From: Candidatus Poribacteria bacterium
GTDB taxonomy: Bacteria > Poribacteria > WGA-4E > PCPOR2b
DNA: 64,000 nucleotides
Assembly: GCA_965207975.1 (NCBI GenBank)
Contig: OZ242315.1
Span: 4,106,449-4,170,448 of the forward strand
Reading direction: 5' to 3'
Part shown: positions 1 through 64,000 of the stretch, piece by piece
How positions within the stretch are numbered: position 1 is the stretch's first letter
Layout of the letters: every line of letters begins with the position of its first letter
Made by a program: the position numbers and the translations under genes
Notes under the pieces: model-generated
Told to the model about the DNA's origin: nothing
The model's database searches: none
What the model saw: the letters and a program-made list of their open reading frames with translations, nothing else

Positions 1-422
1 GCCAAGGGTGCCGTTAATTTATACCATCTGTCAAATCCGCGGTTGGATTTCCTCGTTTACTTTAGGAAATATATGACAGCCATTTTACCCCTTTTTTACA
101 CGTGGGTCAACGGCAAAAATTATCAGGATTTACCAGATTAAAGGATTTGCAGGATAAAAGAATAGAGCTTATGCAGTTGAACAGTCAAAGCCAACCCCCT
201 TGTTCCCTTATCGGGGGGATAGTTCGGGAATTCATCACAACAGGACAAGGCGGGGCAGGATGCCCCGCCTACAGGACATCTTGCCCAACACCCGTTAAGA
301 AACGGGCGGCTACAATCTGAAGCGTGTAATTCCTTGAATGGTGATAGTCATTCTGCTTTTCGATTTCTTTTTCGGTGCATTCCTGTTACAATATCCAAAA
401 TCAACAAGGAGGGTATTTGCCA

Positions 423-1892
423 ATGATATCTGTCGCTTCCGCAATGCTTACACTATTAAGAGATACAATGACACAAGCGGTTTCACCCATTGACATCAGC
501 AATCGGTTGGAACTGTTCGTTGACGATTATCTGATCGATGAAATATCCGGCGCAACCCAACGATTACACCAGCCGCAACCGCAGGACGTTGCCTGTGTTC
601 ATGATAATCCGTGGGAAGGTAGCACCTGCGGCTATAAAACTGTGTTTCAGGATGGTGATCTCTACCGGATGTATTACCGGGGGAGTCACGTTATTTATAC
701 AACTGAGGGCTTTGACAATGACCACCACCCGCAGGTGGTCTGCTACGCTGAAAGCCGCGATGGGATACACTGGACCAAACCGGAACTTGGCTTGATTGCG
801 TTTGATGGCGGGAAACAGAACAATATCATCTGGGAGGGGATGGGATCGCACAACTTCGCACCTTTTAAGGACGAGAATCCCGATTGCAAGCCGGACGAGA
901 AGTACAAGGCACTCGGTTCAGCTGAACGCGCCTTGTATGCGTTCAAGTCCGCCGACGGCATTCGCTGGTCGCTCATGAGCGATGAGCCTGTAATCACCAA
1001 AGGTGCGTTTGACTCACAGAACCTCGCCTTTTGGGATACGGTGCGCGGCGAATACCGTGAATACCATCGCGATTTCCGTGAAGGACGCGACATCCGCACA
1101 GGGACATCAAAAGATTTCCTCAATTGGACTGATCCTGAATGGCTCGACTATTCACCCAGCCGGGTCAGCGAACTATACACGAATCAGATTATCCCATACT
1201 ACCGCGCCCCGCATATCTTCCTCGGCTTTCCAACCCGATATACCGATCGCGGGTGGACGGAATCGACGAAAGCCCTGCCGGAGCTGGAGTATCGCCGTCT
1301 CCGAGGTTACGTGTCTGAGCGCGAGGGGACAGCCGTGACGGATGGAATGTTCATGAGCAGCCGTGATGGACACCATTTCAACGTTTGGCCCGAATCGTTT
1401 ATCCGTCCGGGTTTACGATTAAGAGGTAACTGGTTCTACGGCGACAACTATCAAAATTGGGGGTTGGTCGAGACAAAATCGCACATTGATGGTGCGCCCG
1501 ATGAGATTTCCATCTATGCGAGTGAAGATTCGCATCAAGGAGACGATTCTCGCTACCGCCGTTATACAATCCGAATTGATGGATTTGTCTCAATGCAGGG
1601 GCCGTTGGGTGGCGGGGAATTTGTAACAAAGCCGCTGACCTTCAAAGGAGATCAGCTTGCCATTAACTTCTCAACCTCTGGGGCGGGCAGCATTCAGGTC
1701 GAACTTCAGGATGCATCTGGCGATGCCATCCCCGGCTTCGGATTAGCCGATTGTCCGGAGGTCTTCGGTGATGATCTTGAACGGGTAGTAACATGGAAGG
1801 ACGGTACAGATGTGAGTCGGCTTTCAGGACAGCCTATCCGTCTGCGATTCCTGTTAAAGGACGCAGATCTCTACTCAATTCGATTCAGTTGA
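423..1892 (+). CDS. BNR/Asp-box-like beta-propeller glycoside-hydrolase-like protein; no signal peptide seen
   Basis: Long ORF 375-1892. A perfect SD (aaggagg, 407-413) sits 9 nt before the ATG at 423, so the start was moved there. The DGIHWT and DGIRWS motifs resemble sialidase/BNR-like propeller blades, and the C-terminal region looks beta-rich and jelly-roll-like. The product name is inferred from motifs only. Confidence 0.5.
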   Translation: MISVASAMLTLLRDTMTQAVSPIDISNRLELFVDDYLIDEISGATQRLHQPQPQDVACVHDNPWEGSTCGYKTVFQDGDLYRMYYRGSHVIYTTEGFDNDHHPQVVCYAESRDGIHWTKPELGLIAFDGGKQNNIIWEGMGSHNFAPFKDENPDCKPDEKYKALGSAERALYAFKSADGIRWSLMSDEPVITKGAFDSQNLAFWDTVRGEYREYHRDFREGRDIRTGTSKDFLNWTDPEWLDYSPSRVSELYTNQIIPYYRAPHIFLGFPTRYTDRGWTESTKALPELEYRRLRGYVSEREGTAVTDGMFMSSRDGHHFNVWPESFIRPGLRLRGNWFYGDNYQNWGLVETKSHIDGAPDEISIYASEDSHQGDDSRYRRYTIRIDGFVSMQGPLGGGEFVTKPLTFKGDQLAINFSTSGAGSIQVELQDASGDAIPGFGLADCPEVFGDDLERVVTWKDGTDVSRLSGQPIRLRFLLKDADLYSIRFS

Positions 1893-2003
1893 TAGCCCAA
1901 ATTTCACGGAAAGCGAACGGGAGAAGAATTGGCGTATCGCCACAGAGATTTCTCCTGTAACGCTCAGACCGCATATACAAATTCTGCACATGAGCAGGGC
2001 AAG

Positions 2004-2026
2004 TAATTGACGTATATTGTCAATTA
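2004..2026. promoter_or_regulatory. Perfect 8-bp inverted repeat TAATTGAC-N7-GTCAATTA, an operator-like palindrome about 165 bp upstream of the ariA-like gene
   Basis: Read directly: taattgac gtatatt gtcaatta. It lies in an AT-rich non-coding stretch (1893-2189) at the left edge of the low-GC cassette. Confidence 0.4.
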
Positions 2027-2189
2027 ACACCATTATCCTTAGGTTGAAATTCGGGTAAAATAAGTGTATCATTATAAGCATATTGTATGTTCGCAGATTA
2101 AGCAAAGCCTATGCTTAGCAGTGTCCTTTGTCGACACATAGCGCGAACCTGCTCTAAATTGCTTTATCATTAGTGGTGCATTTCTTGAG

Positions 2190-3578
2190 GTGATAACAAT
2201 GCGGATTACAGAAGTAGTCGCTGAAGGTCTGTTTGGAATATTTGACCATACGATATCGTTGAATGCTGAAGAGCGTATAACAATTATTCACGGTCCAAAT
2301 GGTTTTGGAAAAACAATTTTACTACAGATGCTTAACGGCTTATTTAACAGTAGATTTACACAATTTCGTAGCATCCCTTTTCGTAAATTTGAGATTCGAT
2401 TTGAGGAAGGAAGTGCAATATGGATTGATGAAATATCTGAGTCCAGCACTCAACAAATGATTTTATGGGATAATCTGGATCCCGATGATAGTGCGACTGA
2501 AAAACGTGCACATCTGCCAAAGGCACCTATCGTCATCAACTTTTTGGAGAACAGTGGACAAACAGATTCCTTCATCTTAGGACAGATCAATGAAGATGTG
2601 ACTCCTTTGTCAATAATAGAGGAGGTAACAGGCTTAGAACGGATAGAAGCTAGGCAATGGATAACCGACGATGGTGAGATTCTATATCTTGATGAAGTTA
2701 TAGATCGTTTTGGATCTCGTTTGCCATTCAGGCTTAAAGAACCAGGTTGGTGGATTCAAATTAAAGAATCAACCAAAATTCATCTCATTGAAACGCAACG
2801 ACTATTGAATGTTTCTAGTCGAAGAGTGACCAGAAATAGGTTTGTTCACAGCAGACCGCCGATGATAACATGGGTGCCAACTGTCAAAGAATATTCAAAG
2901 GAGTTAGCCGAAAAAATTCAAGAAAAACTGGCAGAATCGGCGGCTTTATCTCAATCGTTGGACAGAACATTTCCAGCTCGGTTAGTACAACAGATGGGAC
3001 ATTCTGAACTTACCGAAGATCAAATTAAAAACAAACTAGACGAACTGGAAGAGAAACGTTCTAGACTCGAGGAGGTCGGGCTTTTAGATAAAGAACAAGA
3101 TATGGATCTGCCAATCCAACAAATCAGTAAAAACACAGAGGAAGTTTTATCTGTTTACGTTCAAGATGTAGAGGAAAAACTAAGTGTGCTTGATGAAATT
3201 ACGAATAAAATTGATCTTTTCAAGCAAATCATAAATGAACGCTTCCGATACAATAGAATGACGATTTCGAGACAAGAAGGATTTTCTTTTTTGACTAGAG
3301 GCGATAAGCCTCTTCCTGTAACCTCGTTATCTTCTGGCGAACAACATGAATTAGTTCTGTTGTACCAATTGCTATTCAAAGTACGCCCTAATTCTCTCAT
3401 CCTTATCGACGAACCTGAACTCTCATTACATGTCGCATGGCAGCAACAATTTCTACAAGATCTACAAGAAATAACTCAACTTGCTTCCTTTGATGTGCTC
3501 ATCGCTACCCATTCACCTCAAATTATTCATGATCGCTGGGATTTGACAGTTGAATTGAAAGGACCAGAGATCGCATGA
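2190..3578 (+). CDS. ariA: PARIS-like AriA: ABC-type (AAA_15/AAA_21, OLD/SMC-like) ATPase with a coiled-coil insert
   Basis: Walker A GPNGFGKT near the N-terminus, ABC signature LSSGEQ, Walker B LILIDEPE, H-loop ATHSPQ. A coiled-coil-like middle region lies between them (KLDELEEKRSRLEE...). RBS gaggtg upstream. GC is clearly lower than flanking genes. It overlaps the next gene by 4 bp (ATGA). Confidence 0.65.
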   Translation: MITMRITEVVAEGLFGIFDHTISLNAEERITIIHGPNGFGKTILLQMLNGLFNSRFTQFRSIPFRKFEIRFEEGSAIWIDEISESSTQQMILWDNLDPDDSATEKRAHLPKAPIVINFLENSGQTDSFILGQINEDVTPLSIIEEVTGLERIEARQWITDDGEILYLDEVIDRFGSRLPFRLKEPGWWIQIKESTKIHLIETQRLLNVSSRRVTRNRFVHSRPPMITWVPTVKEYSKELAEKIQEKLAESAALSQSLDRTFPARLVQQMGHSELTEDQIKNKLDELEEKRSRLEEVGLLDKEQDMDLPIQQISKNTEEVLSVYVQDVEEKLSVLDEITNKIDLFKQIINERFRYNRMTISRQEGFSFLTRGDKPLPVTSLSSGEQHELVLLYQLLFKVRPNSLILIDEPELSLHVAWQQQFLQDLQEITQLASFDVLIATHSPQIIHDRWDLTVELKGPEIA

Positions 3579-4450
3579 AGGAGGAAATCAAAGCGAATCA
3601 CCTCGCCAACGAAATCCGGATGACTCGCACTCAATTCCGAGGAAGTTTCTTGATTGTTGAAGGTCAAACTGCTGATTTCCGAGTTTACAAGCGTCTTGTT
3701 GACCCTAAGCAGACTAAAATTATACCAGCACATAACAAGGATAGAGCACTAGCAGCACTCCAAATTCTCGAAAACGCTGACTTTGATGGAGTTGTGGCCA
3801 TCGTTGACGCTGATTTCTGGCGACTTGAGGGAGTAGAGCCGGCGAGTCCAAATCTGTTTATAACTGATACACATGACTTAGAAACGATGCTTCTTGAGTC
3901 TCCTTCATTAGATAAATTACTTGACGAATTTGGTTCTGAACAAAAAATGACCAACTTCACCGCAAACAGTAAAATGGAGGTCCGCCAAGCCTTACTGGCT
4001 GCTGCTCGTCCAATCGGGTACTTAAGATGGGCTTCTCAACGAGACAATCTTTCTCTGACGTTTGAAGGGATTATTTTCAGTCGATTTATTGATCATAATA
4101 CACTGCATATTGATAGCAGTGAACTGATTCGAGAAGTTAAGAACAAGTCGCGCAGGCACGATCTCAGCGAAAGCGGTTTGCAGGATAAAATTGATGAACT
4201 CACAGATTCAAAACACAATTCTTGGGACATCTGCTGTGGGCATGATTTAGTCAGTATTCTGTCGTTTGGTTTGTACAGGGTTTTAGGTTCAAACCAGCGT
4301 AGAGAAGTCGAACCGGAGGTACTTGAGAAATTTCTGCGAGCCGGGTATGAATCCACCTATTTCTTATCAACTCAACTCTACCAGTTGCTACGAGGATGGG
4401 AAGCTTCCAACCTACCGTTTCGGATCTTCTCAACGGAACAGCGAGTATAG
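3575..4450 (+). CDS. ariB: PARIS-like AriB: DUF4435/Toprim (OLD-family nuclease-like) effector
   Basis: Toprim-like conserved acidic motifs: LIVEGQTADF (EG glutamate) and VVAIVDADF (DxD). The ~290 aa size and the position immediately after an ABC ATPase with a start/stop overlap match the split-OLD architecture of PARIS. No homology search was run. Confidence 0.6.
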   Translation: MKEEIKANHLANEIRMTRTQFRGSFLIVEGQTADFRVYKRLVDPKQTKIIPAHNKDRALAALQILENADFDGVVAIVDADFWRLEGVEPASPNLFITDTHDLETMLLESPSLDKLLDEFGSEQKMTNFTANSKMEVRQALLAAARPIGYLRWASQRDNLSLTFEGIIFSRFIDHNTLHIDSSELIREVKNKSRRHDLSESGLQDKIDELTDSKHNSWDICCGHDLVSILSFGLYRVLGSNQRREVEPEVLEKFLRAGYESTYFLSTQLYQLLRGWEASNLPFRIFSTEQRV

Positions 4451-4505
4451 AACTTACGCAGCAACAGCACTGCCTACTCGATCTAACTTTTGTGCCAGAG
4501 GGAAG

Positions 4506-4565
4506 AGTGAGTGACTGACCAGTTGCAATTGATTGACAATTAACCGCTCTACCACTCACTTTTTT
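4506..4565 (+). terminator. Hairpin (stem agtgagtg/cactcact with a long structured loop) followed by a T6 tract; putative terminator after the ariB-like gene
   Basis: Stem 4506-4513 pairs with 4553-4560, followed by T-run 4560-4565. The loop contains the right-hand copy of the cassette-flanking repeat GATTGACAATTAACC (4531-4545). Confidence 0.35.
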
Positions 4566-4593
4566 GGAAAGCGAAGATATAATTGAGGGGCGT

Positions 4594-5616
4594 TTAAGGG
4601 GTAGGTGCGTCTTCGCGCAGCAGCCCCTCTGCCTTTAGCTCACTCCACAGATCCGCCGGGATGGGGTGCTCAAATATTTCGACATTCGATTGAACGTGCT
4701 CCGGCATGAGTCCTCCCGGAATCGCTGCGGCAACGATTGGATGTGCTAACGGGAATTGTAACGCAGCTGCCCGTAGTGGCACATTATGTCGATCACAAAC
4801 GGCTTGAATACGCCGCGTTTTTTTCAATACTTCAGGGGGTGCCGGGGCATAGGCGTAATACGCATTCTCTGTCGCACCTGTCGCTAGAATACCAGAGGCG
4901 AACACCGCGCCAATCACCACACCGACACCGCGTTCCTCGCACTGTGGAAATTCAGCGTCTAAGACATCCTGATCTAACAACGTATACGGCATTGCAACGA
5001 TAAAGAAATCGAGGTCTACCATTTCTAAAAAGCGCGGGATCGTGCCCATCTGATTCACGCCAGCCCCTATCCCTTTTATCTGTCCACTGGAACGAAGTTC
5101 CTCAAGTGCCCGCCAACCGCTGGTGCCGAGCTGCACCATGTGAGCATTGATCCGCGTGTCGTTCACATGAAACATGTGGTCGAGATCGTGGATGAGCAGC
5201 AAATCGATGGAGTTCAAACTGAGCCGCTGGAGGCTGTCTTCAAAAGAGCGCATAACCCCATCGTAGCTATAGTCAAAATAAAGATCGAAAGGCAGTCCTC
5301 CCGCCCACATCCCTTTGTCGAAATTATCGGGGTCACGCGTCGCCCGCAGCACACGCCCGATCTTCGTAGAAAGCACAAAGTCCTTACGCGGCTGTTGGCG
5401 GAGAAAATGTCCGAAACGATGCTCGCTTTTCCCATAACCGTAGAACGGTGCTGTGTCAAAGTAGCGTAAGCCGGCATCCCATGCCGCTTGCAGTGTCCCC
5501 TGCGCTTGCGTTTCGCTGAGAATTTCAAAGAGATCTCCGAGTGGTGCCCCGCCGAAACCCAAGTTGGTTAAGGCAACCCCTGTATTTCCCAAGTTGCTTG
5601 TTGCTATATTACCCAT
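4594..5616 (-). CDS. Aldo/keto reductase family oxidoreductase
   Basis: 340 aa. The N-terminal LGFGGAPLG and an IHDLDH motif are typical of AKRs, and the fold looks like an (alpha/beta)8 barrel. Confidence 0.75.
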   Translation of the reverse strand: MGNIATSNLGNTGVALTNLGFGGAPLGDLFEILSETQAQGTLQAAWDAGLRYFDTAPFYGYGKSEHRFGHFLRQQPRKDFVLSTKIGRVLRATRDPDNFDKGMWAGGLPFDLYFDYSYDGVMRSFEDSLQRLSLNSIDLLLIHDLDHMFHVNDTRINAHMVQLGTSGWRALEELRSSGQIKGIGAGVNQMGTIPRFLEMVDLDFFIVAMPYTLLDQDVLDAEFPQCEERGVGVVIGAVFASGILATGATENAYYAYAPAPPEVLKKTRRIQAVCDRHNVPLRAAALQFPLAHPIVAAAIPGGLMPEHVQSNVEIFEHPIPADLWSELKAEGLLREDAPTP

Positions 5617-5747
5617 TAATGTTCCTCCAAACTAACTGTTATTTATTGCTAGTGAAATGATGCCAATCGGTAATCTGTGCAGGCGTATTGCTCAAAGTAC
5701 AAAATAGCAGCGTACTCACAAATATAAATGGGTGTGTCCTAATCTTC

Positions 5748-5957
5748 TCATTCTTCCTCGTGTGCCTGCTGAATCTGATTTGCGAGCGTTTCGACATCTG
5801 GTGCGGTAAGCCATTGATGTCGATCCACGGAGTAATTACCTTTTCCTGTCTCGTACTGATGGAGAAAACGGATCATGCCAGCAGGCCCAAGTTTACTCAA
5901 GAGTGCTTCAATACCGAGTTCATGAATCTGATTCGCTGTCAGGTCTCGTATGTTCAT
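5748..5957 (-). CDS. Small hypothetical protein (69 aa, or 42 aa from Met28), putative partner/antitoxin of the upstream PIN protein
   Basis: This ORF overlaps the 3' end of the PIN gene by 38 nt in a different frame. No recognisable family. The start codon is uncertain. Confidence 0.3.
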   Translation of the reverse strand: MNIRDLTANQIHELGIEALLSKLGPAGMIRFLHQYETGKGNYSVDRHQWLTAPDVETLANQIQQAHEEE

Positions 5958-6507
5958 TCTCAGTTACCTCCTGTAACCAGGTGAGTGGGTTTTCGACACG
6001 GCTGTGAAGTTGCGAGCTGATCCTTTTTGCTTTTCTTAGCATTTGATCATCCGTTGTTAAAAGCAAATCCACATTACCGCTTTCGGCGCAGGCGAGATGC
6101 AAAGCATCAAACGGCTTGAACCCCAACGATTCAAGGTGTTTGCCTCTTAATGTCTCCGTTGTGCCAACAGAAATCACTCGATGAACGTAATTTAATAGAA
6201 ATTTGACTTGAAGACGTTGTCTCAAATCAAGGTTTTGGTTGGCTTCAAACGTAGAAACTTCACTAGAAATCCATTCCCATTGCCCTGCGTAAAAATGCTC
6301 GATAATCAGCACGATAGCTTCAGTTTCAAGACGAATTCGAGGCTGTGTCTGATCATCAAAAGGACGACTCAAACAACAATTGTCTAGATAGATTTTCCAA
6401 CGTTTCAATATCGCTTGCATTCGTTGAACTTCTACACTGCTTTCTTCAAAATCGTTAAGGGATTCTTGAATGCCGATGATTTTCTCACAATCGCTACCGA
6501 ATTTCAA
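5920..6507 (-). CDS. PIN-domain protein (putative VapC-like RNase/toxin) with a ~35 aa N-terminal extension
   Basis: IYLDNCCL resembles the PIN N-terminal motif with a conserved Asp. It is followed by a Glu-containing helix (ETEAIVLIIE) and the C-terminal FDALHLACAE...DLLLTTDD acidic motifs typical of PIN. Confidence 0.55.
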   Translation of the reverse strand: MKFGSDCEKIIGIQESLNDFEESSVEVQRMQAILKRWKIYLDNCCLSRPFDDQTQPRIRLETEAIVLIIEHFYAGQWEWISSEVSTFEANQNLDLRQRLQVKFLLNYVHRVISVGTTETLRGKHLESLGFKPFDALHLACAESGNVDLLLTTDDQMLRKAKRISSQLHSRVENPLTWLQEVTENEHTRPDSESDS

Positions 6508-6545
6508 GCATTTTTTAATTCAAGCGACTCCTTGCAGGGTTGAGA

Positions 6546-6728
6546 TTAAAGATCCGCATCAAATCGATAAACCGGTTCCCAACCTAGCAGCTTTTCTGTC
6601 CGTGCCACGTCCCCTTTTTTATAACCGCCCGATGTGGCAAATATATAAAAGCAATCGTAGCTAATATCCGGTGACTCTAGGGCGCATTTCAGGGCAGATG
6701 CAACATCCCGTCTATCAATCGAGCCATA
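6546..6728 (-). pseudogene. C-terminal fragment (60 aa) of an NAD-dependent epimerase/dehydratase gene split by IS insertion
   Basis: Manual translation of the minus strand gives YGSIDRRDVASALKCALESPDISYDCFYIFATSGGYKKGDVARTEKLLGWEPVYRFDADL*. It ends in the classic epimerase C-terminal LGWEP motif. It continues the reading sense of the 180-aa N-terminal fragment at 7648-8190 (..PVNGFY | GSIDRRDVA..). Confidence 0.6.
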
Positions 6729-7652
6729 ATAACCTTTGGTGCTATTTTAGAGAGTGAATTGAGCGATAGATAAAGGTACAAATCCATCGTTATTAGTTGG
6801 CAATCCGTCCCATTGGACCAAAAGATTAAACAGAGCCATAGTGAAAGCAAGGCGAGTTTTGAAATAAGCCCAACATCGATGTGTCACTTTCTTCAAATGA
6901 CACACCCCCGTCAACATAGATAAGATGGTCTCTATCAGCATCCTATCGTTCCATTGTCCACGGGGACATATACGCAAGTTTGAAGGGTGCCAATCGCCTT
7001 TGGCAAACCCTTCATCAGCAAAGACCACCATCTGGTCACTCACATTATCAACGATATGTTGAAAATGGCTTCCATCGTAAACATTGGCAGTGGCACAATC
7101 CCAGTCCACAATCAGTCCCAAGTGGTTGACCAACACACACAGTTTGCCCCCGACAATCCATCGTTGGTTGGATATGCCTTTTTTGCCGACTTGTTGTTCA
7201 GAACGACCTTCTCGACGGGGATGAATCAGTTCAATACCATAAGTATCAATCACTCCTATCAATGAGGGATTTGCCATGAACATATCCGTCAGATGGTGAT
7301 GCCTGTTGAACAATCGGAACAGGCGGGTTCTTTCGGGTAAATTGGGAAACAGCGACTTATAGTTGTTTTCTATCCAACGATAGAATGCACGGTTGCCAAC
7401 ACCTTTGAGGGCAAATAGCAAGGCGATGGTAACCACTTCAGACGGATAGAGATTGGCTTTGGTATGCTTCTGGTTCTTATTTGCTTGTGTGAGTTTATCA
7501 TCTACTCGACAGAACAATTGTGTGATAAAATCTATAGTGGTCATGAGCTTTGGTTCCTCCCGTTAATCGAGTTTGGTTGATTACCCCGATTAACGATAGA
7601 AGTGAGGATACCGGCTCATGACCTACAAATTATACTAGCACCATTGGTTAAT
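6729..7652 (-). mobile_element. IS element (about 924 bp) of the IS982/IS5-like DDE family inserted into the epimerase gene
   Basis: Imperfect terminal inverted repeats: aataacctttggtgcta (6729-6745) versus the reverse complement of 7636-7652 (attaaccaatggtgcta), 14/17 matched. The stop codon of the truncated epimerase lies inside the right IR. The transposase ORF lies inside. Confidence 0.55.
6747..7544 (-). CDS. DDE transposase (IS982/IS5-like family), 265 aa
   Basis: The N-terminal FCRVDDKL motif and the VIDTYGIEL...DWD...DEGF pattern are typical of IS982/IS4-IS5 superfamily DDE transposases. The architecture is similar to the second transposase at 8537-9358. Confidence 0.6.
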   Translation of the reverse strand: MTTIDFITQLFCRVDDKLTQANKNQKHTKANLYPSEVVTIALLFALKGVGNRAFYRWIENNYKSLFPNLPERTRLFRLFNRHHHLTDMFMANPSLIGVIDTYGIELIHPRREGRSEQQVGKKGISNQRWIVGGKLCVLVNHLGLIVDWDCATANVYDGSHFQHIVDNVSDQMVVFADEGFAKGDWHPSNLRICPRGQWNDRMLIETILSMLTGVCHLKKVTHRCWAYFKTRLAFTMALFNLLVQWDGLPTNNDGFVPLSIAQFTL

Positions 7653-8190
7653 AGAAACCGTTGACAGGATGACCATCAGTCGTAACCATTTGATCTGAAT
7701 CGATGATGCCCCACGGTCGGATACACGCGATAGAAAGACCGTATTGTTCATGATAATTTCGGGCGAGTTCTTCTTGCACTAGCTTAGAAAGATCATAGGA
7801 GCTAGCGGCTTTGAGTGGGTATAGATCGTACGTGAGAAAAGTGTCTTCCGGATAGCCACCATGGACCGCCCCACTGGAGGTATGGACGAATCGCTGGATT
7901 TCGCATACACGGGCAGCTTCAAGGAGATTAAACATACCCCGCACGTTAATATCAAAACCCGGGCCCTCCATGCCGTAACTGCCATTAGGTGCCATAATCG
8001 TATTCACAACCGCATCATGACCAGCCATTACGGCTTCAAGCGTTGTATAGTCAAGCACATCCCCTTGAACGGTGTTATCGTAACCCTCCACCGGGCGAAT
8101 GTCGAAGGCAGTCACGTCATGGTCTTGGCTCAAGATATTGACCGCTGCGCGTCCCACAAAGCCGGCTGCGCCTGTCAACAGTATTTTCAT
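7648..8190 (-). pseudogene. N-terminal fragment (180 aa) of an NAD-dependent epimerase/dehydratase, truncated by IS insertion
   Basis: Rossmann motif MKILLTGAAGFVGRA, catalytic YDLSK (YxxxK). The protein stops at a TAA contributed by the IS right inverted repeat. The C-terminal remainder is found at 6546-6728. Confidence 0.65.
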
Positions 8191-8452
8191 AATTGTAGCC
8201 CCTTCAGTTTATGTGATGAGTTATCAATGAAAAGATACAATATCTATTTACACCCTACATATTTCAATTTTGTCTGACACATTATTGTTTAGAACCCCTC
8301 GACTTGTCAAGAGGTTCACCGATGAGGTCATTGAGAAGCATAATTTTTCCATTGACGCTACATTGAATCATCCGTATTATAGACACCTTGAGGTGGAAGC
8401 CTTATGGTGCATGGGATGTTTCCCTATATGTGTTGAACGAAATTCAATAGAT

Positions 8453-9377
8453 TAACGCAAGTTGCTAGTTGAATATCCATGGAATTTCCGTTAGAGTATT
8501 TGTGTTCTAAACAAAACTCATCAACAGGAGAATTCCATGGACTTAGTAATCGTAGCATTTTATACACTTTGTGACGATCTGTTAATTCAACACCACTACC
8601 AAGATGACCCCCGAACCCAAATGTCCGCCGCTGAAGTCATGACGACGGCACTCGTGGCTGCCCAACTGTTCGGTGGCAATCAACAGATGGCACGGTGTCT
8701 ACTCAAGGAGCAGGGATATATTCCCCATATGCTCAGTAAGGCACGATTCAATCGAAGACTCCATCAAATTGCACCGATGTTTCAGACACTTTTTGAATCA
8801 CTTGCCACAGACTGTAAAGCACAAAACTCAGACCAACTCTATATCATCGACTCGTATCCCGTGCCAGTGTGTGATGTGATTCGCATCTCTAGTGCAAAAT
8901 TTTATCAAGGGGAAGTCTGGCGCGGGATGATAGCCAGTAAACGGAGATACTTCTATGGACTCAAACTGCATCTGATGGTCACCGAGTCTGGCATACCGGT
9001 TGAGTTTTTCTTAACACCGGGCAGTTTTAGTGATGTTCAAGGGTTGCGGTGTTATCCGTTTGATTTACCTCAAGGGGCAACCATTTATGCAGATAAAGCC
9101 TACTGCAATTATGGGATTGAAGATGCCTTAGCTGAAGCCGGTATCATGCTCAAACCGTTGCGAAAAAAGAACAGCAAACGGCAATATCAAGCCCACGAAG
9201 TTTACATACACCATCACCACAGGAAGCGGATAGAGGTGACAAACAGTTTAATCACCCAACGGCTACCCCGCTCTATTCATGCCGTGACTGCCGATGGGTT
9301 TGAGATTAAGATTATTTTGTTTCTCATTGCTACTATGATTACACTTATCATTAAATAAACACTAGCAACTTGCGTTA
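8453..9377 (+). mobile_element. IS982-family-like insertion sequence (925 bp) with 17-bp perfect terminal inverted repeats
   Basis: Left IR TAACGCAAGTTGCTAGT (8453-8469). Right end 9361-9377 is its exact reverse complement (actagcaacttgcgtta). GAT is present on both flanks (8450-8452 and 9378-9380) and may be a 3-bp TSD. It contains one transposase ORF ending 3 nt before the right IR. Confidence 0.65.
8537..9358 (+). CDS. IS982-family-like DDE transposase, 273 aa
   Basis: The N-terminal FYTLCDDLL and IIDSYPVPVC motifs and the DDE-type spacing match. RBS aggaga lies before the ATG. Confidence 0.6.
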   Translation: MDLVIVAFYTLCDDLLIQHHYQDDPRTQMSAAEVMTTALVAAQLFGGNQQMARCLLKEQGYIPHMLSKARFNRRLHQIAPMFQTLFESLATDCKAQNSDQLYIIDSYPVPVCDVIRISSAKFYQGEVWRGMIASKRRYFYGLKLHLMVTESGIPVEFFLTPGSFSDVQGLRCYPFDLPQGATIYADKAYCNYGIEDALAEAGIMLKPLRKKNSKRQYQAHEVYIHHHHRKRIEVTNSLITQRLPRSIHAVTADGFEIKIILFLIATMITLIIK

Positions 9378-9429
9378 GATTAAGAAAAAGAATCCTATCA
9401 AAAATAACATCAAAGGAAGTCAAACAATA

Positions 9430-10236
9430 ATGGAAAACAGCGGAACACGGTTAGCAGGCAAAGTTGCCATTGTCACCGGAGCGGGAAGTCGCACCCCGGT
9501 AGATGGTGTCGGACGAGCAACATCGATTCTCTTTACTCGGCAGGGTGCCAAGGTTTTGTTGGTAGACCGAAATCTCGAAAATGCGGAGAAAACCCTTGCT
9601 GTTATTGAGGAAGAAGGTGGGGAGGCGTCAATTTTCGTCGGCGATGTTTCCCAAAACGATGACTGTCAGGCAATGGCTGAAGCAGCCGTTGAGCGATACG
9701 GTGAGCTGCATATCCTATTTAATAGTGCCGCCATCGGTGGTGCAGGGACGGTCGTTGATGTAGATCCAGATGTCTGGGATGACGTGATGGCGGTGAATCT
9801 CAAAGGTATGATGTTGGCATCTAAGCACGCCATTCCCAAGATGATTGAAGCAGGGAGCGGCTCGATCATCAATATCGCTTCAATTGATGGGCTGCGGGCA
9901 AATATCTGGCGCAACCTCCCCTATGCTGTATCGAAAGGCGGGGCGGTCTCCTTGACGCGCAATATGGCGGTACATCATGGGCGGGATAACATTCGGGTCA
10001 ACTGCATCGCACCGGGTCACATTTACGCCCCAATGACAACCACTATTTCCGATGAATTGCGCGATCTCCGCCGTCGGTCAGGTCCGTTGGGAACGGAAGG
10101 CACCGCTTGGGACATCGCATGGGCAGGGCTATTCCTCGCTAGCGATGAGTCCCGCTGGATTTCCGGGGTGCTACTTCCCATCGATGCGGGTCTGCTTGCA
10201 ACAACGCCGCTAGCGATGTTATCCCATTTGCAGTGA
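9430..10236 (+). CDS. SDR family short-chain dehydrogenase/reductase
   Basis: Glycine-rich motif TGAGSRTPVDGVGRA, NSAA motif, and catalytic YAVSK (YxxxK). Confidence 0.8.
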   Translation: MENSGTRLAGKVAIVTGAGSRTPVDGVGRATSILFTRQGAKVLLVDRNLENAEKTLAVIEEEGGEASIFVGDVSQNDDCQAMAEAAVERYGELHILFNSAAIGGAGTVVDVDPDVWDDVMAVNLKGMMLASKHAIPKMIEAGSGSIINIASIDGLRANIWRNLPYAVSKGGAVSLTRNMAVHHGRDNIRVNCIAPGHIYAPMTTTISDELRDLRRRSGPLGTEGTAWDIAWAGLFLASDESRWISGVLLPIDAGLLATTPLAMLSHLQ

Positions 10237-10270
10237 TAATCGCCTCCTACGAGCGAAAGATTTTAGCAAT

Positions 10271-11071
10271 ATGCAAGGAACCGATCAGCTTTTTGATCAT
10301 CCCAAACCGATCGTCGGCGTGGTTCATCTTCCGCCACTGATCGGCAGCCCCCAATCCAGACAGCCTTTCCGTGAAATTCGTACCCGTGCGCTTTCAGACG
10401 CAGGGAGGCTGATTGATAACGGAATTGACGGGATTATCATCGAAAATTATGGCGATGCCCCTTTCTGTCCGGATAGCGTAGAACCCCATACCACTGCGGC
10501 ACTAACACTCGTTGTAGGCGCAATCCGGGAACGCCATCCCCAGACACCAATCGGACTCAACGTCCTGCGCAACGACGCAAAATCGGCGATAGCAATCGCG
10601 ACGGTCACGGACGCAAACTTTATCCGTGTAAACGTGCACACCGGCGCAATGCTCACCGACCAAGGTATTATTCAAGGAAAGGCGCACGAGACCTTGCGCT
10701 ATCGATCGCTCCTCAAAAGCGAAGTTAAAATTTTTGCCGACATTGCCGTGAAGCATGCCGTGCCACTTGCGCCAATCGATATCGTCACGAGCGCGGAGGA
10801 TACCTATCATCGCGGACTTGTGGACGCGCTTATCGTTACAGGTACAGCAACGGGCGAAAGTACCGATCTCGATCAGTTAAAAACCGTGAAAGCATCCATT
10901 CCTCAAGCGAGTATCTTCGCTGGCAGCGGTGTGACAATCGATAACCTCGCCGAAGTTTTGCAGTATGCGGATGGCGTTATTGTCGGCACCTCAATCAAGC
11001 GCGACGGTGTAACAACAAACGCCGTTGACGGAGATCGTGTGTGCACACTGATCAAGGCACGTAAAGGATAG
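10271..11071 (+). CDS. BtpA/SgcQ family TIM-barrel protein
   Basis: The N-terminal VGVVHLPPLIGSP and the GIDGIIIENYGDAPF motifs are characteristic of the BtpA family. It is probably co-transcribed with the upstream SDR gene. Confidence 0.65.
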   Translation: MQGTDQLFDHPKPIVGVVHLPPLIGSPQSRQPFREIRTRALSDAGRLIDNGIDGIIIENYGDAPFCPDSVEPHTTAALTLVVGAIRERHPQTPIGLNVLRNDAKSAIAIATVTDANFIRVNVHTGAMLTDQGIIQGKAHETLRYRSLLKSEVKIFADIAVKHAVPLAPIDIVTSAEDTYHRGLVDALIVTGTATGESTDLDQLKTVKASIPQASIFAGSGVTIDNLAEVLQYADGVIVGTSIKRDGVTTNAVDGDRVCTLIKARKG

Positions 11072-11122
11072 ATGCTTCTAGAAATCTAAAATCTGCATCG
11101 TAGTTAGATGCAAACTGTTCAA

Positions 11123-12025
11123 TCACGCTGCGGATGCCTTCATGAGATCCGCGTGAGCAAGATGCCAATCCTCTATATGGTTGAGGAGCACCGCAGAGTT
11201 GAGTGTGCCGTCATCTTCGCGTCCAACGGTTGCGTGAATCTCTATCCGTTTCTCATCCCTATGGATACGGTTGCGGATAAAGGTATTCCATTCATCGGCT
11301 TTTTCCCTGTCAATTTCACCGCCATTCTGTTCTAACACCCACGCCTCAAACTGAGTGTAACTAGGCAGGTTTTCACGAATGTAGGCGACGGCATCGGCGG
11401 GTTCGATTCCTAGCACACGTAAGACTCGCGGGTCCAATCCGTTTTCGGTCATGTCCGGATAGTCCGGGTGGAGTTTGCCTTTTGCTTTCAGTAGGATTTT
11501 AATCCAAGTTCGAGGCAACTGGCAGACCTCCAAAGCACCGTAATCGATGTTCGCGATCAGTGGCACAACCCGTCCAGTGAGTGCTGCGAAATCGTTATCC
11601 AAGTCGCGCTCATAGAAAAGCTGCCAATCCTGTAAATTGTTCAGAACCACAGCGGACGTGATGCCGGCATCATCAGGAAGCCCGATGTCATGATACGTCT
11701 CTTCGATTTTCGCTGGACGGTGATCACGAGATCGGAGTTGTGCGTTCCAATCTGCCACCGCTTGTTGGTCAATCTTTCCACCCTTTTGCTGGAGAATCCA
11801 TGCCTCAAATTCGAGATAGTTCGGCATATGATCTCGCAGGTAGGCGAGCGTTGTCTCTTTGTCTAAATCTAAGACTTCGAGGACCGATGAATCAAGCCCT
11901 CCGCTACAATCGGGGTATTCTGCATCAAGCAACCCCGCTCTTCTAAGGGTGACTTTCCACCAGAAGCGTGGAAGTTGACAGGCACCTAAGAGACCATAAC
12001 CGATGTTGCTAATCAGGGGAACCAT
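11123..12025 (-). CDS. Hypothetical protein made of two tandem ~145-aa homologous domains
   Basis: Residues 1-145 and 146-300 align along their length: PLISNIGYG..CQLPRFWWK..DAEYPDC..LD..VLEVL versus PLIANIDYG..CQLPRTWIK..HPDYPDM..LDPRVLRVL, and on through ..FEAW.L.Q.GG.ID... No family was recognised. Confidence 0.5.
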   Translation of the reverse strand: MVPLISNIGYGLLGACQLPRFWWKVTLRRAGLLDAEYPDCSGGLDSSVLEVLDLDKETTLAYLRDHMPNYLEFEAWILQQKGGKIDQQAVADWNAQLRSRDHRPAKIEETYHDIGLPDDAGITSAVVLNNLQDWQLFYERDLDNDFAALTGRVVPLIANIDYGALEVCQLPRTWIKILLKAKGKLHPDYPDMTENGLDPRVLRVLGIEPADAVAYIRENLPSYTQFEAWVLEQNGGEIDREKADEWNTFIRNRIHRDEKRIEIHATVGREDDGTLNSAVLLNHIEDWHLAHADLMKASAA

Positions 12026-12146
12026 ATTATGCTCCTTAGTCTTAATTTGATGTTGGTAAATTTGTTCTCAACTCTTTTCGACTTCACAAGTTGTTTTGCT
12101 CATTATATCATGATCGTCCTGACTGCATCAACCCCAGATTGAGTTT

Positions 12147-13485
12147 TTCACTTGCCCCCAGTTTTTTTTGAGGGGTTATTGTCATTGGTTTTGCGAGCGA
12201 TAGGAGTGAGAAAGTCAGGTCAGATATGATAAAATACCTCCCTACCGAAAACACTCACTGTTTAGGGCAAGGAGGTATTATGAAAGGAAAACACTCTCAA
12301 AAACGGGTGAATCCCACCCCCATGATAACCACTATCACTGAGATTTTCAAGCCTGTTTTGAAAAAACCGGCGTTAAAAAACCTGATGCTCACCATCATAG
12401 CTATAGCCTTGGCGCAGTCCTTTGGCATCAACGAAATCGCTTCACGGTTGCCGGTGTCAGTCAAGCATCAAAAGACGAAACAGAAACGACTGCTTCGATT
12501 CTTGGCACGTACATTTCCCATAGGTGCGGTGATGCGGTGTTGGTTAGTCTTCGTGGTGAGGCGTGTCTGTCACCCCGGCACTGTGCGTCCGTTAATTTTA
12601 ATTGATGAAACCCAGGTGCTTGGTACTTTCAAAGCGATTGTCGCTGCGGTGCCGTTTCGACAGCGTGCGATACCTATCTATTGGCACATCTATACCGATG
12701 CTGAGATTCAGGATATGAAATATAAAAGCCATAATGAGATTATCCAACGATTTTGCCGCACGGTCTATCGTCAGGCACGAAAAGCACTGCCCCCAGCGTG
12801 CGAACCGGTGTTGATATTCGACCGGGGGTTCGCCCGTGCGAGATATGTGATAAAATTTCTCAAAGCAAAAGGCATACCGTTTGTGATGCGCGTCTGTCGC
12901 AACGTTCGCATTACCGTTTGGGGTCAGGTCAAAACGATGGAACAGATGCAGAAAACTGGGTTCTATCCACAGATTCTCTATTACCCAACCGAGCCAATTC
13001 GACTGAACCTATATGTGGTCAGAGATGCACGGTTTGCTGAACCGATGTATCTGATTTCAAGCCATCTGACGGGCAGTCAAATCCACCGGTGTTATAAACG
13101 AAGAATGCAGATTGAACACGGTTTTAGAGACATCAAGACCGGCTTTGGATTTGGCAAGCTGATTCTCAAAAAACCGACAAAAGCACGAATCAATCTGTTA
13201 TGGCTGTTGGCTTGTCTGAGTTATGGACTGCTGTTTATCATCTACCAAAAATCCGGTGACCGATGGACCAAAGCATTCAACACAAACAAAAAAATCTATT
13301 CGTTGATTAACGTGATTAAGCGCGTGATTGCTCAAGCTTGGCTGGGGTGGACTCTCAATCCCTTTTTCACACTGCCACTTTGTCAGACAGATGCCTTGCA
13401 AGGCGCATAATCACAAACATTCTCACAAACATTACCTCTCAAACACACTCAACTCTTAAATCAGAAAAAACTGGGGGTAAATGAA
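12147..13485 (+). mobile_element. IS4-family insertion sequence (1339 bp) with imperfect ~23-bp IRs and a 12-bp target-site duplication
   Basis: IR-L ttcacttgcccccagtttttttt (12147-12169) versus the reverse complement of IR-R 13463-13485 (ttcatttacccccagttttttct), 20/23 matched. The direct repeat CAGATTGAGTTT is present immediately outside both ends (12135-12146 and 13486-13497). Confidence 0.7.
12280..13410 (+). CDS. IS4-family DDE transposase
   Basis: YKRRMQIEHGFRDIKT carries the IS4-family Y-(2)-R-(3)-E-(6)-K signature, alongside DDE-type motifs (LILIDET, IFDRGF). A strong SD (aaggagg) precedes the ATG at 12280. The long ORF could alternatively begin at 12226. Confidence 0.7.
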   Translation: MKGKHSQKRVNPTPMITTITEIFKPVLKKPALKNLMLTIIAIALAQSFGINEIASRLPVSVKHQKTKQKRLLRFLARTFPIGAVMRCWLVFVVRRVCHPGTVRPLILIDETQVLGTFKAIVAAVPFRQRAIPIYWHIYTDAEIQDMKYKSHNEIIQRFCRTVYRQARKALPPACEPVLIFDRGFARARYVIKFLKAKGIPFVMRVCRNVRITVWGQVKTMEQMQKTGFYPQILYYPTEPIRLNLYVVRDARFAEPMYLISSHLTGSQIHRCYKRRMQIEHGFRDIKTGFGFGKLILKKPTKARINLLWLLACLSYGLLFIIYQKSGDRWTKAFNTNKKIYSLINVIKRVIAQAWLGWTLNPFFTLPLCQTDALQGA

Positions 13486-13592
13486 CAGATTGAGTTTCCA
13501 TTTAACCTTGACAATATGGGGCGTTTGGCATATTCTATATCCATAGGATTTTTGAATAAATTTCATAGTATCCAATTCTGAGGAGAACAGAG

Positions 13593-14117
13593 ATGGCAGA
13601 AAAAACTTCAGCGAGTACCGAGCAGCATCGGGAGATGGCTGCGGAACACGGTCCCGTGCGCGTAGCGATTGTCACCGTCAGCGATACACGCACACCGGAA
13701 ACAGACAAGAACGCAGCGTACCTCCGCGAACAACTAGCGACTGGTGGCAATGAGGTCGTGGGATATCGCATCATCAAGGATGAACCGGATCAGGTCAAGG
13801 CAGTCCTGGACGAATTTGCAGCAGGCGATGCGCGGATGATCCTTTTCAACGGCGGCACCGGCATTGCCCCACGCGATACAACCTTTGACGTGCTGAATCA
13901 AGCCCTAGAGAAAACCTTACCCGGCTTTGGTGAACTTTTTCGGATGTTTAGCTACGACCAAGTCGGCGCAGCAGCGATGCTATCGCGTGCCACCGCTGGC
14001 GTGTACCGGGGAAAAGTGGTTGTTTCGACACCCGGCTCGACGGCTGCGGTACAGTTAGCGTGGGAAAAACTGATTGGACCGGAGTTGCAGCATCTGGCGT
14101 GGGAAGTCGGACGATAG
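13593..14117 (+). CDS. MoaB/MogA-family molybdenum cofactor biosynthesis protein
   Basis: [11 protein letters not shown]...GGTGIAPRD are the characteristic motifs of the MogA/MoaB fold. 174 aa. Confidence 0.7.
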
Positions 14118-14135
14118 GAAAACAGAGCCATTTGG

Positions 14136-14399
14136 TTAATTAGGCTTCTTTTCCTTTGCCAACTGATGACATATATGACAGCTGCCGACATTCAGATGCG
14201 GCATAGTTGGTGATTGCTCGGTCCCACGAAGATGACACTTCAGACAAGCGGCTGGATCTGTGTAAGTTTGGTGATCTGGAATGTCGGAGCGGGCAGGAGC
14301 CGCGTTAAAAAAAAGGATAATCATTACAACTGTAAAAATAGCTCCGATGACGCTGACAATAATCAACAGCGTTCGGGCACTGGCTTCTTCCGTTGGCAC
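14136..14399 (-). CDS. Small membrane-anchored dihaem c-type cytochrome (87 aa)
   Basis: One N-terminal TM helix, then two CxxCH haem-binding motifs (CLKCH, CHICH). Confidence 0.5.
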   Translation of the reverse strand: MPTEEASARTLLIIVSVIGAIFTVVMIILFFNAAPARSDIPDHQTYTDPAACLKCHLRGTEQSPTMPHLNVGSCHICHQLAKEKKPN

Positions 14400-14545
14400 G
14401 TTTTAGTCCTTTTATAGTAGATCTCAGAATTAATGAGACACGCCAAATCGGTGCGGTTGAAAACCGCACCTACCGGAGGCGAAAGTGTCTATTTATTTTT
14501 TAAATTCACTATAGTTTGCTAAAATCAAGATAGGAAAATCGAAAA

Positions 14546-15022
14546 TTGAAATGGAAAATTGAAGTTAGTTACAAACCCGCAACACCGGACGCTATCGCAC
14601 AAGGTATCCTTCAGGATATCGCAGATCTTGGACTTACTGGTGTAGAATCGGTGCACACCGTCCAAATCTACTGGATCGAAGGAGACATTAATTCTCATGC
14701 AATCGAACGCATCGGCGCGGAACTGCTTGCTGATCCGGTGACGCAGAATTATGTCTATAGCCGTTCCGACAATCATACCCCAAGACAAAGTGATGGCTCC
14801 GTATGGACCATCGAGGTAAGGTTGAAACCGGGGGTAACGGATGCTGTGGGTGATAGTGTCCTCAAGGGGCTACGCGATATGGGAGTTACAGATGTCCAAA
14901 CCGCACAGACAGGACAGAAATACCGGATACACGGAGACTTAGATCAATCGAAGCTTGAAATGATTGCACAGCAGCTGCTTGCGAACGACGTTATACAAAT
15001 ATTTAAGATCTGGCAAGGTTAA
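14546..15022 (+). CDS. purS: Tandem PurS-PurS fusion protein (two PurS-like domains, 158 aa)
   Basis: Both halves resemble PurS (~80 aa each): the first is KIEVSYKPATPDAIAQG...NYVY and the second is IEVRLKPGVTDAVGDSV..LANDVIQIFKI. Apparent TTG start. No purQ/purL is nearby. Confidence 0.55.
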   Translation: MKWKIEVSYKPATPDAIAQGILQDIADLGLTGVESVHTVQIYWIEGDINSHAIERIGAELLADPVTQNYVYSRSDNHTPRQSDGSVWTIEVRLKPGVTDAVGDSVLKGLRDMGVTDVQTAQTGQKYRIHGDLDQSKLEMIAQQLLANDVIQIFKIWQG

Positions 15023-15081
15023 TGAGTTCCGTTTGATCATGTCCATTGAAGCGCGTAAACTAGCTAGCGATAATCGTGACA

Positions 15082-16440
15082 TCATTTCTTGCTTATCAGT
15101 TTTTTCGTCTTCCATGTTCCTCGTCTGAACCACAGCCACATCAACACACCTTGAACCACGTTTGATAGGGCGATGCCGATCCAGACTCCCTTAAGTCCCA
15201 CGAAATAGGAAAGCAATATCACCAACATCAGTCCAATACCAACTTGACAGATGAATGTCATTACCATCGGAGAAACAGTATCTCCGGCGCCGTTGAGAGC
15301 ACGACCAAATACGATAGAAATTGCGATAAATGCAAAAGTGGCTGATAGGTAACGGATGTAAACACTTCCGATACTGATAACTTCCGCTTGTCCGGTAAAT
15401 ATTCTGATACTCAAATGCGGAAAAATAAATAGTAGGCTTCCAAGCGCAGCCATAAGTATCGTTGCTAATCCACCGGCAAGATTGGCAGATTTTTCTGCTC
15501 TGTCAATCTGACCTGCTCCGATATTCTGTCCCACCATCGGCGCGACTGCATTTGCGAATCCGAAACCTAGGTGCATCACGAGGATACGGAGGCGCATACA
15601 AATGGCATAGGCAGCTACGGCCTTCGTTCCATGAATCGCCACGACTCGGATAAACCCCAACCGGGAGGCGTGTCTCAGAAACCCTTGCATTGAACTGAAA
15701 ATACCGAGGCGCAGGATTTGGCCCATTACTGATAGATCGACGCGGCGCTTAACGTGCTTCAGCGAGATGACGCTGCGTCCGATGAAACAGAGGTAAAGGA
15801 AAATCACAACCCCAGCACTTCTGCCAATCACGCTTGCATAAGCGGATCCTGCGACTTCCAAACGCGGGAACTTCCAAATGCCAAATATCAACAAGGGATC
15901 TAGGACGATGTTTAAGACCGTTGAAACAATCATAACCACCATCGGTGTCAGTGAATCTCCACCCGCTCTGAAAATAGAACCTAACGTCATTGATACGAAC
16001 ATCATGATACCACCGAGCAGTGTGATACGCAAGTAAGGTACGCCTAGCCGTACCACCTCTTCCTCTGCTCCGAGTAGTCTCAATCCAACTTCAGCGAGTG
16101 GAAAGCCTATACACGCAATTCCAAGAGGACATACAATGCTTAAGATGAGTGCCTGCATCGCGATGTTTTCCCCTTGCTCTCTCTGCTGTGCACCGATTGA
16201 TTGAGAAACCAAAACGACCGTTCCCATGGAGATGCCAAGTGAAAGCACGCTAATCAGCCGCTGAAGATTCGAGCTCATATCAACGGCGGAAATCGCTTCG
16301 GCTCCCAGTTTTCCGACGAAGATCATATCGACTACACTGAAAGAGTCCTGCAAAATATTGCTGAGAGCAATGGGCCAAGCGAGATGTATAAGGTTTTTGA
16401 AAATACTCCCTTGGGTCAGATCATGCCTCGATTTCTTCAT
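15082..16440 (-). CDS. MATE family efflux transporter
   Basis: 452 aa with about 12 predicted TM helices, and an N-terminal region typical of the MATE/NorM family. Confidence 0.75.
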   Translation of the reverse strand: MKKSRHDLTQGSIFKNLIHLAWPIALSNILQDSFSVVDMIFVGKLGAEAISAVDMSSNLQRLISVLSLGISMGTVVLVSQSIGAQQREQGENIAMQALILSIVCPLGIACIGFPLAEVGLRLLGAEEEVVRLGVPYLRITLLGGIMMFVSMTLGSIFRAGGDSLTPMVVMIVSTVLNIVLDPLLIFGIWKFPRLEVAGSAYASVIGRSAGVVIFLYLCFIGRSVISLKHVKRRVDLSVMGQILRLGIFSSMQGFLRHASRLGFIRVVAIHGTKAVAAYAICMRLRILVMHLGFGFANAVAPMVGQNIGAGQIDRAEKSANLAGGLATILMAALGSLLFIFPHLSIRIFTGQAEVISIGSVYIRYLSATFAFIAISIVFGRALNGAGDTVSPMVMTFICQVGIGLMLVILLSYFVGLKGVWIGIALSNVVQGVLMWLWFRRGTWKTKKLISKK

Positions 16441-16730
16441 AAGATAGCTTTCTCTCCAGTGTGTTGATGCACTTTCGACGATTCAAATCGCCCTTTGTTT
16501 AGCGATTTGAGTCGAATACACGAAGATCTCCTTCTTGCATTTTCTTTGGATCGCTCCCGCATAACTTAGATTGGCACTTGCAACCCAAAACCGATAGGTC
16601 CGCCAATTCGTCGGAAATTTTATCAGTTATTTTATTGTGTCACATCTTCACAAATTTCGGCAAGAATTATCTGGCTGGATTTTGGTTGTTAATTTTTAGA
16701 AAAAACTATCGAAATTCTGTTAAAAAACTA

Positions 16731-16759
16731 TTGACAGATCATTAATAATCGTTTATCAT
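16731..16759 (+). promoter_or_regulatory. Sigma70-type promoter for the nrdR operon: -35 TTGACA, 17-bp spacer, -10 TATCAT
   Basis: Read directly: ttgaca (16731-16736), spacer gatcattaataatcgtt, tatcat (16754-16759). A-rich tracts lie upstream (aaaaaactat x2). Confidence 0.55.
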
Positions 16760-16772
16760 ATTAGCCCCAATC

Positions 16773-16817
16773 GCACATATTGTATGGTAAAAGAAATTAT
16801 ACACAATATATTGGTGT
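16773..16817 (+). promoter_or_regulatory. Two putative NrdR boxes just downstream of the nrdR promoter
   Basis: gcacatattgtatggt (16773-16788) and acacaatatattggtgt (16801-16817) resemble the 16-bp NrdR palindrome acaCwAtATaTwGtgt. The two boxes are about 29 bp apart centre to centre. Confidence 0.5.
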
Positions 16818-16820
16818 TCT

Positions 16821-17276
16821 ATGAAATGCCCATACTGCAATGGTTCCAGCATAAGAGTCATCGACAAACGGGATACTGACGGCGGGACTGCCATCCGTAG
16901 ACGCCGAGCGTGTCTCCATTGCTCAAAACGGTTTACAACGTATGAGCGGGCTGAAGTGTTAGATCTTTTCATTATTAAGAAGGACCAGCGCCGCGAAGCC
17001 TTTGACCGGCAAAAGTTAAAGCGCAATATCATGAAGGCGTGTGAAAAACGCTCGATTAGTCAAGAAACCATTGATCGCCTGATTGGGGATGTCGAACAAC
17101 AAATTATCGGTATGCACAAATCCGAAATTGAAAGCCATATTATCGGTGAAATTGTTATGGATGCTCTCAAGAACTTGGATAGTGTTGCATATATTCGGTT
17201 TGCTTCTGTTTACCGTGATTTCAAGGATGCAGCAGATTTTGAAAATGAGCTCCGTCAATTGACACCTGATGATTAG
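16821..17276 (+). CDS. nrdR: Transcriptional repressor NrdR
   Basis: An N-terminal zinc ribbon (CPYCNGSSIRVIDKRDTDGG...CLHCSKRFTTYE) followed by an ATP-cone. 151 aa. Confidence 0.9.
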   Translation: MKCPYCNGSSIRVIDKRDTDGGTAIRRRRACLHCSKRFTTYERAEVLDLFIIKKDQRREAFDRQKLKRNIMKACEKRSISQETIDRLIGDVEQQIIGMHKSEIESHIIGEIVMDALKNLDSVAYIRFASVYRDFKDAADFENELRQLTPDD

Positions 17277-17401
17277 ATTAATGAAACCGGTAGTTTAGAG
17301 AGAGCGTTGTACTAGAAGGAATTAGTGACGAAATTAATTATAGGTAGGCGAATTACTGAACCTGCCAATCTTTTTCTGGCAATCATATGAAAGGAATCAA
17401 A

Positions 17402-20400
17402 ATGTCCCAACCCAACGATTTTGGTGTTAATCAGGATTCGATAGTCGCTGCACCATCGGATGAGACTGCTGACATCAAAGCCGCTTCTCTCGAAGAAAAT
17501 GCACAACAACAGGGCTTGAAAATCGATCGACGGTATACCTTGCCCGGTGTGCATCCATTCGATACCATTGAGTGGGAACCTCGAAGTTCGGTGATCTATA
17601 ATGAAAAAGGCGAGGCAATCTTCGAGAAAAACGAGGTTGAGGTGCCGTCAAACTGGTCGCAGTTGGCAGCGGATATTGCGGTGTCCAAATATTTCCGTAA
17701 AGCCGGCGTGCCTGAAACGGAGAGCGAAACAAGCGTTCGTCAACTCATCCAACGGGTCGCGCATACCATCCGCCACGCCGGCGAAGCCTTTGGCGGCTAC
17801 TTTGCCACACCGGAGGATGCTGATGCCTTTGAGATGGAACTGACAGATCTGCTTGTGATGCAGCGCGGTGCGTTCAATTCGCCGGTCTGGTTTAATTGTG
17901 GACTATATCATCAATATGGAATTATAGGCGGAACCGGCAACTGGTATTGGGACGTTGAAAAGAACAGTGTAGTCCAGACAGAAAACAACTATGACCACCC
18001 ACAATGCAGCGCGTGCTTCATACAATCTGTTGACGATGACCTGATGTCGATTTTCCAGTTGGTCAAAAATGAGGCGCGTGTCTTTAAGTACGGTTCAGGG
18101 ACCGGAACGAATTTTTTCAAGATTCGAGGACGGCAAGAAAAACTCTCCGGCGGCGGGACAAGTAGCGGACTAATGTCTTTTCTTGAGGTTTTTGACCGAG
18201 GGGCAGGCGCGACCAAATCTGGAGGGACTACCAGACGCGCGGCAAAGATGGTATGCCTCGATATGGATCACCCGGAAATCGTTGATTTCATCAACTGGAA
18301 GGTGAATGAGGAAAAGAAGGTAGCAGCACTTGTCGCTGCGGGTTATCCCTCTGACTTCAATGGAGAGGCATATAAGACCGTCTCAGGGCAAAACTCAAAT
18401 AACTCTGTCCGAATCACGGACGAATTCATGAATGCCTATCTACGCGGTGATAAATGGCATACAAAGTTCCGTACAACGGGCGAAATCTGTGAAACATTTG
18501 AAGCGAAAGATCTCATGCGTCAAATCTCCGAAGCTGCTTGGGCTTGTGCGGATCCAGGTATGCAGTTTGACACGACGATTAACGACTGGCATACCTGTGC
18601 GAATACCGATCGAATTTATAGCAGTAATCCATGTTCAGAATATATGTTCCTTGACGACTCCGCATGTAATCTCGCTTCTATCAATCTACTCAAATTCGTT
18701 GATGAAGATGGAAACTTTGATATCGAAGGGTTCAAGCATGCCTGCCGAATCTTCTTCATCGGTCAGGAAATCCTTGTGGATTTCTCCTCCTATCCAACCG
18801 GGCCAATCGCTCAAAACAGCCACGACTATCGACCACTCGGATTGGGATATGCCAATCTGGGAACTTTGCTGATGGTCAACGGTATCCCCTACGACAGCGA
18901 AGAAGGATATGCCATCGCCGGCGCGCTCACAGCAATCCTCTGTGGTGAAGCGTATCGGGCATCCGCTGAGATGGCTGCGGTCAAAGGTCCCTTCCCCAGT
19001 TTCGAGAAGAACCGCGAACCGATGCTGCATGTGATGAGTAAACATCGTTCCGCAGCCTATCGCATTAATCCAGATGTCTGCCCGCCTAACCTTTTGAAGG
19101 CAGCACAACAGACGTGGGATGATGCGGTTGAAATGGGTGAGCGCTACGGCTATCGGAATGCACAAGCGACAGTGCTAGCGCCTACCGGCACCATAGGGCT
19201 GCTGATGGAATGCGATACGACCGGCGTTGAACCTGAGTTCGCGCTCGTGAAATTCAAGAAGTTGGCGGGCGGCGGTTACTTTAAGATTATCAACCAATCC
19301 GTGCCACGCGCATTGAAAAAGCTTGGTTATACGGACAAAGAGATTGACGACATTGTGACCTATGTGCAAGGGACTTCCTCACTGATCGGTTCGGCGCATA
19401 TCAATAATGTCTCGCTTAGACGGAAGGGTTTCACTGACGAGGAGATCGGTCAGATTGAAGCGACGCTACCCTCCGTCTTTGAGTTGGCGCATGCGTTTAA
19501 CGCCTACACCATTGGAGAGGAAGGGATGGCGCGTCTCGGATTTGATCCTCAGCAATATAACGCACCAGATTTTGATCTCTTGGGTGAGTTGGGATTTACA
19601 CAGCAGCAAGTTGAAGAAGCAAGCAAGGTAATTTGCGGTATGATGACCATTGAAGGTGCACCGCATCTGAAAGCTGAACACCTACCCGTCTTTGATTGTG
19701 CCAACAAATGTGGGAATTATGGTCAGCGTTACATTGAGCCGATGGCACATGTTCGCATGGTCGCCGCGACGCAGCCATTTCTGAGTGGATCGATATCCAA
19801 AACCATCAACATGCCCCACGAAACGGCGGTTGAAGAGGTCGAGGACCTTTATGTTGAGGCGTGGAAACTGGGGTTGAAGGCGGTGGCACTTTATCGGGAT
19901 GGATCGAAGTTGTCCCAACCTCTCAGCACAACGAGAGCAGAAACAGAGGAAGAGGAAGCGGAAGTGCGACCCATCCGCCGTCGTCTACCCAATGAACGCG
20001 CTTCAATCACCCATAAATTCAGCGTTGCAGGTCATGAGGGCTATATCACGGTCGGATTTTACGAAGATGGCACACCGGGCGAGGTGTTTCTCAAGATGTC
20101 AAAGGAAGGCTCAGTTATCTCTGGATTGATGGATACGATCGCGACAATGACTTCTATCTCGCTGCAATACGGCGTTCCGCTGGAGTCACTGGTCAACAAG
20201 TTCAGTCATGTCGGATTTGAACCTGCGGGATTTACCAACAATAAGGATATCCCGATAGCAAAGTCAATCATCGACTATGTATTCCGTTGGTTGGGACTGA
20301 AGTTCGCACCTCAAAGCGAAGCGCTTGCCGGAGGAGATGGAAGCCTCGGTGATCAACTTGCTCAACCCCAGCAGCTGCTCCCCTACGAAGATGACATCAA

Positions 20401-20557
20401 TCAGGAAGAGAACGCCCAGAGGTTAGAAGCACGCGAAAAACGCGTCGCAGCGATGCAGTCAGATGCCCCTCCCTGTCATGATTGCGGGACAATTATGGTG
20501 CGAAACGGTACGTGCTATCGTTGTCTGAATTGCGGCGCGACAAGTGGGTGCTCGTAG
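17402..20557 (+). CDS. nrdJ: Class II (adenosylcobalamin-dependent) ribonucleotide reductase NrdJ
   Basis: Large RNR catalytic core with a C-terminal zinc-finger tail (CHDCGTIMVRNGTCYRCLNCG) typical of NrdJ. The RBS aaggaa favours the ATG at 17402 (MSQPND..) over 17387. Confidence 0.85.
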   Translation: MSQPNDFGVNQDSIVAAPSDETADIKAASLEENAQQQGLKIDRRYTLPGVHPFDTIEWEPRSSVIYNEKGEAIFEKNEVEVPSNWSQLAADIAVSKYFRKAGVPETESETSVRQLIQRVAHTIRHAGEAFGGYFATPEDADAFEMELTDLLVMQRGAFNSPVWFNCGLYHQYGIIGGTGNWYWDVEKNSVVQTENNYDHPQCSACFIQSVDDDLMSIFQLVKNEARVFKYGSGTGTNFFKIRGRQEKLSGGGTSSGLMSFLEVFDRGAGATKSGGTTRRAAKMVCLDMDHPEIVDFINWKVNEEKKVAALVAAGYPSDFNGEAYKTVSGQNSNNSVRITDEFMNAYLRGDKWHTKFRTTGEICETFEAKDLMRQISEAAWACADPGMQFDTTINDWHTCANTDRIYSSNPCSEYMFLDDSACNLASINLLKFVDEDGNFDIEGFKHACRIFFIGQEILVDFSSYPTGPIAQNSHDYRPLGLGYANLGTLLMVNGIPYDSEEGYAIAGALTAILCGEAYRASAEMAAVKGPFPSFEKNREPMLHVMSKHRSAAYRINPDVCPPNLLKAAQQTWDDAVEMGERYGYRNAQATVLAPTGTIGLLMECDTTGVEPEFALVKFKKLAGGGYFKIINQSVPRALKKLGYTDKEIDDIVTYVQGTSSLIGSAHINNVSLRRKGFTDEEIGQIEATLPSVFELAHAFNAYTIGEEGMARLGFDPQQYNAPDFDLLGELGFTQQQVEEASKVICGMMTIEGAPHLKAEHLPVFDCANKCGNYGQRYIEPMAHVRMVAATQPFLSGSISKTINMPHETAVEEVEDLYVEAWKLGLKAVALYRDGSKLSQPLSTTRAETEEEEAEVRPIRRRLPNERASITHKFSVAGHEGYITVGFYEDGTPGEVFLKMSKEGSVISGLMDTIATMTSISLQYGVPLESLVNKFSHVGFEPAGFTNNKDIPIAKSIIDYVFRWLGLKFAPQSEALAGGDGSLGDQLAQPQQLLPYEDDINQEENAQRLEAREKRVAAMQSDAPPCHDCGTIMVRNGTCYRCLNCGATSGCS

Positions 20558-20566
20558 GATTGAAGT

Positions 20567-21130
20567 ATGAGGCAGATGAATCCGACAATTAGAAGCATCG
20601 TTGAAGAAGCGTGCAAAAAAGAGGCTAACAAGTATGGGTATGGTATTTGGAGTCATCACATCCTGCTTGTTGTGAAATACGGCAAGCTGCTAGCACAAAG
20701 GTTGGAAGCCGATCCAGAGATTGTCGAAATTGCCGCCTTGTTACACGACTATGCTAGTATCAAGGAAAAATCCCTTACTCCAGAACACCATCTTCATAGT
20801 GCTCAAAAGGCAGAGAAAATCTTAAGATCTCTCGGCTACCCTGAAGATACGATAACCGCTGTCAAGCAGTGTATTGTTTCTCATCGGGGGAGTATCAATC
20901 TGGAGAAACAAACGGCAGAGGCAGTTTGCCTTGCCAGTGCCGATGCCATAGCTCACATTGATCAAATTCCATCTTTGTTTTACCTTGTTTTTGTTCAACA
21001 TCAGATGGAAATTGATGAGGGAACGGCTTGGGTAAGGGCAAAATTAGAACGCAGTTGGAATAAATTATGCCCTGAAGGCAAGGAAATGATTAAGGAAAAA
21101 TACGAAGCCGCCCAGAAGATTGTACAATAA
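20567..21130 (+). CDS. HD-domain phosphohydrolase
   Basis: H...HD motif (LLHDYAS) plus downstream His/Asp residues. It starts 9 bp after the nrdJ stop, so it is probably the third gene of the nrdR-nrdJ operon. Confidence 0.65.
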   Translation: MRQMNPTIRSIVEEACKKEANKYGYGIWSHHILLVVKYGKLLAQRLEADPEIVEIAALLHDYASIKEKSLTPEHHLHSAQKAEKILRSLGYPEDTITAVKQCIVSHRGSINLEKQTAEAVCLASADAIAHIDQIPSLFYLVFVQHQMEIDEGTAWVRAKLERSWNKLCPEGKEMIKEKYEAAQKIVQ

Positions 21131-21234
21131 GCGCATCTACCTGTCAGAGAACAAGGGCGCAAACAAACACCTTCACCTATTTTGCCTCCGAGTCTCAAGT
21201 TGGAGAAATAACGTTCAATCCTGCCGTTGTTCAA

Positions 21235-22137
21235 CTATCCATAGATTAGGCGCAGTAGATTAAAGCCAATCATCCCCGCCACAACCAAAACGATAAACGC
21301 AAAACAGAAGCGAAGCGAATCGCCTTGTATCCTCTGATTAGCCATTACCCCTACCTGTGCACAGATTGTGGACCCAATTAGCAAAAACACAACCAGCCAT
21401 AAATCGACATTGCCCCGCATTGCGTGAGTAGCGGTCCCATAAGCAGCAGAAAAAAATACGATAAGCGAAGTCGTGCCAACCGCCGCATGTGTCTCAACGC
21501 CATATCCGTAGATCAGCAGCGGCACGAAGAGGATACCGCCGCCAATCCCAAGCAATCCTGTGAAAATACCGATGACGAGTGCTGAATAAACAATTGCCGG
21601 GAGTGAGATTCGGCGAACATCGCTGATGGGAAAGGAAACGTAAGGCGGGATCGGTAGGGCTTGAAGTAAGCTGAGCGGCTGTTTGTGATCGCTTTTTCTT
21701 CTGTGAATCAGCGATTCGATGAGAATCAATCCTGAAACGGTGATAAGCACCCCGAAGAAGAGCCATTGTAGATAAAACTGAAGTGCTGGCATTGATTGCT
21801 TCCCGACACTGATTGCTCCCAGTTTATCCAGCCAGTCGAGCAGATATACCCCAATCTCAATACCGACAAAATTACCACCGACAATCATCAATGCTAGTTT
21901 CGCATCTATATTGCCGAACTTCCAATACCGCAATACGGCAGAGAAAGTGGTGCCGGCTGTCCGAGAAAGCGTACTTCCGATGCAAATTGGGAAGGGAATG
22001 CCGAATAGGATATTGAGGATTGGGGTGATTAGCGGTCCCCCACCGATCCCGAAGAAGCCTGATAGGAAACCGCTGATGCACCCTAAAGCAATCAACCCCA
22101 AGATATTAACAGGTATGCCACTGATATCGACGTTCAT
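21235..22137 (-). CDS. TauE/SafE family sulfite-exporter-like membrane protein
   Basis: 300 aa, about 8 TM helices, duplicated halves, and glycine-rich motifs (FLSGFFGIGGG, GLLGIGGG) typical of TauE/SafE. Confidence 0.7.
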   Translation of the reverse strand: MNVDISGIPVNILGLIALGCISGFLSGFFGIGGGPLITPILNILFGIPFPICIGSTLSRTAGTTFSAVLRYWKFGNIDAKLALMIVGGNFVGIEIGVYLLDWLDKLGAISVGKQSMPALQFYLQWLFFGVLITVSGLILIESLIHRRKSDHKQPLSLLQALPIPPYVSFPISDVRRISLPAIVYSALVIGIFTGLLGIGGGILFVPLLIYGYGVETHAAVGTTSLIVFFSAAYGTATHAMRGNVDLWLVVFLLIGSTICAQVGVMANQRIQGDSLRFCFAFIVLVVAGMIGFNLLRLIYG

Positions 22138-22151
22138 CTAACGTTATAAAT

Positions 22152-22291
22152 TCAAATGTGATAATCAATTTTAGGGTTGTGGGGAGTTGAACGGCCGGTA
22201 CGACGTTCGAGAAAGGTAAAGATCCAGTTAATAAGTGCCCCCCAAGCTATGGGAAAGAGTAAACAGATTAGAACGTTGAGAATGTCTTTCA
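22152..22291 (-). CDS. Unlisted small hydrophobic ORF (46 aa, MKDILNVLICLLFPIAWGALINWIFTFLERR...) 14 bp upstream of the TauE gene
   Basis: Manual translation of the minus strand. It has a single predicted TM helix. It falls below the ORF-track size cutoff. Confidence 0.25.
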
Positions 22292-22521
22292 TGCAGGACT
22301 CCAATTCGATGGAACATCAAAATCTGCTTGTACCGCCCGGCAAAAGTTTGTGATCCCTCCCAAGTTCCCTCCGTATCCGTCCGATTCCCCCAACATCTTG
22401 AGAGTTCTAGACCGCTATCAATAGAGGTCTTGGGGATGTGTACCGTCGTATACTCGCACATCACAAGTATAGAGGAAAGCCGTGCTATTGTAAAGGGAAA
22501 AATCGATCAAATTCTTTTTGC

Positions 22522-22550
22522 TTGCATTTCCTATGGGGGTGTGCTACAAT
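22522..22550 (+). promoter_or_regulatory. Sigma70-like promoter: -35 TTGCAT, 17-bp spacer, extended -10 TGcTACAAT
   Basis: Read directly, about 210 bp upstream of the EF-G paralog start. This implies a long 5' leader or a separate small transcript. Confidence 0.4.
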
Positions 22551-22760
22551 CACCAAGATTTTTAGAAATTTTCAAAGCAGGTCGAAATTTAGTAGATAGC
22601 ACCTTTTTGTCTTAATCGAGGAGATTCTGAAAAGTTTGAAGATAGACGAACCGGGTAGAAATGACATCAGATCTAGCTGATACAAACAAAAACTTTACAG
22701 ACCTGCTTGATTGCATATTTCTGCGATGTTTTTGATTAAACTGCACCGTAAGGAGTTTTT

Positions 22761-24833
22761 TTGATGAAGGAATATCAGACGGAACAGATTCGGAATATCG
22801 GTATTATTGGGCATTCAAGCACAGGGAAGACTTCGCTCATTGAGGCGATACTCTATAATGGGGGCACAATTGAGCGAATCGGACAGGTTGATAGTGGGAG
22901 TTCAGTTTCAGATTATGCCCCAGATGAAATTGAGCGCAAGATGACAATTAACTGTTCTGTGTGTGTCGCCGAGTGGAAAGGGTACAAGCTAAATATTATT
23001 GATACGCCCGGTGTCGAAGATTTTCATGGGGATCTTGAGAGCGTACTGCGGGTGGTAGATGCCGTTATTGTGGTGATTGATGCAACAACCGGTGTCGAAG
23101 GGGGTACGGAGAAGGTATGGGAAGCCGCTGATAGATATGAACTCCCACGGATGATCTTTATCAACAAGATGGATAAAGAGAACGCTAGTTTTGAAAACGC
23201 GCTTATGAGCGTTGATGAGGTTCTTGAAGCCCGAACGGCTGTGATGCAGGTGCCAATTGGCAAAGAAGCTGACTTTAGAGGTGTCGTTGATCTTATCCAA
23301 ATGGGAGCATTCACAGAACCGCAGGACAATAAGCCTGCTCCAAAATCAGAGACTCCTGCCGAACTTGAAGCACAAGCAGAAGAGATGCGGGAACAACTTG
23401 TTGAAGTTGCAGCGGAGAGCGATGATGAGTTGATTGAAAAGTTCTTTGAAGGTGAGCTCACCGATGAAGAGATTGGAGCTGGACTTCGTACGGGATTAAG
23501 TGCCAATCAGTTCGTACCCGTACTTTGTGGCGATGCTCTGCGGAATATCGGTGTCCAACCGCTGATGGACACGATCACGAACTGCTGCCCATCTCCGGTA
23601 GATGCCAGACCGGTTACAGGAATTGACGGTGAAACAACCTATGAAACCTCCTCGGATTCTCCGCTGTCGGCTTTGGTTTTTAAGACACTGGCAGATCCCT
23701 TCGCAGGGAGACTCAGTTTCTTCCGTGTTTATTCTGGCATCTTCAATGGTGATTCTCAGGTCTACAACGCGACGAAAGGTGAGAATGAACGAATCGGCAA
23801 ACTCGCATTCATGAATGGGAACACCTCTATTGACACCCCCCAAGTCTCCGCCGGCGATATCGGGGTTGTCTCTAAACTAACGCTTGCAGAAACGAACGAC
23901 ACATTTTGCGATGTGGGCAATTCATTCCAACTTCCCGGAGCCGACTTCCCTAAACCTGTTATCTCGTTCGCCATCGTGCCTGCGCGGGAAGGGGATGATG
24001 AGAAACTGAGCTCAACCCTCTCCCGGATGATGGAAGAAGATCCATCATTCCAGGTTGAACGGAATAGCACAACGAAACAACTGCTGGTCTCCGGTCTTGG
24101 CGAGATACATCTCACTGTCATACGCAACCGAATGCGAGACAAGTTTGGCATTGAAACTGATGTCGAAATGCCAAAAGTCTCCTATCAGGAGACAATTCGC
24201 GGTAGGGCGAGTAGTGTCCAAGGTCGGTATAAACGTCAATCTGGTGGACGCGGGCAGTTTGGTGAGGTTTGGATAAACCTGTCTCCGCTCGAACGCGGCA
24301 CCGGCTTTGAGTTTGTCAACAAGATTGTGGGTGGTTCGATCCCGCGTAATTATATCCCCGCGGTTGAGAAAGGTGTCCGTGAGTCGATGGCTCAAGGTCT
24401 GATTGCTGGGTATCCCTTCGTTGATGCCCAAGTTGAACTCTACGACGGTAAGCACCACCCCGTTGATTCCTCGGATATGGCTTTCCAGATTGCTGGCTCT
24501 TTTGCATTTCGAGAAGCAGCAAACCAATCCAATCCGGTGATGCTTGAGCCGATCATGAACGTCACAATCTCCGTCCCAGAACAGTTTATGGGTGACATTA
24601 TCGGCGACCTCAATAGCAAACGCGGAAGAATTATGGGAGTCGAGCAGGCGGGTAAACGTCAGGTGATTCAAGCGACTGCGCCGTTGGCAGAAATGTTCCG
24701 ATATTCGATAGATCTTAAATCGATTACCAGTGCACGGGGCAGCTTCACGATGGAGTTTGCATATTACGAGGAGATGCCCGATGAACTCGCCCAAAAGGTG
24801 ATTGCTGAAGCAAAATCGGAAGCGGAAGAGTAA
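22761..24833 (+). CDS. Elongation factor G family GTPase (stand-alone EF-G paralog, EF-G2-like)
   Basis: G1 GHSSTGKTS, DTPG and NKMD motifs, with EF-G domains II-V. It is not in the str operon context. Confidence 0.8.
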   Translation: MMKEYQTEQIRNIGIIGHSSTGKTSLIEAILYNGGTIERIGQVDSGSSVSDYAPDEIERKMTINCSVCVAEWKGYKLNIIDTPGVEDFHGDLESVLRVVDAVIVVIDATTGVEGGTEKVWEAADRYELPRMIFINKMDKENASFENALMSVDEVLEARTAVMQVPIGKEADFRGVVDLIQMGAFTEPQDNKPAPKSETPAELEAQAEEMREQLVEVAAESDDELIEKFFEGELTDEEIGAGLRTGLSANQFVPVLCGDALRNIGVQPLMDTITNCCPSPVDARPVTGIDGETTYETSSDSPLSALVFKTLADPFAGRLSFFRVYSGIFNGDSQVYNATKGENERIGKLAFMNGNTSIDTPQVSAGDIGVVSKLTLAETNDTFCDVGNSFQLPGADFPKPVISFAIVPAREGDDEKLSSTLSRMMEEDPSFQVERNSTTKQLLVSGLGEIHLTVIRNRMRDKFGIETDVEMPKVSYQETIRGRASSVQGRYKRQSGGRGQFGEVWINLSPLERGTGFEFVNKIVGGSIPRNYIPAVEKGVRESMAQGLIAGYPFVDAQVELYDGKHHPVDSSDMAFQIAGSFAFREAANQSNPVMLEPIMNVTISVPEQFMGDIIGDLNSKRGRIMGVEQAGKRQVIQATAPLAEMFRYSIDLKSITSARGSFTMEFAYYEEMPDELAQKVIAEAKSEAEE

Positions 24834-24880
24834 ACCGTACTATACTTTTTGCCTCATATTCAGAAGTCGTGCGACAGAAG

Positions 24881-24916
24881 CCGAGTTTTTGACCAAAAAC
24901 TCGGTTTCTTTTTTGC
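24881..24916 (+). terminator. Intrinsic terminator formed by a REP-like palindrome: ccgagttttt-gacca-aaaactcgg followed by TTTCTTTTTT
   Basis: A 10-bp stem, 5-nt loop and U-tract, 48 bp after the EF-G paralog stop. Confidence 0.6.
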
Positions 24917-25028
24917 TCTGTGCTTTGTGAGAGAGTTTTAAGGAAATGGCGGCTGCGAAGATAAAGTAGATTTTGAGGTGTAGGTAAGATGTAAATGTAC
25001 AAGATTTTCACGTTTCACGCATCACGTT

Positions 25029-28000
25029 TTACGCTGCAATCTCATTTCCAAACTTTGCTGAAACAATCTTTGACAAACCTGCTTGCTCCATCGTCACACC
25101 GTACATGATATCGGCGATCTCCATCGTCCGCTTGTTGTGGGTAATGATAATAAACTGGGTCTGTTGGGCGTATTTCCGAATAAGGTTCGTGAAACGGAGC
25201 ACGTTCGCTTCGTCGAGCGCGGCATCAACTTCATCCAGAACACAGAACGGGCTCGGCTTAATCTTGAACACGGCGAAGAGCAGGGCAATGGCAACAAGTG
25301 ACCGCTCCCCGCCGGAGAGTTGTGTGATACTCTGTGGTCTCTTACCCGGTGGGCAGGCGATGATATCAATCCCCGCTTCTAATACATCAGATTCGTCTGT
25401 CAAACGTAACTCCGTTTCCCCGCCTCCGAAGAGTTCCTCAAACACCTCCTGAAAGTTAGCGCGTATCTGCTCAAATGCTTCGAGGAACGTCTCACGCGAA
25501 GTCCGGTTAATCTTCTGAATTGCTTGATTGACCGATTCGAGCGACTTCTCTAGGTCTTCGCGTTGAGTGACAAGGAAATCTTCGCGCTGCTTATGCTCCT
25601 CATACTCTTCGATCGCTACAAGATTAACAGCACCCATTCCGTCGATTTCGGTCTTCAACGTGTCAATCTGTCCCATTAATTCAAGGTCGTCAACCGGATT
25701 ATCCTCGACTTCAATCTGATCGATTGTGATTTGATACTTATCTAGAATTCGGACGGAGATAGCCTTCAATTGCATCTGTAACTGGGTTGTCGTGACCTCT
25801 AGGTGATGCCGCAGGCGATTCTGTTTATCAAATTCTCTCCTCGCTTTGCGCATCAGTTTCTGCGCTTCTGCAATCTGTTCGATTAAGCCGACATGCTCCT
25901 CCTCTAGCTGCCTAACATTTTCCTCAGCCTCGAATTTTTCCTGCTCTATCTGGAGGAATTTGCGTTGCGCTTCATCGATCTGTGAAGAAAGTTCTTCGCG
26001 AGTTTGATCATCCGAATCGATAACCGCTTGATGTTCATCGACCCTGTCGCGAATCTGTGCCTGATTTTTTTGAAGGTTCAGGATTTCAGAACTCAGACTC
26101 TGCAATTTTTCCCGTTTGCCTGCTAAGGCAATTTCAAGTTCTTGACAGGCCTCGATGACTTCCTCTCGTTTACTCTTTTCGCTCTGAATCTGTTCTGACA
26201 ATCGCTCGATGCGTCGTTGTAGCGTGCGGCGCGTCTTGGCAGCTTGCTCCAATTCAGACTGAAGTGCGTCCTGAGCTGCTTTCGCTTTTTCTGTTTCCTG
26301 ATGCAAGTTTATCTCTTCCCGCGCCACACCGTTCAACTGCTCCTCAAGTTGGGTGATCTGCCGTTGTCCCTGTTCCAAAACTTTTGATAAACTTGCATAC
26401 TCAATCTGATGTGTTTGTCCTTGTGTGATGAGGGTTTGCCGGGTCTGTTGGAGTTCCGCTAACTTACCTGCGAGTTTTTTGCTTCTGGTATCCTTTTGGT
26501 TAAGTTGGCTTGTCAGCTGATTAATACGTTCCTGTAGGTTTTCTAGCTCCCTTGAGCGGCTCAGGAGGCCGCTGGTTGAACTGGTGTTATACCCACCCGT
26601 AACCGCGCCAGAAGTATTGATTAACTCCCCCTCCAGCGTGACGAGGCGCGCGTTGTGACGGAAACTTCGTGTTAGTTTTATCGCTGTGTCGAGGTCTTCG
26701 ACCACGACTGTATTTCCCAACAGTTGCTGAACCGCAACCTCATATTTTGAATCGTAGTCTAGGAGTTCAGCTGCCAGACCGATTACACCCGCCTCCCCTA
26801 GCAAGCCATCACCCTTAAATGGACGAGTTCGCAGAATATCCAAGGGCAAGAATGTCACTCGACCCGCTTTCGTCCGCTTGAGGAACTCGATGCCGGACTG
26901 AGCATCTTCAGCGGTTTCTGTAACGATGTTTTGGATCGCGCTTCCCAATGCCACTTCGATTGCTAATTCGTAGTCCGGTTCCGTTCGGATGAGTTCGGCG
27001 ATGACACCACAAATTCCGCCGAACCGTTCTGGCTCTGTTTCGCGGACTTTCAGGATCGCCCGTACACCTGTGTAGTAACCTTCATGGGTGGCTTGCAAAT
27101 CCTTTAATGACTTAAACCGCGACGCGCTCGTACCGAGTGAATCCTGCATCCCTCGCATCTCCGACTCTAGCTTGCGGAGTTCGGTTTGATAGCGTTGGAT
27201 CTCTTCTTCAGCCTTTTGTCGTTCGGTTTCAAGGCGAATTAGGTCAGCGTTAAGCTGCTGTTCACGTCGTTGGGACTTTGTATAACTCTCTTTTTCTGTC
27301 TCCAGTTCAGCACCTAAGGCGTTTGAGCGTTCTGTAATTCGATCCAGATTGGCAGCTGAATATTCTAGCTTGTTGTTGAGCGACGCAAGTTGTGTTTCTA
27401 GTTGTGAGACCTGATTCGTGGTTTCAAGCAAATTTTCCCGCGCTGTCTCCACGGAATTTTCGGCTTCCGTCACCCGCGTATTGAGTTCGGTCAAAACTCG
27501 CCGCCGCGCGGTCAGCTTGCTTTCCTCCAACTGAAGCCAAACATCAACCTGCCTGTGCTCCTGATCACGCTCCTCCTTTTGCCTCTCCAGTTCCACCGAC
27601 TGTTTCTCCAGCAATTCAATTGCCTGAAGTGCCCGTTGACGTTGCTGCTGAATACTTAGCTGTCGTTCCTTATAAACTGCAATGTCTCGTTCTGTTTGTT
27701 CGATTTTACTAGTGAATCCGCTCACAACCCCTTGTCCCTCGCGAATTAAGCTCTCTAACTCGGCTCGGCGTGCTGTCGCATCCTCGATTTGCTGCTCGGT
27801 GGCATCGATCTGCTCATTGGCTTCTGTCACAGCAAGCATCAGTTCATCTAAGTTGAGTTGGCTCTGAGTCAACTCTTTGGCAAATCGTCCGTGCTCCCGA
27901 CGGCTGAGGTCTAGTTCGAGATTTCTCAGTTGACCATGGAGTTGTTGATAACGTTCGGCTTGTGCAGCTTGCTGTTTGAGCGATTCGGTTTCACGCTGCA

Positions 28001-28592
28001 CCGTGTGAATAACATCATTAATCCGCACAAGGTTCTGCTCAGTTGCTTCTAGCTTTTTAAGTGCCGTTTTTTTACGATGCTTGTATTTGGTGATACCTGC
28101 AACCTCGTCAAACAGGAAGCGGCGCTCTTCGGGACGAGTATTGAGAATGAGATCTATTTTGCTCTGCTCCATGACAGAATAGGCATCCACGCCGATGCCT
28201 GTATCCATGAAGAGTTCAGTAATATCTCGTAGCAAACATGGAGTGTCATTAATAAAATAGGTACTTTCACCGCTACGGGTCAATTGACGACGAACTGCAA
28301 TCTCCGGAGATTCGAGCGCGAGTTTTCCCTCAACGTTGGCGAAATGGAGAGAAGCCTGTGCTCGTTGTGCTGGTTTAAAGTTTGATCCGCCGTTGAACAG
28401 GAGGTCTTGCATATTGGCACAACGCAGGGCGCGAGGGCTCTGTTGACCCAGGACCCAACGAATTGCGTCTGACACATTGCTCTTGCCACAGCCGTTGGGA
28501 CCGACAATGGTTGTGATCCCCGGCTCCAATATTAACTCCACATCTTCGGCGAAACTCTTAAAACCACTGATTTTAATCTGATTGATATGCAA
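25029..28592 (-). CDS. smc: Chromosome segregation protein SMC
   Basis: 1187 aa. N-terminal Walker [10 protein letters not shown], long coiled coils, a central hinge, and C-terminal LSGGE signature plus Walker B ([11 protein letters not shown]). Confidence 0.9.
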
Positions 28593-28724
28593 CGGATGTT
28601 CCTCCTCCGATAGACAATTCGCAAGTTACATTTTTATTAACGTAAGTTAACCGATAAGGTTTCGGTGTTACGCTAGAAAAATCCGTTGCAGGTCGATAGA
28701 ATATACCCATATCAACTGTTTCCT

Positions 28725-29861
28725 TCAATCCTTGGAAAAGTTTTGGTTCAGTGCGTCTTTAATCTCTGTAATAATTTCTGTCTCAACTTCCGTGTCTAAA
28801 CGCGTCTGTAGTGCTTTTCTTGCCGCTTTACCACCAATCTGCCCCAATGCCCATGCAGCATGGCCACGAACTAGGGGCTCGTCATCGTTCAACGCCTGCT
28901 TGAGGGCAGGCACTGCAGCGCGATCCTTCCAATTACCAAGCGCGACCGCAACATTTCGGAGAAAGCCGCGTCGTTTCGCTCGCTTGATTGGACTGTTCCT
29001 AAAACGTCTACTAAACTGTTCCTGTGTCATGTTGATAAGTGATAGCAGCGTGGGTGCGAGATTCCCCTTGCGTGGATAAAAGCCGCGCTCCTCTGTTGGT
29101 ACAGCCTTACTGTTCCAGGGGCAGACTTCCTGACAGATATCGCAACCGAAGATTAGGTTATCTATCTGTGGGCGGAGCTTGTGCGGGATGCTCCCTTTCA
29201 ACTCAATGGTAAGGTAGGAGATGCACAGCCGGGAATCCAAAATATTGGGTGCTAAGATCGCATCGGTGGGGCACGCCTCGATGCAGCGGGTGCAGGTGCC
29301 GCAACTTCCACGAAGCGATAGTACGTCCGTATCCAACTCGATGCTGACTAAGATGCCCGCGAGAAAAAACCAAGAACCTGCCCGCCAGTGGATTATATTT
29401 GTGTTTTTAGCAATCCATCCGAGTCCCGCCCGTTCAGCGTACTCCCGCTCAAGGACCGGAGCGGTATCTACATAAACTCTGGTTTTAACATTTTCTTCGG
29501 CGGTCTGTTGGACAAATGTCGCCAACTGATCTAATTTTGATCGGATAAGACGGTGATAATCCGTTCCCCACGCATATCGAGAGATCTGTCCACGGGCTGG
29601 GTCTTCCGCAAGTGATTTAGGCGGGTCAAGTGTGTAGTAATTAATCGCTAACGCGATAATTGAGTGGGCTTCGGGGAGGATCTGGCGCGGATCTCGCTTC
29701 AGCGGTAGATGCTTTTCTAGATAATCCATATCTCCCGCATGACCATCTTTCAACCACTGTTCGTAACGATCAACCGTCTGGCTCGGTTCAACGGGGAGGA
29801 TACCAACCAATTCAAATCCAAGTTTTTGTGCTTGAACCTTAATCTGTTCTGTCAGATTCAT
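28725..29861 (-). CDS. queG: Epoxyqueuosine reductase QueG (tRNA queuosine biosynthesis)
   Basis: Two 4Fe-4S ferredoxin motifs (CGTCTRCIEACP, CDICQEVCPWN) and a C-terminal HEAT-like repeat region. 378 aa. Confidence 0.8.
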   Translation of the reverse strand: MNLTEQIKVQAQKLGFELVGILPVEPSQTVDRYEQWLKDGHAGDMDYLEKHLPLKRDPRQILPEAHSIIALAINYYTLDPPKSLAEDPARGQISRYAWGTDYHRLIRSKLDQLATFVQQTAEENVKTRVYVDTAPVLEREYAERAGLGWIAKNTNIIHWRAGSWFFLAGILVSIELDTDVLSLRGSCGTCTRCIEACPTDAILAPNILDSRLCISYLTIELKGSIPHKLRPQIDNLIFGCDICQEVCPWNSKAVPTEERGFYPRKGNLAPTLLSLINMTQEQFSRRFRNSPIKRAKRRGFLRNVAVALGNWKDRAAVPALKQALNDDEPLVRGHAAWALGQIGGKAARKALQTRLDTEVETEIITEIKDALNQNFSKD

Positions 29862-30072
29862 ATTTTTGTTGAGTGTGTATTGACGTACTCCTCCACCCTA
29901 AAGGGATGGGGCATTGACCGCAAGATTAGGCAGCTGTCTATCGGCGAAACAGTACCACTTACGGTAAAATGGGGGACGGACTCATAAAGAGCTCACTGTT
30001 ATCGTAGCAGCGATTTTTTCTGAAGTCAAAGGATTTTTTTCGATAAAAAATGATAGATGCCCAAAAAATTGC

Positions 30073-30101
30073 TTGACACGGAATAATAGTTGTTATATAA
30101 T
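30073..30101 (+). promoter_or_regulatory. Consensus sigma70 promoter upstream of rpoB: TTGACA-17 bp-TATAAT
   Basis: Read directly: ttgaca (30073-30078), spacer cggaataatagttgtta, tataat (30096-30101). About 75 bp upstream of the rpoB ATG. Confidence 0.6.
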
Positions 30102-30175
30102 ACTGCGTTACGCCCGTTTCAGACAACAAAATTCAGAAATGCCCTTATCCCCTAATCTCAAGGTCAGGTGAAAGC

Positions 30176-33100
30176 ATGCCCCAGCCCGTTAAGAAATATG
30201 ACAAACCCGTCAAATATTATGGTAAACGCGAACGATTGTCTTATGGAAAAATTCCAGAGATTATGGATCTCCCAGATCTCATTGAGGTTCAAAAATCCTC
30301 CTACGAAGAATTCCTGCAACGAAATGCCCCACCAGAAGAACGGAAAGATAAGGGTCTACAAGCGGTTTTCAACGAAATCTTTCCGATTCCCGACTTCAGC
30401 GAAACTTCTGAGCTCCAGTTCGTTAATTATTCACTAGGGGTCCCGAAATATGACATTAATGAATGCCAATCTCGTGGATTCAGTTATGCGCTGCCGGTAA
30501 AAGTTTGTGTCCGATTGGTTCTCAGAGAAAAAGATGAGGATACCGGTGAAAATCAGCTTATTGACATAAAAGAAAACGAAGTTTATATGGGCGAAATCCC
30601 GCTCATGACGGAAAACGGTACTTTCATTATCAATGGCTCTGAACGAGTGATTGTCAGTCAGTTACAGCGATCGCCCGGTGCAACGTTTGGGGAAGATACC
30701 CATACCAGTGGGCAGATACTCAACACTGCGCGGATTATCCCGTACCGTGGTGCGTGGATTGAGTTTGAGTACGACATCAAGGACATGATTTACGTCCGCC
30801 TCGATCGACGCAAAAAAATGCTCGTAACCGTTCTGCTACGGGCACTGAGTTGGGAAACGGATGAAACCATCCTCAAACTGTATGCTAAAACAGAACAGGC
30901 TAAGCTCGACAACTCCCTAGTTGATCGAGTAACCGCTGCTCCTATCAAACATCCTGCCACCGACGAGCTTTTGCTTGAAGCGAATATGGAGTTGACGCAA
31001 GAGCAAATTGATGAATTGCGTGAGGCAAAAGTCAAAGAAGTTGAGGTTTTAGATGCAGATGATGAGGAAGAGATCCGTTTCCTGCGGAATACGCTCAAGC
31101 GCGATCTCCAATCAGATTATAATCTGCCGCTAATTTTTGAAGTGTCGTCAGACGAGGGCTCGTCGGATCTCGAAAATGATTTGACGGCTGGTGAACTAGT
31201 ATCGGATGCATGGCACCAACAGTTTAAGGATAATGGTGCTGCTCTATCCTCCTCCGCAACTGTGCAAGTATTGACAGAGGGACGATATCGTATATCCAAC
31301 AAAACTAGTAGAGATAACTTTACCATTGAGAAAGCAGGGGATACTCTCAAAGTCTATCGCGGTACTATCCAAGACCTTGCAGTCGTTGAGATATTTCGTA
31401 AGATGCAACCGGGTGATCCGCCTACGATCGATAGTGCACACAACCGATTTGAGAAGCTATTTTTCGATGACGTACGTTATGATCTTGCAGCAGTAGGACG
31501 GTATAAACTCAATGAAAAGTTAGGTAATCTCTCCCTGTATCGGAACGGAGATGAAGAAGTAAATGAGGAGCGAGTGCTGCGCAAAGAGGACATCGCCGCG
31601 GTGCTCCAATACCTGATACAAGTACAGAACGGAGAGGGAGAGATGGACGATATCGATCACCTCGGTAATCGTCGAGTTCGAGCTGTCGGTGAACTGTTGC
31701 AGAATCAGGTACGGATGGGAATGTTGCGAGTGACTCGCGCAACGCGAGAGCGATTGACGGTTCAAGACTTGGAGAATGTAACCCCCGCCGACCTGATTAA
31801 CCCTAAACCGTTGACCGCTGCAATTAAAGACTTCTTCGGTTCGAGCCAACTGTCCCAATTTATGCAGCAAGCCAATCCGCTAGACGAATTAACCCATAAA
31901 CGCCGCTTGAGTGCGCTGGGACCTGGTGGACTGCATCGGGAACGTGCGACCTTTGAGGTGCGAGATGTTCATCGAACTCACTACGGACGGGTCTGTCCAA
32001 TTGAGACACCTGAAGGTCCATCCGTCGGGCTAATTGTTTCCCTAAGTACCTACGCACGGGTAAACGCCTACGGTTTTATGGAGACACCCTATCGCAAGGT
32101 CTCGAAAGGCAAAGCAACAGATCAGATTGATTACTTGGCTGCGGATAAGGAAGATACGTTCACCATCGCGCAAGCGCATGCTGTCCTTGATGAGAAAGGA
32201 ACAATGGAAGGCGACATGATGGTGACACGACACAAGGACGATTTTCCGCGGAAGTCAGCGCCAGAAATTGATTATATTGATGTTTCCCCCAAGCAGATCG
32301 TCGGTGTCTCTGCTGCACTCATCCCTTTCCTTGAGCACAATGACGCGAACCGCGCCTTGATGGGGAGTAACATGCAGCGACAAGCTGTGCCGCTCATCCG
32401 CCCGGAGGCTCCACTGATTGGAACGGGCATGGAACATAAAGCCGCTCGTGATTCTGGGGCGGTTGTGCTAGCAAAGCGGGATGGCGTTGTGGAAAGCGTG
32501 TCCGCCGCTGAAATCATTATTCGTACCGATGATGCCTTCCGGATTGCTGGTGGGGAACAGTCGTTCAGTGAAATGGGCTACGATGTATACCGCTTGACGA
32601 CCTTCAAGCGATCGAATAGTGGTACTAGTCTCCATCAACGTCCGTGTGTAGACGTCGGCGAAGAGATAAAAGCGGGTCAAGTGATTGCCGATGGAACCTC
32701 CACCGAAAATGGAGAACTCGCCCTCGGAAACAATATCCTAATAGCATTCATGTCTTGGGAAGGATATAATTATGAAGATGCCATCCTCCTCAACGAGTCG
32801 CTCATCACCGACGATACCTACACCTCCATCCACATTGAAGAATTTGAGGTAGAAGCGCGTGATACAAAGATGGGACGTGAGGAAATTACGCGTGATATTC
32901 CCAATGTTTCTGAGGAAGCTTTGGCGCAATTAGATGAGGAGGGTATTATTCGCATCGGTTCGCTGGTCCGTCCCGGAAGCATTCTGGTCGGCAAGGTAAC
33001 ACCGAAGGGCGAAAGCGACCTCGGACCCGAAGAAAAACTGCTGCGCGCCATCTTTGGTGAGAAGGTTGGCGAGGTACGGGACGCTTCTAAATATGTCAAA

Positions 33101-34312
33101 CCCGGCACAGAAGGGGTTGTGGTTGATGTTAAGGTTTTCTCACGAAAAGAGCGAGAGCCTGACCGTCAAACGAGACTGCGGGAGCTTGCCAAAGAAAAAG
33201 AGGTAGAGAAGGACTGGGAAGCAAAACGTGGGTTGATTAACCAACGCAAGAACGCCGAAATTCGCAACGCATTGCTCGGTAAGAAACTCGCTAGCAGTGT
33301 CTCTGACGACACAGACCTCATTGCTAGGAGAGGAAGAATTGTCACAGAAGAGTTGCTGGATGCAGGGGTTCCGCTGGAGCACTTCCATGTTACGGATACT
33401 GATGCAATGGAGCTCATTGAGCGCATTGAACAGTTGGCGCAAGGACGGCTTAGAGATCTGGAGGAGGAAAGGGACGCTCAGATTGAGAAAATTCGCAAGG
33501 GAGATGAGTTGAAGCCAGGCGTTCTCAAGCTGGTGAAAGTGTATGTGGCGACCCGCCGAAAGATTTCGGTCGGTGACAAAATGTCCGGCAGACACGGCAA
33601 CAAAGGGGTCGTTTCAAAGATTCTTCCACAAGAGGATATGCCCTATCTGGAAGACGGTACACCAATCCAGATTATCATGAATCCATTGGGAGTTCCTGGT
33701 CGGATGAATGCGGGACAGATTCTGGAGACACATTTGGGCAGAGCGGCTAGGGAGCTTGGCTTATATATTGCCACACCGGTCTTCGATGGTGCGGAGGAGC
33801 CGGAGATCCGTAAGCTCTTAAAAGAGGCTGGTTTGCCAGAACATGGGAAAGCCAAGTTGTATGATGGTCGCACCGGGGAACCGTTTGCTCAAGAAGTTAC
33901 CGTCGGATATACTTACATTCTCAAACTCAATCACTTGGTGGATGATAAAATTCACGCCCGCAGCACGGGCCCCTATTCGTTGGTGACTCAACAGCCACTC
34001 GGTGGTAAAGCGCAGCAAGGTGGTCAACGTCTCGGCGAAATGGAAGTATGGGCATTGGAAGCGTACGGTGCTGCGTACACCCTGCAAGAATTACTCACAA
34101 TTAAGTCCGATGATGTCGTTGGAAGAAGCAAAATCTACGAAGCTGTTGTCAAAGGGGAGAATGCCCCTGCGCCGGGCACTCCAGAATCATTCAACGTCCT
34201 TGTGAAGGAATTGCAAAGCCTATGTCTGGATGTGGACTTAGAGCAAACATCTGATGATCTAGATACTTTTGACCTAGCCCCTGAGGATTGGGAGTCGGAA
34301 CATGAGATCTGA
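30176..34312 (+). CDS. rpoB: DNA-directed RNA polymerase subunit beta
   Basis: 1378 aa with conserved beta-subunit regions (e.g. [47 protein letters not shown]). RBS aggtcaggtg. Confidence 0.95.
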
Positions 34313-34580
34313 TTCAGCCGCTCAGGGACTTAAGATATCCAACCTACAAAAAAGTTGCCCCATGCCTAAAAGCTAATGCGGATCTTAATCTGATTTCGTT
34401 ACGCTGATATTGCGAAGTTGTCCCGATCGGATCGGGATACTTCCAACGTCATGGATTTGGAATTCGCTTGGTAAATGGGGTTTACAGCTGCTCACACCAA
34501 GGCGAAAGCATCACACTACTAAATCAGTGCTTAATTTTCAATTGCCGATTGCCAACTGTCAATACTAAGGGAGAACAGCC

Positions 34581-37500
34581 ATGTCAAATCAAATCCGAGA
34601 ACAAACGACACAGTCGGGAAATCTAAACAATTTTGATGCAATTTCAATCCGGATTGCTGCGCCAGAACACATTAAGGAATGGTCAAAAAAGACAGCATGT
34701 CATCAACGAACTAGTGGCTGTGCAACAAGTAACTGTGCATGCGGCGAAGTACGGAAACCTGAAACGATTAACTATCGTACATTTCGCCCCGAACGAGATG
34801 GCTTGTTCTGTGAGGCGATTTTCGGACCGCAAAAGGACTGGGAATGCGGCTGCGGTAAGTACAAGCGGATTAAACATAAAGGGGTAATATGTGACCGATG
34901 CGGTGTTGAAGTTACCCAACAGAAGGTACGTCGTGAACGGATGGGGTATATCGAATTAGCAGCACCGGTATCGCACATCTGGTTTTTCAAGGGACTGCCT
35001 TCTCGGATCGGGTTATTTTTAGACCTCCCATTTCGTGATATTGAACGTGTCATCTATTTTGAGTCGTTCATTGTATTAGAGATTAATGACCCGGACTGTG
35101 AGTTAGAGGTAAAACAGCTCCTGACAGAGGAGGAGTACACAGAATACCAAAATAAATTTCCCAATAGTTTCCGTGCAGGTATGGGGGCAGATGCGATTCG
35201 AGAGTTGCTCGAACAGATTGATCTAGATCAGGAAATCGAAACCCTGCGTGCAGAACTCGAAGCGACCGCAAGTAAACAGAAATCTCGAAAGCTGTCCAAG
35301 CGGCTCAAACTGGTCATGGGCTTCAAAAAGTCCGGGAATCTGCCACATTGGATGATTCTTACGGTAATTCCGGTAATACCACCGGACCTGCGCCCGTTGG
35401 TTGCTCTCGACGGTGGCCGGTTTGCTACTAGCGATTTGAACGATCTGTATCGGCGCGTTATTAATCGGAACAACCGTCTGAAACGCCTGATGGAACTCCG
35501 TGCACCGGAAGTGATTATCCGCAATGAAAAACGGATGCTCCAAGAAGCGGTAGATGCGCTGCTGGACAATGGTCGCCATGGTCGCATGGTACGGGGCCCG
35601 GGCAATCGCCCCCTCAAATCCCTCTCCGATATGCTCAAAGGGAAGCCGGGACGTTTTCGTCAAAACCTGCTGGGCAAACGGGTGGACTATTCGGGACGAA
35701 CGGTCATCGTGGTTGGACCCGAACTCCAGTTGCATCAGTGTGGTTTGCCGAAGAAGATGGCATTGGAACTGTTCAAGCCGTTTATCATTCATAAGTTGCA
35801 GGCGAAGGGCTATGCTCATACTATTAAACGAGCCAAAAATATGGCGGAGCAGGTCACAGAGGAGGTATGGGAGGTGTTGGAAGAGGTAATTGATGAGCAT
35901 CCAGTGCTTCTGAACCGTGCGCCAACACTCCACCGACTCGGAATTCAAGCGTTCCAACCTGTACTTGTGGAGGGGAAAGCTATTCGCATCAATCCACTGG
36001 TGTGTGAGGCGTTCAATGCTGATTTTGATGGCGACCAGATGGCGGTGCATGTGCCATTGAGTGTTGAGGCACAGGTTGAGGCAAAACTACTGATGATGGC
36101 GACACGAAACCTGCTCAAACCTGCACACGGTGGAGCTATTGCAGTGCCGAACCGGGATGTCGCGATGGGAGTTAGCTTCCTTACGAAGGCTGTTCCAGAG
36201 GAGGATTGGGAGAAAGCGTGCAAAGTGCCAACCCCACGCACCTATCGGGATACGGAAGAGATCATGCTTGCACACGATTGCGGTGCACTCGGATTGCATG
36301 ATCCCGTAAAGCTTTGCTTTGAGGGAGCAGCGCAGCCAATTGTAACAACAGTAGGACGGGTAATCTTTAATCAGGCTCTCCCTGATACGCTACTGTTCAC
36401 CGATGCCAAGACGCAGCAAACGTTGCCATTTGCCAACCAAGAGATGGGGTCTCGCGATCTTTCAGACTTAGTATCTCGTGCTTTTGAGGAATTGGGTAAT
36501 CGCCAAACTGTCGCGTTTATAGATGACCTGAAGCGGCTCGGCTTTCATTATGCAACGCTAGGTGGGATTTCTATTGCCATGCAGGACATGATCATCCCGC
36601 GTGAGAAGGCGGAGTTAATAAGGGAAGCGCGAAAGCAGGTGGAGCAGATCGAGGCCGATTACCAGAGAGGCGACATGGGCATGAGCGAGGGTGAACGGTA
36701 CAACAAAGTGATTGATGTCTGGCATCAACTGATTGAACAAATTGAAACCGCCCTGTTTGATGGACTGGAACAGGGACGTGATGATGAAATTGAAGGATTC
36801 AATCCCGTTCATATCATGGTGGACTCCGGCGCGATTTCCCGAAGCAAGCGGGATTCAATTCGTCAGTTGGCAGGCTTGCGCGGCTTGATGGCAAAGCCCT
36901 CTGGAGAGATTATCGAGCAGCCGATTGAATCTTGCTTCCACGAAGGATTGTCAGTGCTTGAATATTTCATCTCGACGCACGGTGCGCGCAAGGGACTTGC
37001 CGATACCGCTATTAAGACAGCGAGTAGCGGCTACCTGACGCGGAAGTTGGTTGATGTTGCACAAGATGTCATGATAACAACTATCGACTGCGGAACGCTT
37101 GGAGGTATTACCAAGACGACAGACGAAGAAGAGGAAAGTCCACTTTCAGAACGGATTTTTGGACGCACAGCTGCCGATGACATTATCGACTTGAGCACAG
37201 GCGAAGTACTAGTGCCAAAGGATGAGTTGATTACCCAACAAGCAGCAAAGCAAGTCGAAGCTGTTGGTATCCCTAAAGTCCGTGTGCGATCTGTGTTGAC
37301 ATGCGAAGCCCGATACGGTGCTTGTGCAAAATGTTACGGCACCGATTTAACAAGCAATCATCTCGTAGATGTTGGTGAGGCGATTGGTATCATCGCAGCG
37401 CAATCGATCGGGGAGCCGGGAACGCAGCTGACGATGCGGACGTTCCACACAGGCGGCACTGTCAGTGGTGGTGGGTCCCAATCGAGGATTGAGGCTCGGC

Positions 37501-38912
37501 ATGATGGGACGGTTCAATATCATAATGTCAGATTTATTGAACGCCCTGTTGAAGCGGGTTCGTCAAAGGGTCAGATGGTGATTTCACTTCAAGAGGAAAC
37601 AGAAAAAATTGTCCTTTCCCGAAATGCACAAGTTTGGATTGTTGATGACAACGGATATACGGTGGAGCGGCATACCGCTGATGTTGGTGCGCGATTGTAC
37701 GTCGAAGATGGGCAAGCAGTAACTAAAGGGAACTCCCAAAATGGCGAACAAGCAACGCTGCTGCTTGAGTGGGATCCGTATCAAGTACCGATTCTGACGG
37801 AACATGCCGGACACGTTGTGTTCAAGAACATTGATAAAGGCAAAACAGCGCGTGAGGAAAGAACCTCTGGCTCAGCAGAGTGGGTCATTATTGAACACAG
37901 AGGCGAAGATCAGCCACAAATTGAGATTCAGGACGATGCCGGGGAGGTCTTGATTAGCTATCAGATGCCGACAGGGGCATACCTTTCGGTTCCTGTTAAG
38001 GAACTGGAAGAGAATGAAACTGTTTTGGAGCCTGCTAAAGAGCAGGTGGAACAGGGAGCGGTCTTGGCACGGCTGCCGCGTGAAAAAGGGCAGAGTCGAG
38101 ACATTGTAACAGGGTTGCCACGGGTCACTGAGCTCTTTGAGGCGCGGCGACCGAAGGACACCGCTGTTATCTCTAAGATTAAAGGGGTGGTTGAGTTGGA
38201 AAGTGCCAGCCGTGGTGTACGCATCCTGCGTGTGGTGGAAGGGGATGATCAGGAAAGCCATCGCATTCCACAGGGCAAACACCTAATTGTGCAGAATAAT
38301 GATAGGGTCGCTGCCGGGGAACGGTTAACAGATGGCCCCATCAACCCGCACGATATCCTCGAGGTAAGTGGGGAGGAGGCGGTACAGAACTACTTGGTCA
38401 ATGAGGTTCAAGATGTGTACAGAATACAGGGCGAGCGCATCAACGACAAACACATTGAAGTCATTGTGCGACAGATGCTGAGTAAGGTAGAAATCGAAGA
38501 ACCGGGTGATACCGAATTTCTCGAAGAAGAGGAAATAGAACGTACGACTTTCAATCGATCGAATCGCCAGGTTATTGAAAACGGTGGGCAACCTGCGACA
38601 GCAAGACCGATCTTACAGGGAATCACGAAGGCATCCCTGTCCACGGAAAGCTTCATCTCTGCCGCTTCGTTCCAGCAGACGACCAATGTACTAACGAGAG
38701 CTTCGGTTATTGGCAAACGAGATCGGCTCGTCGGTCTGAAGGAAAATGTCATTATGGGACATCTTATCCCGGCGGGTACAGGCGTATCTAAGTTTCGGAA
38801 GATTCGCGCCTTCCCGACAAGCGAAGCACAACTTGAATCCAATGCGGATTCAGAGCAACCTGAGTTTACCGATTCTCTAGCGTCTCAGGTTGATGAACCG
38901 GCAGCGGATTGA
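34581..38912 (+). CDS. rpoC: DNA-directed RNA polymerase subunit beta' (single unsplit polypeptide)
   Basis: 1443 aa. N-terminal zinc-binding Cys cluster, the catalytic NADFDGD motif, and a trigger loop/bridge helix. Confidence 0.95.
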
Positions 38913-38937
38913 GCGAGAGATTCTCACCTGCACACTT

Positions 38938-39783
38938 TCATTTTTTTACGGCAGTTGAGAGAAAGTTGTCCAATACCTTCCATGAGTCGATGAGCAGAAT
39001 GGTTCCTTGATAACGCCGTGAAGCATCAAATCGCGTTCCCTCTTGGAGACGTTGGGTTGGGAGGCGAAACCGTTCAATCGTTTGCATTGCTGTGGGGTTC
39101 TGCCCAATCAGCACCCCTAAATCTGCATCGAGGATAGCGAGAAAGTCTGAGATCGAATCTCCAATATACAGCGTCCGTTTCACTCCCCCGTCCCCGACTT
39201 CGTCGGGGTTCGGGGGATTTTTTTTTCGTTCTCTGAACTTTCTCAGTTTATCCCGTGCCGAAACGACACTCAGATGGATGTTCCCGGTTGAACGTCCTGC
39301 CACGTCATACTGTAAACTGTTGGTGATTATCTGATCGTGTAGCCCCGCTGTTGCTCCTTCGATCAAAGCCTTCGACCAGTTGGCTGATAAAATCTCAACT
39401 TCAACCCCCTCCGATCGCATAGCTGACAACACTCGATCAACCCCTGCTTTCTTGGTGATATTCCGCCCAACCGTTCTTAATCCTTCCTTTGTTAATCCTT
39501 CCAGAAAGCTTTTCGCTATCACCCGTTGTATGGATACTGTTTCTAGTTCCTCAAAGGATTTTAGGAAATCGACAAGTGAATGTCGATGATTCTGCCACGC
39601 ATCGCATACCCTATGATATCGCGTCAAAAACCATTCCACCATCTCCTGCCAAGCTGCGAGAAACTCTTCTTTCTCATGCACACGGTTGTCAGCCGCTGTA
39701 TGCACAAGTGTGCTGATAGTATCCCGTTCCGATATCGTTTCGTCAAAATCGGTGATGAGTTTATCGATTGGGTATTTTGGCAT
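38938..39783 (-). CDS. HAD-superfamily (subfamily IB, MtnX-like) phosphatase
   Basis: HAD motif I DFDETI (DxDxT) and motif IV GDSISD. 281 aa. It carries a low-complexity insertion (KKNPPNPDEVGDGG) that coincides with the embedded terminator hairpin. Confidence 0.6.
   Translation of the reverse strand: MPKYPIDKLITDFDETISERDTISTLVHTAADNRVHEKEEFLAAWQEMVEWFLTRYHRVCDAWQNHRHSLVDFLKSFEELETVSIQRVIAKSFLEGLTKEGLRTVGRNITKKAGVDRVLSAMRSEGVEVEILSANWSKALIEGATAGLHDQIITNSLQYDVAGRSTGNIHLSVVSARDKLRKFRERKKNPPNPDEVGDGGVKRTLYIGDSISDFLAILDADLGVLIGQNPTAMQTIERFRLPTQRLQEGTRFDASRRYQGTILLIDSWKVLDNFLSTAVKK
39185..39226 (+). terminator. Strong intrinsic terminator (GC-rich nested hairpin + A + T9), probable rpoC terminator, embedded inside the convergent HAD CDS
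   Basis: cccccgtccccgac ttcg tcggggttcggggg followed by attttttttt, 273 bp after the rpoC stop. No hairpin lies between the rpoC stop and this site. Confidence 0.5.
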
Positions 39784-39808
39784 ACAGTGTTGCTCTTGGA
39801 TTGTCTTA

Positions 39809-40828
39809 CTATGGCTTAAATTGTACCACTAATTTCTCTGCCCATGCCTGGTTAGCGTCAATGGTCCGTCCGGCGTTATGGGGCGTGTGGACGACGTTAT
39901 GCCGGCCCAGAAGGGGATCATCTAACGGAAGCGGTTCGACATCCCAGACATCGGCAGCAAGGCTCAATTCGTCGGCAAGAACCCGCCTTCGCACCGCCTC
40001 CATATCGCAGATCCCTGCACGCGTTGCCAGAACTACTAAACAACCTTTTGGCAGGGCGTTGATATGCTCTGCGGTGACGATGCCCCGCGTTGATTCTAGC
40101 AAAGGCACCATCGGTGCGAAGATTTCAGCGTCTTTAACCAATTCAGAAAGGTGCCACTCCTTCCGAGAACCTGCCCGATGAAAACAGGGCTCACTCGCGT
40201 ACGGGTCCCAGACCGCTACATCTGCACCCAGCATGTGCACAAAGCTGGCGTAGCGACTGCTGATGTTTCCTGCACCGACAATACGCACCCGTTTCCCCGC
40301 AATCGTGCCACTGGTAAAGTTTGAATCATCACCAAACTGATGTCCACGCCCCCCAGGAGTACCCATGCCGTTGGGGGCTTCGTAATCCCAAGGTACTAGA
40401 CTGCTGAGAATTGCACGGTGTAGTTGTGGAATACGGCGCAATCCGCACAGCGTCAACGCAAGAGCGTATTCCGACACAGTTTGGCCCCAAAATCCCTCGG
40501 TCGGATGGTTATAAACCGTGATTCCTGCCTGCTGGATATGTTCCTGGATCGGTCCTTCTGATACACTACTTCCGTAGCTACCTTGAAAGGTCGCCTCCTC
40601 TAGTCCCGTAAAACGCTGCAAACATTCCAACGTCACGGGCACACTAAGACACGCGAGCCGTTTAATTTCAGCGGGGTTTGAGGCAATCTCGCCAAGATTT
40701 CGCTCATCGCTGGGTTCGAGGCGTATGAATTCGACATCTCCCTGTGCCTGCCACAGTGTGTGGAAGTGATCTGCTGCAAAGGGCCAAACGCCGTCAAAAC
40801 GGGGATGGACAACTATTAAGCTGTTCAT
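39809..40828 (-). CDS. D-isomer-specific 2-hydroxyacid dehydrogenase family, NAD-binding
   Basis: Rossmann motif GKRVRIVGAGNIS, and conserved catalytic-region residues (ATRAG, HTPHNAG). Confidence 0.6.
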   Translation of the reverse strand: MNSLIVVHPRFDGVWPFAADHFHTLWQAQGDVEFIRLEPSDERNLGEIASNPAEIKRLACLSVPVTLECLQRFTGLEEATFQGSYGSSVSEGPIQEHIQQAGITVYNHPTEGFWGQTVSEYALALTLCGLRRIPQLHRAILSSLVPWDYEAPNGMGTPGGRGHQFGDDSNFTSGTIAGKRVRIVGAGNISSRYASFVHMLGADVAVWDPYASEPCFHRAGSRKEWHLSELVKDAEIFAPMVPLLESTRGIVTAEHINALPKGCLVVLATRAGICDMEAVRRRVLADELSLAADVWDVEPLPLDDPLLGRHNVVHTPHNAGRTIDANQAWAEKLVVQFKP

Positions 40829-40979
40829 TAATTAATGCTCCTTTCTGCTACTAATTTTTGATCAAGCCTCGCCTCACTCTGATTAACTATACGATTTTGC
40901 GAGGAGGCTTAATAATTTTGTCGTGATAAGAAGACATAGGTCTTTCGGTCTAGATCGGGTATGCGTCCCATGTTGGGAA

Positions 40980-42038
40980 TTAAATCCCTGTAAATAATCT
41001 AATATAGGTCCGAGCGACTTTCAGATCCTCCAACGCTTCCTCCGAGGTGCAGGGCGGCTCAGTCTCTCCCTTGATGGCTGTTACGAAATTAATCGCTTGC
41101 TGTCGCATGGCGTGTACTGAAGGGAATTGTGGCACTATGGTCTCTGGGGAAATGCCCTCGCCGGGGTCACGTAGTATTTCAACACGACCGGGACGATTGC
41201 TCGCTAACGGTGCCGGCAGTTCAATTTTCACGTAACCCCGCTCAAAACACACAAGCGCAGATTCCTGCCAATCAATCGTTGTGCTGTAAGGAGACATTTC
41301 AATGGTGCAGGCGATGCCGTTCTCGCTCTGTCCCGCTAGTAGTACGCCAGAAGGATCGGCATAAGTGACCGTGTAGGGTTCTCCAAGCAGGTAGCGCATC
41401 AGATTGATCTGATGAATATAATAGTTGACGAAACCGTTATACTGATTGCGGACTTCGTCATTCATGCCGGCGGCGGGGGGATCCCACTCCAGTGAAGGGA
41501 TAGGGGAGTCATCTCGAATCAGGTCATTAAAACCACTCGCCACCCAATCTCCCGAAGGCATTAGGATACGAACATACGTCATTTTTCCAAGTTCACCCGA
41601 TGCTTTGAAACGCTCGATTTCCGTCTTTGCGTACATCGTTGCTAAGTCGCTGCGTTTGTGATAGCCGACCATGTGCCAGGTCCCGCTCGTCCTCATAGCA
41701 TCCACAATTTTTTCGCCCGCTTCGATGGAAGCGGCAAGTGGTTTTTCAGTAAAGACGGGGACCCCTGCCTTGAGAAGTTCAGGTACAAGTATCCCGTATC
41801 GACCAAAGGGTTGGGCAGCCACAATACCATCCAACGCTTCGTTTTGCAACATCTCTTCGTGTGTAGGATAGGTATTTGGGACACCGTATCGGGCGGCGAC
41901 TTTTTGACGCAGGGACTCGCGTATCTCGGCAATCGCAACTACCTGACAAATATCCAGATTTGCATAGTTCTTCAGGTGAGCGCATTGTCCCATGTTGCCA
42001 ACACCGACGAATCCAATCCTAACTTTCTGCTCCGACAT
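40980..42038 (-). CDS. Gfo/Idh/MocA family oxidoreductase
   Basis: The N-terminal VRIGFVGVGNMGQ Rossmann motif and an EKP motif. Confidence 0.8.
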   Translation of the reverse strand: MSEQKVRIGFVGVGNMGQCAHLKNYANLDICQVVAIAEIRESLRQKVAARYGVPNTYPTHEEMLQNEALDGIVAAQPFGRYGILVPELLKAGVPVFTEKPLAASIEAGEKIVDAMRTSGTWHMVGYHKRSDLATMYAKTEIERFKASGELGKMTYVRILMPSGDWVASGFNDLIRDDSPIPSLEWDPPAAGMNDEVRNQYNGFVNYYIHQINLMRYLLGEPYTVTYADPSGVLLAGQSENGIACTIEMSPYSTTIDWQESALVCFERGYVKIELPAPLASNRPGRVEILRDPGEGISPETIVPQFPSVHAMRQQAINFVTAIKGETEPPCTSEEALEDLKVARTYIRLFTGI

Positions 42039-42233
42039 ACTATGATTCCTTTCTGAAGCCTATCTTATCAGATTTGCCAGACACGGTCAATCCCAAAGTA
42101 GCGTCCCGTTCGCCGATGGTGTTGACAAACTTTCTCAGTACCTTTATAATGAGCCTCTACCTGACGAAATAGACATGTCGAATCATCTACAAATCATTAA
42201 TCTACAATCTATAATAATTAGAGGAGGTCGATA

Positions 42234-43292
42234 ATGCCAGTCTTCACAGCGGAGGTATTGGCACAAACGTGCCTGGACGTTTTCCGCGCCATGGGCATCT
42301 CTGATGCAGAGTCTGAAGTTGTGACACGCTCCATGGTTGACGCTAATCTGGTCGGCCATGATTCGCACGGTATCATCCACTTGCCAAAATACGTTCATGA
42401 AATCGAGGAGTCCTTGATTCAACCGGGGGCGACAATCGAAGTTAAACGCGAATCCCCTTCAATGGCAGCACTGGATGGAAATTGGGGATTTGGACCCGTG
42501 ATTGCGACACATGGGATGAAATTAGCAATTGAAAAGGCAAAAGCGACCGATGTGAGTACGGTTACTATCTCCCGTTCTAATGAGACCGGCAGATTAGGGG
42601 GATATGTACTGATTGCGGCGGCGGAGAATATGATCGGGATCTTGACGGTGAACGACCATGGCGGCGGTCAAAACGTCGCGCCTTATGGAGGGATTGAGGG
42701 ACGGCTTTCGACCAATCCGCTGGCTTGTGCCATTCCGGTTGAAGGGCACGAACCTATTTTGTTGGATATGTCCACAAGCGTCGTTGCAGCAGGAAAGGTG
42801 CGGGTGAGGCGGCATCGGAAGGAACCTGCTCCAGAGGGGTGGCTTATTGATGCTGCGGGAAATCCGACAACCAATGTCGAAGATTTTTACGGATCACCCC
42901 CCGGTGCACTACTTCCTTTTGGAGGGATCGCTGCACAAAAAGGGTTTGGACTCAGTATTGTTGTCGATATTCTTTCTGGAGCGTTGAGTGGGGCGGGATG
43001 CACCAGCCAAGAGGGTTCAAGGGTGGGCAATGGCGTGTTCATCACAGCCATCAATATTGCCAGTTTTGTAGATCTTTCAGATTTCAACGCGGAAGTCAAT
43101 CGCTTCATTGACTACATCAAGTCTTCCAAACGTTTACCCGGGGTTGAGGCGATCCGCATTCCGGGTGAGCGAGGCAGGGATGAACAAGAAAGACGGGGGC
43201 GGGAAGGGATCTTTGTCGAAGACAGTACATGGGAACAGATTCAAGGGGTTATGCGGAAATATCAGGTCCCAATTCCTGATTCGTCGACATAG
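42234..43292 (+). CDS. Ldh_2 family malate/L-lactate/sulfolactate dehydrogenase
   Basis: An Ldh_2 hallmark N-terminus (..MVDANLVGHDSHGI) and 352 aa. RBS gaggaggtcg. Confidence 0.7.
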   Translation: MPVFTAEVLAQTCLDVFRAMGISDAESEVVTRSMVDANLVGHDSHGIIHLPKYVHEIEESLIQPGATIEVKRESPSMAALDGNWGFGPVIATHGMKLAIEKAKATDVSTVTISRSNETGRLGGYVLIAAAENMIGILTVNDHGGGQNVAPYGGIEGRLSTNPLACAIPVEGHEPILLDMSTSVVAAGKVRVRRHRKEPAPEGWLIDAAGNPTTNVEDFYGSPPGALLPFGGIAAQKGFGLSIVVDILSGALSGAGCTSQEGSRVGNGVFITAINIASFVDLSDFNAEVNRFIDYIKSSKRLPGVEAIRIPGERGRDEQERRGREGIFVEDSTWEQIQGVMRKYQVPIPDSST

Positions 43293-43601
43293 TTGGTGTC
43301 TAAAAGAACCCAATTTTAGCTCCAGTTCAGAACCTATTTCCTCAAGGCAGTAGTTGATGAAGCGTAGGTGGGCAGACGTACCGGGCTTTCTATCCTTTCT
43401 TTATCGTCCAAAGGATATGGTTCCTGAATGACGCTATCCTATCGTAATGGGAAAAATTTTGCTTTTTTTCGCTAAATGTGCTACTTTAAGACTTATCTGT
43501 GCCGGTGTGGGCATCTCAGGAGATAACGACATAATGAACAAAAATTTTGATTTTGGTAGATATATTCCAGACTTGTGGCGTGAAGTATACAAGGAGACCG
43601 T

Positions 43602-45362
43602 ATGGGAACAGGGCACGCTGCCATAAAACTTCTGCGTTATCGTCCGGGACTCTTTCTGCTCACAATACTGTTTCGCGGGGCAGATGACCTTGTCCCACTC
43701 CTGACCGGATTGGTCCTGAAAGGGTTCTTCGATGCCCTTACAGGCGATGCACAAGCGGGATTCGACGTATGGACCTGTGTAGCCCTGTTTATCGCTGTTG
43801 AGGTTGGTGATGTGATCGTCCTGTTTGGATCGGCAGTCGTTTGGCCCCGGTGGTGGTACGCAGTAGAATCGCTTCTTCGCAAAAACCTGATAGCGGCCTT
43901 GCTTAATGTGCGAACGCCGCGCCGTGTTTCAGGTGCCTCCGGCGATGTAACCAATCGTTTCCGCGATGATGTGGGAACGATTGTTAGATACTTGGAGCGG
44001 TACATTCATCTGTGGGGCAACCTCATCTTTGCCGTACTCGCCATCATTGTGATGGTGCGGATAAGCGTGATGATTACACTCGTTACGGTCATTCCGTCTA
44101 TCCTCGTCGTAATTATTATTGATGCAGCAAGGAAATATATCCATAAATATCGATCGGCACAACGGGTTGCTACAGCGCAGTCAACAAACTTCATCAACGA
44201 AATGTTCCAAGCCGTATTGGCTATCAAGGTTGCAACGATGGAGTCAAATGTCATCACGCACTTTCGCCGGCTTAACGATGCGCGCCGAAAATCGACCCTG
44301 ATAGATAACCTGCTTGAACAACTCCTGCGCTCGATTAATCAAAATCTTGGAAACATAGCAACAGGCGTGATTCTCATACTCGCTGCGGAGAAGCTGAAAT
44401 CAGGTGAATTTACCGTCGGAGATATTGTCCTCTTTATGGCTTACGTGGGTGAAGTTGCTAGGAGCGGTTCACTACTGGGTACGGTGATGACACACCATGC
44501 ACGTGCAGAAATTTCCTTCGGTCGAATGGAGCGGGTTGTTGATGGGACACCACCGAGCATACTCGCCCAACATAGTCCGGTCTACCTCCGAGGCGATCTG
44601 CCTGCTGTTCCGGTCCCTGTCAAGACGGATGCCGATCAACTTCATGAATTAACAGTCAAGGGACTGACCTACCGCTACGACGGATCAGAGAATGGGATTC
44701 ACGACATCGACCTACAGATCCCCGCCGGTTCATTCATTGTGATCACTGGGCGAATTGGGGCTGGCAAATCGACCCTACTGCGAACCCTCCTAGGGGTGCT
44801 GCCGAAGGAGTCTGGGGAGATTTACTGGAATGACGAGATGGTAGACGATTCAAAATCGTTCTTCGTGCCGCCCCGTTGTGCCTACACCCCACAAGTTCCG
44901 CGCCTTTTCAGCGAACCCCTTAAAGACAATATTCTCATGGGATTACCAGATGACCCGGAGGCACTTAACCGGGCGATCCGGTTGGGTGTGATGGAGGAGG
45001 ACCTCCCGACGCTCGAAAACGGGTTAGATACGGTGGTGGGTCCACGAGGTGTCAAGCTATCGGGAGGGCAGATACAACGCGCCGCTGCAACACGGATGTT
45101 TATCCGGCCTGCCGAGCTTTATGTCTTCGATGACCTATCTTCTGCGCTCGACGTAGAGACAGAACGGGTACTTTGGGATCGCGTCTTTGAAACACAACGT
45201 TCTACCTGTCTTGTTGTTTCCCATCGTCGTCCAGCACTTCGTCGTGCGGATAAGATTATTGTCCTGAAGAACGGGCGAGTTGAAGGGGTAGGTACACTGG
45301 ACACCCTCCTAGCCTCCTGTGAAGAGATGCAACGACTGTGGCGAGGGGAAGTCGACGCGTAA
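43602..45362 (+). CDS. ABC transporter, fused permease/ATP-binding protein (exporter type)
   Basis: N-terminal 6-TM domain. The C-terminal NBD has Walker A GRIGAGKST, signature LSGGQIQR, and Walker B LYVFDDLSSALD. Confidence 0.8.
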   Translation: MGTGHAAIKLLRYRPGLFLLTILFRGADDLVPLLTGLVLKGFFDALTGDAQAGFDVWTCVALFIAVEVGDVIVLFGSAVVWPRWWYAVESLLRKNLIAALLNVRTPRRVSGASGDVTNRFRDDVGTIVRYLERYIHLWGNLIFAVLAIIVMVRISVMITLVTVIPSILVVIIIDAARKYIHKYRSAQRVATAQSTNFINEMFQAVLAIKVATMESNVITHFRRLNDARRKSTLIDNLLEQLLRSINQNLGNIATGVILILAAEKLKSGEFTVGDIVLFMAYVGEVARSGSLLGTVMTHHARAEISFGRMERVVDGTPPSILAQHSPVYLRGDLPAVPVPVKTDADQLHELTVKGLTYRYDGSENGIHDIDLQIPAGSFIVITGRIGAGKSTLLRTLLGVLPKESGEIYWNDEMVDDSKSFFVPPRCAYTPQVPRLFSEPLKDNILMGLPDDPEALNRAIRLGVMEEDLPTLENGLDTVVGPRGVKLSGGQIQRAAATRMFIRPAELYVFDDLSSALDVETERVLWDRVFETQRSTCLVVSHRRPALRRADKIIVLKNGRVEGVGTLDTLLASCEEMQRLWRGEVDA

Positions 45363-45365
45363 TTG

Positions 45366-46820
45366 TCAGTAGGGATTCTCCGCTGTTGTTATAGGACACC
45401 AGCGGGAGGTCAACAGGTCGTCCCATAAAGCATTTTGTGCTTCGGGCGTTCCGATCTGCCGCAATACCGCAGCCGCATAGTAACGAACATACCGGTCCTC
45501 ATCGCTTAACCTTCCCGCCAATGTTGGCACGATACCATCTGCCGATTGACCAATTTTTGCGAGTGCCATCACCGCGTTGAGTCGAACCAGCATCTCTGAG
45601 TCGCTTGAGACCTGCATCAACGCTGGAACAATGTTTTCGGCAGGGGTTGCAATTGTTCCCAACGCCTCCGCTGCATTACGGCGGACCCACAAACTCTCAT
45701 CACGCAGTCGCTGAATCAATGCGGGCACAGCCTCTTCCGCAAGCAAGCCCAGATTGCCCAACGTATCCGCGGCTGCCGCACGGGTGGTCCAAGACGCATC
45801 CCCTAACGCCGAAATCAATGCCGGTACACTGGACTGCCCCACCTCGGTCAGTGCTTGGGAGGCATACAAATCTGCTGGATTGCCCCCTTGTGGATTCGAT
45901 GCAGTTTTTGCGACATTTGTTTCCGCCAAAGCCTCGGCTTCTGCTTGTAACGCTTGCATTAATGCCGGTATGACAGATTCCCCCAACTCGCCCAGCGCGT
46001 AAGCCGACTTCAGGCGAACACTTTCATCGGTATCTCGTAGCCCCGCTATCAGTTGTGACACGGAGCCATTTTCGTCGGGTTCGACGGGCATCGAATCTGC
46101 ACCATCACTTTGAAAGAGCCATTTCCAGACATGCCTCGATAATGCGTGATGTTTGTCGTTATTCGCAGGTTGCCAATGCGTATGCCCGTTACCCGGTAGG
46201 GATTGAGAGGGTTCCTGCATCCGTGTGAACTGAAACTTCAGCATGTAACGTTTTTTGTTGCTACAGTTTGCCATCGCCCGATGCCACGAATCGAAATTGA
46301 CAAGTGTTACCGTGCCCGCCTTGCCACAAAGGGCTTTCGCCCGCTCAGTGCTTTGTGTCGGGTTCGTGTCGGAAACCGTATTGTAATACTGCTTTCCGGG
46401 TAAGATCCCTGTCGGTCCCATGTCTTCGGTGACATCTTGTGGATAGTAGAAAGCCATCACCCATCGAAAGCGATGATGCCGCACTTTTTGGTCAAAGATG
46501 TAGTCATCCTTATGCCAAGTTTGTCCGTCACTCCCCGGTGAGTTGAGATGACAGTAGCGATGGGGATGGATCAGGTAATCTGGGCCCAGCAGACTCGTCA
46601 ACGCACCGCAAACCTTCGGATGCTCGAAAACTCGCTGAATATCAGGGATCCGGGGCAGCAGATTATTTCCCGGATTCCCTTCCTTCGCAAGCACCTCTTC
46701 GATCTGCTGATAGATGTCCTCATGAATGTTGGTCGGAAAATCAGCTTGAATTTGGATATGCCCGTTGACAATAAAGTCCCGAATTTCTTTGGGGTTAAGG
46801 AGATACGCCTTGTCCACCAT
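45366..46820 (-). CDS. Phytanoyl-CoA dioxygenase (PhyH) family protein fused to C-terminal HEAT/PBS-lyase-like repeats
   Basis: An N-terminal 2OG-Fe(II) PhyH-like region. The C-terminal half has repeated ..VR..AA.ALG.IG.. HEAT-like units. Confidence 0.6.
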   Translation of the reverse strand: MVDKAYLLNPKEIRDFIVNGHIQIQADFPTNIHEDIYQQIEEVLAKEGNPGNNLLPRIPDIQRVFEHPKVCGALTSLLGPDYLIHPHRYCHLNSPGSDGQTWHKDDYIFDQKVRHHRFRWVMAFYYPQDVTEDMGPTGILPGKQYYNTVSDTNPTQSTERAKALCGKAGTVTLVNFDSWHRAMANCSNKKRYMLKFQFTRMQEPSQSLPGNGHTHWQPANNDKHHALSRHVWKWLFQSDGADSMPVEPDENGSVSQLIAGLRDTDESVRLKSAYALGELGESVIPALMQALQAEAEALAETNVAKTASNPQGGNPADLYASQALTEVGQSSVPALISALGDASWTTRAAAADTLGNLGLLAEEAVPALIQRLRDESLWVRRNAAEALGTIATPAENIVPALMQVSSDSEMLVRLNAVMALAKIGQSADGIVPTLAGRLSDEDRYVRYYAAAVLRQIGTPEAQNALWDDLLTSRWCPITTAENPY

Positions 46821-46866
46821 TGCCTTTTTCCTTTCAGTATGGGTTCGCCTACTTCCCCTGTGAAAG

Positions 46867-47523
46867 CTAAAGTTTCATGAGTTCAGACTCGGTTAAGTGT
46901 GGTCGGATTTTTTCCGCAAATTCAGCGACTGTCTCATCAACTGTTGCCGTGGAAGTGTCTAGCGTTATCTTGTTTTTAATCGACGAATTTTGGTGCGCCT
47001 CCTCGAATTTTTGCGACACATCTGGGATGTCCTGTTCAGGCACAACGGGGTATTTATGGGGATTTTCTTTCATCCGCTTGGCGATAACTTCGGGAGATGC
47101 CTTCACTAGGATAAGCACGGTTTCAGGTGCGAACGTGAGGATACGCTGCTCAAGGTTTTGTGAGATCGTTTGCCGGTCACCCATCTCGCCCGGTCCGCCG
47201 TAGCCGTAGTACAAAGGTCCGTATATTGTGTCTTCTATATGGATGCCGATTCCGAGAAAGTCCTCTCCCGACGAAGACTGGGCGGGTGTGTGATAGTAAA
47301 GGTTATGCCGCATTATAACTTCTGTCAGCCGCGGACTAAGTGCATCGAACTGAGCGATTTCTTCCTCAGTCAGCTCAGGTCCATGGGGCTTGGTATCCGG
47401 CAGCTTGAAGTGATCATGGATGAGTGTAAACTCCTTGTCCATTGTCTCTTTAGTCCATTCATTGATTGCGTGGGCTAATGTTGTTGTGCCGCTGTATTCA
47501 CAGCCGATCAGGATAAGTCTCAT
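46867..47523 (-). CDS. Hypothetical P-loop-like protein (GCEYSGTTT motif; sulfotransferase/kinase-like fold possible)
   Basis: The N-terminal LILIGCEYSGTTTLA resembles a degenerate P-loop or PAPS-binding loop. No family was assigned. Confidence 0.3.
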   Translation of the reverse strand: MRLILIGCEYSGTTTLAHAINEWTKETMDKEFTLIHDHFKLPDTKPHGPELTEEEIAQFDALSPRLTEVIMRHNLYYHTPAQSSSGEDFLGIGIHIEDTIYGPLYYGYGGPGEMGDRQTISQNLEQRILTFAPETVLILVKASPEVIAKRMKENPHKYPVVPEQDIPDVSQKFEEAHQNSSIKNKITLDTSTATVDETVAEFAEKIRPHLTESELMKL

Positions 47524-47636
47524 TTTTTTCCTCCGTTAGTTTTGGGTAGATGGAGAGTTTTGTCTAACAAACAATTGTTCTGTCAAAGAAAATTTCCTTC
47601 ACCGCAGAGACGCGGAGGCGCAGAGAAAAACGGAGT

Positions 47637-48632
47637 TTAACGCATTTTTCGCGCCTGCTGTTCTCTATAGGCTGCACTGGCAGCGTTCAAGGTATCAATC
47701 GCTTCGTCGGGCAATACTATCTCTGTGCCGGTGAAATTGTCCTCAACATGCTCAGGACGTTCAGTACCTGCCAGTACACTCGTCACCTCTGGGTGGGTCA
47801 GCACCCAAGCGACGCAAATTGTGGCACGGCTCACGCGCAGATCTTGAGCCACTTGGTCCAACACATCTATCAGCGTTGCTAGCGGTGTATCCGGGTCAAT
47901 ATTACGCCCCGGCACAAGATGTCCGGTGTCCAAAGGGCTAAAGGCGAGAAGTCCCAGCCCTGATTTCCGCAACACGGGAAACATCTCCTGCTCCATTTGA
48001 ACCACACGGGAATCGCCTGTGTCAGTCAAGGATTCCCCAGCGATGTTATAGTAATCCTCAGTGCCTGCAATAGGTGCTGTGCCCGTGCTTTGACCAAGTT
48101 CGACGTACCTGCTTACCTGTGACGCACTATGGTTGGAGACACCCCAGTATCGAATTTTCCCTGACCGCACCAGCGCGTCCATTGAATCAACGACCTCTGC
48201 TGCTGGGGTTGCCTTGTCAGGTTGATGGAGCAGATAGAGATCGATATAGTCGGTCTGTAGGCGCGTGAGGCTGCCTTCTGCCTGTTGGAAAAGAAAATCT
48301 TGAGTAAAACGCGCCGGCTTCCCCGGACTATCCTCTTTTTCTGGCGCGTATGATGCCGCGACTTTGGTGCAGATGACTACCTGATCACGCTGTCCTGCGA
48401 TAGCTTTTCCCAAGGTTTCCTCTGCCCCGCCCCAGCCGTAGGCGTTTGATGAATCGAAAAAGTTTACGCCTACCTCCAGACAGTGCTGCAGCACACGCAG
48501 CCCCATTGGATTATCCACCGCCCGCGGCATATTCCGAAATGCTGTCCCCTGACAAAGACGAGAGACGTGCAAATCGGTCTGTCCGAAACGGACTAGGTGT
48601 GAAGGGTGCCCTTCGTTTGACTTTTCTGTCAT
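47637..48632 (-). CDS. Aldo/keto reductase family oxidoreductase
   Basis: 331 aa with AKR-typical motifs (FFDSSNAYG, LHQPD). Confidence 0.75.
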   Translation of the reverse strand: MTEKSNEGHPSHLVRFGQTDLHVSRLCQGTAFRNMPRAVDNPMGLRVLQHCLEVGVNFFDSSNAYGWGGAEETLGKAIAGQRDQVVICTKVAASYAPEKEDSPGKPARFTQDFLFQQAEGSLTRLQTDYIDLYLLHQPDKATPAAEVVDSMDALVRSGKIRYWGVSNHSASQVSRYVELGQSTGTAPIAGTEDYYNIAGESLTDTGDSRVVQMEQEMFPVLRKSGLGLLAFSPLDTGHLVPGRNIDPDTPLATLIDVLDQVAQDLRVSRATICVAWVLTHPEVTSVLAGTERPEHVEDNFTGTEIVLPDEAIDTLNAASAAYREQQARKMR

Positions 48633-48659
48633 TATTCACTCCTTTTTTATTTTCTTTTC

Positions 48660-50195
48660 TTAATTTTCCTTTTCCCCATTTTCCAATTCTTCATAAGAAT
48701 CCTGTCTGCTGAACCGTGTGAGTATATCGCCAATTTTATCTTGTAGGGCGCGCCGCGGACTCACGGAACCGAGATAATTGCTCACTATAATTGAGAACGC
48801 CACCGTTTCCCCATCCGCAGTTACGGTATAGCCGGCAAGTGCTGTTAGCCCCCTCAACGTTCCGGTTTTGGCGCGTAAAACCCCTTCTGCTGACATACCC
48901 CGCATCCGCCGTGTCAGCGTTCCATCCACCCCGCCAACTGGCAGCGATGCCAGATATTCTGGCATCACCGCAAAATTGCGGAACATATAGGCCAGCAAAT
49001 CTGTCAGGAGAGAAGCGGTTACTAAATTATAGCGAGATACCCCCGAACCATCGGCAAAGGTATAATATCCCCTATCCACTCCAATTTCGCCCAAAAGATT
49101 GCTAATCGCTCCCAATCCTTTCTTCGCTGTTCCCGGAGCTCCTCTCAGTTCAGCACCGATTGTTTTCAACAGGAGTTCAGCAATCAGATTATCACTCGGC
49201 TTGTTCATCTCCCGGAGGATACGGGATAGCGGTGGCGATATATGCTGGCTAATTTCCACTGCCTCTTCAGGTACTTCACCATAACGGACTGTTCCGTAAA
49301 GGGTTACACCCCGTTCTGCAAGCATTTCTCGCAATAAGGTGCCGCAGTAGAGTGCCGGGTCAAGTACATCTACACGTCGGTTCATCTCGGCTTGACCAAT
49401 TGTCATGACTCCATCAATCGTCAGGACGTTCGCTTCAACAGATCCCTCCTCTCGTTTAATTATCAGTCGTGTTCTTTCTGATACCCCTACTGTAGTGGCA
49501 TCATTAACAATTTTCATATACTGTGTGGGGGGGTCAAGATGGACGCGAACCGGATCGTCAACTTTACTGCCGGGGGAGATACGAAGGTGTACACCGTTAC
49601 GGTTAATCGCCAGTGCGCTTAGATGCGGGTAGTACCCACCGATGGGACCATCGTCCCACATCCAACCTTTGCCCCGCCTGATAGCGTCAAAGTAGGTTTC
49701 ATCTACCACAATATCGCCCTGCAGCTTTTTTATATCCATTTCTACTAATCTTTCGACCATCTTTTCCAGATCTTTGCTGTCAAACATAGGATCACCGCCC
49801 CCTTTGAGGTAGATATTCCCCCGATTATCTTCAACGGGATCCGTATAAAGCGTGGTATGGAAACGGTAATTTGGACCGAGTTTAACTAGTGCTGTTGCTG
49901 CGGTGATTAATTTCATTGTTGACGCTGGATGATACAATTTTTCAGCGTCTTTCTCATAAAGCACCTCTTCCGTTTTAAGTGAAACAACTTTCATCCCGAT
50001 GTTTGAGGAGGCTAAGAATGGATCGTTTAGGGTGGTTTCAATTTTTGCCTGCAATTGTTGAACGGCTTCCGATGGCTTAGGTGATGCGGGCGGTGGGACT
50101 TCAATTGTTGAAGACGTTCCACAGCCATATAATACGGTGCAACAAAGAAAGGCACAAAACCAGAGGCAGGCTCTTGATATCTTCCACATTTTCAA
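48660..50195 (-). CDS. dacB: D-alanyl-D-alanine carboxypeptidase/endopeptidase (PBP4, peptidase S13)
   Basis: A signal/lipobox-like N-terminus. S13 motifs: SxxK (PASTMK) and SxN (DGSGVSRYN), with KTG (KTGTL) near the C-terminus. Confidence 0.75.
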   Translation of the reverse strand: MKMWKISRACLWFCAFLCCTVLYGCGTSSTIEVPPPASPKPSEAVQQLQAKIETTLNDPFLASSNIGMKVVSLKTEEVLYEKDAEKLYHPASTMKLITAATALVKLGPNYRFHTTLYTDPVEDNRGNIYLKGGGDPMFDSKDLEKMVERLVEMDIKKLQGDIVVDETYFDAIRRGKGWMWDDGPIGGYYPHLSALAINRNGVHLRISPGSKVDDPVRVHLDPPTQYMKIVNDATTVGVSERTRLIIKREEGSVEANVLTIDGVMTIGQAEMNRRVDVLDPALYCGTLLREMLAERGVTLYGTVRYGEVPEEAVEISQHISPPLSRILREMNKPSDNLIAELLLKTIGAELRGAPGTAKKGLGAISNLLGEIGVDRGYYTFADGSGVSRYNLVTASLLTDLLAYMFRNFAVMPEYLASLPVGGVDGTLTRRMRGMSAEGVLRAKTGTLRGLTALAGYTVTADGETVAFSIIVSNYLGSVSPRRALQDKIGDILTRFSRQDSYEELENGEKEN

Positions 50196-51385
50196 ATAAC
50201 TCCATCTTGACGCAGGTCTGCGATCGCCTTGTCATTCAGTCCAAGTCGGTTAGTAAGAATCTCGTCGGTGTGCTCTCCAAGCAGCGGCGGTGGCATCCGC
50301 ATCTGCGTTGGTGTCCCTGATAAATTAAGCGGTGTGCCAGCCAATCGTACTGTTTCCGCCGTTGGATGTGGCATCTCGACCCGCATCTCTCGCGCCAGCG
50401 TCTGTGGGTCAGCGAATACCTTATCGAGAGAGTTGACCGGTCCGGCGGGAACATCAGCATCAGCGCAGCGTCTCAGCCATTCAGCGACGGGGTGTTGACG
50501 AAACAAATCCTCTAGCATCGGGATCAATACCGCTCGGTGAGCGACACGTTGCGGGTTGGTGGCAAACCGCTTGTCCGATGCCCATGCACTTACCCCCGCC
50601 GCTGCACAGAAACGTTCCCACTGTCCATCGTTGCCGATGGCAAGGATAAGGTAATCGTCCATCGCCTGAAACGCTTGATACGGAACGATACTGGAGTGTG
50701 CGTTACCCCAGCGTCCCGGTACGTTGCCTGAGCAGAGATAGTTGCTACCAACGTTCGCTAGCAGCGCAATCTGTGAGTCGAGGAGTGCGATGTCGATGTG
50801 CTGTCCCTCGTCGGTGCGCCCGCGGGCAAGTAACGCAGCCAAGATAGCGTTACACGCAAAGAGTGCCGAAGCGACATCCACAATCGCTACGCCAACTTTC
50901 ATGGGTGTGCCCTCACGTTCACCGGTGATGGACATGAAGCCGCCACGTCCCTGAATCAGGAAGTCGTAGCCCGGCAACTCGTGGTCAGGTCCCGTGTGTC
51001 CAAACCCGCTGATGGAACAGTAAATCAGACGCGGGTTGATCTCCTTGAGCGATGTGTAATTTAGACCGCCTGCGTCCAAACCACCTATACGGAAATTCTC
51101 AATTAACACATCACTCTGTGCCGCGAGTTTCCGCGCAATAGCGATACCCTCTTCGTCCTTGAGGTTGAGTGTAAGGCTTTTTTTGTTGCGGTTGCAGCAG
51201 AGGTAATACGCCGACTCACCACCGAGGAATGGCGGTCCCCACTGACGGGTTTCATCGCCGATGCCGGGACGTTCAACTTTGATGACTTCTGCGCCCAAAT
51301 CGCCCAACATCATGGCACAGTAGGGCCCTGCCAAATGCCGCGACAGGTCAAGAACATGGATACCGTCCAATGGACTCAAGGTCAT
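50192..51385 (-). CDS. CaiB/BaiF family (class III) CoA-transferase
   Basis: The N-terminal GIHVLDLSRHLAGPYC motif is typical of family III CoA-transferases. 4-bp overlap with dacB. Confidence 0.75.
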   Translation of the reverse strand: MTLSPLDGIHVLDLSRHLAGPYCAMMLGDLGAEVIKVERPGIGDETRQWGPPFLGGESAYYLCCNRNKKSLTLNLKDEEGIAIARKLAAQSDVLIENFRIGGLDAGGLNYTSLKEINPRLIYCSISGFGHTGPDHELPGYDFLIQGRGGFMSITGEREGTPMKVGVAIVDVASALFACNAILAALLARGRTDEGQHIDIALLDSQIALLANVGSNYLCSGNVPGRWGNAHSSIVPYQAFQAMDDYLILAIGNDGQWERFCAAAGVSAWASDKRFATNPQRVAHRAVLIPMLEDLFRQHPVAEWLRRCADADVPAGPVNSLDKVFADPQTLAREMRVEMPHPTAETVRLAGTPLNLSGTPTQMRMPPPLLGEHTDEILTNRLGLNDKAIADLRQDGVI

Positions 51386-51460
51386 TATGTATGTTCCTCT
51401 TTCACCTTTGGAAATATGCCACTCCTCATAATATCAGATTTCTTTTTGTGGTCGTGTTAA

Positions 51461-51512
51461 GAAATCGTGCAACAGAAACCGAGTTTTGAAGAAAAAACTC
51501 GGTTTCTCTTCA
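51461..51512. repeat. REP/MITE-like palindromic element copy 2 (aagaaatcgtgcaacagaaaccgagtttt-gaagaaa-aaactcggtttctcttca)
   Basis: An imperfect ~50-bp palindrome, intergenic between the CaiB and acyl-CoA dehydrogenase genes. Near-identical copies are at 24863-24908, 53065-53107 (inverted), 59730-59787 and 57637-57737 (the last with an insertion). Confidence 0.7.
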
Positions 51513-51523
51513 CTATCAAGATA

Positions 51524-52714
51524 CTATTCAAACGGATAAGATGGGAGTGGTTGCGTTACAGGTTTATCAACCCGATCGCCGAGCGCGTACCCTGCTTGAA
51601 GTAACTGGTGAATTTCCTGCGTTCCCTCATAGATCAACGCCCCACGTGCATTGCGGAAGTAACGTTCTACAGGGTATTCGTCGCTGTAGCCGTGTGCCCC
51701 GTGGATCTGTATCGCATCGTCCGCGGCTTGGAAGGCGTTCTGACAGTTTGTCCACTTAGCGAGGCTTACCTCGCGTGTGCAGCGCATTCCCTGATTCTTC
51801 ATCCATCCGACCTGATAGTAGAGCAGCCTTCCGATATCGCGCCCTGCGACCATGTTGGCGATTTTTTGCTGCACAAGCTGATGTTTACCGATGGGTTGAC
51901 CGAAGGTTTCACGTTTCTTGGCGTAAGCCACGCTTGCCTCAAGACACGCTTCTATCAGACCAACTGCACCTGACGCGACTGTGTAGCGTCCGTTGTCCAA
52001 CGCACTCATCGCAATCTTGAAGCCATCGCCTTCCGCGCCAACGCGATTTTCGGCGGGCACGTGCACGTTTTGCAGGGTGATGCTACCCACGTTGCCGATG
52101 CGACCCCCTAGTTTGTGGTGGATGCTGGAAGTGGTTACGCCATCAAAGCCGCGCTCAACGATGAATGCAGAGATGCCACGATGTTTTGCCTCATGATCTG
52201 TATAGGCAAAAATAAGGAAATGGTCGGCGATATCGGCGCAACCGATCCACATCTTCTCACCGCTGAGGATGTAAGTATCGCCATCGTGCCGCGCGGTCGT
52301 GCTAATTCCAGCGACATCGCTACCCGCACCGGGCTCGGTCAGTCCAAACGCGCCCAATTTCTCGCCACACGCCTGTGGGACAAGATACCCCTGTTTCTGC
52401 GCTTCGTTTCCCCACTGAAACAACGCCAGCGAGTTAAGCCCAAGGTGGACAGCGATCAGCACCCGGAACGCGCTATCGGCACGCTCTAGCTCTTCGGAGA
52501 CGATGCCGAGGCTCAAGTAATCGAAGCCTAATCCGCTGTATCGCCGGGGAATGCAAACCCCTAGCAGACCCGCTGCCCCCATCTTCCGTATAACCTCGCG
52601 CGGAAGTTGCGCGGCACGATCCCAGTCGCGGAGGTGTGGCACAAGTTCACGCTGACAGAACTTTCGTGCGGTCTCACGGATAGCATCGTGGTCTGCGGTC
52701 AATGTGAAATCCAT
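51524..52714 (-). CDS. Acyl-CoA dehydrogenase
   Basis: 396 aa with ACAD N-terminal, middle and C-terminal domain motifs (GLTEPGAGSD, YEGTQEI). Confidence 0.8.
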   Translation of the reverse strand: MDFTLTADHDAIRETARKFCQRELVPHLRDWDRAAQLPREVIRKMGAAGLLGVCIPRRYSGLGFDYLSLGIVSEELERADSAFRVLIAVHLGLNSLALFQWGNEAQKQGYLVPQACGEKLGAFGLTEPGAGSDVAGISTTARHDGDTYILSGEKMWIGCADIADHFLIFAYTDHEAKHRGISAFIVERGFDGVTTSSIHHKLGGRIGNVGSITLQNVHVPAENRVGAEGDGFKIAMSALDNGRYTVASGAVGLIEACLEASVAYAKKRETFGQPIGKHQLVQQKIANMVAGRDIGRLLYYQVGWMKNQGMRCTREVSLAKWTNCQNAFQAADDAIQIHGAHGYSDEYPVERYFRNARGALIYEGTQEIHQLLQAGYALGDRVDKPVTQPLPSYPFE

Positions 52715-52975
52715 AATGTGTTGCTCCCAGAAAAAGATTTATTTTGGATCGGTTATGGGTTACAATATACCAGATTTTGACCTTTGGGTAAACTTAAAAA
52801 AACGCTCCCTTTAGAAGCATTTGGTTCTACTGTAGGAGGGATCTCCGAATCTTTCGATTATCGGGATTCTTGATGAAATCGGAACTGACACCTCACTTCC
52901 GTCGAAAACTATTTCAAGCACTTTGTGAAAAATGATAATTAAAAGGAGAGGCTCATATAAAAAGAAAGTGCAAGT

Positions 52976-53035
52976 CCCGATTCATCGAGGGTTCTCGTCC
53001 CGATACATCGGGATTCCGCCCCCGATGTTATCGGG
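52976..53035. repeat. Tandem array of three CCCGAT-N3/4-ATCGGG mini-hairpins (unit about 23 bp)
   Basis: cccgattcatcgaggg (52976), cccgatacatcggg (52999), cccgatgttatcggg (53021), in the 425-bp intergenic region upstream of a Gfo/Idh/MocA gene. Confidence 0.6.
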
Positions 53036-53064
53036 ATGTTCCATTTACGGAACGAGTGGAACAT

Positions 53065-53107
53065 GAAGAGAAACCGAGTTTTGAAGAAAAAACTCGGTTT
53101 CTTTGCA
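53065..53107. repeat. REP/MITE-like palindromic element copy 3 (inverted orientation)
   Basis: gaagagaaaccgagttttgaagaaaaaactcggtttctttgcac. This copy is the reason the ORF-track start at 53036 is spurious. Confidence 0.7.
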
Positions 53108-53140
53108 CTAAATCTTAACATGAGCGAAAGGAGAGATAAA

Positions 53141-54193
53141 ATGACAATTGGGTTAGGAGTTATTGGAATGAACCCCACCAATATGGGGTCAACTGCAACG
53201 TTGCTCAAGGATGTGCCCGATCTCAAGTACGAACTCCGGGGGATGTGTGCCAAAAGGGCGGATGTGTTAGAGAATTATGCGACGGAGATTGGGGTGGGAT
53301 TTTGGACAACTGACTATCAGGAGTTGGTTTCTCGTGATGATATTGATGTGGTGGCGGTCTATTCGCCCGATCACCTTCATGCTGAACATTGTGCCGCTGC
53401 AATTGAAGCCGGGAAGCATGTTATCTGCACGAAACCGATGGTGACCAATCTTGAAGACGCGAAACGACTGGTCGGATTGGTACGGGAAAAAGGGGTCAAG
53501 TTTCTGGTCGGTCAAACGATGCGCTTTGATCTACAATTCCAGACGATGCGCCGCTTTTTTGATGACGGTGAACTGGGGGAAATCATGGCAGCAGACGCTT
53601 ACTACGTCCATGATATGCGCCCTGTATATGATTTCACCCCCTGGCGGTTGCACGAGCCACAGGATCTGATGTATGGCGGTGTGGTGCATCCTGTCGATAT
53701 TTTACGGAGCTTTTTGGGCGATGTTGAAGAGGTGCACGCCTACGGCGCGAAAGGAAAACTCACCCCCGAATATCCGATAAAGAACAATTTCTTCCTGAAC
53801 CTGAAATTTGCCGGTGGACAGATTGCGCGAGCGATGGGGTTGTATGACATCGTCCATCCGCCTATGCCGATGATGCAGGTTTCGATTTACGGCACAGGCG
53901 GCACGATGATCGGGGATTTTACGGACAACAAAGGCGGACAGGTCAAGCTAGTTTTGGACAAGTTGGCAGCGAAAGAGCCGTTGGAGATGACATGCCCGGC
54001 TGAAGTTGATACGAGCGTTTACGGGCACGGTCAGACTGTCATCCGTTATATGCGACATTTTCAGGAGTGTATCGAAGAAGATCTGGAGCCGTCCCCGAAT
54101 GCGGTTGATGGGGCAAAATCGGTCGCTGTCGGTGTTGCGGCGTGGGAGTCGATTGAAACAGGGCAGCCGGTGAAGGTGTTCAACGATTTTTAG
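53141..54193 (+). CDS. Gfo/Idh/MocA family oxidoreductase
   Basis: Start reassigned to the ATG at 53141 (MTIGLGVIGMNP..), which has an RBS aaggagag. Upstream ORF sequence is a repeat element. Confidence 0.75.
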   Translation: MTIGLGVIGMNPTNMGSTATLLKDVPDLKYELRGMCAKRADVLENYATEIGVGFWTTDYQELVSRDDIDVVAVYSPDHLHAEHCAAAIEAGKHVICTKPMVTNLEDAKRLVGLVREKGVKFLVGQTMRFDLQFQTMRRFFDDGELGEIMAADAYYVHDMRPVYDFTPWRLHEPQDLMYGGVVHPVDILRSFLGDVEEVHAYGAKGKLTPEYPIKNNFFLNLKFAGGQIARAMGLYDIVHPPMPMMQVSIYGTGGTMIGDFTDNKGGQVKLVLDKLAAKEPLEMTCPAEVDTSVYGHGQTVIRYMRHFQECIEEDLEPSPNAVDGAKSVAVGVAAWESIETGQPVKVFNDF

Positions 54194-54353
54194 CTATCAT
54201 AGGGCTTACGCACCAGTATCTCAATCGGCGCGTTGTCCGTTCCGAGACCGGGTTGGACGGAAGGAAAAGGAAGGATGGGGGACTTTCCGTTTTTCCATTC
54301 TTCCCGTCTTCCAATCGCCCCGGCAAAGGAAGGAATTTTGCGTAAATCCTATA

Positions 54354-55118
54354 TCAGTGGATCCCCATCGCCTTGAGATTTCTCAGGCTGATTCCTAGAC
54401 TCTCAAATGGATCGCGTTGGCAGGTATCCTGCTCGACGATATACCACTCCACACCGGCTTCTTTACAGGCATCAAGGATTGCGTCCCAATTCAGATTTCC
54501 TTCGCCGACCTCTGCAAACAGTTGGGTGCGATCATCCATCGCCATATCTTTTAGGTGAATGATATCGGCACGCCCTTTCAGCTTTCGGATCCACGCCGCC
54601 GGATCGCCTCCCCCGTGTTGGATCCAGTATGTGTCGAGTTCGCTGTTGAAATATTGTGGATCGCTATCCTCGTACAAGATTTCCAATCCGGTGCGCCCGT
54701 TGAATCTCTCCAGTTCAAAACTGTGGTTGTGGTAGGAGAAAGTCAATCCGCCCTCCGCTAGTCGTTTGGCAACTTCGGAGGCCTCTTTGGCGAATCGTGC
54801 GTAGCCTTCGGCGTTGCGATACTCTTGGGGCAAGCCGCCGATTGCCGCATGTTTGCAGCCCCAGAGGTGATGCTCGTCGATGACCGCTTGCGGTTCGTCG
54901 CGCATACGATCGTAGTCTGTATGGGTGGCGCAGATTGTTAAGCCTTCGCCATCGACAATCCTTTTCAATTCGTGTGCGTCAATCTCACCGAGTGCTGAAC
55001 ATTGCACAGCGTCGTAACCGAGTTGCTTGACCTTCTTCATTGTTGTGGTAATCTCGGCTGGGGTGTTGGTGAAATTGCGGACCGTATACAGTTGTGCCGC
55101 CAATTGTGATGCTGCCAT
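54354..55118 (-). CDS. Sugar phosphate isomerase/epimerase (xylose isomerase-like TIM barrel)
   Basis: Start reassigned to Met66 of the listed ORF (MAASQLAAQLYTVRNF..), preceded by AGGAGG 8 nt upstream. TIM-barrel motifs follow downstream. Confidence 0.7.
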   Translation of the reverse strand: MAASQLAAQLYTVRNFTNTPAEITTTMKKVKQLGYDAVQCSALGEIDAHELKRIVDGEGLTICATHTDYDRMRDEPQAVIDEHHLWGCKHAAIGGLPQEYRNAEGYARFAKEASEVAKRLAEGGLTFSYHNHSFELERFNGRTGLEILYEDSDPQYFNSELDTYWIQHGGGDPAAWIRKLKGRADIIHLKDMAMDDRTQLFAEVGEGNLNWDAILDACKEAGVEWYIVEQDTCQRDPFESLGISLRNLKAMGIH

Positions 55119-55267
55119 AAATGTATTCCTCCTGAAATGGTTATATTGGTAGGACTTACGCAGTTGAAGGCTCAAAGTCTCCATATTGAGAGTCTCCGAC
55201 TTGTGTGTGTGAGGGGCATCTCCCGCAAGTTCCGATTCCATCGGAATGCCCGGAACGGCACGAGGAT

Positions 55268-55311
55268 CCCGATAAATCGGGACCTGCCCCGATACGCCCG
55301 ATAAATCGGGC
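55268..55311. repeat. Two copies of CCCGATAAATCGGG mini-hairpin flanking CCCCGATACG
   Basis: Read directly at 55268-55281 and 55298-55311. Same family as the 52976-53035 and 34424-34438 copies. Confidence 0.6.
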
Positions 55312-55327
55312 AACTACAGTAAAGTCT

Positions 55328-55394
55328 CAGGTTTGTAGTAGGGCGATTTATCGCCCGTTCGGACGCGCAATGAATTGCGCTACTACAAACTCAG
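55328..55394. ncRNA. About 67-nt multi-stem structured element (candidate ncRNA or complex repeat)
   Basis: Outer 14-15-bp stem ctcaggtttgtagtag / ctactacaaactcag encloses two perfect hairpins, GGCGAT-tt-ATCGCC and GCGCAAT-ga-ATTGCGC. Intergenic. Confidence 0.35.
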
Positions 55395-55624
55395 TGTGCA
55401 ACTCCTAATGGAGTTAAGGATGATATTTTAACACAAATTGTTAGGGCGTGTTGATATTTATGTGAATCATATCAGTGATTCAAGCCCCAATATCGCTTAA
55501 CATCAAGGCATGGGCACACAGGTACACAGCACGCATCGGATTTAGAGCAAGCGGGACACAAAAAAAGGGGGTATCCTTAGAAATCCAAAGATACACCCCT
55601 ATTCTGATTCGATTGAGATTGTCG

Positions 55625-56143
55625 CTACGGTGCTTCCCACCTGATGATACCCACCTGATTGTGAACGGTCACACGATTGGCAACTTCATCGGCGTATAAC
55701 TGCACAGCATTGGCAGCCTCCGGGTTGTAGACGGTTACGCGATTGGTGACTTTACCCGCAGATAAACGAACCCCATCTTTTCCAAACGGATTGCGGACGA
55801 TGACACGATTTGCTAGTTCACTCGTGCGTAACAGCACCGCAGGCTCTCCTGATTTATCAGCGACAGCGAGGTTGTTTCCTATTTCATCAGCGACTAAGAG
55901 AACTGCCGGCGTGCCCTGAGGATTGTGGATAACAATCCCATTGCCCAAAGTCTCATCGGTACGTAAGACAATCGCGGGCTCTCCCGACATATTGACCACC
56001 GTTAGCCCGGTACATTGAATCTCACCGAGAACGTCCCCCTTTTGTGCAATCAGCGGCGGACAAAGGGTTGCACCGACTCCAATCCCAATCAGCATAATAA
56101 CCGCGCCTAATGCGATGTAGAAACACTTCTGTTTCTGATTCAT
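55625..56143 (-). CDS. Hypothetical membrane-anchored protein with about six 22-23-aa tandem repeats (gene 4 of the unknown operon)
   Basis: An N-terminal TM helix, then repeats of the type NRVTVxNPxGxxAVxLxADEVA. 4-bp overlap with the upstream gene. Confidence 0.5.
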   Translation of the reverse strand: MNQKQKCFYIALGAVIMLIGIGVGATLCPPLIAQKGDVLGEIQCTGLTVVNMSGEPAIVLRTDETLGNGIVIHNPQGTPAVLLVADEIGNNLAVADKSGEPAVLLRTSELANRVIVRNPFGKDGVRLSAGKVTNRVTVYNPEAANAVQLYADEVANRVTVHNQVGIIRWEAP

Positions 56144-56373
56144 TCCGTGTCTCCCCGGTCAATGGCTTGGGCTTTATGCTCACGCTCCCACCGTTCCATC
56201 GCCTCTTTTAGACGTTTCAGATTCTCTTCACACGGTGAACACTCCTCCTCCGTTTCCAACTCAACCTGTTGGGGAGCAGGGACACCGGGCAACTGGTCTG
56301 TTGCATACGCAATGAACAACCCTACAATCACCAAAACACAGAATAATCCCCACGTTATCATAAACACTTTCAT
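56140..56373 (-). CDS. Hypothetical small membrane protein with CxxC (CSPCEEN) and a C-terminal charged helix (gene 3)
   Basis: 77 aa, TM helix residues 5-25. 4-bp overlaps on both sides. Confidence 0.45.
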   Translation of the reverse strand: MKVFMITWGLFCVLVIVGLFIAYATDQLPGVPAPQQVELETEEECSPCEENLKRLKEAMERWEREHKAQAIDRGDTE

Positions 56374-56858
56374 TGAGAAATCTCCTCCTCCGATTTATCG
56401 GAGTCCTCGGAACGGGATCTGTTTCGGTGCTGTTCTATCTGCTTTGCAACCTCTGGGTCGTTTTCTCTGAGACGGCGGAGCCCTTCTTCGGGACCGTACC
56501 GCTCCAAAGTATTCATTGCCCGCTCGAACCGCTCTGATGAAAACTGTAATTTCAGGGAAGCTTCCAGATTGCTTTGAATCTCTCCCAGTTTGTCAGGACT
56601 TGGCGCAGTAGGTATATCAGGCGGTTGAGGTGTCAACGAGCTTTCGATTTCTGCCCGAATCTCTGCATTAGTCATTGGAGCACTTTCCGATGTGTCAAGC
56701 GTAGTAGGCATTTCCGTTTCGCTGTGAGACGCTGAGGGGCTTTCCATGACAGACGACATATCCCACGAAGGGACAGCAGGCTGTGATTCGGGCACATCGC
56801 CTCCCGCTTTCTCTGCTGCTACAACAATGCTTGCCGCGTTTCGCTGCACATCAGCCAT
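56370..56858 (-). CDS. Hypothetical acidic, Pro/Ser/Glu-rich protein with a C-terminal helical region (gene 2)
   Basis: 162 aa with a low-complexity N-terminal half. Immediately adjacent to gene 1. Confidence 0.45.
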   Translation of the reverse strand: MADVQRNAASIVVAAEKAGGDVPESQPAVPSWDMSSVMESPSASHSETEMPTTLDTSESAPMTNAEIRAEIESSLTPQPPDIPTAPSPDKLGEIQSNLEASLKLQFSSERFERAMNTLERYGPEEGLRRLRENDPEVAKQIEQHRNRSRSEDSDKSEEEISQ

Positions 56859-57566
56859 TCAGACAAGTGCGGGGTTGCTTTCCATGCCTGGCCACTCTGG
56901 TCTACGGTAACCAGCAAAGTCTTCGTCGAACTGCCCTAGGAACCAGGCATAATTCCGATCATTTTTGAGTCCGAATTCACTGAACACTTTGCCACGTTGA
57001 TCTGCTGCTGCTATCGGGTCCTCAAGATTGACCCGTTCAGCGGAGAGAAACAACTTCGCTATCTTTAGACGCATCTCGGGCTCATAATCCTCCGGTTCCC
57101 CGGTGGGAAAGTATTTACGGAAGACCTGGTCCCATATGGTTCGATCTAACGAAATCCCTTTCGATTCAAAAAAGTCAAACCATTTTCCGTAATCGAGCCC
57201 TGTTTTCCGAGATTCTTTTAAATGTTCGATGTACTCTGGCGAATCCATAGCCTCAAGGATTTTTTGCTGCACTGGTGTTGTGGGTTCACCATATATGGCC
57301 ATTGCATTACTTTTTGCGCGCCGTGCGACCCTTTCCTCGAAAGGCAGCAGCTCTGTCTCCTGATCTCCGTCGAAATTTTGAGAAGGTTGCGGGAGGTTCT
57401 GCTTTCCGGCAGTTATTCCATCGTTGGAGGAAGCGGACTTCTCATAAGTCAGAAGGGCTCTGACCTTATGTTCCCGGAGAAAAAACCACACCGACACGCA
57501 AACGGCTATCCCTATCAAAAACGCGCTACCCACAAGCACCACTTTTCTGATTCGTTCGATTTTCAT
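56859..57566 (-). CDS. Hypothetical N-terminally membrane-anchored protein (gene 1 of the four-gene operon)
   Basis: 235 aa with one N-terminal TM helix (VVLVGSAFLIGIAVCVSVWFFL). No known domain recognised. Confidence 0.45.
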   Translation of the reverse strand: MKIERIRKVVLVGSAFLIGIAVCVSVWFFLREHKVRALLTYEKSASSNDGITAGKQNLPQPSQNFDGDQETELLPFEERVARRAKSNAMAIYGEPTTPVQQKILEAMDSPEYIEHLKESRKTGLDYGKWFDFFESKGISLDRTIWDQVFRKYFPTGEPEDYEPEMRLKIAKLFLSAERVNLEDPIAAADQRGKVFSEFGLKNDRNYAWFLGQFDEDFAGYRRPEWPGMESNPALV

Positions 57567-57636
57567 TAATTTTTACCTTTCGATTTGAAGGTAGCCCCCG
57601 GCTTCCCCTAAAAAAACGCAGGTTGCTAGTAGCATA

Positions 57637-57737
57637 GAAAAACCGAGTTTTTCGCGCTTATATCGTCTGATTTGGGGAAAATGGGTTGGATTTTCCCTTA
57701 AATTGTGTATCTTCTATGTAAAAAACTCGGTTTCTCC
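57637..57737. repeat. REP/MITE-like element copy 5, whose two palindrome arms are separated by a 66-bp insertion containing its own hairpin (GGGAAAAT-N7-ATTTTCCC)
   Basis: Left arm agaaaaaccgagttttt (57637-57653), right arm aaaaaactcggtttctcc (57720-57737). Confidence 0.55.
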
Positions 57738-57901
57738 AAGTTACTTTGTAGTTTCCTGTGAGATCAGTCAATCGGTTTTAATGCGTGTTCTGCTGGGGCC
57801 CTGAATGCGTAAGGATTGGGTTTCCCAACCCGTCGGGCTTCGGAACCAAGCCCCTACGATTTTGGAGGAGTTATGACGTAATACGGCATAACTCCCTAAA
57901 A

Positions 57902-59626
57902 TTAGTTGCAAGATGTGTTTGCATATCCAAAAAATTCCGTGATACGTCGCTTGAAAAGCAGCGTCAACACAAGCTGAATCAGTCCCAAAGCGGTCATTAC
58001 AAATACGATGAGGATAATCGAGAGCGCAGCCGCTTGCGAGAAGTCGCTGTTCTCAACGAAGCCGAGGATTGCCACAGTGATCAGATTCCACCGCCCGGAG
58101 ACAACAAAGATCACCGCACTGATGGCGGTCATACAGCGGACGAAACTGTAAGCGAGTCCAGCGAAAAACGCCGGCGCAATCAGCGGCAACAGGATCCGTC
58201 GAAATGTGGTCAGGCTGCCTGCGCCCAAATTGGTTGAAGCCTCCTCCAGCGAGGAGTCTATCTGGTCTAACGAAGCAGCGGCAGCACGGATTCCGACAGG
58301 CATGTTGCGGAAGATAAATAGCAGCACGATGATAGCCGCTGTCCCTCTCAACATAAGCGGTGGTTGGTTAAAAGCGAGGATATAGCCGATGCCGACCACC
58401 GTCCCCGGCACGGCAAAACTCAACATAGAGGTCACATCCATTAACCCGCGCCCCACAAACTGCTTCCGCTTGACCAGAAACGCAATGACCATTCCTAGCA
58501 CCCCTGTCAACGGTGTGGCAATCGCTGCGAGCAGGAGGGAGTCTACGATGTAATCGGCTCCTAGGCGAAAGGCTTCCACATAGTTGTTCAGCGTCAGCGA
58601 ATAATTGACACCCCATAGCGTAGTGAACGATCCAACTACCACCAACCCGTAAAAAAGAAGGACACATCCTACCGTTCCCCAGCAGATAGCCATCAGCGGA
58701 TACTGTACCCGTTTATCAGCCGTTTGCACCCCTGCTCCTGATGCCCGTCCTGTCAGTGCGACGAAGCTGCGTTGGCGTAGGAGATAGTGCTGTAAGAAAT
58801 AGACAGCAAGTGAGGGCAGTAGGAGTGCCATCGCCAGTGTTGCCCCACCGGGGAGGTTGTCATTGCCGGTGATTTGGAGATACGCCTGCACGGAAAGGAC
58901 GTTGAACCGGCCCGCCAAGATAAGCGGATTGCCGAAATCTGCCATTGACTCGATGAACAGCAGCAGCATCGCATTTACAATCCCCGGCAACGAAAGCGGG
59001 ACTGTAACAGTTCGGAAGACCTTCCACCGAGATGCACCGAGATTTGATGCCGCTTCCTCCAATGCTGGATCAATGGACGATAGCACACCGACCAACACCA
59101 GATAGGCGGTGGGGAAGTAGGCGAGTGTCTCAACAATAACTAGCCCGGTCAGACCGTAGATGTCGAAACCTGCTGCGTAGAGATCTATGCCGAGTCCTTC
59201 GAGGAGGAGTTTCCGGGTGATTATGCCGTTTCGACCAAACAGGAGGATCGCGGAGAGCGCGATAACGAAGGGCGGGGAGATAATCGGCAGGAGTGTGCTA
59301 GCTTGGAGGAGTCTTTTGAACCGCATATCCGTCTTTGTGACGGCGTATGCACAGGCGAATCCGACGGTTGTGCCGAGCAACGCGACGCAGATGCCCAAGA
59401 CGATACTGTTGTAGAACGGCTGCCGATTGTAGGATTTGGCGAACAGTTCCCAGACATACTTGAGCGTGAATGTTGAACCATCTTTCGCGATGAAACAGGT
59501 CTTGAACACCTGAAACAGCGGAAACACCACGAACAGGAGGAGCAGCACGCTGATGAGAATAACGGCTATGAGGACGGAGGGTTCACGCCAAAAGTGGTTC
59601 CAATTGATGAGAGATTTTCGTGGCAT
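57902..59626 (-). CDS. ABC transporter permease with two fused transmembrane domains (iron(III)/FbpB-like)
   Basis: 574 aa, about 12 TM helices, and two EAA-like permease motifs. Confidence 0.7.
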   Translation of the reverse strand: MPRKSLINWNHFWREPSVLIAVILISVLLLLFVVFPLFQVFKTCFIAKDGSTFTLKYVWELFAKSYNRQPFYNSIVLGICVALLGTTVGFACAYAVTKTDMRFKRLLQASTLLPIISPPFVIALSAILLFGRNGIITRKLLLEGLGIDLYAAGFDIYGLTGLVIVETLAYFPTAYLVLVGVLSSIDPALEEAASNLGASRWKVFRTVTVPLSLPGIVNAMLLLFIESMADFGNPLILAGRFNVLSVQAYLQITGNDNLPGGATLAMALLLPSLAVYFLQHYLLRQRSFVALTGRASGAGVQTADKRVQYPLMAICWGTVGCVLLFYGLVVVGSFTTLWGVNYSLTLNNYVEAFRLGADYIVDSLLLAAIATPLTGVLGMVIAFLVKRKQFVGRGLMDVTSMLSFAVPGTVVGIGYILAFNQPPLMLRGTAAIIVLLFIFRNMPVGIRAAAASLDQIDSSLEEASTNLGAGSLTTFRRILLPLIAPAFFAGLAYSFVRCMTAISAVIFVVSGRWNLITVAILGFVENSDFSQAAALSIILIVFVMTALGLIQLVLTLLFKRRITEFFGYANTSCN

Positions 59627-59729
59627 CGGAAAAAAGGAAGCTACACCATTGCCAATCAGTTGTCATCCAACCCGCAGTCCCGTTAGATCCGGAATTGAGA
59701 TCAAAAGGCGAAAATAAAAAGGCTCATGT

Positions 59730-59787
59730 GAAGAAATCGTGCAACAGAAACCGAGTTTTCAAGAAAAAACTCGGTTTCTCTTCATGC
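59730..59787. repeat. REP/MITE-like palindromic element copy 4
   Basis: gaagaaatcgtgcaacagaaaccgagttttcaagaaaaaactcggtttctcttcatg, intergenic. Confidence 0.7.
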
Positions 59788-59877
59788 TTTGCACTCTCTT
59801 TTTATATGAGGCAATAAAAAAAGCAGGGAATGGTCTTCCCTGCTTTTTTGCTGATTCATGCGACAAGATATTGCCAC

Positions 59878-61335
59878 CTACATACCACCAGCCGGTGCCT
59901 TTTCGTCTTCGGCTTGCTGTTTCTTAGCGTCCGGATTGTCGTTAGGATCTTTATCGGAGGTGCCGGCTTCCTGTTCGACATAGAATTTGAAGCCATCGCC
60001 ATCCTGATCCAGCTCATACTGACGGACAATCTGCTCTGCCTCACGGTAGTATTTGCCTTCTTTGTCTAAGCTCATATAAGCTTTGAAACCTTCATAGGCT
60101 TCCTCGAACTCGCGGACAGCACGATAACAAACGGCTAGCTGATACACCGCTTCATCCCGCCAAGTGGATTCGGGGGCTTTCTTTAGCATATCTTCAAAGG
60201 CAGCGATTGCGCGCTGATACTGCCCATCTTTCTGATACAGGTCGCCAATCCGAAACAGTGCGTCTGCGGCATGGAACTTTTTGTATGACAGATTTTCTGC
60301 CAATTTACGGTACGCAGCAATTGCAGCCGGATAGTTTCTCATCTTGACCCAACCAGATCCGATGTTCTGGAAATTCTGGGCGATACGATCTGCGTATCCC
60401 GCAACATACAAATCACTCGGGAGTACGTCCCGTCCTGCACTTATGTAGTCGAGTGCTTTCTGGTTTGTATACTTTTTAATATCAGCCTGATCTTGAGCAA
60501 TCTCTGTCAGGGTTGTTTCTGTTTCCTTGAGCAAGGTTTCCGCATCAGAGGCTTCATAAGAATCTGGAAACTTTTCAATGACTTTGATATAGGCGGGCCA
60601 ACCCCCTATGTAGTCATAAAGTTCGTAAAAGTAGATATTACCAACTTGGAACTGGGCTTGGGGTGCGAGTCTATGTTCAGGGAACTCCGCAACCACTCGT
60701 TCAAACTGCTTAATTGCCTCTTCGGAATTACCGAGTGTTTGGTAAGCACGTGCTTCATCGTAAAGTGCACGTACGGCTTTATCTCTACTATCTTCTGCTT
60801 GTTGGTTGTACAGTTCTATGTCTTCGGGCGCGGTAGCTTCCTTCGCACGCATAGCTAAATCTTTGCTGAGTGGCGCGTGGTTTTGATAGGTACGCCTGTT
60901 TTCTTTAATCACATCGCGATTTTTACGGATATCAGCAATACTACTCTTTGCGCGACCTCCCAAAAAGCCGGTGGGGGCGATGTCTACAATCGCTTGATAA
61001 TGCTCTGTGGATTTATCCCATTCAAAACGTTTTTTGTAGATCGCCGCTGCTTGGAAATGTGAATAGGTTGCATACTTTCCGTTCGGATCTTGCGCGATAA
61101 TTTCGAGATACCCTGTAAGTGCGGCATCATACAGTTCTTTCCGTTTGGCAAGGTCTGCTTTCCTATTTTCGGGGCTATCTGCACGAATGGTCATACCTTG
61201 AGCTTGCTCAAATTTACGGTCTGCATTTTGAACCTTTATACTTGATGGCATCATGCGACCCGTACAACCAGTAATCACCGCCGCTATTATTACAAGCGCG
61301 ATGTAGGGGGCAAGGTTTACAAAACAGCGATTCAT
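59878..61335 (-). CDS. Tetratricopeptide-repeat lipoprotein
   Basis: A signal peptide plus lipobox (..AAVITGCTG), and multiple TPR-like helical repeats. Confidence 0.65.
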   Translation of the reverse strand: MNRCFVNLAPYIALVIIAAVITGCTGRMMPSSIKVQNADRKFEQAQGMTIRADSPENRKADLAKRKELYDAALTGYLEIIAQDPNGKYATYSHFQAAAIYKKRFEWDKSTEHYQAIVDIAPTGFLGGRAKSSIADIRKNRDVIKENRRTYQNHAPLSKDLAMRAKEATAPEDIELYNQQAEDSRDKAVRALYDEARAYQTLGNSEEAIKQFERVVAEFPEHRLAPQAQFQVGNIYFYELYDYIGGWPAYIKVIEKFPDSYEASDAETLLKETETTLTEIAQDQADIKKYTNQKALDYISAGRDVLPSDLYVAGYADRIAQNFQNIGSGWVKMRNYPAAIAAYRKLAENLSYKKFHAADALFRIGDLYQKDGQYQRAIAAFEDMLKKAPESTWRDEAVYQLAVCYRAVREFEEAYEGFKAYMSLDKEGKYYREAEQIVRQYELDQDGDGFKFYVEQEAGTSDKDPNDNPDAKKQQAEDEKAPAGGM

Positions 61336-61507
61336 GGTTATTCCTCCTAACGTTAACTAGATTGATGAATTAGCAGGATTCTCAAGAATCCTGTTTGAAG
61401 TTTTGCTTCATTATAATCGTTTTGCAAAAAATTGTCAACAATCATTTTGAATATTTCGAGGAAGCAATCAATATCGTCGGACTGACCTGACAGTACGCAA
61501 GAGAATT

Positions 61508-62404
61508 TCACTGGCTCAGCTGCGTTGTGAAATTAATGAAAATCTCCCCCGACTGATCGATCTGCGGCACTGTCTTGGGCAAAGCGTTAAATCGAATCCT
61601 TTCGACATATCGTTTGGCTTGCTCTTTGAGTCGAACTTCGCCGACTGTTGTTAGAAAACCGGGCTTCACTCGAACATCGTACACCGTGCCATCGGGTTTC
61701 ACCTTGAAGCCGATCTGGACGCCGCCTCCTTGTTTGCCTTGTGTTTGAATGGGTTTTCCCAAGCTATAACCGCGTCCGCTGACTTCACCGGAAATTTCAA
61801 ACTCGAAGCCAACACCATCGGTAACGTTACTTTGCCCGGTATGGGCTATGTTTCCGGTAGATACCTGCTTGGTCAAGCTGTGTCCGCGTTCCCCTTTATG
61901 TTTGAACCTGTCCGTATCTCGAACGCCTCGACGCGCTGGGGCACCGTAGGACCCCTCCTCATCAACCCGTGGTTTCTCCCGAACCCTAGCGTTCGTAGCC
62001 TCCAAATCGTCGAGTAGCGTCTGATTTCGTCCTTTTACAGGGGCTGCGCCTAACGCCAAACGATTCGGATCTTCGTCGGTGCTCCGCGCTAGGGCACGGG
62101 CGGGTAAGCCGCCTGATGGGCCGCCAGGATTTAGATATCGTTGAACATTGTGAGCAGATTGGATTGGTGGCAATTCGGTGGGCATTTCAGGCTGGCGAAT
62201 CGGAGACATAGCGATAGGAATTTCTTCTTCCATACGCTTCTGCACCGGCTCATTTATCAGAATGTCCACGGTTATGGCTGTGTCATGAACCTTTGGCACA
62301 GGTTTTGTGTAGGCTGCCATAGCTAACACCAGAATCAGTGCCAGATGTTCGACGATTGCAATCCCAAAAAAAGTGCTGAGTTTAACTTCCCCTCGTGTGT
62401 TCAT
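61508..62404 (-). CDS. tonB: TonB-family energy transducer
   Basis: An N-terminal TM anchor, a Pro-rich spacer, and a C-terminal TonB_C-like domain (VQIGFKVKPDGTVYDVRVKPG..). Start overlaps the upstream gene (ATGA). Confidence 0.6.
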   Translation of the reverse strand: MNTRGEVKLSTFFGIAIVEHLALILVLAMAAYTKPVPKVHDTAITVDILINEPVQKRMEEEIPIAMSPIRQPEMPTELPPIQSAHNVQRYLNPGGPSGGLPARALARSTDEDPNRLALGAAPVKGRNQTLLDDLEATNARVREKPRVDEEGSYGAPARRGVRDTDRFKHKGERGHSLTKQVSTGNIAHTGQSNVTDGVGFEFEISGEVSGRGYSLGKPIQTQGKQGGGVQIGFKVKPDGTVYDVRVKPGFLTTVGEVRLKEQAKRYVERIRFNALPKTVPQIDQSGEIFINFTTQLSQ

Positions 62405-63108
62405 CAGTTTGCCTCCTCTTGGATTAAACGTTGAATATCTTCAAATCCATCCTGAAACAGCTTGTGTTCCTCAGCGACAAGGAAGCGGACCAGAGACATA
62501 CCGTGTCTTTCTAGTTCTATTAAAAAGAGCTGCGCCTTGCTGTTGAAATAGTAGTAGGCAACATATGTTGGTAGCGCGATCATTAACCCAGCGGCTGTTG
62601 TGATTAAGGCTTGGGAGATACCGGCAGCAATCTCGCTTGACTGTCCCACCTGTCCTTCCACTTCATAAAGGTTGCCAAATGAGGCGATCATGCCGAGAAA
62701 TGTGCCAAGTAAGCCTATATATATCGCAACAGCAGACAACATTCCCAAAGTATGGAGGTATCGCGTCAATTTCGGTTTCTCGCCATTGATGGATAAACGG
62801 ATGACCCGTTTAAGGGTTTCCTCATCGGCGTTTCTGTGTTCTATTCCAGTGCGAAGAATATTTGTCAAAGGCCCTGGTCGCCTCTCACACATCTGGATTG
62901 CGATTTCAGGATTGCCCTGCACAAGTTCATGATAGATGCTGCGGGTCACAAACTGTGATGGAATGACTCGTTCACGGCGCAGATGATAAATCCGTTCCAT
63001 AATAATCGCGTGTGCACAGATCGAACAACCGATCAGGGGGATGAGAAGGATTCCGCCCTCACTCAACTGTTCTAATCCTAAAATGATCATCTCAATCGGG
63101 TTGCCCAT
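62404..63108 (-). CDS. exbB: MotA/TolQ/ExbB proton-channel family protein
   Basis: 234 aa, 3 TM helices, and a conserved C-terminal motif region. No ExbD/TolR gene follows. Confidence 0.7.
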   Translation of the reverse strand: MGNPIEMIILGLEQLSEGGILLIPLIGCSICAHAIIMERIYHLRRERVIPSQFVTRSIYHELVQGNPEIAIQMCERRPGPLTNILRTGIEHRNADEETLKRVIRLSINGEKPKLTRYLHTLGMLSAVAIYIGLLGTFLGMIASFGNLYEVEGQVGQSSEIAAGISQALITTAAGLMIALPTYVAYYYFNSKAQLFLIELERHGMSLVRFLVAEEHKLFQDGFEDIQRLIQEEAN

Positions 63109-63142
63109 GATAGATTTGTTTTCCTATCCCGCTGTAAAGCGG

Positions 63143-64000
63143 TCAAAATTTTAACTCAATCCCGAAATCAAAGTTACTCTGCGACAGTTCATACATTTCT
63201 AATAGACGGTACTCTCCAATCGCAAACGCGCCACCAACAAAGGCATTAATATAGCCTCCAATTGTTTTGCTTAATTTGGGTTTCAACAGGAGATAGCCGT
63301 TTAATGTTTCATCGGTCATCGTATCAACATATCTGGGGCCCTGCAATTCGGCTTTAAGCGCGACATGGAACTCCGATGGAAGGTGATACACCACATCCAG
63401 ATCGATACGATCCGCTGCTCTATAAGGGATTTGCTCACCCATTGTTGGTGTTGAAACCTCATGTGTGTATCGAAACCGCAGGTCGAGACGGTCAACAATG
63501 CGAGCGGAAATAAGCAGCTGTCCGCCGTAGATTGATGCCTCAATATTCGTCGGAGTCCATGAAAGCTCTGCCTTGGCGGTTTCAGTCGATGGCACACCAA
63601 TCTTTTCGAGATGTTCCTTCAGGGGAGTAAGGACCACGAGATCGTCTATCTGTCTTGCGAAACCGGATAGATCAACTTCAAATTTCGCACCTCGATGATG
63701 CTTTAGTGTAATTTGTGCGTTCCAAGCCTTTTCCGGACGGAGGAGTGAGTTGAGGCTGATGTAATCTGTGTCAAAGTAAAGTGTCGACAATCGGTGCCGC
63801 GTAATTGTCCGAACCCCTTCAATTCGGATTAACCACTGTTTGTCAAGATGGGTTGTCAAAACAAGAGACGGGTTTAACTGCAAGTCCACTTTATTTTCGC
63901 TAGTTTCAGCGTCAGTCTGTTGCGGCGTGTCCGTTATGTTTAATTGTGGGTCTGCCTCCTCCTCGCCAATTTCAGTGCCGCTTTGTTGAGGTACGTCTGT
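63143..64000 (-). CDS. Putative outer-membrane beta-barrel protein, 5' partial (the reading frame stays open to the window edge)
   Basis: C-terminal ..GIELKF (terminal Phe) and alternating hydrophobic beta-strand pattern. The frame upstream of the listed GTG start has no stop up to position 64000. Confidence 0.45.
   Translation of the reverse strand, partial: TDVPQQSGTEIGEEEADPQLNITDTPQQTDAETSENKVDLQLNPSLVLTTHLDKQWLIRIEGVRTITRHRLSTLYFDTDYISLNSLLRPEKAWNAQITLKHHRGAKFEVDLSGFARQIDDLVVLTPLKEHLEKIGVPSTETAKAELSWTPTNIEASIYGGQLLISARIVDRLDLRFRYTHEVSTPTMGEQIPYRAADRIDLDVVYHLPSEFHVALKAELQGPRYVDTMTDETLNGYLLLKPKLSKTIGGYINAFVGGAFAIGEYRLLEMYELSQSNFDFGIELKF

Follow-up and report, generated by a model that had tools for sequence, protein, structure and literature searches.

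A probable PARIS defence operon in an intergenic slot of a Candidatus Poribacteria chromosome

A two-gene PARIS pair lies at positions 2199-4450 of the 64-kb stretch of DNA analysed here (the window), which is part of a Candidatus Poribacteria chromosome. It is very likely that this pair encodes a functional defence operon; the case is built on gene structure, family membership by sequence and by fold, catalytic residues, purifying selection, presence or absence among relatives, and mosaicism.

In the PARIS system of E. coli B185, a homohexamer of AriA sequesters three AriB, and a trigger (Ocr, Ptr1/2) frees AriB in an ATP-dependent manner; the freed AriB dimer cleaves specific tRNAs (tRNA-Lys/Thr/Asn), which leads to abortive infection. 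Basic pore loops of E. coli AriA bind Ocr. The system is covered by Rousset 2022, Burman 2024, Deep 2024 and Belukhina 2025 and by the structures PDB 8UX9 and 8V45-8V49; the PARIS tree of Burman et al. has 11 clades. PARIS is present in about 5% of prokaryotic genomes (PMC9122126) and makes up class 4 of the OLD-like systems (PMC11464382).

Results

Organisation of the ariAB operon

The first gene, ariA (2199..3578, + strand), encodes an ABC ATPase of 459 aa that belongs to the AAA_15/AAA_21 type and contains a coiled-coil insertion, and the second, ariB (3575..4450, + strand), a predicted 291-aa DUF4435/Toprim nuclease. The two genes overlap by 4 nt in the ATGA at 3575-3578, which bears out the translational coupling proposed in a sequence-only reading of this DNA. 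Both open reading frames of that reading are real (2190/2199-3578 and 3575-4450, both on the + strand), and only the start of ariA is revised: ATG 2199 is the most likely start rather than GTG 2190, because a Shine-Dalgarno-like GAGGTGAT (2187..2194, + strand) lies 5' of this ATG and the orthologues are called from the equivalent ATG. The Shine-Dalgarno-like element is kept in three related loci (L001, L002 and L025).

A promoter-like TTGAAA-17-TATCAT (2044..2072, + strand), which matches the consensus at 10 of 12 positions, is the best candidate promoter of the operon; it is a conserved one, since the block ggttgaaattcgggtaaaataagtgtatcatt at this site is conserved among orthologues. Downstream of ariB, a long hairpin (GAGTGAGTG ... 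CACTCAC, then TTTTTT; 4503..4565, + strand) is a candidate operon terminator. Its minimum free energy is -21.8 kcal/mol with a z of -1.5 and is therefore not significant by itself; the stem arms and the T-run are retained in L001, L002 and L025, and the T-run is interrupted in L004. Rfam and tRNA scans of the entire window gave no match.

Sequence and fold assign both proteins to PARIS

The ABC-ATPase motifs that had been read in the first protein were all located, namely GPNGFGKT (aa 32-39), LSSGEQ (aa 377-382), LILIDEPE (aa 400-407) and ATHSPQ (aa 436-441), with the Walker A K38, the Walker B D404-E405 and the H-loop H438 as key residues. K38, D404-E405 and LSSGEQ are invariant across 42 AriA homologues. 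The best PADLOC model for the protein is AriA (PDLC04164, 4e-25), a profile search of the PDB gave AriA (8ux9_B) at 2e-24, and Foldseek with the AF2 model (pLDDT 77) placed E. coli AriA chains at all ranks from 1 to 15 (E 6e-17 to 4e-13). PtuA was the runner-up in each of these comparisons (6e-23 in PADLOC and 1e-10 in the PDB profile search).

The second protein had been described as Toprim-like, and its motifs IVEGQTAD (aa 27-34) and VDADFW (aa 77-82) were found along with a Pfam match to DUF4435. Its invariant residues are E29, G30, D34, D78, D80, D101 and E103; for E29, D34, D78, D80 and E103 this was seen across 57 sequences. K55 shows no variation in one alignment (A2) and is conserved to at least 90% in another (A1). 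The best PADLOC model is AriB (PDLC02983, 8e-27), matched over model positions 1-234 of 236, and the matches of any strength in PADLOC were to AriB and AriAB only, the third being DruH3 at E = 0.03. No HNH, OLD-Toprim (PF20469), RloB or helicase model of Pfam or PADLOC matched the protein. With the AF2 model (pLDDT 95), the only significant Foldseek matches in the PDB were the E. coli AriB chains 8v46_D and 8ux9_A (probability 1.0, TM 0.55-0.57), aligned over the full length, and the next match had E = 0.04. For both models, then, the nearest neighbours in the PDB are the solved E. coli chains of AriA and AriB.

The published detection rule for PARIS takes adjacent matches to AAA_15 (at least 32 bits) or AAA_21 (at least 27 bits) and to DUF4435 (at least 27 bits) (Rousset et al. 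2022; PMC9122126). The window pair scores 73.5 bits (3e-20) for AAA_15 and 72.7 bits (7e-20) for AAA_21 in the first protein and 55.9 bits (7e-15) for DUF4435 in the second. Collectively, Pfam, PADLOC, the PDB sequence search and the fold search uphold the organisation of an AriA ABC ATPase followed by a DUF4435/Toprim AriB. The further suggestion of a divergent or uncatalogued variant is unsupported, because the pair is detected by the standard rules and the E. coli prototype scores lower on the DUF4435/AriB models than the window AriB. The order of the genes is constant: ariA lies directly upstream of ariB in each of 22 related loci, which span about eight phyla including archaea.

Comparison with the E. 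coli B185 system

Like E. coli B185 PARIS, the Poribacteria pair consists of adjacent genes with coupled translation. In both systems an ABC ATPase (459 aa here, 464 aa in E. coli) bears a coiled-coil insertion and is accompanied by a DUF4435/Toprim effector of about 300 aa, loops of AriA are disordered and poorly conserved, and the AriA and AriB proteins are mutual best structural matches in the PDB. The two systems also share five acidic residues of the Toprim and, in the ATPase, the Walker A Lys and Walker B Glu: the E. coli system requires K39 and E393 of AriA and E26, D30, D88, E90 and E122 of AriB (PMC11464382), and the counterparts in the window (AriA K38 and E405; AriB E29, D34, D78, D80 and E103) are all invariant. 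The two systems differ in that identity is just 13-17%, that the Toprim motif is DxD here (D78, D80) and DxE there (D88, E90), that the main variable loop of AriA is acidic here and Arg-rich there, and that the E. coli operon occupies a P4-satellite/P2-prophage hotspot whereas the present one sits in a chromosomal intergenic slot.

The sequence of E. coli AriB, with which the window AriB shares 13-14% identity, was reached through a Pseudoalteromonas homologue and rebuilt. It pairs with the window protein in three motifs (E. coli/window: LLVEGRHD/LIVEGQTAD, CDREF/VDADF and GHSLEN/THDLET), the last of which was also aligned by hhalign in a weak local match of 76 columns between the E. coli AriB clade and the window clade. 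Searches of PDB sequences by phmmer with AriB and then with a 27-sequence family profile did not recover E. coli AriB, and a bridging attempt via a Rouxiella plasmid DUF4435 protein likewise gave no match to it. Since sequence searches reach E. coli AriB this weakly, the residue mapping of AriB rests on motif order, HMM co-linearity and fold; that of AriA follows its alignment to 8ux9_B.

The operon is an accessory element in a fixed intergenic slot

The operon is an accessory element in a fixed intergenic slot between convergent housekeeping genes, and its presence varies among close relatives. In five related genomes the cassette lies at the same site, flanked by a gene for a 489-aa protein and an aldo-keto reductase gene; in the relative L103 this site is empty. 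Occupied genomes carry a variable segment (1903..4593) where L103 has an unrelated intergenic region of 112 nt. In local alignments of the window and L004 with L103, homology stops about 10 nt past the stop of the upstream gene and restarts precisely where the aldo-keto reductase gene has its stop codon, which places the junctions at ~1903 and ~4594.

The cassette had been called more AT-rich than its neighbours, and its GC content is indeed low, at 0.408, where the median of the window is 0.491. Among 2.25-kb stretches of the window it ranks lowest in GC: only 0.8% of sliding windows are equally low, and all of them overlap the cassette. In each of the 14 distant loci measured, the cassette lies 4-20 points of GC below its surroundings. 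This low GC and the empty site in L103 support an accessory, horizontally moving element, and together with close homologues in about eight phyla, including archaea, they back the earlier proposal of horizontal acquisition.

No mobile-element, tRNA, restriction-modification or BREX genes were found adjoining the cassette, and the 2.7-kb variable segment contains no integrase, transposase, regulator, helicase or other third gene. Around the cassette lie housekeeping genes, IS elements and a PIN/small-ORF pair; none of these neighbours, the PIN/small-ORF pair included, matched a PADLOC model, and we therefore rejected the reading of the locus as a mini defence island. A phage database gave no match to AriB, the matches in plasmid records were at most 30% identical, and a contig index contained no record of the exact AriB sequence. 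Homologues of the upstream gene with 83%, 72% and 69% identity are embedded in different genomic surroundings and were discarded as empty sites. A scan of JGI metagenomes with the upstream protein as query returned 71 loci (at most 76% identity), which are uninformative as empty sites because none has synteny with the aldo-keto reductase gene and none has AriAB.

Purifying selection, mosaicism and a hypervariable region of AriA

AriA has dN/dS values of 0.11-0.22 and AriB of 0.24-0.43, which places both proteins under purifying selection; the values are higher than those of the flanking genes. Searches recovered roughly 50 Poribacteria alleles. Variation in AriA is concentrated in a patch at aa 76-135 (2424..2603, + strand), whose conservation is 0.04-0.18 in distant homologues and 0.38-0.57 in close ones. 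Nucleotide identity between the window and L025 is just 50-53% over 2400-2624, which spans this patch. Given the mosaic identity patterns and the hypervariable AriA loop, recombination inside the cassette is indicated, and the patterns point to a shuffling of cassette alleles by homologous recombination.

The patch includes a predicted disordered loop at aa 80-107 (pLDDT below 50 in the AF2 model). This most variable loop of AriA is acidic (6 D/E vs 2 K/R), and a profile alignment sets the patch opposite the region of E. coli AriA that holds R116/R119. The patch is a candidate trigger-sensing surface, or trigger-specificity region, for its clade; its loop is acidic, unlike the basic Ocr-binding pore loops of E. 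coli AriA, and the trigger may differ in kind.

Alternative explanations

The ATPase that PARIS has in common with Septu/retron PtuAB, Gabija, class-1 OLD, AbiL and MADS3-4 (PMC11464382) raises the question of whether the pair belongs to another defence family with an AAA_15/21 ATPase and merely resembles PARIS. Judged by the ATPase alone, PtuA models come near AriA in PADLOC, and Septu/retron PtuA/PtuB also combines an AAA_15/21 ABC ATPase bearing a coiled-coil insertion with a nuclease partner; the AriA profile, however, matches AriA 14 orders of magnitude better than PtuA, and the fold ranking agrees. The partner protein speaks against such a family as well: the effector PtuB is an HNH protein, whereas AriB matches AriB/AriAB models and has AriB as its one significant fold match, and the locus lacks a reverse transcriptase or msr-msd. 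OLD nucleases (P2 Old, class 1) and Gabija GajA (class 2) likewise join an ABC ATPase with a Toprim nuclease, but there the ATPase is fused to an OLD-type Toprim (PF20469), in contrast to the two ORFs with DUF4435 found here, and the UvrD-like helicase of Gabija (GajB) has no counterpart in the variable segment. We consider membership in another family highly unlikely. The pair might also have no anti-phage role and be a chromosomal housekeeping or addiction module, for instance a toxin-antitoxin-like pair or an ATPase-regulated Toprim RNase that takes part in RNA processing. This would accord with a chromosomal site that is the same in at least six Poribacteria genomes, with the purifying selection, with the lack of adjoining mobile-element genes and with the deposition of AriA as 'antitoxin' in PDB 8v45-8v49. 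Such a role is very improbable, because a close relative (L103) lives without the cassette, its GC is anomalous in every host, its distribution over phyla is patchy, and dN/dS above the flanking genes together with a hypervariable surface loop are hallmarks of defence genes.

The remaining alternative is that the cassette inserted recently as a mobile unit, with 16-nt direct repeats (of TSD or att type) at its ends and a palindromic operator in control, a view that builds on features noted in the sequence-only reading. The strings themselves exist: two 16-mers at 2016..2031 (+) and 4532-4547 match at 13 of 16 positions, a perfect palindrome TAATTGAC-N7-GTCAATTA lies at 2004..2026, and the pattern ATTGWCAATTAAC has 3 matches in the window against 0.28 expected. 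Their interpretation as cassette boundaries and operator did not hold, however. Both repeat copies lie 60-110 nt inside the true junctions, no repeat is common to the junctions and the empty site, and the downstream copy sits in the loop of the terminator-like hairpin. A match of at least 13/16 between the two intergenic regions arose in 40 of 300 shuffles (13%), the repeat ranks 16th of 40 similar short families in a repeat search of the window, and L001, L002 and L025 lack the pair in their orthologous intergenic regions, although the surrounding DNA aligns; we judge it a chance match. The palindrome is probably fortuitous too: a perfect 8+8 inverted repeat with a spacer of 0-12 appeared in 285 of 5000 sequences obtained by shuffling the upstream region (5.7%), the window has 41 such repeats, and the orthologues L001, L002, L004 and L025 do not keep the palindrome at that position, where again the surrounding DNA aligns. 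Given also that the variable segment has no integrase, transposase or regulator gene, an insertion of this kind, which the junction mapping already refutes, is extremely unlikely, and a PARIS operon in an accessory slot is the reading that we retain.

Discussion

By homology with E. coli B185, from which we infer the oligomeric state, trigger, RNA target and abortive-infection outcome, the AriA ABC ATPase would form an oligomeric scaffold in which the Toprim nuclease AriB is kept inactive. The trigger, a phage protein, would bind AriA in an ATP-dependent manner, probably at variable disordered loops, one at aa 80-107 and a basic one at aa 208-219. AriB, once freed, would dimerise and cleave host RNA, most likely specific tRNAs; translation would then halt and the infection abort. 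Among known structures, the catalytic site of AriB is reported to resemble most closely that of the Toprim RNase M5 (PMC12409363), and given this likeness RNA is the likely substrate of AriB. RNase M5 differs in being a housekeeping monomer that works without an ATPase partner.

With PARIS in about one in twenty prokaryotic genomes, another copy is a routine annotation, and the present one adds another member to a well-known family, not a new kind. The sole characterised AriB is a sequence outlier within its own family. What has been concluded from the E. coli system about tRNA specificity and trigger loops may therefore not carry over directly to most PARIS systems of the DUF4435 type. Tentatively, the pair could represent an experimentally unstudied, mainstream DUF4435 PARIS clade, found across bacteria and archaea and only 13-14% identical to E. 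coli AriB, in which the acidic, hypervariable and recombining AriA loop 80-107 and the basic loop 208-219 sense another class of phage trigger and AriB cleaves an RNA other than the tRNA-Lys/Thr/Asn of E. coli.

The modest value of the locus lies in documenting a defence system in the uncultured Candidatus Poribacteria, with a clean pair of occupied and empty alleles and with recombination within the operon. On the tentative reading above, the mosaicism inside the Poribacteria cassettes would be a record of an ongoing arms race with the phages of an uncultured phylum.

Assignment of the ariA-ariB pair to PARIS

The cassette (window 2199-4450) comprises ariA (2199-3578) and ariB (3575-4450), both on the forward strand, and the two ORFs overlap by ATGA. 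A GTG at 2190 is an alternative start for ariA; ATG 2199 is most likely the true one, since a Shine-Dalgarno-like GAGGTGAT lies at 2187-2194 and the same ATG is called in orthologues. Numbered from this ATG, AriA carries GPNGFGKT (32-39), LSSGEQ (377-382), LILIDEPE (400-407) and ATHSPQ (436-441); AriB carries IVEGQTAD (27-34) and VDADFW (77-82). The motifs, the two-ORF layout and the overlap described in the sequence-only reading were all found.

That reading had recognised the PARIS organisation, an AriA ABC ATPase with a DUF4435/Toprim AriB, and Pfam, PADLOC and fold searches bear it out. The pair matched AAA_15 (73.5 bits), AAA_21 (72.7 bits) and DUF4435 (55.9 bits) and therefore falls under the original MacSyFinder PARIS rule. 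The best PADLOC models gave 4e-25 for AriA and, over the full model length, 8e-27 for AriB; no HNH, OLD-Toprim or helicase match was found for AriB among the Pfam and PADLOC models. A 42-sequence AriA profile scored the AriA chain of the E. coli B185 prototype (8ux9_B) at 2e-24, compared with 1e-10 for PtuA. Sequence searches of the PDB with AriB did not find the AriB deposited there. For the AriB AlphaFold model (pLDDT 95), significant PDB neighbours were limited to two E. coli AriB chains, which it matched along their full length (prob 1.0, TM 0.55-0.57, identity 13-14%), and ranks 1-15 of the PDB fold search with the AriA model (pLDDT 77) were E. coli AriA chains.

The residues required in E. 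coli (AriA K39 and E393; AriB E26, D30, D88, E90 and E122; PMC11464382) have invariant counterparts in AriA K38 and E405 and in AriB E29, D34, D78, D80 and E103. Residues 5-298 of E. coli AriB were rebuilt from an alignment for motif comparison, and the motifs of the window AriB corresponded to them one to one. An independent hhalign alignment, with weak statistics, paired THDLET of the window AriB with GHSLEN of E. coli AriB. By every sequence-based and fold-based criterion that could be tested, the window pair is PARIS; its oligomeric state, trigger, RNA target and phenotype we infer. The sequence-only reading recognised the operon correctly, and as a PARIS operon it is ordinary.

Variable loops of AriA

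Variability analysis revealed a hypervariable patch at AriA residues 76-135 (2424-2603, forward strand), and identity to the related Poribacteria locus L025 drops to 50-53% across 2400-2624. Within this patch, residues 80-107 form an acidic, low-confidence loop in the model that is predicted to be disordered. In the profile alignment the patch lies opposite the E. coli region bearing R116 and R119, the trigger-binding pore arginines (PMC11464382); E. coli PARIS thus has arginines in this region, whereas the window AriA has an acidic loop opposite. A second variable loop, RRVTRNRFVHSR (residues 208-219; 2820-2855, forward strand), is strongly basic.

Composition and taxonomic spread

The GC content of the cassette is 0.408 (ariA, 0.388; ariB, 0.437) versus 0.51-0.53 in the flanking genes, as the claim of AT-richness predicted, and no other 2.25-kb stretch of the 64-kb window is lower. 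The related loci derive from Candidatus Poribacteria MAGs. Among more distant pairs (AriB identity 29-61%), the gene order never varies, ariA being directly followed by ariB; their hosts are Anaerolineae, cyanobacteria, Nitrospirae, Planctomycetales, Myxococcota, Desulfobacterota and Methanosarcinales archaea. Cassette GC was measured at 14 distant loci and was 4-20 points below that of the surroundings at every one. Given this spread and the low GC in the distant loci, the proposed horizontal origin is well supported. No close relatives of the pair were found in the phage and plasmid records searched.

Occupied and empty alleles

Five other genomes (L001/L003, L002, L004, L025 and L026) share identical synteny: an RraA-like gene, a 489-aa gene, ariA-ariB and a convergent aldo-keto reductase gene. 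The intergenic DNA flanking the cassette is orthologous and alignable among these occupied loci. An empty site was found in L103 (7468-7579), a related Poribacteria genome, where ariAB is absent and only 112 nt separate the two flanking genes. This spacer holds a perfect bidirectional terminator hairpin, AAAGAGACCGAGTTTTTG-CC-AAAAACTCGGTCTCT, and is unrelated to the occupied intergenic DNA. Homology between occupied and empty alleles ends about 10 nt past the upstream stop codon (window ~1903) and restarts at 4594, precisely on the stop codon of the reductase. In the flank-gene tree L103 is sister to the occupied L004, and presence is therefore polymorphic within the clade; the absence in L103 arose either by loss or by allele replacement through flanking homology.

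The 489-aa upstream protein (423-1892) has no Pfam domain and is a member of a large uncharacterised family, with nearly 8000 homologues (E <1e-50) in Poribacteria, Planctomycetota, Armatimonadota and others.

Candidate boundary and regulatory sequences

The 16-mers at 2016-2031 and 4532-4547 (13/16 identical) had been taken as cassette boundaries, and the palindrome at 2004-2026 as an operator. Neither role is supported. The repeat was equalled or bettered in 40 of 300 shuffles of both intergenic regions. Shuffling the upstream region 5000 times gave a perfect 8+8 inverted repeat in 285 cases, and 41 such repeats occur in the window. Both elements fall within the variable segment, and the true junctions are 60-110 nt away. 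Although the surrounding DNA aligns, the palindrome is not kept at the orthologous position in L001, L002, L004 and L025, nor is the repeat in the orthologous loci read at its positions. A long hairpin with a conserved stem and a T-run after it (4503-4565) make a plausible terminator, and the downstream repeat copy falls within the hairpin loop. TTGAAA-17-TATCAT (2044-2072) is conserved and a better candidate promoter.

Just 3' of this promoter-like -10 element, the ariA leader carries insertions in L002 (~8250-8600, ~350 nt) and L025 (~6480-6580, ~100 nt), aligned to window ~2078. They may be MITE-like elements; the L002 insert carries repeated 'gctccagaggagcgcaatgt'-like units.

Genomic neighbourhood

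The proposed "mini defence island" was overstated: the neighbours are housekeeping genes, IS elements and a PIN/small-ORF pair without a match in the defence database (PADLOC). This toxin-antitoxin-like pair (5748-6507, minus strand), a 69-aa ORF overlapping a 195-aa PIN-domain ORF, marks a second slot of variable content, on the far side of the reductase gene: the window, L002 and L026 have the pair, and L001, L025 and L103 lack it.

An NAD-dependent epimerase gene (6549-8190), unbroken (240 aa) in L002, L025, L026 and L103, is split in the window into N-terminal (8190-7651) and C-terminal (6821-6549) parts by an IS with a DDE_Tnp_1_3 transposase (6747-7544, minus strand). A second, unrelated IS (8537-9358; DDE_Tnp_1/DDE_Tnp_1_3 transposase, 273 aa) separates the epimerase from an adh_short gene and is not in the orthologous loci. 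Neither IS has further copies within the 64-kb window.

Divergence within the cassette

Between the flanking genes and their orthologues, dS is 0.35-0.58 and dN/dS 0.03-0.10. For ariA, dS was 0.16-0.23 to L001, L002 and L004 and 0.55 to L025; for ariB it was 0.40-0.54 to L001, L002 and L004 and 0.16-0.23 to L025 and L026, the L026 comparison covering ariB only. Relative to L001, L002 and L004, ariA is thus closer than the flanking genes and ariB as distant as they are, whereas for L025 the pattern is reversed. Sliding identity showed a mosaic in agreement. The recent histories of ariA and ariB therefore differ, implying recombination breakpoints within the operon. The dN/dS of both genes (0.11-0.43) reflects purifying selection, which indicates that ariA and ariB are functional.

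The ariA call in L026 (6626-7747) is just 373 aa long and stops 250 nt short of an intact ariB, reflecting either a frameshift or pseudogene or a long-read assembly error.

Relation to the E. coli prototype

The pair had also been suggested to be a divergent or uncatalogued variant, and the scores point the other way. Current Pfam DUF4435 gave nothing at E <=1 for the rebuilt E. coli AriB (8ux9_A, residues 5-298), compared with the 55.9 bits of the window AriB, and the PADLOC AriB model gave only 34.9 versus 92.9 bits. Because it outscores the prototype on both models, the window AriB is not a divergent outlier; judged by these profiles, it is the experimentally characterised E. coli AriB that is a sequence outlier within its own family. 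Only this status of the prototype and the population-genetic pattern go beyond annotation.

Follow-up and report, generated by a model that had tools for sequence, protein, structure and literature searches.

Four consecutive minus-strand open reading frames occupy positions 55625-57566 of the window, i.e., the whole 64,000-nucleotide stretch of Candidatus Poribacteria DNA analyzed here, and their tight packing raises the question of what kind of system they encode. An earlier note, based on the letters alone, had described them as a four-gene operon of unrecognized, mostly membrane-anchored proteins, possibly a stress-sensing, defence or anti-sigma-like module. The frames are indeed found at 56859-57566 (A, 235 aa), 56370-56858 (B, 162 aa), 56140-56373 (C, 77 aa) and 55625-56143 (D, 172 aa). 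The 0-4-bp junctions were also described correctly, with 0 bp between A and B and 4-bp ATGA overlaps where C starts on the stop codon of B and D on that of C. However, A and B do not meet at a gene boundary: they share one reading frame, in which a TGA is the sole separator, and each of the ~55 homologues is one protein of 343-410 aa (commonly ~390 aa) that has a tryptophan at the position of the TGA. A and B are therefore a single gene broken by a nonsense codon, and the unit consists of three genes (AB, C and D), one of them interrupted, rather than four.

The ancestral AB gene of ~398 codons spans 56370..57566 (minus strand). The in-frame TGA (56859..56861, minus strand; context CTT GTC TGA ATG) falls within a helix of the alpha domain, at the codon for the tryptophan of an 'LVW' motif (W236 of the family) that is invariant across the ~55 homologues. 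This shows that AB of the window was cut by a TGG to TGA change. Fragment A (56859..57566, minus strand; 235 aa plus stop) retains the transmembrane helix, the linker and the alpha domain minus its last two helices, and fragment B (56370..56858, minus strand; 162 aa plus stop) holds the end of the alpha domain, an acidic tether and the C-terminal module. Fragment B by itself has no membrane or signal segment, and no Shine-Dalgarno sequence precedes it; a strong one, GGAGGAGGAG, is found ahead of C (56382-56391, minus strand). The acidic low-complexity protein of the earlier note is this fragment, with a net charge of -16, but it represents the linker plus C-terminal module of AB and not a separate protein. 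Selenocysteine insertion at the TGA and its recoding as Trp were both rejected, because B and C of this operon terminate at TGA and the aligned residue is a Trp and not a Cys. All ancestral segments of AB are present in the window, but not the intact frame of ~365-410 aa that carries the 'YGPEEGLRRLRE' module. In the window, the cassette probably has little or no function; occasional reading of the UGA by tRNA-Trp would give back the ancestral residue. Public annotation lists A separately as a 235-aa protein, and the 235-aa and 162-aa 'proteins' of the public record are the two halves of one interrupted gene.

The architecture of AB was examined in the intact homologue P0088, whose numbering is used here. 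An N-terminal transmembrane helix and a disordered linker are followed by an all-alpha domain (residues 75-256), an acidic tether rich in Pro, Ser and Glu, and, at the C-terminus, a small helical module marked by 'FSSERFERAM..YGPEEGLRRLRENDPE'. In the AF2 model of P0088, the pLDDT exceeds 90 for residues 75-256 and is ~81-92 over most of residues 332-387. Foldseek searches with the AB model gave best E values of 2 against the PDB and 0.2 against BFVD and no fold assignment, making the confidently predicted ~180-residue helical domain a candidate structural novelty without a fold neighbour. Profile searches against PDB sequences yielded zero or non-significant matches for AB, with a best E value of 0.04 (non-significant) for the C-terminal module. 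Sequence conservation is 60% in the transmembrane helix, 31% in the linker and 52% in the alpha domain. The C-terminal module is common to many differently built Poribacteria membrane proteins: its profile gave 450 matches, many of them restricted to this C-terminal part.

The failure of the earlier note to recognize a family was borne out by the database scans. A, B, C and D had no matches in Pfam or NCBIfam, and PADLOC returned zero families at E<=1 for these four and for P0088. Scans of Pfam, NCBIfam, PADLOC and PHROGs with these five, with S (described below) and with 47 diverse AB-family members gave nothing consistent. The single N-terminal helix that had been noticed in three of the frames was confirmed for A, C and D. 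In AB, C and D, this hydrophobic helix has ~22 residues and is preceded by no more than 8 residues; it could be a cleaved signal peptide instead of an anchor. Candidate cleavage points lie between AYA and T in C and between LIA and Q in D. These helices and the few residues before them indicate that all products are extracytoplasmic, in line with the earlier view of an envelope-anchored set.

Protein C (56140..56373, minus strand) is the CxxC mini-protein seen earlier. It has an N-terminal transmembrane helix, an acidic segment, a CSPC motif (56230-56241, minus strand) and a putative amphipathic helix. The CSPC does not vary in any of the 13 sequences compared and runs directly into a conserved 'EENLKRLKEA', for which a helix is predicted from the sequence. 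The copy in the window has the features shared by the C proteins of related loci, namely the transmembrane helix, the invariant ECSPCEEN and a start that overlaps or abuts the AB stop. A conserved CxxC at the N-terminus of a predicted helix is also what an oxidoreductase would have. The ectodomain of C is 53 residues long, with ~29 residues beyond the CSPC; neither a thioredoxin fold nor a CcmH/Mia40 core was found in it, and Pfam and NCBIfam gave no match.

Protein D (55625..56143, minus strand) has an N-terminal helix (residues 3-27), the segment 'PPLIAQ', a lone and invariant Cys44, and a repeat region (residues 41-172). The six or so 22-23-aa repeats reported before were recovered as ~5.5-6 units of 22 aa, which the model (pLDDT 86) folds into 12 strands forming six beta-hairpins in one amphipathic antiparallel sheet. 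These elements and the 'MNxKQK' N-terminus are those of D in other cassettes, and the window copy is 94% identical to D of the syntenic locus L001. Conservation in the family is 73% for the N-terminus, 65% for the transmembrane helix, 80% for PPLIAQ and 46% for the beta region; in both AB and D, conservation is thus higher in the transmembrane helices than in the ectodomains. In most family members the segment reads 'AIVSPPLIAQ', without a lipobox.

The D profile had no match among PDB sequences. The structure search recommended in the earlier note, which gave no neighbour for AB, did give one for D: the extended antiparallel hairpin sheet of OspA, with a best E value of 1e-5 and a TM-score of 0.61. 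The matching entries are engineered Borrelia variants (3cka, 5z1o and 6kk9; E 1e-5 to 1e-4, TM-scores 0.5-0.6), which superimpose on D with an rmsd of 3.4-3.9 Å over ~135 columns at a sequence identity of merely 10-13%. Whereas OspA has a lipobox, D has an N-terminal transmembrane or signal helix, and the globular end domains of OspA are absent from D. Solvent reaches both faces of the OspA sheet, but one face of the D sheet is hydrophobic, which suggests that a partner is probably needed. Repeated beta-hairpin units of ~20-22 residues also occur in the shells of YD/Rhs and teneurin proteins and in the TarM hairpin domain, but the Foldseek matches to these were weak (E 6e-3 to 3e-2, TM-scores 0.2-0.37) and D, with its six hairpins, has no YD motif, shell or toxin domain. 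D appears to be a natural counterpart of the engineered OspA sheets, built as an amphipathic array of hairpins, which would be a structural novelty.

Comparison with related loci indicated that the window lacks a further gene, S, which the earlier note had missed and which is usually the first gene of the cassette elsewhere. The canonical order is S-AB-C-D. The secreted peptide S has ~55-60 residues, a conserved, ordinary Sec-type signal peptide and six cysteines in a symmetric spacing, C-x6-C-x10-C-x8-C-x10-C-x6-C. Its position upstream of AB in most cassettes, its conserved signal peptide and the gain and loss of its cysteines in pairs show S to be a genuine gene. Outside the window, 13 cassettes have it; among the 17 cassettes listed, S was uncalled in seven, and in one of these (L004c) it had been overlooked by the gene caller. 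No family was found for S in Pfam, NCBIfam or PHROGs, and its profile gave only a non-significant best match among PDB sequences (CP12, E 0.15). The cysteine symmetry fits a disulfide-stapled antiparallel pair of helices as in twin-CxnC proteins (CHCH fold), making S a possible novelty as a six-cysteine hairpin peptide, but sequence similarity of S or C to twin-CxnC proteins or Mia40 was not detected.

Upstream of A, a 335-bp spacer without an S gene (57567..57901, minus strand) separates AB from the ABC permease. A tblastn search of this spacer with 10 S proteins was empty and three reading frames were full of stops. A REP-like hairpin in the spacer is split into two arms, at 57628-57652 and 57721-57745; these arms are missing from the orthologous spacers of L001-L004, where S is recorded. 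A hidden S in the REP-bearing spacer was rejected on the basis of the tblastn search, the translation and the spacer comparison. The absence of S together with the interrupted AB makes this a degenerate copy of the cassette, with C and D still intact. The earlier observation of REP-like repeats holds, with three exact copies in the window against zero expected. Rfam found no RNA family in the whole window and no known leader or riboswitch in the upstream spacer, and there is no second cassette copy within the window. On the other side, a hairpin resembling an intrinsic terminator, with a 10-bp stem and a T run (55571..55594, minus strand), closes the unit 31 nt past the D stop. The flanking genes encode, as the note had it, a permease and an isomerase, here recognized as a two-domain ABC permease and a xylose-isomerase-like TIM-barrel protein. 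Upstream of this home site lies a cluster encoding a TonB-dependent receptor, ExbB, a TonB_C-like protein, a TPR protein and the ABC permease.

That the genes form a conserved cluster, as the note suspected, is evident from the AB-C-D order in all 11 loci that have a close D relative, and in two further genomes. In the genome collection, all 45 related loci belong to Candidatus Poribacteria, bacteria that live in sponges; since the scan used two short peptide patterns, this restriction is a lower-bound statement. The JGI metagenomes contained seven related loci only, and 2.9 million viral contigs contained none. The site of the window cassette carries one to three tandem copies in at least seven genomes and is the one occupied in L001-L004, L053 and L054; cassettes also occur at other sites, in L006-L011 away from the TonB cluster. 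S-AB modules standing alone without C-D occur, several copies are truncated or split, and many are damaged. IS elements and an integrase were seen near cassettes. These comparisons show the locus to be, at the sequence level, a decaying copy of a multi-copy envelope cassette restricted to Poribacteria. Literature searches found no description of an S-AB-C-D cassette; the 'srp RiPP' clusters known from sponge symbionts are YcaO-type pathways with no relation to it.

Divergence is unevenly distributed over the cassette. Between the window and the syntenic locus L002, the flanks have a dS of 0.29-0.46 and a dN of 0.01-0.03, and D, C and the C-terminal module of AB have a dS of 0.23-0.41, whereas the alpha domain of AB has a dS of 0.92 and a dN of 0.34. 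The dS of the alpha domain is thus 2-3-fold above that of its own C-terminal module and of the flanks. Omega in the variable domain of AB is 0.2-0.4 and positive selection is unsupported. In Mantel tests over 13 cassettes, S correlated with the alpha domain (r=0.63, p=0.0002), which could reflect linkage in one recombination block and not interaction, since S adjoins the 5' part of AB. Correlations were absent between S and the AB C-terminal module (r=-0.07), between S and D (r=-0.13), and even between the alpha domain and the C-terminal module of the same protein (r=-0.05). By these sequence measures the cassette is a mosaic, in which S and the alpha domain of AB are variable and the AB C-terminal module, C and D are constant. 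It shares with polymorphic toxin-immunity or bacteriocin cassettes a variable module that covaries with its neighbour, a conserved backbone, orphan modules and arrays. The varying copy number, orphan S-AB modules and broken copies amount to a turnover typical of conflict or recognition families.

The explanation we favour, held tentatively and at somewhat less than even chance, is that the cassette is a polymorphic envelope recognition module. The more specific version, an undescribed recognition system in which a hypervariable hairpin peptide S, stapled by disulfides, and the equally hypervariable, tethered helical receptor domain of AB are exchanged by recombination as a unit onto a constant scaffold (the C-terminal module of AB with C and D), is rather doubtful. 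The three conserved transmembrane helices of AB, C and D would hold the assembly together at the inner membrane, facing the periplasm, and the hydrophobic face of the D sheet would be packed against a second D or against the AB and C helices. Through its variable helical domain, AB may bind the cognate S, so that each cassette would act as a strain-specific pair on a common scaffold, either a peptide with a tethered binder or a toxin with its immunity protein. Disulfide exchange or covalent assembly could be the role of the cysteines conserved in C (CSPC), D (Cys44) and S (the ladder). In the more specific version, the system would diversify by tandem duplication and decay and would serve self/non-self discrimination or competition between strains of symbionts packed in the sponge mesohyl, or a host-facing interaction.

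Among known systems, polymorphic toxin-immunity and bacteriocin-immunity arrays share with the cassette tandem arrays, variable modules on constant ones, orphans and decay, as well as a small secreted disulfide-rich peptide beside a membrane protein. They differ in that the cassette has no toxin, immunity, leader-peptidase or exporter domain, its putative binder is tethered and ~390 aa long, and each unit includes two further conserved envelope proteins. Domain scans recognized no toxin, immunity, transporter or processing domain in the cassette products, and S, AB, C and D lack a toxin or bacteriocin domain and features of the leader-peptide type. Calling the cassette a new kind of system reflects the lack of any fitting known kind and not a demonstrated new mechanism. 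Composed solely of envelope-facing proteins with no known relatives, confined to one phylum, present in multiple copies per genome and reshaped by duplication, decay and the swapping of modules, the cassette is a concrete candidate, open to testing, for a system of strain, phage or host interaction.

An unlikely alternative, though the likeliest of those considered, is that the cassette has no recognition role and encodes an envelope complex of structural or housekeeping type that is specific to the lineage, for example a scaffold or a tether spanning the periplasm. The variable region would then simply be under weak constraint, with AB as a tether of the TonB/TolA type and D as a membrane-proximal sheet. 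Such a complex would agree with the topology, the long acidic tether with its disorder and the conservation of the C-terminal module, as well as with the wide occurrence of that module in Poribacteria, the home site directly downstream of the TonB-dependent receptor cluster and an omega below 1 throughout. TonB and TolA have, like AB, an N-terminal transmembrane anchor, a long flexible spacer rich in Pro, Glu and Ser, and a conserved small C-terminal domain. However, AB, C and D match neither TonB_C nor TolA nor ExbD, the AB C-terminal module is all-helical, AB has the additional ~180-residue helical domain, and ExbB and ExbD lie outside the cassette. One to three tandem copies per site and many broken copies are rare for housekeeping complexes, the raised dS of the alpha domain speaks for an exchange of ancient alleles and not for relaxed constraint, S covaries with this domain, and the cassettes of L006-L011 are away from the TonB cluster. 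An anti-phage or superinfection-exclusion surface module, whose variable domain would track phage receptor-binding proteins while the constant part blocks entry, is improbable. Turnover, tandem arrays, variable modules and the nearby IS elements and integrase are what such a module would show, and distant D-like arrays adjoin a gene with a terminase-like match. This match is below the Pfam threshold and concerns remote D-like genes only, and there were no PADLOC or PHROGs matches, no relatives in the viral contigs and no BFVD fold match for the AB model. The empty PADLOC scans likewise leave the defence system of the earlier note without support as a known type, and a phage origin of the cassette was rejected since PHROGs, viral contigs and BFVD were all empty.

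The regulatory cascade of the earlier note, with four coupled envelope proteins in a sigma/anti-sigma-like or stress-sensing arrangement, fares worst and is very improbable. It would be consistent with membrane-anchored proteins that have periplasmic domains and with the CxxC of C, but AB, C and D all enter the transmembrane helix within their first ~10 residues, which leaves at most ~8 cytoplasmic residues and no cytoplasmic domain, and places the CxxC on the non-cytoplasmic side, outside the membrane. Domains of zf-HC2, RskA, other anti-sigma or kinase type are absent. No sigma factor or response regulator gene was adjacent in any context looked at, nor a kinase gene nearby, and a sigma-70 family gene was absent from the window flanks, the recurrent neighbours of the 45 loci and the annotated neighbours of L053 and L054. 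A machinery for maturation of a disulfide-rich peptide, in which C would oxidize or isomerize the ladder of S through its CSPC while AB and D act as chaperone or scaffold, has a low probability, slightly above that of the anti-phage module. Mia40 is a membrane-anchored CPC protein that oxidizes twin-CxnC helical hairpins. C similarly combines a membrane anchor, a CxPC-type motif and a helix, in the bacterial periplasm instead of the mitochondrial intermembrane space. The invariant CSPC, the symmetric six-cysteine ladder with its paired gains and losses, the lone invariant Cys44 of D and the extracytoplasmic location of all these cysteines agree with such a role. On the other hand, the ~29 residues of C past the motif offer no thioredoxin or Mia40 core and no Pfam match, C-D and AB occur in cassettes without S, and the resemblance of S and C to CHCH proteins and Mia40 is an analogy, not a detected similarity.

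A relation between the motifs of the two proteins was also considered. Homology of 'CSPCEENLKRLKE' in C to 'YGPEEGLRRLRE' in AB is unproven, with an hhalign probability of 3%. In L039 (9163-9777), motifs of the C type and the AB type occur fused in one protein.

The ORF scan recovered exactly the four minus-strand ORFs of the earlier note: A (56859-57566, 235 aa), B (56370-56858, 162 aa), C (56140-56373, 77 aa) and D (55625-56143, 172 aa). Its description of the products also stood, with a hydrophobic helix of about 22 residues at the start of A, C and D, a net charge of -16 for the acidic protein B, a CxxC motif (CSPC) in C, five and a half to six tandem 22-residue units in D, and no match for any of the four in Pfam or NCBIfam. 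At B|C and at C|D neighbouring genes overlap in ATGA, purine-rich Shine-Dalgarno sequences lie shortly 5' of C (GGAGGAGGAG) and of D (GGGGAG), and a strong hairpin with a T run (55594-55571, minus strand) is located 3' of D.

The reading as an operon of four genes was not upheld, because A|B is a broken codon and not a gene boundary. A single TGA parts A from B in an identical frame (CTT GTC TGA ATG), and the change from TGG to TGA affects an invariant Trp of the motif NPALVW in alignments of 12 and of 32 proteins. No signal or membrane segment is present in B, nor does a Shine-Dalgarno sequence precede it. A homologue search with A gave 55 protein clusters of 343-410 aa that span A plus B, the exceptions being A itself and a few entries from short contigs. 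In 17 cassettes of other genomes AB is one ORF of 358-410 aa, including the copy at locus L011, which is itself split further downstream. Since B and C of the same operon also end in TGA, this codon is a genuine stop at A|B. The shared frame, the single-protein homologues and the real stop thus leave three genes, of which AB is interrupted. In the model of the intact homologue P0088 the stop falls inside a helix of the all-helical alpha domain, which loses its last two helices. Most probably the copy in the window became a pseudogene recently; its C and D are intact and, judging from their own ribosome-binding sites, could still be made. Rare read-through of UGA by tRNA-Trp would regenerate the ancestral AB protein. 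In the public annotation of the 6.79-Mb contig, A, B and C are separate proteins.

The window copy lacks S as well as an intact AB. In 13 cassettes an ORF of 87-122 codons (S) lies directly 5' of AB; it is publicly annotated as a gene, with 16 homologue clusters, none of them named. A well conserved signal peptide (MFxTKRRL..IVGFLV..G) opens S, and in the mature part, some 55-60 residues long, the cysteines are spaced C-x6-C-x10-C-x8-C-x10-C-x6-C. Two members have lost the second and fifth cysteines together; a further pair, made up of the second C of 'CC' and a C-terminal C, is likewise a joint gain. Given this symmetric spacing and paired gain and loss, S would fit a hairpin of two helices that three or four disulfides staple together. 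The 335-bp spacer of the window holds no trace of S, with no tblastn match and many stops, and where other genomes have S it carries a split REP-like hairpin upstream of A (57628-57652 and 57721-57745, with a 68-nt insert between the arms). The unsplit palindromic element, AAACCGAGTTTT-N6-AAAACTCGGTTT, occurs in intergenic spacers in three exact copies (51476-51505, 53071-53100 and 59748-59777) versus zero expected. A second nested-palindrome family (GGGCGATTTATCGCCC, GTTTGTAGTAG/CTACTACAAAC) lies at 55294-55390, between the D terminator and the isomerase gene. As listed, the isomerase ORF (319 aa, TTG start at 55313) passes through these palindromes; since its orthologues have 254 aa, the real start is probably near 55140.

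The cassette is conserved, multi-copy and often arrayed, and all detected relatives are from Poribacteria. A genome scan by pattern and tblastn, which covered one genome per GTDB species and relied on two short peptide patterns, found D relatives at 45 loci, all 45 in Candidatus Poribacteria MAGs and often several per genome. No cassette relatives were found in 2.9 million viral contigs, and JGI metagenomes gave only seven related loci. The gene order of the window is common to loci L001, L002, L003, L004, L053 and L054: a TonB-dependent receptor, ExbB, a 298-aa protein with a weak TonB_C match, a TPR protein, a two-domain ABC permease, the cassette, and then a TIM-barrel isomerase, a GFO/IDH/MocA oxidoreductase, an acyl-CoA dehydrogenase and a CoA transferase. 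Flanking DNA of the window is 85-92% identical to that of L001-L003. The upstream genes (57902-63889, minus strand like the cassette) look like an uptake system and keep their arrangement in at least seven Poribacteria genomes; in the window the receptor is a fragment, the TPR protein has 485 aa, the permease domains are fused, and the TonB_C match was found in the orthologue of the 298-aa protein.

At this shared site one copy is present in the window, L002, L003, L053 and L054, and three each in L001 and L004. The repeats of both arrays include a piece of the permease 3' end, evidence of segmental tandem duplication. Some arrays (L001, L010) contain S-AB units without C-D. At L006-L011 the cassette occupies other sites, sometimes alongside an integrase or IS4/5 transposases. 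Damaged copies are common (window, L001, L005, L009, L010, L011, L054): AB is split in L011 and lost in L005, and D is truncated in L009, L010 and L054; the D of L054 is called at only 76 aa (9363-9593). The first copy of L001 has a frameshift at about 5634, before the C-terminal module, so that the AB module is no longer in frame; an indel error of long reads may account for it. Genes for a tyrosine integrase and other mobile elements occur beside or inside cassettes (L008 2904-3905; L007 3140-3931; L054 12296-14688), where in L007 fragments of IS4/5-family transposases separate S from AB, and in L054 two DDE transposases lie 3' of the cassette.

Comparison of the window with the syntenic L002 revealed that the cassette is a mosaic. 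By Nei-Gojobori estimates, dS and dN were 0.29-0.46 and 0.01-0.03 for flanking genes, 0.36 and 0.07 for D, 0.41 and 0.09 for C, and 0.23 and 0.07 for the AB C-terminal module, versus 0.92 and 0.34 for the alpha domain and 0.80 and 0.65 for the TM segment plus linker of AB. The same pattern was repeated with L001 and L003. The raised dS indicates an older, different allele in an otherwise orthologous locus, and not just faster evolution; omega values of 0.2-0.4 do not demonstrate positive selection. In Mantel tests (13 cassettes, 5000 permutations) S correlated with the alpha domain (r=0.63, p=0.0002) and not with the AB C-terminal module (r=-0.07) or D (r=-0.13), and the alpha domain did not correlate with the C-terminal module of the same protein (r=-0.05). 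These results divide the cassette into a variable module, made up of S and the N-terminal two-thirds of AB, and a constant one consisting of C, D and the C-terminal module of AB; the two meet within the acidic low-complexity tether of AB. Adjacency of S and AB alone could also produce their co-variation.

AB and D were modeled as monomers with AF2. In the AB model (P0088, 32 sequences) a TM helix is followed by a disordered linker of 35 residues and then by the alpha domain (residues 75-256), for most of which pLDDT exceeds 90; an acidic tether, also disordered and about 75 residues long, connects this domain to a helical module of some 55 residues. Neither PDB nor BFVD contains a fold neighbour of the model. 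A full HMMER run of the AB profile against 1.84 billion representatives gave 450 relatives, many sharing only the C-terminal module (FSxERFxRAMxTLxRYGPEEGLRRLRExDPE); 47 diverse family members have no common Pfam family. This module also ends several differently built membrane proteins in the loci and in one case is fused to two CSPC units. The fusion, a 204-aa protein of L039 (9163-9777), combines a C-like TM helix, two CSPC-plus-helix units and the AB 'YGPEEGLRRLRE' module, which suggests that small helical units are shuffled as modules; by hhalign the homology of the fused units is unproven (probability 3%). In C itself a TM helix and an acidic stretch accompany the invariant 'ECSPCEENLKRLKEA'.

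The D model (25 sequences, pLDDT 86) begins with a helix (residues 3-27), which a short disordered segment separates from 12 strands paired into six hairpins; the fold class is a hairpin sheet. D alone among the cassette proteins has a fold-level neighbour, the engineered extended single-layer OspA sheets (Foldseek E 1e-5, TM-score 0.61), with weak echoes of YD/Rhs shells and TarM; on sequence and lipoprotein criteria it falls outside the OspA family. Unlike OspA, one sheet face is almost entirely Val, Leu, Ile and Ala and should therefore be covered by a partner. Cys44 at the sheet start is invariant even in relatives of 25-30% identity. Identity is 73% in the D N-terminus, 65% in its TM helix, 80% in the PPLIAQ motif and 46% in the sheet; for AB it is 60% in the TM helix, 31% in the linker and 52% in the alpha domain. 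Conservation of the TM helices above that of the anchored domains speaks against disposable signal peptides and in favour of membrane helices with a function. All cassette products are extracytoplasmic, with no cytoplasmic domain in any of them.

The best reading, held tentatively at somewhat below an even chance, is that a recognition pair, variable between strains, sits on a shared envelope scaffold. AB, C and D would assemble via their conserved TM helices, and a partner would cover the hydrophobic face of D; the alpha domain would bind its cognate S, and the cysteines may engage in disulfide exchange or covalent assembly. The cassette evolves like polymorphic toxin-immunity or pherotype loci. 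A structural tether like TonB/TolA, which AB resembles in layout only, is a less probable explanation, weakened by the arrays, the decay and the allele swapping. That C is dedicated to disulfide maturation of S is rather unlikely, the likeness of S and C to twin-CxnC hairpins and Mia40 being one of motif logic only, and surface anti-phage exclusion is slightly more doubtful still. The anti-sigma-like cascade of the earlier note is contradicted by the extracytoplasmic topology and by the gene neighbourhoods, and we regard it as very improbable. A literature search found no description of these cassette parts, and no known system combines S, AB, C and D; we rate the cassette as outside known kinds, with a proposed mechanism. 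The family makes a good candidate for an undescribed system of symbiont interaction. Its importance is tempered by the frequency of lineage-specific hypothetical clusters in candidate phyla and by the broken window copy.

A second cassette type with the same logic and different parts occurs at L029 (3977-6516), L034 (3169-6516) and L039 (4000-6333). Its membrane protein (398-421 aa) shares the C-terminal module of AB and has another ectodomain; the place of C is taken by an acidic helical protein of 230 aa with a TM anchor, and a distant D-like gene completes the set. Remote D-like genes also stand in tandem, up to three to four, at L031, L032, L035 (5986-8411) and L037 (7028-8542); one product is a 504-aa lipoprotein with about 20 hairpin repeats (GKDGKSxAxLGxxEHGGSVxAF). 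The protein encoded next to these runs (604-629 aa) has a Walker-type motif and matches Terminase_6N below threshold only (E 0.008). Beside another D-like subgroup, a protein combining an FRG domain with TPR recurs (L013 4169-5824, L016, L019, L024, L033). The window also encodes a 484-aa protein with a PhyH (phytanoyl-CoA dioxygenase) domain and HEAT repeats (45366-46820), and PhyH-family genes flank cassettes in L029, L034 and L039.
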